DNA from: Gemmatimonadales bacterium
Lineage (GTDB): Bacteria; Gemmatimonadota; Gemmatimonadetes; Gemmatimonadales; GWC2-71-9
Reading direction: 5' to 3'
DNA: 18,835 nucleotides
NCBI GenBank assembly: GCA_039794085.1
Contig: JBDIWC010000065.1
Location: forward strand, 1-18,835
Shown here in pieces: positions 1-18,835 of the stretch; position 1 is the stretch's first letter, and the number at the start of each line of letters is the position of its first letter. Both the position numbers and the translations under genes were made by a program. The notes under the pieces were generated by a model that worked only from the letters and a program-made list of their open reading frames with translations, ran no database searches and was not told the origin of the DNA.

Positions 1-430
1 TCCCTGAGCGTTCTCCTGGGCCCCCAGTCTTCACACGTCGAACTTCGCACTTCACACTTCTCCCATGGACCCCGGCATGCGCCGGGGTGACGTTCCGATG
101 TACGCTCGGGACCCGGCTCTTCTTCGCGCCTTCGCGTCTTCGCGTGAGTTCCCTGCACAATCCCTGAGCGTTCTCCTGGGCCCCCAGTCTTCACACGTCG
201 AACTTCGCACTTCACACTTCTCCCATGGACCCCGGCATGCGCCGGGGTGACGTTCCGATGTACGCTCGGGACCCGGCTCTTCTTCGCACCTTCGCGTCTT
301 CGCGTGAGTTCCCTGCACAATCCCGAGCGCTCTCCTGGGCCCTCAGTCTTTCACACTTCGAACTTCGCACTTCACACTTCTCCCATGGACCCCGGCATGC
401 GCCGGGGTGACGCTCCGATGTAGGCCCGGG
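1..430. repeat. Tandem ~160-bp composite repeat (2 near-identical units plus a third diverged partial unit; runs off the window start)
   Basis: Units start at 1, 161 and 321; units 1 and 2 differ at one position by eye (128 vs 288). Each unit holds a REP-like palindrome ATGGACCCCGGC-ATGC-GCCGGGGTGACG (65-92, 225-252, 385-412) and CTTCRMA-type heptamers; the two full units also hold CTTCGCGY octamers. The same unit recurs at 9111-9682. Confidence 0.93.
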
Positions 431-443
431 ATGACGGTTCCGT

Positions 444-506
444 GGTCATTGATCATTGATCATTGATCATTGGTCATTGGTCATTGGTCATTGGTCATTG
501 GTCATT
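444..506. repeat. Heptamer tandem array (GRTCATT)x9
   Basis: Read directly: GGTCATT, GATCATT x3, GGTCATT x5, ending about 95 bp upstream of the S9 peptidase start. Confidence 0.95.
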
Positions 507-601
507 GCTCAACCATCTGCCGCCTCGCAGCGTATCTTCTCTCAGGGGCCGTGCCCCTGGTGTGACCTCGCAACCCGATTCACCCCCGCATTGAGGCCTG
601 C

Positions 602-3313
602 ATGACCTTTTTCCGGCACTCCACCCGCTCGGCGGTCCTTGGCTTGGCCCTGACCGCCATCCTCGCCGTCACCAGCTTCCAACCGCTTGGCGCCCAACAG
701 GATGCCGAATCACGCCTGGCCCAGGCCCGCGCCACCCTCGCCCTCGAATCGTACGCCAAACCGGCGCCCGAAGTGGCCTCGCTGGTCACGGCGCCCCGGC
801 ATCTGAATGTCTCCCTCACCAACCCAAGCCCCGACCGGACCCGGTTTCTGAAGGAGCAGAGCGAGGGCCTTCCGAGTGTGAACGTCTTCGGCAAGAAGCA
901 CTATTACTTTGCCGGCCTCCAGGTCGATCCCGCCGCCAACCGGGCCCGGACACTGACCACACGCGGCGCGGCGGGCCTTCAGTTCATCGACGCCACCACC
1001 GGCGCCACGACCACGGTGCAGATCCCGACCGGGGCCACCGTCAGCAGCGCCACCTGGTCCCCGGCGGGCAGGCAGCTCGCCTTCATCGCCAATTTCGAAA
1101 CGGCCTCCCACGTCTACGTGGCCGACGCCGCCACCGGACGCTCCCGCCAGGTGACCCGGACCCCGCTCCTCGCCACCGCCGTCACCTCGATCGACTGGAC
1201 CGCCGACGGCCGCCACGTCATCGCCGTGGTGCTTCCGGCGGGACGGGGCGCCGAGCCCGAGCGGCCGGCCATCGCGACCGGGCCCCAGGTTCGGCTCTGG
1301 ACCGATGGGAAGGAGGCCGACGAGCGGAACTGGGCCAGCCTCCTCGAGGATCCCTTCGATGTCACCTTGATGGAATACTTCGTGACCGGGCAGCTCGTCC
1401 TGGTGGATGTGCAGAGCCGGAGCGAAACCCGGATCGGGGCCCCGGCCATGATCAAGAGTGTGGACGCCTCACCTGACGGCCAGCACTTCCGGGTCACCAC
1501 GCTCCAGAAGCCCTTCTCCTATGTCGTTCCCTGGAACGACTTCGGCACCCGGGAGGAGATCTGGAACCGGGAGGGTACGGTGTTGGCGGAAATTGCCAAG
1601 CGGGACACCCGGGCGGCCAATGACACCACCCGCGGCCCCTTCGGGCAGGGCGGCCAGGATGCCCGGCGCAACCTCAGCTGGATGCCTCAGGGCGCGGGCC
1701 TCTTCTACATCGCCTCCCCGCCACGGGACACCACCGCCGCCAACGGAAATGGGAATGGAGACGCCGCCGCTCCCCCCGCCCGCGGTGGCCGGCCCGGTGG
1801 TGCCACCCGTGCCGACCGCCTGGTGCGCTGGGTCCCCCCCTTCGGCGAGGCCGACACCAGCACCATCTACACCCACAACGGCCCGATCAGCGAGGTCGCC
1901 TTCACCGATGATGCCACCGGCCTCTTCGTCGCCTCCACGCGAAGCGGAGTCGGCGAGATCGTGCATGTGAGCCTCGACACTCCCGACACGCGCCACACCA
2001 TCGCGCGACTGCGGGGATGGACCCCGGGCTTCACCGGCGACGGGGCCGGGCGCGGCTTCGGCGGATTCGGGCGGCGCGGAGGAAGCCCCGGCGATTCGAC
2101 CTCCTTTTATGAGAACCCCGGCTCCATGCTGGTCCGGCGGGGCACCAATGGCGGGCCGGTGGCCATGGTGTCCGAGGACGGCGCCGTCTTCCTGTCGGGC
2201 ACGCGCCATCACCGGAACTGGCAGGAGAACGCCCCGCGCGCCTTCGTCGACAAGGTGACTATCGCCACCGGCGACAAGACCCGCCTCTTCGAGGGCTCGG
2301 CCGAGGCGTACGAAACCGTGGGCACCCCGCTCGACGACAACTTCTCCCGGTTCATCGTGACCCGGGAATCCCCGACCCAGGTTCCCAACGCCTTCCTGCG
2401 GACCGCCGCCACGGGCGCGGAACGGCAACTCACCGAGAACGTCGACCGGGCGCCCGCCTTCACCAGGGCCATCCGGAAGCGCGTGTTTGTCACCCGCGCC
2501 GACGGCATCAAGTTCCTGGTCAACGTCACCCTCCCCGCCGATTACACCGAAGGGACCCGGCTCCCCGGCATGTTCTGGTTCTATCCCTACGAGTACACCA
2601 GCCAGGGGGAGTACGACCGGACCCTCCGCACCGAGAACATCAACCGCTTCCCCACGTCGGGCACGCGCACCATCGAGTATCTGGTCACCCAGGGGTACGC
2701 GGTCGCCAACTTCGACCCGCCCATCATCGGTGAGCAGGGCCGGATGAACGACAACTACGTGGCCGATCTCCGCATGAATCTCCTCGCCGTCATCGACGAA
2801 CTCGACCGGCAGGGGTACATCGACCGGACCCGGCTCGGGCTCGGCGGCCACAGCTACGGGGCCTTCAGCACCGCCAATGCCATGGTGCACACGCCGTTCT
2901 TCAAGGCGGGAATCGCGGGAGACGGGATGTACAACCGGACCCTGACGCCCAACGGCTTCCAGAGCGAACGGCGGAATCTCTGGAGCGGGCAGCGCACCTA
3001 CCTCGAGCTCTCCCCCATGCTCTACGCCGAGCGGTTGCAGGGAGCGTTGCTGATGTATCACGGGATGGAGGACCAGAACGTCGGCACCGCGCCGATCAGC
3101 TCGATCCGGATGATGCAGGCGCTTCGGGCCGAGGGGAAGACGGCCGCCCTCTACATGTACCCGTACGAGGATCACGGCCCGGCCACGGAGGAGACCCTGC
3201 TCGATCTCTGGGCCCGGTGGACCGCGTGGCTCGACGTCTACGTGAAGCACGCCGGCGAGCAGCCGAAGAAGGAGACGGTCGCCGTGACCGGAACGGAGCC
3301 CGCCTCGCCCTGA
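602..3313 (+). CDS. Secreted S9 (prolyl oligopeptidase family) serine peptidase with beta-propeller and alpha/beta hydrolase domains
   Basis: 903 aa. Signal peptide (basic N-terminus, hydrophobic core, probable cleavage at LGA-QQ). TolB-like WSPAG/WTADG/ASPDG propeller repeats. Nucleophile GHSYG, Asp in HGMEDQNV, His in YEDHG. GAGG upstream of the ATG. Confidence 0.93.
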   Translation: MTFFRHSTRSAVLGLALTAILAVTSFQPLGAQQDAESRLAQARATLALESYAKPAPEVASLVTAPRHLNVSLTNPSPDRTRFLKEQSEGLPSVNVFGKKHYYFAGLQVDPAANRARTLTTRGAAGLQFIDATTGATTTVQIPTGATVSSATWSPAGRQLAFIANFETASHVYVADAATGRSRQVTRTPLLATAVTSIDWTADGRHVIAVVLPAGRGAEPERPAIATGPQVRLWTDGKEADERNWASLLEDPFDVTLMEYFVTGQLVLVDVQSRSETRIGAPAMIKSVDASPDGQHFRVTTLQKPFSYVVPWNDFGTREEIWNREGTVLAEIAKRDTRAANDTTRGPFGQGGQDARRNLSWMPQGAGLFYIASPPRDTTAANGNGNGDAAAPPARGGRPGGATRADRLVRWVPPFGEADTSTIYTHNGPISEVAFTDDATGLFVASTRSGVGEIVHVSLDTPDTRHTIARLRGWTPGFTGDGAGRGFGGFGRRGGSPGDSTSFYENPGSMLVRRGTNGGPVAMVSEDGAVFLSGTRHHRNWQENAPRAFVDKVTIATGDKTRLFEGSAEAYETVGTPLDDNFSRFIVTRESPTQVPNAFLRTAATGAERQLTENVDRAPAFTRAIRKRVFVTRADGIKFLVNVTLPADYTEGTRLPGMFWFYPYEYTSQGEYDRTLRTENINRFPTSGTRTIEYLVTQGYAVANFDPPIIGEQGRMNDNYVADLRMNLLAVIDELDRQGYIDRTRLGLGGHSYGAFSTANAMVHTPFFKAGIAGDGMYNRTLTPNGFQSERRNLWSGQRTYLELSPMLYAERLQGALLMYHGMEDQNVGTAPISSIRMMQALRAEGKTAALYMYPYEDHGPATEETLLDLWARWTAWLDVYVKHAGEQPKKETVAVTGTEPASP

Positions 3314-3402
3314 ACCGCGAGCCGGACCCGACGATCCGGGACCGCGGCGCCGTCACCACGAGGCGCCGTTGTCGTTCCCGCCCTTCTCCCCCAATTTCCG
3401 GC

Positions 3403-4155
3403 ATGCCCTCCTCCGGCGCCGACCCCACCGACGCTCCCTTCCCCGCCACTCGCCACTCGGTACTGGAGCGGCTGGACAGCGGGGACGATTCCCTCCGTGA
3501 CAGCGCTCTCAACCACCTGGCAACGGTGTACTGGCGGCCGGTCTATGGCCACCTCCGGCTCCGCTGGCATCGTACCCCTGAGGATGCCGAGGATCTGACC
3601 CAGGAGTTCTTCGCGCGGGTGACCGACGGCACCCTCCTCCGGGCCTATGACCCGAGCCGTGCCCGGTTCCGCACCTATCTCCGGGGCTGCGTGGATCACC
3701 TCGCCGCCAACGCGCTCCGGGCCGAACGACGCCACAAGCGAGGGGGAGGAGTTCACCCCCTTCCGCTCGACTTCGAGGGAGCCGAACGGGACTTCGTGAG
3801 GGCGGGACAGGTGACCGAGGCGGACGCCGACCGGCAGTTCCACCACGAGTGGGTCCGCGGGCTGTTCGCAGTGGCGGTGGCTTCGCTGCGCGACAGCACT
3901 TCCGGGACTCCCCGGGAGGTGCGATTCCGCATCTTCGAGCAGTACGACCTGGCCCACGCCGACCATGACTCCCGACCTACCTATCAGACCATTGCGAATC
4001 ATTTCGACCTGCCGGTGACCCAGGTCACCAACCACCTCGCCTGGGCGCGACGGGAATTCCGATGCCTGCTGCTGGAACACCTGCGGGCTCTGTCGGGAAG
4101 CGAGGAGGAGTTCCGGGAGGAGGCGAGGGCCCTTCTGGGAGTGGACCCCCCGTGA
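3403..4155 (+). CDS. ECF-type sigma-70 factor (kinase-associated type)
   Basis: Same frame as ORF 3217..4155; ATG 3403 chosen to avoid overlap with the peptidase. N-terminal FPATRHS motif, sigma2 (YWRPVY...EDAEDLTQEFF...RFRTYL) and sigma4 HTH (TYQTIANHFDLPVTQVTNHLAWARREF). Its stop overlaps the kinase start. Confidence 0.88.
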   Translation: MPSSGADPTDAPFPATRHSVLERLDSGDDSLRDSALNHLATVYWRPVYGHLRLRWHRTPEDAEDLTQEFFARVTDGTLLRAYDPSRARFRTYLRGCVDHLAANALRAERRHKRGGGVHPLPLDFEGAERDFVRAGQVTEADADRQFHHEWVRGLFAVAVASLRDSTSGTPREVRFRIFEQYDLAHADHDSRPTYQTIANHFDLPVTQVTNHLAWARREFRCLLLEHLRALSGSEEEFREEARALLGVDPP

Positions 4156-5114
4156 CCTCCCTCAGCGACCACGCCGTGTCGCGACTCCGGGCCCTGCTCG
4201 GCGCGCCTTCCGTGGACGGAGGCCGCTACGCGATTGCCGAGGAGATCGGTCGAGGGGGCATGGGGACGGTCTATCGGGCGCACGATACGATGCTCGACCG
4301 GGACGTGGCCCTCAAGGCGTTGCGACCGGACCTCCCCGGTGAGCATTACGCGGATCGCCTGCGGGCCGAGTCGCGCGTGCTGGCCCGGCTGGAACACCCG
4401 GGAATCGTTCCGGTCCACGACGCCGGGGTTCTCTCCGACGGCCGGCACTTCTACGTCATGAAACTGGTTCACGGGGAGCCGCTCGACCGCTACGCGTCCC
4501 GCGTCTCCCTGCCGGAGTCGCTCCGGACCCTCCTCCGCGTCTGCGACACCATCGGCTTTGCGCATGCGCGCGGTGTCATTCATCGCGATCTCAAGCCGGC
4601 CAACATCATGGTCGGCCGGGACGGGGAGGTGCTGGTTCTCGACTGGGGCATCGCCCGGACCCCCGCGGGCGACCACGGCAGTGATGCGTCGGCGGCGCCT
4701 CTCCCCGTTGACGCCGGGAACACCGCCCCGGGAACCGTGCTCGGCACCCCGGGATACATGGCGCCGGAACAGGCCGGGGGCGACCCCGATTCCCTTGACC
4801 ATCGCGCGGACATCCACGCGCTCGGAGTCATCCTTCGCGGCCTGATCCTGTCCCGAGCCCCGCGACAGGAGACCCGGCCACTCGAGTCGATCGCCCGGAA
4901 GGCCAGCGCTCCCGATCCCACCGCTCGCTACCCCGATGTGGCGACCCTGGCCCACGACATCACCAACTATCTCGATGGATTCCCGGTCTCGGCGCATCGG
5001 GAAAGCATGACCGAGCGCGTGGGCCGGGTGTACAGAGCCTACCAGACCCCGATTCTCCTCGTCCTGGCGTACCTGGTGATGCGGCTCCTCTTCTTCGCCA
5101 GCCGGCGCATCTGA
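4152..5114 (+). CDS. Hanks-type Ser/Thr protein kinase with a C-terminal transmembrane anchor
   Basis: GTG at 4152 overlaps the sigma TGA (GTGA). Motifs IGRGGMGTVY, VALK, HRDLKPAN, DWG, GTPGYMAPEQ. Hydrophobic tail PILLVLAYLVMRLLFFA followed by SRRI. Confidence 0.92.
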   Translation: MTSLSDHAVSRLRALLGAPSVDGGRYAIAEEIGRGGMGTVYRAHDTMLDRDVALKALRPDLPGEHYADRLRAESRVLARLEHPGIVPVHDAGVLSDGRHFYVMKLVHGEPLDRYASRVSLPESLRTLLRVCDTIGFAHARGVIHRDLKPANIMVGRDGEVLVLDWGIARTPAGDHGSDASAAPLPVDAGNTAPGTVLGTPGYMAPEQAGGDPDSLDHRADIHALGVILRGLILSRAPRQETRPLESIARKASAPDPTARYPDVATLAHDITNYLDGFPVSAHRESMTERVGRVYRAYQTPILLVLAYLVMRLLFFASRRI

Positions 5115-5193
5115 AAAGCATCCACCAGTGCCGTTCCCTGAAAGCGGATCCATGCTCTCCCCAATGCCGGATGTTTCGGAGCTTGTCGGAGGA

Positions 5194-5359
5194 ACCACGA
5201 AAAGCACGAAAAGGCACGAAAGCATAATGTGGCTGCTCCGGAGTTCACGTGGATCGGCTTTGGCGCAGCCCGCGAGCGAGAGCGGATCACGCACAGGCGC
5301 GGGGCCGCCGGAGGGGGAAAAAGTCAACCACTTTCGTGTTCTTTCGTGTATTTCGTGGT
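5194..5359. repeat. Paired 29-bp imperfect inverted repeats built from CACGAAA modules
   Basis: ACCACGAAAAGCACGAAAAGGCACGAAAG (5194-5222) pairs with CTTTCGTGTTCTTTCGTGTATTTCGTGGT (5331-5359), 108 bp apart. A degenerate REP-like hairpin follows at 5375-5399. Confidence 0.85.
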
Positions 5360-5507
5360 GAAATACCACTGAAGGGATCCCCGCGTATGCGCGAATGACC
5401 GGAATCGTTTCTCATCCATCGCTCTGAGTTCCGTAAAGGATCCCGTCGATCACGGGTAACAGAACTTCAGCCGGACGTGACAACCCCTCTTTCCTGGAGA
5501 TCCCACG

Positions 5508-5873
5508 ATGAGCAAACCCCTGCTTGGACTTCTGCTTGGCGGCATTCTCGGAGCGCTGGACGGACTCACCGCCCTCCTCTCCGCCCCGGAGGTGGCTCCC
5601 CAGATCATGGGAATAGTCATCGGCTCCATGGGGAAGGGACTGGTTGCGGGGGTGCTGATCGGATGGTTGTCCCGGAAGTACGACAGCCTGGCCGTCGGGC
5701 TTCTGGGCGGCCTCGTCATCGCGGCCCTGATGGCCCTCCCCTTTGCGATCGCCAGGGACCCGGCCACGGGTCAACGGTACTTCTGGGAGATCATGATCCC
5801 CGGATCGATCGTTGGCCTGATCGTGGGGTACGCCACCCAGCGATACGGCCGCCCGCGTCGTGTCAGCGCCTGA
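5508..5873 (+). CDS. Small Gly-rich integral membrane protein (~4 TM), function unknown
   Basis: 121 aa with four hydrophobic Gly-rich segments; GGAG ribosome-binding site upstream of the ATG; 35 bp upstream of the VOC gene. Confidence 0.82.
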   Translation: MSKPLLGLLLGGILGALDGLTALLSAPEVAPQIMGIVIGSMGKGLVAGVLIGWLSRKYDSLAVGLLGGLVIAALMALPFAIARDPATGQRYFWEIMIPGSIVGLIVGYATQRYGRPRRVSA

Positions 5874-5908
5874 ACCCGTCACCATCACACCCCTCACGAG
5901 GACCCACC

Positions 5909-6280
5909 ATGCCACGCCCCATACATTTCGAGATCCCCGCCGACAACCCGGACCGGGCCATCGCCTTCTATCAGAGCGTTTTCGCCTGGACCTTCCAGAA
6001 GTGGGAGGGTCCGATGCCGTATTGGCTGGTCCAGACCGGAACCGAGGGCCCCGGAATCGACGGTGGCCTCCTGCCCCGGCAGCAGCCGGGCCAGGTGCCG
6101 GTGAACACCATCGACGTCCCCTCCTGCGATGACTTCGTCCGGAAGATCGAGGCCGCGGGGGGTACGGTGGCGGTTCCGAAGATGGCGATCCCCGGCATCG
6201 GCTGGCTCGCCTACTGCCTCGACCCGGAAGGGAACATGTTCGGGATCATGGAGTCGAGCCCGGAGGCGGGAAGTCATTGA
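5909..6280 (+). CDS. VOC family (glyoxalase/bleomycin resistance) protein
   Basis: ATG 5909 with GAGGA RBS, in the frame of ORF 5477..6280. IHFEIPADNPDRAIAFYQSVFAW...GIDGGL...AAGG...IPGIGWLAYCLDPEGNMFGI is a typical VOC pattern. Confidence 0.92.
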   Translation: MPRPIHFEIPADNPDRAIAFYQSVFAWTFQKWEGPMPYWLVQTGTEGPGIDGGLLPRQQPGQVPVNTIDVPSCDDFVRKIEAAGGTVAVPKMAIPGIGWLAYCLDPEGNMFGIMESSPEAGSH

Positions 6281-6389
6281 TCCGACCACAAAAGAGGTGA
6301 TGCCTACTTCGTGGTGAACTGCCATGTCCCCGCCAAGGTGCGGAGCCGCGGAGGACGTGAGTCATCGATGACGGGTGAGCGGCGATTTT

Positions 6390-6713
6390 CTAGCGGCGAG
6401 TCGCAGCGGGGCCGAAACGATCGTTGATCCATCGCGTGACGAGTCGCATCGCCGCGGGTGCGAAGGTTTCGGGGATCTCCCGATACTCGCTCATCGTACC
6501 GGTGCGGCTCGGCTGGAACATGTGATTGAGCCCCGGGAGCTCGACAACCGTGACGTCGGGATTCGCGGCGAGAGCCTGCCGGATGGCGGGAAGGTTTTCC
6601 GCCGAGACCACCTGCCGGTCGAGCGACCCGCCGAGCGCAAGCACGGGAACCCGCAGGCGCGCCAGGGTCGGAGCAGGGTCGTACCGAAGGAAGTAGCGCA
6701 TCCAGGGCGCGAG
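6390..6713 (-). pseudogene. C-terminal remnant of an alpha/beta hydrolase
   Basis: APWMRYFLRYDPAPTL...VPVLALGGSLDRQV...LPGLNHMFQ keeps the catalytic Asp and His regions but has no GxSxG serine. An in-frame TAG at 6714-6716 lies directly upstream, and there is no room for the N-terminal part before the M28 stop at 6782. Confidence 0.78.
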
Positions 6714-6781
6714 CTAATTATCGAACTATTGTCAAGTCGGAGAAAGCTCCGAGTTTCGAGTGGCGACGGCCGTCGCCCGTG

Positions 6782-8317
6782 CTACCACGGCACCTTGCCG
6801 CTCGCGTGGTACGGATCGGTCCAGACCGGCCTGCTCGGGTCGTTGGCGACCACCGTCACGATCTCGTACGCGTAACGCGCCACCCGACCGAGCCAGTCGA
6901 AGTCGATCACCTCGAATTCGTCCGCGGGAGCGTGGTAATATGCATTCAGTTTGCCGCTGTAAAGATGCACGCTCGGCACGCCGCGCCGTGCAAAGCTGTA
7001 CTGGTCGCTGCTGGAGAAGGTTGCGTGGGGAAGAAAGGACGGCCTGATTCCGACATTCGCACGGGTCGCCGCCTCTTCTGCCACGGCGCCGAGCGTAGAC
7101 CAGGCACCACCGAGCACGGCCATCGAATCCGGCCACGCCGCGCGCCCGACGCCGTCGATATTGATGTTCGCCACGAACCGGTCGATTGGCGTGCTCCTGC
7201 TGCCGACGAAATAATCACCACCCCAGTGCCCCACCTCCTCCCCGCTCGTCGCCACGAACAGCACCGACCGGAGCGGGGCCTCACCGCGGGCGCCCATCTG
7301 CCGGGCCACCGCCAGTAGTACGGCAACACCGGACGCGTTGTCATCGGCGCCATTGTAGATGCTGTCGCCCTCGACCGGCGTGCCGACGCCGAGGTGATCC
7401 AGATGCGCGCTCACGACCACGTATTCATCTCGCCGGGCCGGGTCCCTGCCGGGAATCACGCCAGCCACCACAGGTGCGGTTGCCTGCGCTAGCTGCCGAC
7501 GCGGCCCAACGACCCGCATCCGTTGACCGGTCAACCGTCGCACGGTGAACGGCCCGGTCGTGTCGGCCAGGACTGCGTTGAGGTCGATGCCCTGCGCGGA
7601 CAGCACCGGCGCCATCGGGTCCGGCCGCATGACGAAGATGCCGTGACTCACGCGCACCGGCGGGCGCAGATCGAGCGGGTCAATGCCGAGTCCCCAGCGC
7701 CGTGACGGCGGACGCGTGTTCAACGCGTTCATTATCGAGTCCGACACGTCGGAGACGAAAACCATCGCATGCGGATTTCCCGCCATCACCGGTCCCGAGA
7801 CCTGAGTGATCCGGTCGAGCCCGTGGAGGGTGGCACGCGGGATCACCAGCATAGCCGTCGACAGGTCGACATGCGCGAGCGCGGAATCCGTGATGCGGCC
7901 CGTCAGCAGAACGACCTCCCCCTCCACGTCCGCCGGCCCGCCATGATCGTTCAGCAACACTAATGTCGGTCCGAGCCGGAGCGGTGCGTACGGCGGAAAG
8001 GAAACCGACACCTGCTGTGGGATGATCTCGGTCTCCGCGAGGGGATAGTTGTGCACGAAGTCACCGCCCTGGAAGGGCTGTGCTCCCGCCGCCGCCAGCT
8101 CCGCTGCGACATAACGCGCTGCCGCATCCAACCCCGGTGATGGCGTGCCCCGGCCTCGCAGCGAATCGTGCGCCAGCACACCGATGTCCTCGCGCAGCTG
8201 GAGCTCCAGCGAAGGCCCCCCCAGCTCCGCCGGATGGGTCGGACGGGCGCACGTGCCCGTCAACGCCACGATCAACGCGAGAGCGGGAAGGGTGTCGATC
8301 CGTGGGGTATTCATCAT
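6782..8317 (-). CDS. Exported M28 family metallopeptidase with a PA-like insert
   Basis: 511 aa. Hydrophobic N-terminal signal with a Cys; GRGTPSPG; zinc-ligand motifs SAHLDH, GADDNASG, GEE, NIDGVG, SSDQYSF, YYHAPAD. Confidence 0.92.
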   Translation of the reverse strand: MMNTPRIDTLPALALIVALTGTCARPTHPAELGGPSLELQLREDIGVLAHDSLRGRGTPSPGLDAAARYVAAELAAAGAQPFQGGDFVHNYPLAETEIIPQQVSVSFPPYAPLRLGPTLVLLNDHGGPADVEGEVVLLTGRITDSALAHVDLSTAMLVIPRATLHGLDRITQVSGPVMAGNPHAMVFVSDVSDSIMNALNTRPPSRRWGLGIDPLDLRPPVRVSHGIFVMRPDPMAPVLSAQGIDLNAVLADTTGPFTVRRLTGQRMRVVGPRRQLAQATAPVVAGVIPGRDPARRDEYVVVSAHLDHLGVGTPVEGDSIYNGADDNASGVAVLLAVARQMGARGEAPLRSVLFVATSGEEVGHWGGDYFVGSRSTPIDRFVANINIDGVGRAAWPDSMAVLGGAWSTLGAVAEEAATRANVGIRPSFLPHATFSSSDQYSFARRGVPSVHLYSGKLNAYYHAPADEFEVIDFDWLGRVARYAYEIVTVVANDPSRPVWTDPYHASGKVPW

Positions 8318-8708
8318 TTGTGGTCTCGTGGTTTGTCGGCGAGTCCGCCGTACGCCGAGCTACGCCTCTCATTCCCGCCGGTCGCGGACCCGCCCAACCA
8401 TGCTGAATCAGGTCGGCCACGGCGTCTCACCCCCGACCACTCGTTGCGGATTCGAATCAGCACGGCTCGACGGCCACTCTCAAGACCTACGGGAGCAGCT
8501 CACCCAAGGTTTCACGGCACGTAGGTAGGCGGGGTCTCGCGTCCATGCGAAGAACACCCTGATTCACGAGTGACGGTTCACCCATGTTCATGGGGTGTCC
8601 AGGCGTACCGGATTTGGACACCCGCGGCCGGGTGACGACGACTGATCCGAGACTGCGGGGAGGAGGCACAAGGGACTATGGCACCGTCGGATGAGTCCAT
8701 GACGCCTT

Positions 8709-8876
8709 TTATCGTGCCGGCATCCTGGCGCGCTTCAGCTCCTGGACGGCCCGCTCCAACCCCGGATCCCTGCCTTGGCGGACATCGTCGACGGTCGGGT
8801 GGACCACGATGGCCGGAACCACACCGGTCTTGATGAGAGGGAGTCCGTCTGGGAGAAGCACGGCCCACGCCCCTCC
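8709..8876 (-). pseudogene. C-terminal remnant of an S41-like (tail-specific protease type) peptidase
   Basis: Not in the ORF track. Manual translation GGAWAVLLPDGLPLIKTGVVPAIVVHPTVDDVRQGRDPGLERAVQELKRARMPAR* resembles the S41 tail pattern PDG...GVxPDIxV...GRDPxLERA. In-frame TGA at 8877-8879 upstream. Confidence 0.6.
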
Positions 8877-8971
8877 TCACCCAGTGATTCTGTCGACATG
8901 TGTTTGCTGCGCTCCGCGGTCTAAGGAACCTGCGGGGGTGACGCCCATTCCAGGCGATAGACCTGCCTCCT

Positions 8972-9682
8972 TCTTCACACGCCTCACTTCCAACCTCCAA
9001 CTTCGAACTTCACACTTCCCTTCGTGTCTTCGTGTCTTCGTGTCTTCGTGTGAGTCATTCTCCCGATGGCGAAAGAGTATTTCGCCCCTACGTCCCACTT
9101 CACACTTCCAGTGGACCCCGGCGTGCACCCGGGTGACGTTCCGATGTACGCTCGGGGACCCGGCTCTTCTTCGCGCCTTCGCGTCTTCGCGTGAGTTCCC
9201 TGCACAATCCCGAGCGCTCTCCTGCGCCTCGGCCTTTCACACTTCGCATTTCGCACTTCAAACTTCTCCCATGGACCCCGGCGTGCGCCGGGGTGACGGC
9301 CATTGTAGGCGGTAGGCGGTGGGCGGTAGGGACCCGATCCCGTCCACCTGTTCTTATCCCCCCTGACGCGTCTCCCTTCACACTTCCCTTCGTGTCTTCG
9401 TGTGACCCACCCTACCCGGGCCATAGGTGCTTCGCCCCTACCTCATACCTCACGCTTCGAACTTCGAACTTCCAATGGACCCCGGCGTGCGCCGGGGTGA
9501 CGTTCCGATGTACGCTCGGGGACCCGGCTCTTCTTCGCGCCTTCGCGCCTTCGCGTGAGTTCCCTGCACAATCCCGAGCGCTCTCCTCCGCCTCGGTCTT
9601 TCACACTTCGAACTTCGCACTTCACACTTCCCACCTTCGAACTTCGAACTTCCAATGGACCCCGGCGTCCGCCGGGGTGACG
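8972..9682. repeat. Composite REP/short-tandem-repeat cluster (BIME-like)
   Basis: REP palindromes RTGGACCCCGGCGT...GGGTGACG at 9111, 9271, 9475 and 9655. Two copies of the unit seen at 1-430. (CTTCGTGT)x4 at 9020-9051. CTTCRMA heptamers. GTAG-type hairpin GGCGAAA-GAGTA-TTTCGCC-CCTAC at 9068-9091 with a half copy at 9431-9441. TRGGCGG heptamers near 9306-9330. Confidence 0.92.
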
Positions 9683-9699
9683 CTCCTATGCGTGCCCGC

Positions 9700-10650
9700 C
9701 TATGCGTGCCCGGAGAGCAGAGCCAGGAGACGCTCCCGGATCGCCTTGCGCACCGACTCCGGATCGAGCACCTCCGCCTCGGGGCCGTACTGCAGCACAT
9801 GGCTCACCGCCCACTCCTGATCCGCCAGCGGGTGCTCCACCACCACCGATCCATCCTCGGCCACCGTCCCCGTTTCCCGTTCCCGAATCCAGGGCGCGAT
9901 CCGCGCCGAGTACCGGACCCGCATGACCGCGATGGCATCGCCGAGGAAGGCGCGGCCGTCCTTCACGAAGTCCTCCAGCGCCAGGCCGGGCAGCGGCTCG
10001 AAGCGCGTCTCCTCGACGGTCACGTCCCCGATCCGGTCCACCCGATACACCCGCAGGGAGTCCCCCTCCGCCAGTGCGGCCAGATACCAGCGACCGCGGA
10101 CATGCAGCAATCCGCAGGGCGCCACGGTCCGCGGCGTGGCGGTGAGAGATCCCGACGACTGGTAGCAGATCGTGACCCTCCGATGACCCGCGATCGCCTT
10201 CCGGAGCCGGGACAGCAGCACCGGGTCGGCCCCATGCTCCAGCGACGCGTGCAGCGCCCCGGGTGCATCTTCCGTCACCACCGTGGTGCGCACCGACTGC
10301 AGATGCCGGCGGGCCCGCTCGATTCCGGCGTGCTCGTCGGGGGGACGGCTCCCCTGGAGCATGGCGAACCCAAGGTCCAGGGCGGCGAGTTCGGCCGCCG
10401 TCAGGCGCATGGGACGGAGAAAGTGGTCGGTGCGCAGCTGCACCCTCTCCCCGTCGAGGTAGATCTGCACCCCTTCGACAAATCCTGCCGGATCATCGTA
10501 CCGCTCGGCCAGAGCCCGCAGATCACGGAGAAGGGTCCGCTCGTCGGTCCCGGTCTCCGAGGCGACGTCGGCCAGGCGGTGGGGACGGTCGTCGGCGCAG
10601 CGCGGGATGATCTCCAGCAACCGGCGCAACTGCCGAGCGCTGTCGCTCAT
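9700..10650 (-). CDS. WYL-domain transcriptional regulator, PafC-like (HTH-WYL-WCX)
   Basis: ATG 10650 overlaps the upstream TGA (ATGA). N-terminal HTH (QLRRLLEIIP...LADVASETG...LLRDL), linker RPMRLTAAELAAL, WYL domain (RTVAP...GRWYLAA...YRVDRI), WCX tail (LQYGPEAEVLDPESVR). Confidence 0.92.
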   Translation of the reverse strand: MSDSARQLRRLLEIIPRCADDRPHRLADVASETGTDERTLLRDLRALAERYDDPAGFVEGVQIYLDGERVQLRTDHFLRPMRLTAAELAALDLGFAMLQGSRPPDEHAGIERARRHLQSVRTTVVTEDAPGALHASLEHGADPVLLSRLRKAIAGHRRVTICYQSSGSLTATPRTVAPCGLLHVRGRWYLAALAEGDSLRVYRVDRIGDVTVEETRFEPLPGLALEDFVKDGRAFLGDAIAVMRVRYSARIAPWIRERETGTVAEDGSVVVEHPLADQEWAVSHVLQYGPEAEVLDPESVRKAIRERLLALLSGHA

Positions 10651-11723
10651 GCGGAATCCTCCTCGTACCGGGCGAGAGTGGCACGGGCCAGCTCCCGCCA
10701 GGAGGCCACCGCGCTGTCGGGCGCGACGACCTGGACGTCCGGGCCGGCACCGAGCAGCCACCGGAGGAACGTGTCAGGCCGCCGGACCGCAAAGCTCCGG
10801 TAGTCCGGATCTCCCTCGACCGGTTGTCCCAGCCGCCGGATGGCCTGAGCCGCGACTCCCGTCCCCCGCACCGCGACATGAATGGACACCCCGTCTCCCG
10901 ACCCCAGTTCCCAGGCCTCCCGGGAGCGGGCGTGCCGGGCCAGATCGAACCCGGGCGGGCGGACGAAATCAGGCCCACCTCCCGGGTGATTCACCGTGAC
11001 GTTGGCCATCCGGCCCAGCCGGAAGTTCTTGCACACCCCGTCCTCGTCCACCGCGGCGAGATACCAGTGGTGGGAGTGGAAGAAGAGCCCCAACGGAGAC
11101 ACGGAGCGTTCGCGTTCCGTGCCGCTGTTCAGGCTTCGATACCAGAGGCGCACCGTGGTGCGGGATCGCACGGCCCGTAGGAGCGTGTCGAAGAGGTCAT
11201 CCTCGATGCGCGCCCCCCGTTCGGAGACGATCAGGTCCGTCTCCGCTCCTCCGGGGGCCTCGACGGGGAGGTCACACCCCAGCTTGCGGAGAGCCGATCG
11301 AATGTCCCCCGCGAGCCGGGGAATCCCCAAGGCGATGGCATGGGCGGCCGCCGCGGAGACGAGGGCCAGATCCTCCGGCTCGAACACCAGGTGAGGGAGG
11401 TTGCGATATCCGTGCCGGTCGATCCGTTTCGGCGGCCGTGGCTCTCCCCCCGTTCCGAGGGAGAGGTAGGGGAGATAAAAATCCTCCCGGCGCAGCCGGT
11501 AGCCCAATTCCCCATCCCCAGCATCGGCCGTGTCCAGGGGAATCCCGAACGCGCGGAGCTCCTTCTTGTCCCGTTCGAAGAGTTGTCGCCGAGCCCCGGC
11601 CGACCGGGCATTCTGATACCCGGGGACATCGCGGATCAGTTCCTCGAAGGGGGCGGGATAGTGCCGGCGAAGCAGAGCGGCGAGGAGATCGATCCACCGG
11701 CGGAGTTTCGGAGGAGGGGGCAT
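10647..11723 (-). CDS. WYL-domain transcriptional regulator, PafB-like (wHTH-WYL-WCX)
   Basis: 358 aa. VPGY...RRQLFERDKKELRAFGIPL matches the PafB recognition-helix signature (FERDKxELRxxGIP). WYL domain RSVSP...HWYLAA...FRLGRM; WCX tail WLLGAGPDVQVVAP. Starts 3 bp after the helicase stop. Confidence 0.93.
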   Translation of the reverse strand: MPPPPKLRRWIDLLAALLRRHYPAPFEELIRDVPGYQNARSAGARRQLFERDKKELRAFGIPLDTADAGDGELGYRLRREDFYLPYLSLGTGGEPRPPKRIDRHGYRNLPHLVFEPEDLALVSAAAAHAIALGIPRLAGDIRSALRKLGCDLPVEAPGGAETDLIVSERGARIEDDLFDTLLRAVRSRTTVRLWYRSLNSGTERERSVSPLGLFFHSHHWYLAAVDEDGVCKNFRLGRMANVTVNHPGGGPDFVRPPGFDLARHARSREAWELGSGDGVSIHVAVRGTGVAAQAIRRLGQPVEGDPDYRSFAVRRPDTFLRWLLGAGPDVQVVAPDSAVASWRELARATLARYEEDSA

Positions 11724-11726
11724 TAT

Positions 11727-14700
11727 TCACTTCCCGCCGGGTGAATCGCCCGGCTCGGGGACGCCCGCGCACCATCCCACCCGCCGGAACCCGCATCGGG
11801 CACACTCTCCGGGATCGGTGGCGAGGGCGGGCGGATCCTGCCGCAGGTCGCGGGAGAGCGCCCGGGCAAACTCCGACGCCTCCTGGCTCCGCTCGGCGCC
11901 GATGGCGATCCGATGCTGAACCCCGGGACGGGAGAAGTGGAAGCGGAATTCCGACACCGGGTGTCCGGCCAGGGCCGCCGTCGCCGCCGTGTACACCTCT
12001 CTCTGAATCGCGTATCGCTCCGCGGACACGGCCACCTCCTCGGCGGGCACGTCGCTGGTCTTGACGTCGAGGATGGTGATCCCGTCCGGCCCCGGCGCCA
12101 CGAGGTCGAGGGCTCCCTGCCACCACACCTCGCCGTCCCCGCGGCAGAGGAAGCGGAGCTCGCGACGGGCCTCGGGCCGGTCCGCCACCTCCCGCCAGGC
12201 GGGGTCGGTCGCGACCTCCTCGATCTCGGTTCGGAGCGCCAGGCGATAGCGGGAACCGCTGGTCGCCTCGGGAGGCGGAGCCTCGGGATCCCACCGGCCG
12301 ATCGCGTCCTCCAGGAGGAGGTCGAGTTCCTCCTCCAGGCGCAACTTTTCCAGCACATCATGCACGATCTGACCCCGGGCCACCGCACTGCCGAATCCGG
12401 GCCCCGATCCCGGGTGCCTCCCGGCCGGTTCGCGGATCCCCATCACGTACTGGAACCATCGTTTCCGGGGGCAGCGGGCGTGCTGCAACGCTTCGGTCGC
12501 CGAGTGGAGCGATCGTCCCGGGGGCACCTCGAGGCTCGGGAGTGGGCCGGGGATCCCGTCACCCGGAGCCAGCGAGGGCGGTTCATCGGTGACGGGGTCC
12601 GGGAGGGAGGCTGGCGCATGCAGCACGACGTACGGGCTCCTGGGTGTCCTGTCCAGGTCACCCAGGAGTTTCACCGCGGGACCCCACGATCCCTTTGCCC
12701 CCGGCAGGGAGACAATGAGTCGTTCCCGGGCTCGGGTCGCCGCCACATACCAGAGGCGCTTCTGCTCGGCCTGCCCTTCGTGCTCCTGCTCCGCTTTCCT
12801 CTCCTGCCACGCCTCGGGCTGATCCTTCGACTCCGCCTCGGGATCCTTGAGCGCGAAGGTGTCCCGCCCGGCCAGAAGCACGGCCCGGGTGTCGGTGAAC
12901 GGCTTCCGCCCGACGTCGGCCCAGAAGACCACGCGCCATTCGAGCCCCTTGGCCGAATGCACGGTGGAGAGCGAGAGGACGTCATCCCCGGGGTCGTGCA
13001 GGCGTTCCACGCCCACGCGATCCCGTCGCTCGCGCCGGATCGCGAGATCCCGCAGCCATTCCTCGAGGGTGACGAGGGCGGCGGCCCGGGCCATCCGCTG
13101 GAGTTTGCGCACGTTGGCGATCGCTCCCTCCCGGCCGAGCAGATGGAGATGGACCAGATACCCCGTGTCATCCACCAAGTGCTGCAGGAGGACATCGTGA
13201 GGGACCCGGTTTCGCAGGCGGCCCATCCGGTCGAGCACCTCAAAGCCCCGCCGGCACCGCTCCGAGTCCGGCCCCGGGGTCGGGAGTTCCCGTCCGGGCC
13301 ACGGGGACCCGGGGGCAGCCAGGGCCAGCTCGAGCAGGGTCTCGTCGCGCACGGCCACGAAGGGGCTGCGCAGGAAACCGGCGACGTGACGATCGTCATG
13401 CGGGTCGGCGATGGCATGGAGCGCCACGAGGCAGTCCACGATCTCCTGCTGCTGAAAGAACCCGTCATCGAGGAGGGTGTCGGTGGGGATTCCCTCCCGG
13501 CGCAGGGCCGAGGCATAGATCTCCACGTCGGTCCAGACCGGAAGGAGGACCGCCATCTCGGCCCAGCCGATCCCCTCGTCCTCATGGAGGGCGCGGGCCC
13601 GGGTGGCGATCGCGGCGGCCTCGCAGCGTCGCCGGTCCGCCGCCTTTTCCACGACGTCGGGCACGGCGAGGAGTTCCACCGGTGGGCCGCTCTCCTGGTC
13701 GGGCCGACCGACGGACATCGGGGTGAGGGGGACCTCGTAGTCGGCAAGCGCGGTGGCGTCCGAATCGACCGGTGTGTTCAGGCACGGTCCCAGCACCTGG
13801 TGCACGAAGTCCAGGATCGGCTGCTGGCTGCGGAAGTTTTCGGGGAGGGTAATGACCCGTCCCCGCGTGCCCGAGGCGAAGTGGCGCTCCACCACGTGCC
13901 AGCTCGTGACATCGGCGCGGCGGAACCGGTAGATGCTCTGTTTCGGATCTCCCACGAGAAGGAGGCGCGGGGTATCGGCTCGTTCCGACTCGGGGTCCCC
14001 CAACAACCATGCGATCTCGCGCTGGACCGGGTCCACGTCCTGGAACTCGTCCACGACCAGGGTCCCGATCCGGCGCTGGAGGGTCCGGCGGACATAGGGG
14101 TCGTCGCGGATCAGGTCGCGGGTCCAGGTGAGCATGTGGTCGAAGTCCACCGTCCCCCGTTCCCGCAGGCGATCCTCCAGGAGAGCGGTGGCGGCCTCGG
14201 CGAGGGCGAGGGTCGTTTGCTCCCGGGGCGGGAGCCGGTCCCGATTCCGGGCGAGGGTCCGGAGCCGGTCCCCCTCCCTCACGAGCTGTCCCACCGCCTC
14301 CCGGAACCGTGCGAGAGGGAAGGAGACCAGGAGGGAATCGAGACCGGGGAGGGAGCCTTCGGTCACCGCTCCCACGAGGGCGTCGCGCACGGCCTCGTCG
14401 ACGAGGGACGCACTGTCACCCTCTTCCATCACGTCCAGCGAGGATCCCTCGCCTCGTCGCAGCGCAAATTCCCGGAGGATGTCCCCGGCAAAGGCGTGGA
14501 TCGTTCCGATGCGCGCGGCATCCACCGCCACGGCCTCCTCCCGCCGCTCCTGGTCACGGAGGGCGGACCGGATCCGGCCCTTCAGGTCGGCGGCGGCGGC
14601 GTTGGTAAAGGTGATGGCGGCGATCCGGTCGAGGGACACCGGAGCGGGGATCGTGCGGCCCTCCACCTCGACACCGAGGAGGTAGAGGAGGCGTTGGACC

Positions 14701-14807
14701 ACGGTACCGGTCTTGCCCGATCCGGCGCCGGCGTTGACGAGCACGTGCTGGTCGGCAGCCCAGACCACGTCGCGCTGGTGCGGAGTCAGGGGGGGACGCG
14801 TCGTCAT
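11727..14807 (-). CDS. UvrD/SF1A helicase fused to a PD-(D/E)XK nuclease (AddA/AdnB-like motor subunit)
   Basis: ATG 14807 overlaps the upstream TGA (TGATG); 1026 aa. Motifs I AGAGSGKT, Ia TFTNAAA, Ib TIHAF, II DEFQD, III VGDPKQSIYRFR, IV NFRS, V TVHSAKGLE, VI YVAATRARE. RecB-family nuclease GALDLV...DVKT...QREVY, with Cys in RCPR and CARCGFRRVGWC. Confidence 0.93.
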   Translation of the reverse strand: MTTRPPLTPHQRDVVWAADQHVLVNAGAGSGKTGTVVQRLLYLLGVEVEGRTIPAPVSLDRIAAITFTNAAAADLKGRIRSALRDQERREEAVAVDAARIGTIHAFAGDILREFALRRGEGSSLDVMEEGDSASLVDEAVRDALVGAVTEGSLPGLDSLLVSFPLARFREAVGQLVREGDRLRTLARNRDRLPPREQTTLALAEAATALLEDRLRERGTVDFDHMLTWTRDLIRDDPYVRRTLQRRIGTLVVDEFQDVDPVQREIAWLLGDPESERADTPRLLLVGDPKQSIYRFRRADVTSWHVVERHFASGTRGRVITLPENFRSQQPILDFVHQVLGPCLNTPVDSDATALADYEVPLTPMSVGRPDQESGPPVELLAVPDVVEKAADRRRCEAAAIATRARALHEDEGIGWAEMAVLLPVWTDVEIYASALRREGIPTDTLLDDGFFQQQEIVDCLVALHAIADPHDDRHVAGFLRSPFVAVRDETLLELALAAPGSPWPGRELPTPGPDSERCRRGFEVLDRMGRLRNRVPHDVLLQHLVDDTGYLVHLHLLGREGAIANVRKLQRMARAAALVTLEEWLRDLAIRRERRDRVGVERLHDPGDDVLSLSTVHSAKGLEWRVVFWADVGRKPFTDTRAVLLAGRDTFALKDPEAESKDQPEAWQERKAEQEHEGQAEQKRLWYVAATRARERLIVSLPGAKGSWGPAVKLLGDLDRTPRSPYVVLHAPASLPDPVTDEPPSLAPGDGIPGPLPSLEVPPGRSLHSATEALQHARCPRKRWFQYVMGIREPAGRHPGSGPGFGSAVARGQIVHDVLEKLRLEEELDLLLEDAIGRWDPEAPPPEATSGSRYRLALRTEIEEVATDPAWREVADRPEARRELRFLCRGDGEVWWQGALDLVAPGPDGITILDVKTSDVPAEEVAVSAERYAIQREVYTAATAALAGHPVSEFRFHFSRPGVQHRIAIGAERSQEASEFARALSRDLRQDPPALATDPGECARCGFRRVGWCAGVPEPGDSPGGK

Positions 14808-17800
14808 CAGAATGCCTCCCGGGGCCCACCGGGAATCCGGCAGATGTCCCGACCGGGGCACCAGGGCGCACAGGTGCAACTGGGGGGGACGGCGAGGGGA
14901 AAGACCCCGCCCCGGATGGACCGGACGTGGGACACGACCGCATCGAGGGAGCTCTCCAGGCGCCGGGCCGCATCCGGATCGGGGAGGATGGTCCCGGTTT
15001 TCCAGTCGACCGTGGCGAGCTGCAACACATGCACCGCCTCACGCGACTTGACCGCTCGATATTCGGTGCGCGCGATCCGCGACTCGGGATAGAGGGCGCG
15101 CAGGGCGTGGGCGTAGAGGGGGATCTGCAGCACGATCTCGTCGCCCCAGGCGCCGGCGCTCCCACCGCCCGGAGTGGACCACTTGCTGCTCTTGTAGTCC
15201 ACGGCCGCGATCCAGGTTTCCGGATTCGGGACTCGCTCATCGACGCCGAATTCGACCCGGTCGATCGTGCCGCGATACCTCATGCGCACGCCATCGCGTT
15301 CCAGCACGACATCCTGAAAGGTGAGCTCGTGGTGGGCCACTCCGGTCCGGAGACGCTTCGGGGCATTGCCCCTGTTGCTGGCCCGTTCCTTCTCGATTTC
15401 GCTCGTTTCCCACTCCAGGTAGCGCCACAGGGCCCGCCGGGTGGAGGCCCGGGTCACGTCGTGCAGCGCCTCCGGTCCGAGCCAGCCGCTGGACACCGCC
15501 ACCTCCCACGCCTCGTTCAGCACCTGGTCCAGCACGGGTTCGAGGGCCCGCAGGCGATCCCGGTCCAGGACCACGGGGGAACCCCACTGCTCCGCGGCGC
15601 GATCGAAGAAGCGACGCAGAGTATCGTGCCAGAGTGTTCCACGCGCGGCGGGATCGGCTTCCTCCCCGGGGTCGGTGCCCTGTTCGAGGCGGAGCAGGCG
15701 TTGGGCAAACCAGGACCAGGGGCACTTGGCGTGAGACTCAAGGCTGCTCGGACTCCAGGAATACCCGTCTCCGAAACGTTCCTTCAGGAGGCTCAGGAGA
15801 TCGGTTCGGGTAATCAACCCGGACCAGAGTCCCGGCCGGGGGCGGGCGCGATCCCGCTCAACCTCGGCGGCGTGCCGTGCCGTGAAGAGAGCCCGGGAGG
15901 TACGGTAGAAGGGAATTCCCGGCGTGATCACACGGCGGGCACCAATCCGCTCGGGGGTGATGTGGGCCACCTCGGACAGGGCATCGAGAAAGGGAGAGGG
16001 AAGTGTGTCGCGCCCCGCCACGTCCCGGGCGGGGCGAGAAACGGTGAGGTGCTCGGCCGAACCCACCAGCAACCGAAAGTGGTGGCGTTCCCGAAGGGCA
16101 CGGTGATCGCTCCCGTCGAGGGGAAGTCCGGCCCGGCGGAGCAGACGCCGATCCTCCTCATGGAGGAGGGGGGAGACCGACGGAGCGACCGGGAATTCCC
16201 CCGCATTCATTCCCATCAGAAAGAGATGCTCCCAGCTTCGGCCCGTCGCGGCCAGGGCTTCGAGCACCTGGACCCCCTTCCGGACCGGGGTCCAGAGGGC
16301 CACATCACCCGAGAGGACGTTCCGCAGATGATCGCGGAACGCCGCGACCGGGAGAGGGGCATCGTCGCTGTCGATGGAACTCCACCGATCCAGGGCCGCC
16401 CTCCACTCCTTCACGGCGGTGGTCACCCCGCGCCAGCCGGCCAGGTCGACCCGGGCCAGGTCCCAATTGCTGTCCGGAACCTCCCAGATTCGGGCCCCCA
16501 TGTCGAGTGGATCGTCGGCCAGAAAGCGCTCCAGCCAACGGAGCCAGTGGGCCAGGGGACGCGGGGGATCGATCTCGAGCACGGCGTTCTCGAACTGCTC
16601 GAATCCGTCTCGCGCCCGCCGAATGAGTCCGGGCGGGGGAGTCCCGACACGACGGGGTTCATCGGAGTCCGTCGCCCCGTCTCGTTCCGCCCGGGCCCGT
16701 TGTTCCAGCGTGAGGAGAGCGCCGCGCCACACCGCCAGACCCCGGACAGGAGACTCGAAGCCGATGCGATTCAGGATGTCGGGGTCGAGTTGATGCCGGA
16801 AATAGGGTTGCCGGGCCAGAGACACGAGACCATGCCGGGTCCACCCGTCCGCAGCCGCGTTGAAAAGCGCGGTGAGGGCACGGACCACGGGAATCTCTCC
16901 CAGTGTCATGCGACGCCGTGCCGACCCGGACAGACCTGCACGGGCCAGGGCACCCAGCACGAGATCCGTGGTGGGGCGAGCTCGCCGGCTGACCACCGCG
17001 ATGCGATTCGTCGGCACGCCCCGGTCCACCAGAATGCGGATGCGCCGCGCCACCTCCTCGGCCTCGCGCTGTGGATCCGGCGCCGTGATGCATGCCACGG
17101 TGCGGGTAGGTTCACTGCGCTCGGACGGCGTGAAGAGCCGCGCCGGAAGCGCCGTGGCCGTGAGGGGTTCGGGCAGAACCGTGGTCCGGGCGGGACGGAG
17201 CCCCTCCGCCTCGAGGATCCCGGGGGCGGCGTAGAGCACCACCCGGTCGAAACAGGGCGTGCGGTCCAGGACCGAGAGGAGCCGCCGCCAGCCACCTCGC
17301 AGATCAGTGAGCCCGACGATCCGCATCTCTCTCCTCGTCCCCAGCCGCCGCGACACCGCGTCGGGATTCTCGGCGAGGAAGGCCGCGGTGTCCACGAGTG
17401 CGGCCCGACCATCGCGCACCCGGTTGGCCCGCAGCAGACTCACCCACGCGTGGTAAACCCCTGCCAACGCTTCATCCCGGGCCCGATCCACCGGATCGCG
17501 GAAAGGAGCGGCAAGGCGAACCGCTGCGTGAAAGGCCTCGGGTGTCACACCCGCGCTCCCGAGTTCGCCGAGCAGGTGATCCACCGCGTCGATGAACCCG
17601 GGTTGCGACGCGACGGGGGAGAGGACTTCGCCTCCGTGCCCGCGCATCAGGCGCTGAACCAGAACCGCCCGGTCGAAGTCGGTGAGGGGGACGTGATCCG
17701 GGGCGCCCAGCCAGAGCGGGAGCTCGTGGAAAACGGCCACGGGAGGGTCAAACCATCCGGGAAGCCGCTTCCGGGCCGCGAGGGCCAGGAGATCATCCCG

Positions 17801-17986
17801 GAGTCCCCCTTGGCGAAGGACCAGGAGGGTATCGGGCGTGGCCAGCGGACGCGATCCCGGCGTCGGGGTGGGTGACACAAGGAGCGGTTCGGACGCCTGC
17901 TGGAGGAGCCGTTCCGGATTGTGTGCACTGACCAGTTCAATTCTCAGACAGTCGATGGGCTGAATCATATCATCAATAGACGTCAT
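14807..17986 (-). CDS. PD-(D/E)XK nuclease with a degenerate helicase-like N-terminus (AddB/AdnA-like subunit)
   Basis: ATG 17986 with AGGAG RBS, 1059 aa; the ORF track extends to a TTG at 18061. No Walker A. AddB-like segments EAEEVARRIR...IAVVSR, LFLMGMNAGEFP, PSPFL, SPSSLESHAKCPWSWF, RGTLWH, GTIDRVE, VDYKSS, LQIPLY, and C-terminal CTCAPWCPGRDIC. Confidence 0.9.
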   Translation of the reverse strand: MTSIDDMIQPIDCLRIELVSAHNPERLLQQASEPLLVSPTPTPGSRPLATPDTLLVLRQGGLRDDLLALAARKRLPGWFDPPVAVFHELPLWLGAPDHVPLTDFDRAVLVQRLMRGHGGEVLSPVASQPGFIDAVDHLLGELGSAGVTPEAFHAAVRLAAPFRDPVDRARDEALAGVYHAWVSLLRANRVRDGRAALVDTAAFLAENPDAVSRRLGTRREMRIVGLTDLRGGWRRLLSVLDRTPCFDRVVLYAAPGILEAEGLRPARTTVLPEPLTATALPARLFTPSERSEPTRTVACITAPDPQREAEEVARRIRILVDRGVPTNRIAVVSRRARPTTDLVLGALARAGLSGSARRRMTLGEIPVVRALTALFNAAADGWTRHGLVSLARQPYFRHQLDPDILNRIGFESPVRGLAVWRGALLTLEQRARAERDGATDSDEPRRVGTPPPGLIRRARDGFEQFENAVLEIDPPRPLAHWLRWLERFLADDPLDMGARIWEVPDSNWDLARVDLAGWRGVTTAVKEWRAALDRWSSIDSDDAPLPVAAFRDHLRNVLSGDVALWTPVRKGVQVLEALAATGRSWEHLFLMGMNAGEFPVAPSVSPLLHEEDRRLLRRAGLPLDGSDHRALRERHHFRLLVGSAEHLTVSRPARDVAGRDTLPSPFLDALSEVAHITPERIGARRVITPGIPFYRTSRALFTARHAAEVERDRARPRPGLWSGLITRTDLLSLLKERFGDGYSWSPSSLESHAKCPWSWFAQRLLRLEQGTDPGEEADPAARGTLWHDTLRRFFDRAAEQWGSPVVLDRDRLRALEPVLDQVLNEAWEVAVSSGWLGPEALHDVTRASTRRALWRYLEWETSEIEKERASNRGNAPKRLRTGVAHHELTFQDVVLERDGVRMRYRGTIDRVEFGVDERVPNPETWIAAVDYKSSKWSTPGGGSAGAWGDEIVLQIPLYAHALRALYPESRIARTEYRAVKSREAVHVLQLATVDWKTGTILPDPDAARRLESSLDAVVSHVRSIRGGVFPLAVPPSCTCAPWCPGRDICRIPGGPREAF

Positions 17987-18109
17987 CACATCTCCTGCTT
18001 CACGCCGGAATTCGGCTCGCCGGGATTCGGTGGCTTCTTCTTCTTGGCTACTTAGTGACAAGGTATCCCGTTTATGGCGGTCGCGATAGGGGATCCCCGA
18101 GGTGTTACG

Positions 18110-18131
18110 AGATTAGCACACGGGTGTGACA
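18110..18131 (-). promoter_or_regulatory. Putative PafBC-type activated promoter (-26 element plus extended -10) for the four-gene operon
   Basis: Minus strand reads TGTCAC-ACCCGTGTGC-TAATCT, i.e. TGTCAC-N10-TA-N3-T. The mycobacterial RecA-NDp consensus is TGTCRG-N10-TA-N3-T. Correct orientation, about 125 bp upstream of ATG 17986; a TGn extension precedes the -10. Confidence 0.6.
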
Positions 18132-18134
18132 GCA

Positions 18135-18253
18135 TAGGCGGTAGGCGATGGGCGGTAGGCGGTAGGGACGACACACCCGTAGGGGCGAATCACATTCGCC
18201 GGGGGGGGGGTGGGTTTGGGTGTTGGGTATAGCAGGGAGCAGGGAACAGGGAG
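18135..18253. repeat. Heptamer arrays, GTAG-type REP hairpin and G-rich tract
   Basis: (TRGGCGR)x4 at 18135-18162; GTAGGGGCGAAT-CAC-ATTCGCC at 18179-18200; G10 run at 18201-18210; (CAGGGAR)x3 at 18233-18253. Confidence 0.8.
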
Positions 18254-18461
18254 TAGTCCCTTACGAACAGGATTGAACACAAAACGGCAACAAGATTTTG
18301 GGTGACAGTCCGAAAACCCGCGCAGGCAGTGCGTTTGAAGGCGGTTGGGAGGGCATTCAACTTCGAGGCATCTCGATGTTCGCGTCGCGGAGCGTCGCCG
18401 TGACCCGGTGATGGGTTTTCCCGGGGCTGACGCCCCTTGCTCGGCCAAGGGAGGTGGGAAG

Positions 18462-18561
18462 GGCGGTTCACGAACCGCCCCTACGCGCCACCGGGAGCCG
18501 GGACGACCACCCGGCCGTGTGAACGGCCTCTCGCCGCCGAGCCCGGGGCGAAAGCCCCGGG
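18462..18561. repeat. REP-like hairpins
   Basis: GGGCGGTTC-AC-GAACCGCCC-CTAC (about 18462-18485; GTAG-type, opposite orientation to the one at 18179) and CCCGGGGC-GAAA-GCCCCGGG (18542-18561). Confidence 0.75.
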
Positions 18562-18584
18562 GAACTCACGCGAAAATTCGACAC

Positions 18585-18743
18585 GCCTCTTTGGTTCCAG
18601 CCCTGCCGGCCTAGGGAGAAGAGAGTCGGGGTATTCGCTCCAAGTCCTATGTCCTATGTCCTATGTCCTATGTCCTATTGATGTCCTATGTCCTATGTCC
18701 TATGTCCCATGTCCTAAGCCGGCAGAGCCGGAACCAAAGAGGC
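18585..18743. repeat. 31-bp inverted repeat pair enclosing a (GTCCTAT) heptamer array; MITE-like
   Basis: GCCTCTTTGGTTCCAGCCCTGCCGGCCTAGG (18585-18615) versus CCTAAGCCGGCAGAGCCGGAACCAAAGAGGC (18713-18743), 28/31 complementary. Ten GTCCTAT-type units at 18644-18717 with a 4-nt interruption. Confidence 0.88.
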
Positions 18744-18835
18744 TTACACACTCGGAGCCACAGATACTGCCCGGGTATGCTCGCGGTCTGCGGGGTTCCT
18801 ACTCCCAAGACCAGATGCGGCCCGACACCTGGCCT

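Follow-up and report, generated by a model that had tools for sequence, protein, structure and literature searches.

Results

The window analyzed here, an 18,835-nt stretch of the genome of a member of the Gemmatimonadota (assembly completeness, 94.7%), contains an operon of four minus-strand ORFs in the order addB-addA-pafB-like-pafC-like. The addB-like gene (14807..17986) carries a Pfam PDDEXK_1 domain and the addA-like gene (11727..14807) carries UvrD, UvrD_C and PDDEXK_1 domains. They are followed by two genes with a wHTH-WYL-WCX layout, the PafB-like WYL1 (10647..11723; WYL and WCX in Pfam) and the PafC-like WYL2 (9700..10650; HTH_PafC, WYL and WCX). The co-oriented genes are joined exactly as described in the initial annotation, by a 1-bp overlap at addB/addA (TGATG), a 3-bp gap at addA/pafB-like (TGA-ATA-ATG) and a 4-bp overlap at pafB-like/pafC-like (ATGA). 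The ATG of addB at 17986 lies 5 nt after an AGGAG, and an alternative start occurs at 17968. A scan for sigma-70 consensus sequences found no -35/-10 promoter ahead of addB and no clear terminator downstream of the pafC-like gene. Also on the minus strand, a predicted PafBC-type hybrid promoter (18110..18131), TGTCAC-N10-TAATCT, combines a -26 element with a -10 element. The end coordinate of the initial annotation, 18131, is the first base of this motif, which went unmentioned there.

Contigs from a second study hold the entire unit (9670-18132) within a single 8690-nt piece, which differs from the window at 430 positions (~95% identity). Third codon positions accounted for 28 of the 38 differences listed in the pafC-like gene and for 6 of 8 in the HTH region of the pafB-like gene. 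The assembly encodes LexA and has no WYL gene beyond the operon's pair. A search for other resection enzymes, as the initial annotation had proposed, found neither a second AddAB pair nor RecC in the assembly. The absence of pafA and pup noted for the window extends to the whole assembly as far as the Pup ligase is concerned, and the suspicion that the context is not actinobacterial agrees with the host lineage.

The AddA-like protein is an SF1A helicase-nuclease whose top PDB match was Bacillus subtilis AddA (3u44_A; E 3.8e-40). It retains Walker A and B, motifs III and VI, the nuclease residues G-D-DVK and a 1+3 set of cysteines, thus showing the intact motor motifs and RecB-type nuclease of AddAB. 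The AddB-like protein, in turn, has the inactive helicase fold and four-cysteine nuclease of that family: on a helicase-fold scaffold no Walker A motif was seen, and the C-terminal PD-(D/E)XK nuclease domain (PF12705; E 1e-23) has four cysteines, which we take to be a predicted Fe-S staple. Across the AddB-like alignment (A1), D-R, DYK, Q-Y and three of the four cysteines were invariant, and a profile of 13 homologs matched B. subtilis AddB (3u44_B; E 3.6e-36). Chains of AdnAB were absent among the PDB matches of both proteins, so that of the earlier designation "AddAB/AdnAB-like" only the first half is supported by these searches. Since AddA-like fell under every cut-off of the NCBIfam addA models (206 versus 708 bits) and AddB-like under those of the addB models (51 versus 904 bits), we assign the pair, by its sequence, to a divergent clade of AddAB. 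The PADLOC check returned no system-specific model for the four genes and none at all for AddB; its matches were confined to generic UvrD (GajB) and CRISPR-associated WYL models, and its collection includes no model of an AddAB pair.

The two WYL genes are arranged in tandem, PafB before PafC, as in PafBC, and their earlier identification is borne out by structure-based searches. In the PDB, the PafB-like protein best matched PafB of Mycobacterium smegmatis (E 3e-18) along with 6sj9, a PafBC fusion; the PafC-like protein, which exceeded the HTH_PafC cut-off, best matched the PafC half of that fusion and M. smegmatis PafC. CapW and BrxR were much weaker structural relatives. PafB-like is the predicted DNA-reading and ssDNA-binding subunit and PafC-like the predicted sigma-contacting one. 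PafB-like keeps equivalents of K5, R8, S40, A43, R50, K52, R56, Y76, R181, Y196, R211 and R214 of M. smegmatis PafB. Among these, all six backbone contacts (K5, R8, S40, K52, R56, Y76) are identical, base-reading R50 is retained as R51, and the ssDNA-binding R181, Y196, R211 and R214 correspond to R206, Y221, R235 and R238. PafB R208 is replaced by Lys and R204 is not conserved; PafC R201 and R204 are R203 and R206 in PafC-like.

One of the two guanine-reading arginines of PafB, Arg46, is Gln47 (codon CAA) in the PafB-like protein. An assembly error was ruled out, as the second strain has the codon unchanged. This copy therefore lacks the R46/R50 pair typical of PafBC; the clade possesses it, since 99 of 101 related matches have Arg at this site (the other 2 have Lys). 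In an alignment of one of the genome's four sigma70-like proteins to M. smegmatis SigA, R442 was kept, R416 was Tyr and S446 was Asp; the equivalent of PafC D62 was ambiguous in the PafC-like alignment. A PafB-like/PafC-like complex model scored 0.72 versus 0.00 for the best control, with at least 80% of contacts shared between runs and a partner pLDDT of at least 75 (of known cases, 116 of 157 solved pairs and 2 of 215 mismatched pairs attain the mark set for such models). This is consistent with the heterodimer proposed earlier, but a similar PafBC complex has already been solved, and the score may thus reflect likeness to it only.

The site ahead of addB fits the consensus tGTCgg(N10)tA(N3)T given for PafBC in the available part of the published report (PMC8635444). 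Here the motif has the form TGTCACACCC-N6-tA-N3-T, with TGTCACACCC as a variant 5' block. An initial weight matrix, built from 8 sites over 27 columns, scored the window's site under its threshold of 12, gave a weak spacing control and was replaced. With a matrix of core columns from which the genome's own sites were excluded, the addB site scored 22.1 and ranked sixth genome-wide. Across 72 related loci (798 kb, none used in defining the motif), 36 sites were found at the canonical spacing, compared with 0-2 at each of eight alternative spacings and 0-2 per run of the Markov simulations (n = 8). Thirty-two of the 36 lay between genes and ahead of a gene in the same orientation, which in 7 cases was the PafB-like gene itself, and in several relatives the motif preceded addB or a small gene ahead of it. 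These results suggest that the operon is autoregulated through a PafBC-type promoter, in keeping with the earlier proposal that the WYL pair regulates it.

Contrary to the initial annotation, the operon is probably not self-contained; copies of the motif at other loci of the genome delineate a small regulon that consists mostly of defence genes. The genome contains six strict sites (versus one in a reversed control), the most among 61 genomes searched, all with an intact TGTC. The seven highest-scoring matrix sites precede cas4/1-cas2 and cas7g (that is, both type I-G cas operons), HmaA (two sites), an HNH gene with a DISARM-like cluster, addB, and a type IV restriction endonuclease-like gene, and the motif-bearing defence loci lie on four contigs other than the operon's. 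No motif was found before recA, uvrA (located by family), recN, ssb, radA, recF, recJ, recR, uvrC, mfd, ruvC or lexA; uvrB, recQ, mutS, recG, dinB and recD2 were not located by short motifs. Compared with 19-25 for sites, motif scores did not exceed 6.5 at recA in 10 of 10 WYL-bearing relatives or 8.2 at uvrA in 10 of 10 loci from five genomes. In relatives, sites often precede genes without a known defence role, namely those for vWA (10 of 36), RmuC, ARPP-1, a DEDDh exonuclease and envelope proteins, and some lie ahead of Smr; cas4/1 was preceded by the motif in only one of the three WYL-bearing relatives that have it.

Strict matches numbered 17 in the 22 genomes with the WYL pair (control, 4) and 10 in the 38 without it (control, 11); 10 of the 22 had none, and two WYL-less genomes (G038 and G060) retain a strict motif upstream of addB. 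That the motif exceeded its control solely in pair-bearing genomes argues against a different reader of the motif, for example one of the several sigma70-like proteins. This alternative, or one in which the pair is a CapW/BrxR-type repressor, we regard as very improbable. WYL repressors do occur in defence islands, according to the accessible portions of two reports (PMC11662680; PMC9122601), the genome has 32 matches to sigma region 4, and a few sites exist where the pair is absent; nevertheless, PafB and PafC are structurally the closest relatives, and the asymmetric motif, with its fixed distance to the -10 element, matches PafBC architecture. Slightly less improbable is a circuit that operates in the phylum but is weakened or re-tuned in this lineage, where basal expression would serve the operon and the sites would be relics or be read with altered specificity. 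Gln in place of Arg46 in both strains, the divergent sigma region 4 contacts and the orphan sites of WYL-less genomes would agree with such decay, which is hard to reconcile with a genome richer in strict, TGTC-intact sites than any other searched, with strain differences that are mostly at third positions, and with retention of Arg50 and the ssDNA-binding residues.

The relatives, likewise Gemmatimonadota by their record titles, differ in their content of these genes. AddAB was found in 15 of 60 and was absent from both same-genus genomes, the searches used showing no pair in the other 45; RecC was found in one. The WYL pair occurred in 22 of 60, including 9 of the 15 AddAB genomes (Fisher p 0.06, with related genomes not independent), and each was found without the other. 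A WYL2 partner was present in 64 of 72 related loci, and 20 of the 72, among them 16 of the 41 loci of at least 10 kb, had an AddA/AddB-like or RecB gene within the retrieved flanking sequence of up to 8 kb; a related-locus search with AddA as sole query found nothing. Two of the 20, considered at first as AddAB, turned out to be RecBCD (recC-recB-recD directly upstream of the pair). The gene adjoining the pair alternates among several AddAB clades, RecBCD, and TM0106 and DUF2779 nucleases; partner types are interleaved on the PafB tree, and the AddA genes linked to the pair fall into at least four deep clades of a quick tree with flagged long-branch joins. The expected synteny of WYL pair and resection genes thus recurs among relatives, with an interchangeable resection partner instead of a fixed AddAB-WYL unit. 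Patchy distribution ruled out a housekeeping resection enzyme, and gene-order changes and partner swaps ruled out a fixed four-gene system. The PafB alignment had no match among viral contigs and, among plasmids, a sole match to a chromosome-sized record; these queries gave no indication of carriage on mobile elements.

An inducible accessory unit for double-strand-break repair, like mycobacterial PafBC-adnAB, could also account for the locus, with the defence sites reflecting shared islands or secondary use. Mycobacterial adnA is under PafBC control (PMC8682763), the operon holds the assembly's only AddAB pair, and some sites lie ahead of RmuC, Smr and the DEDDh exonuclease. We nonetheless consider this explanation unlikely, given that the motif is missing at recA, uvrA, recN and the other genes listed above, that the searches used detected no AddAB pair in 45 of 60 relatives, and that motif-bearing defence loci are spread over four other contigs.

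Discussion

The motif lies before the operon and before CRISPR and other predicted anti-phage genes, not core repair genes, and the locus is therefore likely (at a probability of roughly 60%) to be an accessory operon that acts as a self-amplifying DNA-end alarm, activating PafBC-type promoters of itself and of predicted defence loci. AddAB would resect free DNA ends to single-stranded DNA, end processing being the source of the signal; the PafB/PafC-like pair would bind this ssDNA and activate promoters with TGTCACACCC-N6-tA-N3-T, including that of its own operon, which would provide positive feedback. Precedents are CapW, which is activated by products of RecBCD (PMC11662680), and DdaA, an activator of CRISPR and RM loci (PMC12392091). 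The main output may be defence priming, i.e., of CRISPR I-G interference and adaptation, Hma, the DISARM-like cluster and HNH nucleases. By analogy with the PafBC literature, we infer that the pair binds ssDNA, forms a heterodimer and performs sigma adaptation. Counted against the alarm are Gln for Arg46, the change of two of three sigma contacts and a linkage that is not obligate.

According to the accessible text of one report, the in vivo source of the PafBC ssDNA ligand is still hypothesized, and Actinomycetota are the only group in which PafBC has been shown to act by sigma adaptation (PMC11804915). The recurrence in another phylum of the sensor and its promoter code together with non-orthologous end-processing enzymes suggests DNA-end processing as the signal source. 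A bolder reading, which we offer tentatively as possible with the odds against it, is that Gemmatimonadota use PafBC sigma adaptation for immune priming, not repair, the swappable nuclease being kept beside the sensor as a dedicated signal generator. It would attack linear DNA entering the cell, amplify the sensor and, at the same time, induce CRISPR adaptation and interference along with Hma and DISARM-like systems. If so, the maker of the spacer substrate would also turn on spacer uptake, and a regulon with CRISPR adaptation and defence genes and without recA would represent a damage switch repurposed for immunity. The operon offers a compact four-gene circuit with a defined site list, and its motif nominates the uncharacterized vWA, HP0729-like, ARPP-1, DUF2779 and TM0106 proteins as candidate regulon members.

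PafBC, its control of adnAB, and the WYL defence activator DdaA are already published; in agreement with the initial annotation, our literature search found no paper on an operon combining AddAB with a PafB/PafC-like pair. Like B. subtilis AddAB (3u44) and mycobacterial AdnAB, the helicase-nuclease has an addB-addA order, an SF1A motor in AddA and RecB-family nucleases in both subunits; it differs in the additional 1+3 cysteine set of AddA and in being patchy rather than housekeeping. With PafBC of M. smegmatis and other Actinomycetota (PDB 7p5x, 9fnd, 6sj9; PMC8635444, PMC11804915, PMC8682763, as far as their available text goes) the pair shares the tandem wHTH-WYL-WCX genes, a recognition helix with FERDK, the arginines of the ssDNA-binding site and a 22-nt promoter of the layout tGTC(N)tA(N3)T; in both, a resection helicase-nuclease is among the targets, as a prediction in the present case. 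Unlike in Actinomycetota, linkage to pafA or the Pup-proteasome and a motif before recA are missing. The pair is an accessory feature, present in 22 of 60 relatives, and frequently shares an operon with its target. Autoregulation is predicted for it, in contrast to the constant levels of PafBC, and its regulon is small, with the 5' block TGTCACACCC and Gln for Arg46.

DdaA of Moraxellaceae, which activates CRISPR and RM systems, is likewise a WYL activator with a motif ahead of CRISPR-Cas, RM and Zorya loci (PMC12392091). DdaA, however, consists of one DriD-like protein, binds ~50 bp upstream, does not act by sigma adaptation and controls the core repair regulon with recA, in contrast to the PafB/PafC pair, -26/-10 promoter, co-encoded resection enzyme and lack of a recA site seen here. 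CapW and BrxR are also defence-linked WYL regulators and, in the accessible part of the report, CapW is activated by RecBCD-derived ssDNA (PMC11662680); they are described there as homodimeric local repressors that rely on host RecBCD, whereas the present pair is a predicted heterodimeric activator whose targets are dispersed and whose ssDNA would come from an enzyme of the same operon. Another PafBC-annotated pair outside the Actinomycetota, pafB/pafC of Myxococcus xanthus (MXAN_1359/1360), differs in being LexA-controlled and in an operon with cyaA; resection genes go unmentioned in the available portions of those reports (PMC9705874; PMC12288472).

Identity and genomic context of the four-gene operon

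ORF calls and a reading of the sequence reproduced the four minus-strand genes of the initial annotation and their three junctions (a 1-bp overlap, a 3-bp gap and a 4-bp overlap): an addB-like gene (14807-17986), an addA-like gene (11727-14807) and a pair of WYL genes, one PafB-like (WYL1; 10647-11723) and one PafC-like (WYL2; 9700-10650). The identities proposed there agreed with domain searches, which identified addB as encoding an AddB-like nuclease, addA a UvrD-type helicase-nuclease, and WYL1 and WYL2 proteins of the WYL-WCX type, with HTH_PafC in WYL2, and with PDB searches, in which the best solved relatives were B. subtilis AddB (via a 13-sequence profile), B. subtilis AddA, M. smegmatis PafB and PafC/PafBC, respectively. 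All NCBIfam addA and addB models fell under their cut-offs for the two proteins, and PADLOC had no specific model for the operon genes. The whole unit was also found on contigs from a second study at ~95% identity; the strain differences listed lie mostly at third codon positions (28/38 in the pafC-like gene and 6/8 in the HTH region of the pafB-like gene). The four-gene operon is real.

The suggested check for other resection enzymes or pafA, run on the 94.7%-complete assembly (PF12705 and other searches), showed the operon's addB/addA to be its sole AddAB pair; neither Pup ligase nor RecC was found in it. A third PF12705 match was rejected as a further AddAB gene, being a Cas4-Cas1 fusion. 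WYL1 and WYL2 are the assembly's only WYL matches, and LexA is present. The gene context had been judged non-actinobacterial, and the closest PafB-like loci do belong to Gemmatimonadota.

REP-like palindromic units (ACCCCGGCG-N3-GCCGGGGT) inside 170-nt repeats flank the operon (9097-9690, 1-320 and 18130-18300); their core matches at 154 places in the genome, and contig C19 accounts for 26 of these. At 18630-18730, a 7-nt tandem repeat (GTCCTAT) is enclosed by a 31-nt inverted repeat (18585-18615/18713-18743). The genes at 3403-5114, for a coupled ECF sigma factor and Ser/Thr kinase, have no relation to the operon.

Linkage of the WYL pair to resection enzymes

Among 60 relatives, the AddAB pair was found in 15 (a few contig-end fragments left uncounted) and in neither of two same-genus genomes, RecC in one, and the PafB/PafC-like pair in 22; nine held both pairs (Fisher p 0.06, with kin not independent). 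In the proposed synteny search, the exact gene order recurred in G018 (frameshifted), G024 and G049, and the genes were unlinked in G007, G034 and G059. Linkage was close in G044 and G046, and G036, G038 and G039 had AddAB without the WYL pair. In the G018 copy (L019, contig C6), addB, addA and pafB all look frameshifted, which would reflect assembly error or decay.

A phylum scan for PafB-like loci, which took in 11 of the collection's 64 parts, returned 80 loci; 72 were analyzed once 5 from outside Gemmatimonadota and 3 that repeated earlier loci had been set aside. The fetched flanks of 20/72 (16/41 for loci of at least 10 kb) contained a gene for RecB or for an AddA/AddB-like protein, in orders including addBA-pafBC, pafBC-addBA and divergent; in two of the 20, recC-recB-recD stood immediately upstream of pafB. 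Other partners were a TM0106-family nuclease-helicase (e.g., in same-genus G002) and DUF2779 proteins. Because linked AddA proteins fall into at least four deep clades (quick tree) and loci with different partners are intermixed in the PafB phylogeny, the link appears to have been re-formed repeatedly. A PUA-like/HP0729-like protein occurred in 12/72 loci, often adjoining the WYL pair (L018:14927-16075, L089:9997-11154), and small Smr-domain and RmuC genes recurred between motif and addB (L023:4346-4660, L071:2978-3292, L072:607-1800, L089:231-1802).

A predicted PafBC-type promoter and its putative targets

Upstream of addB lies a predicted promoter, TGTCAC-N10-TAATCT (18131-18110, minus strand), which shares its architecture with the PafBC consensus tGTCgg(N10)tA(N3)T (PMC8635444). 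In the 72 loci, none of which was used to define the pattern, it occurred 36 times at the operon's spacing, against counts of 0-2 for each of eight other spacings and for each of 8 simulations. Thirty-two of the 36 sites lay between genes, ahead of one reading in the same direction: vWA (10), pafB-like (7), TM0106 (2), addB (1), DUF2779 (1) or other (11, with RmuC, ARPP-1 and a DEDDh exonuclease among them). The ~420-aa vWA protein, the commonest gene behind the motif (10/36 sites), occurred in 13/72 loci (e.g., L086:2803-4053, L054:291-1553). Strong sites also preceded envelope-type genes in islands, encoding a Bor-like lipoprotein, an Ig-domain subtilase and a predicted outer-membrane protein (L025:4989, 6771; L058:7514; L059:2976).

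The strict pattern gave 17 matches versus 4 for the reversed control in the 22 pair-bearing relatives, a count that is partly circular because some of the 17 were known when the pattern was written, and 10 versus 11 in the 38 relatives lacking the pair; 10 of the 22 had no strict match. When the pattern was relaxed, five relatives with assemblies of 10 to 40 contigs had 2-8 matches per genome versus 0-2 for controls, with strong matches mostly near the locus or other islands. It seems very improbable that the pair is a repressor or that another factor reads the motif; the strict pattern exceeds its control only in pair-bearing genomes.

The operon's own genome had 6 strict sites versus 1 control. 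When sites were ranked with a weight matrix built without own-genome sites, the top ones preceded cas4/1-cas2 (a CRISPR array follows cas2), an HNH gene heading a DISARM-like helicase/SNF2/methylase cluster, hmaA (two sites), cas7g (53 nt 5' of the ATG), addB and a type IV REase-like gene; the eighth, which has TGTAAG, preceded a gene for an uncharacterized protein. At the split type I-G locus (L047, contig C72), an opposite-strand, two-gene toxin-antitoxin-like pair (2823-3465) divides the effector cas genes from cas4/1-cas2, and each half has a separate motif site.

Own-genome core repair genes, identified through short sequence motifs of their products, scored low, and the ruvB and dnaE candidates missed the -10 A. 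The motif was absent at recA in 10/10 pair-bearing relatives and at uvrA in 10/10 loci of 5 genomes. These results count against the alternative that the operon is an accessory repair unit, which we regard as unlikely though the strongest competitor; the RmuC and exonuclease genes behind some sites are in keeping with it, and the placement of the defense loci with sites on four other contigs is not. Regulon membership is labile, since the motif at cas4/1 was present in only 1/3 known pair-bearing relatives and 0/7 other loci. At L160 (G048:C301, 861), the WYL pair lies immediately 5' of cas4/1, with a site 30 nt before it.

Conservation of PafBC contacts

In alignments, the WYL pair retained the backbone contacts of PafB and, except for PafB R204 and R208 (Lys), the ssDNA-binding residues, as named in PMC8635444 and PMC11804915. 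Arg46 (M. smegmatis numbering) is replaced by Gln47, also Gln in the second strain, whereas 101 related matches, some from overlapping loci, had Arg (99) or Lys (2). One sigma70-like protein aligned to SigA kept R442 but had Tyr for R416 and Asp for S446. Four short sigma70-like proteins (L163-L166; 277-312 aa as called) all have Tyr at the R416 position, and no longer RpoD was found in the own genome. That the circuit is weakened in this lineage is a reading suggested by Gln47 and opposed by the retained contacts and the own-genome sites; we consider it improbable.

In the recommended heterodimer modeling, the WYL pair passed the mark with a predicted-complex score of 0.72 versus 0.00 for the control, agreeing runs and pLDDT of at least 75, though the score may stem from likeness to solved PafBC; the mark used was reached by 116/157 solved pairs and 2/215 mismatched pairs.

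A proposed circuit and its relation to known systems

The most likely explanation, to which we assign a probability of roughly 0.6, is a circuit in which AddAB would resect free DNA ends, the resulting ssDNA would activate the PafB/PafC-like pair, and the activated pair would redirect RNA polymerase to motif promoters, raising the pair itself, AddAB and defense loci. RecBCD/AddAB products feed spacer acquisition. In published work, RecBCD products activate the WYL regulator CapW (PMC11662680), the WYL protein DdaA activates CRISPR and RM systems (PMC12392091), and Myxococcus has a LexA-controlled pafB/pafC pair (PMC9705874, PMC12288472); PafBC controls adnA (PMC8682763) and acts by sigma adaptation (PMC8635444). 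The literature considered also included PMC9186387, PMC6789036, PMC4012209, PMC11804915 and PMC7617703. Searches of open-access papers turned up none that describes AddAB or RecBCD encoded together with a PafBC pair, and none that deals with PafBC in Gemmatimonadota. The clade stands apart from PafBC in the strict sense in pafA linkage and recA control, and the present copy additionally at Arg46; in its manner of working, the clade appears to be like PafBC.
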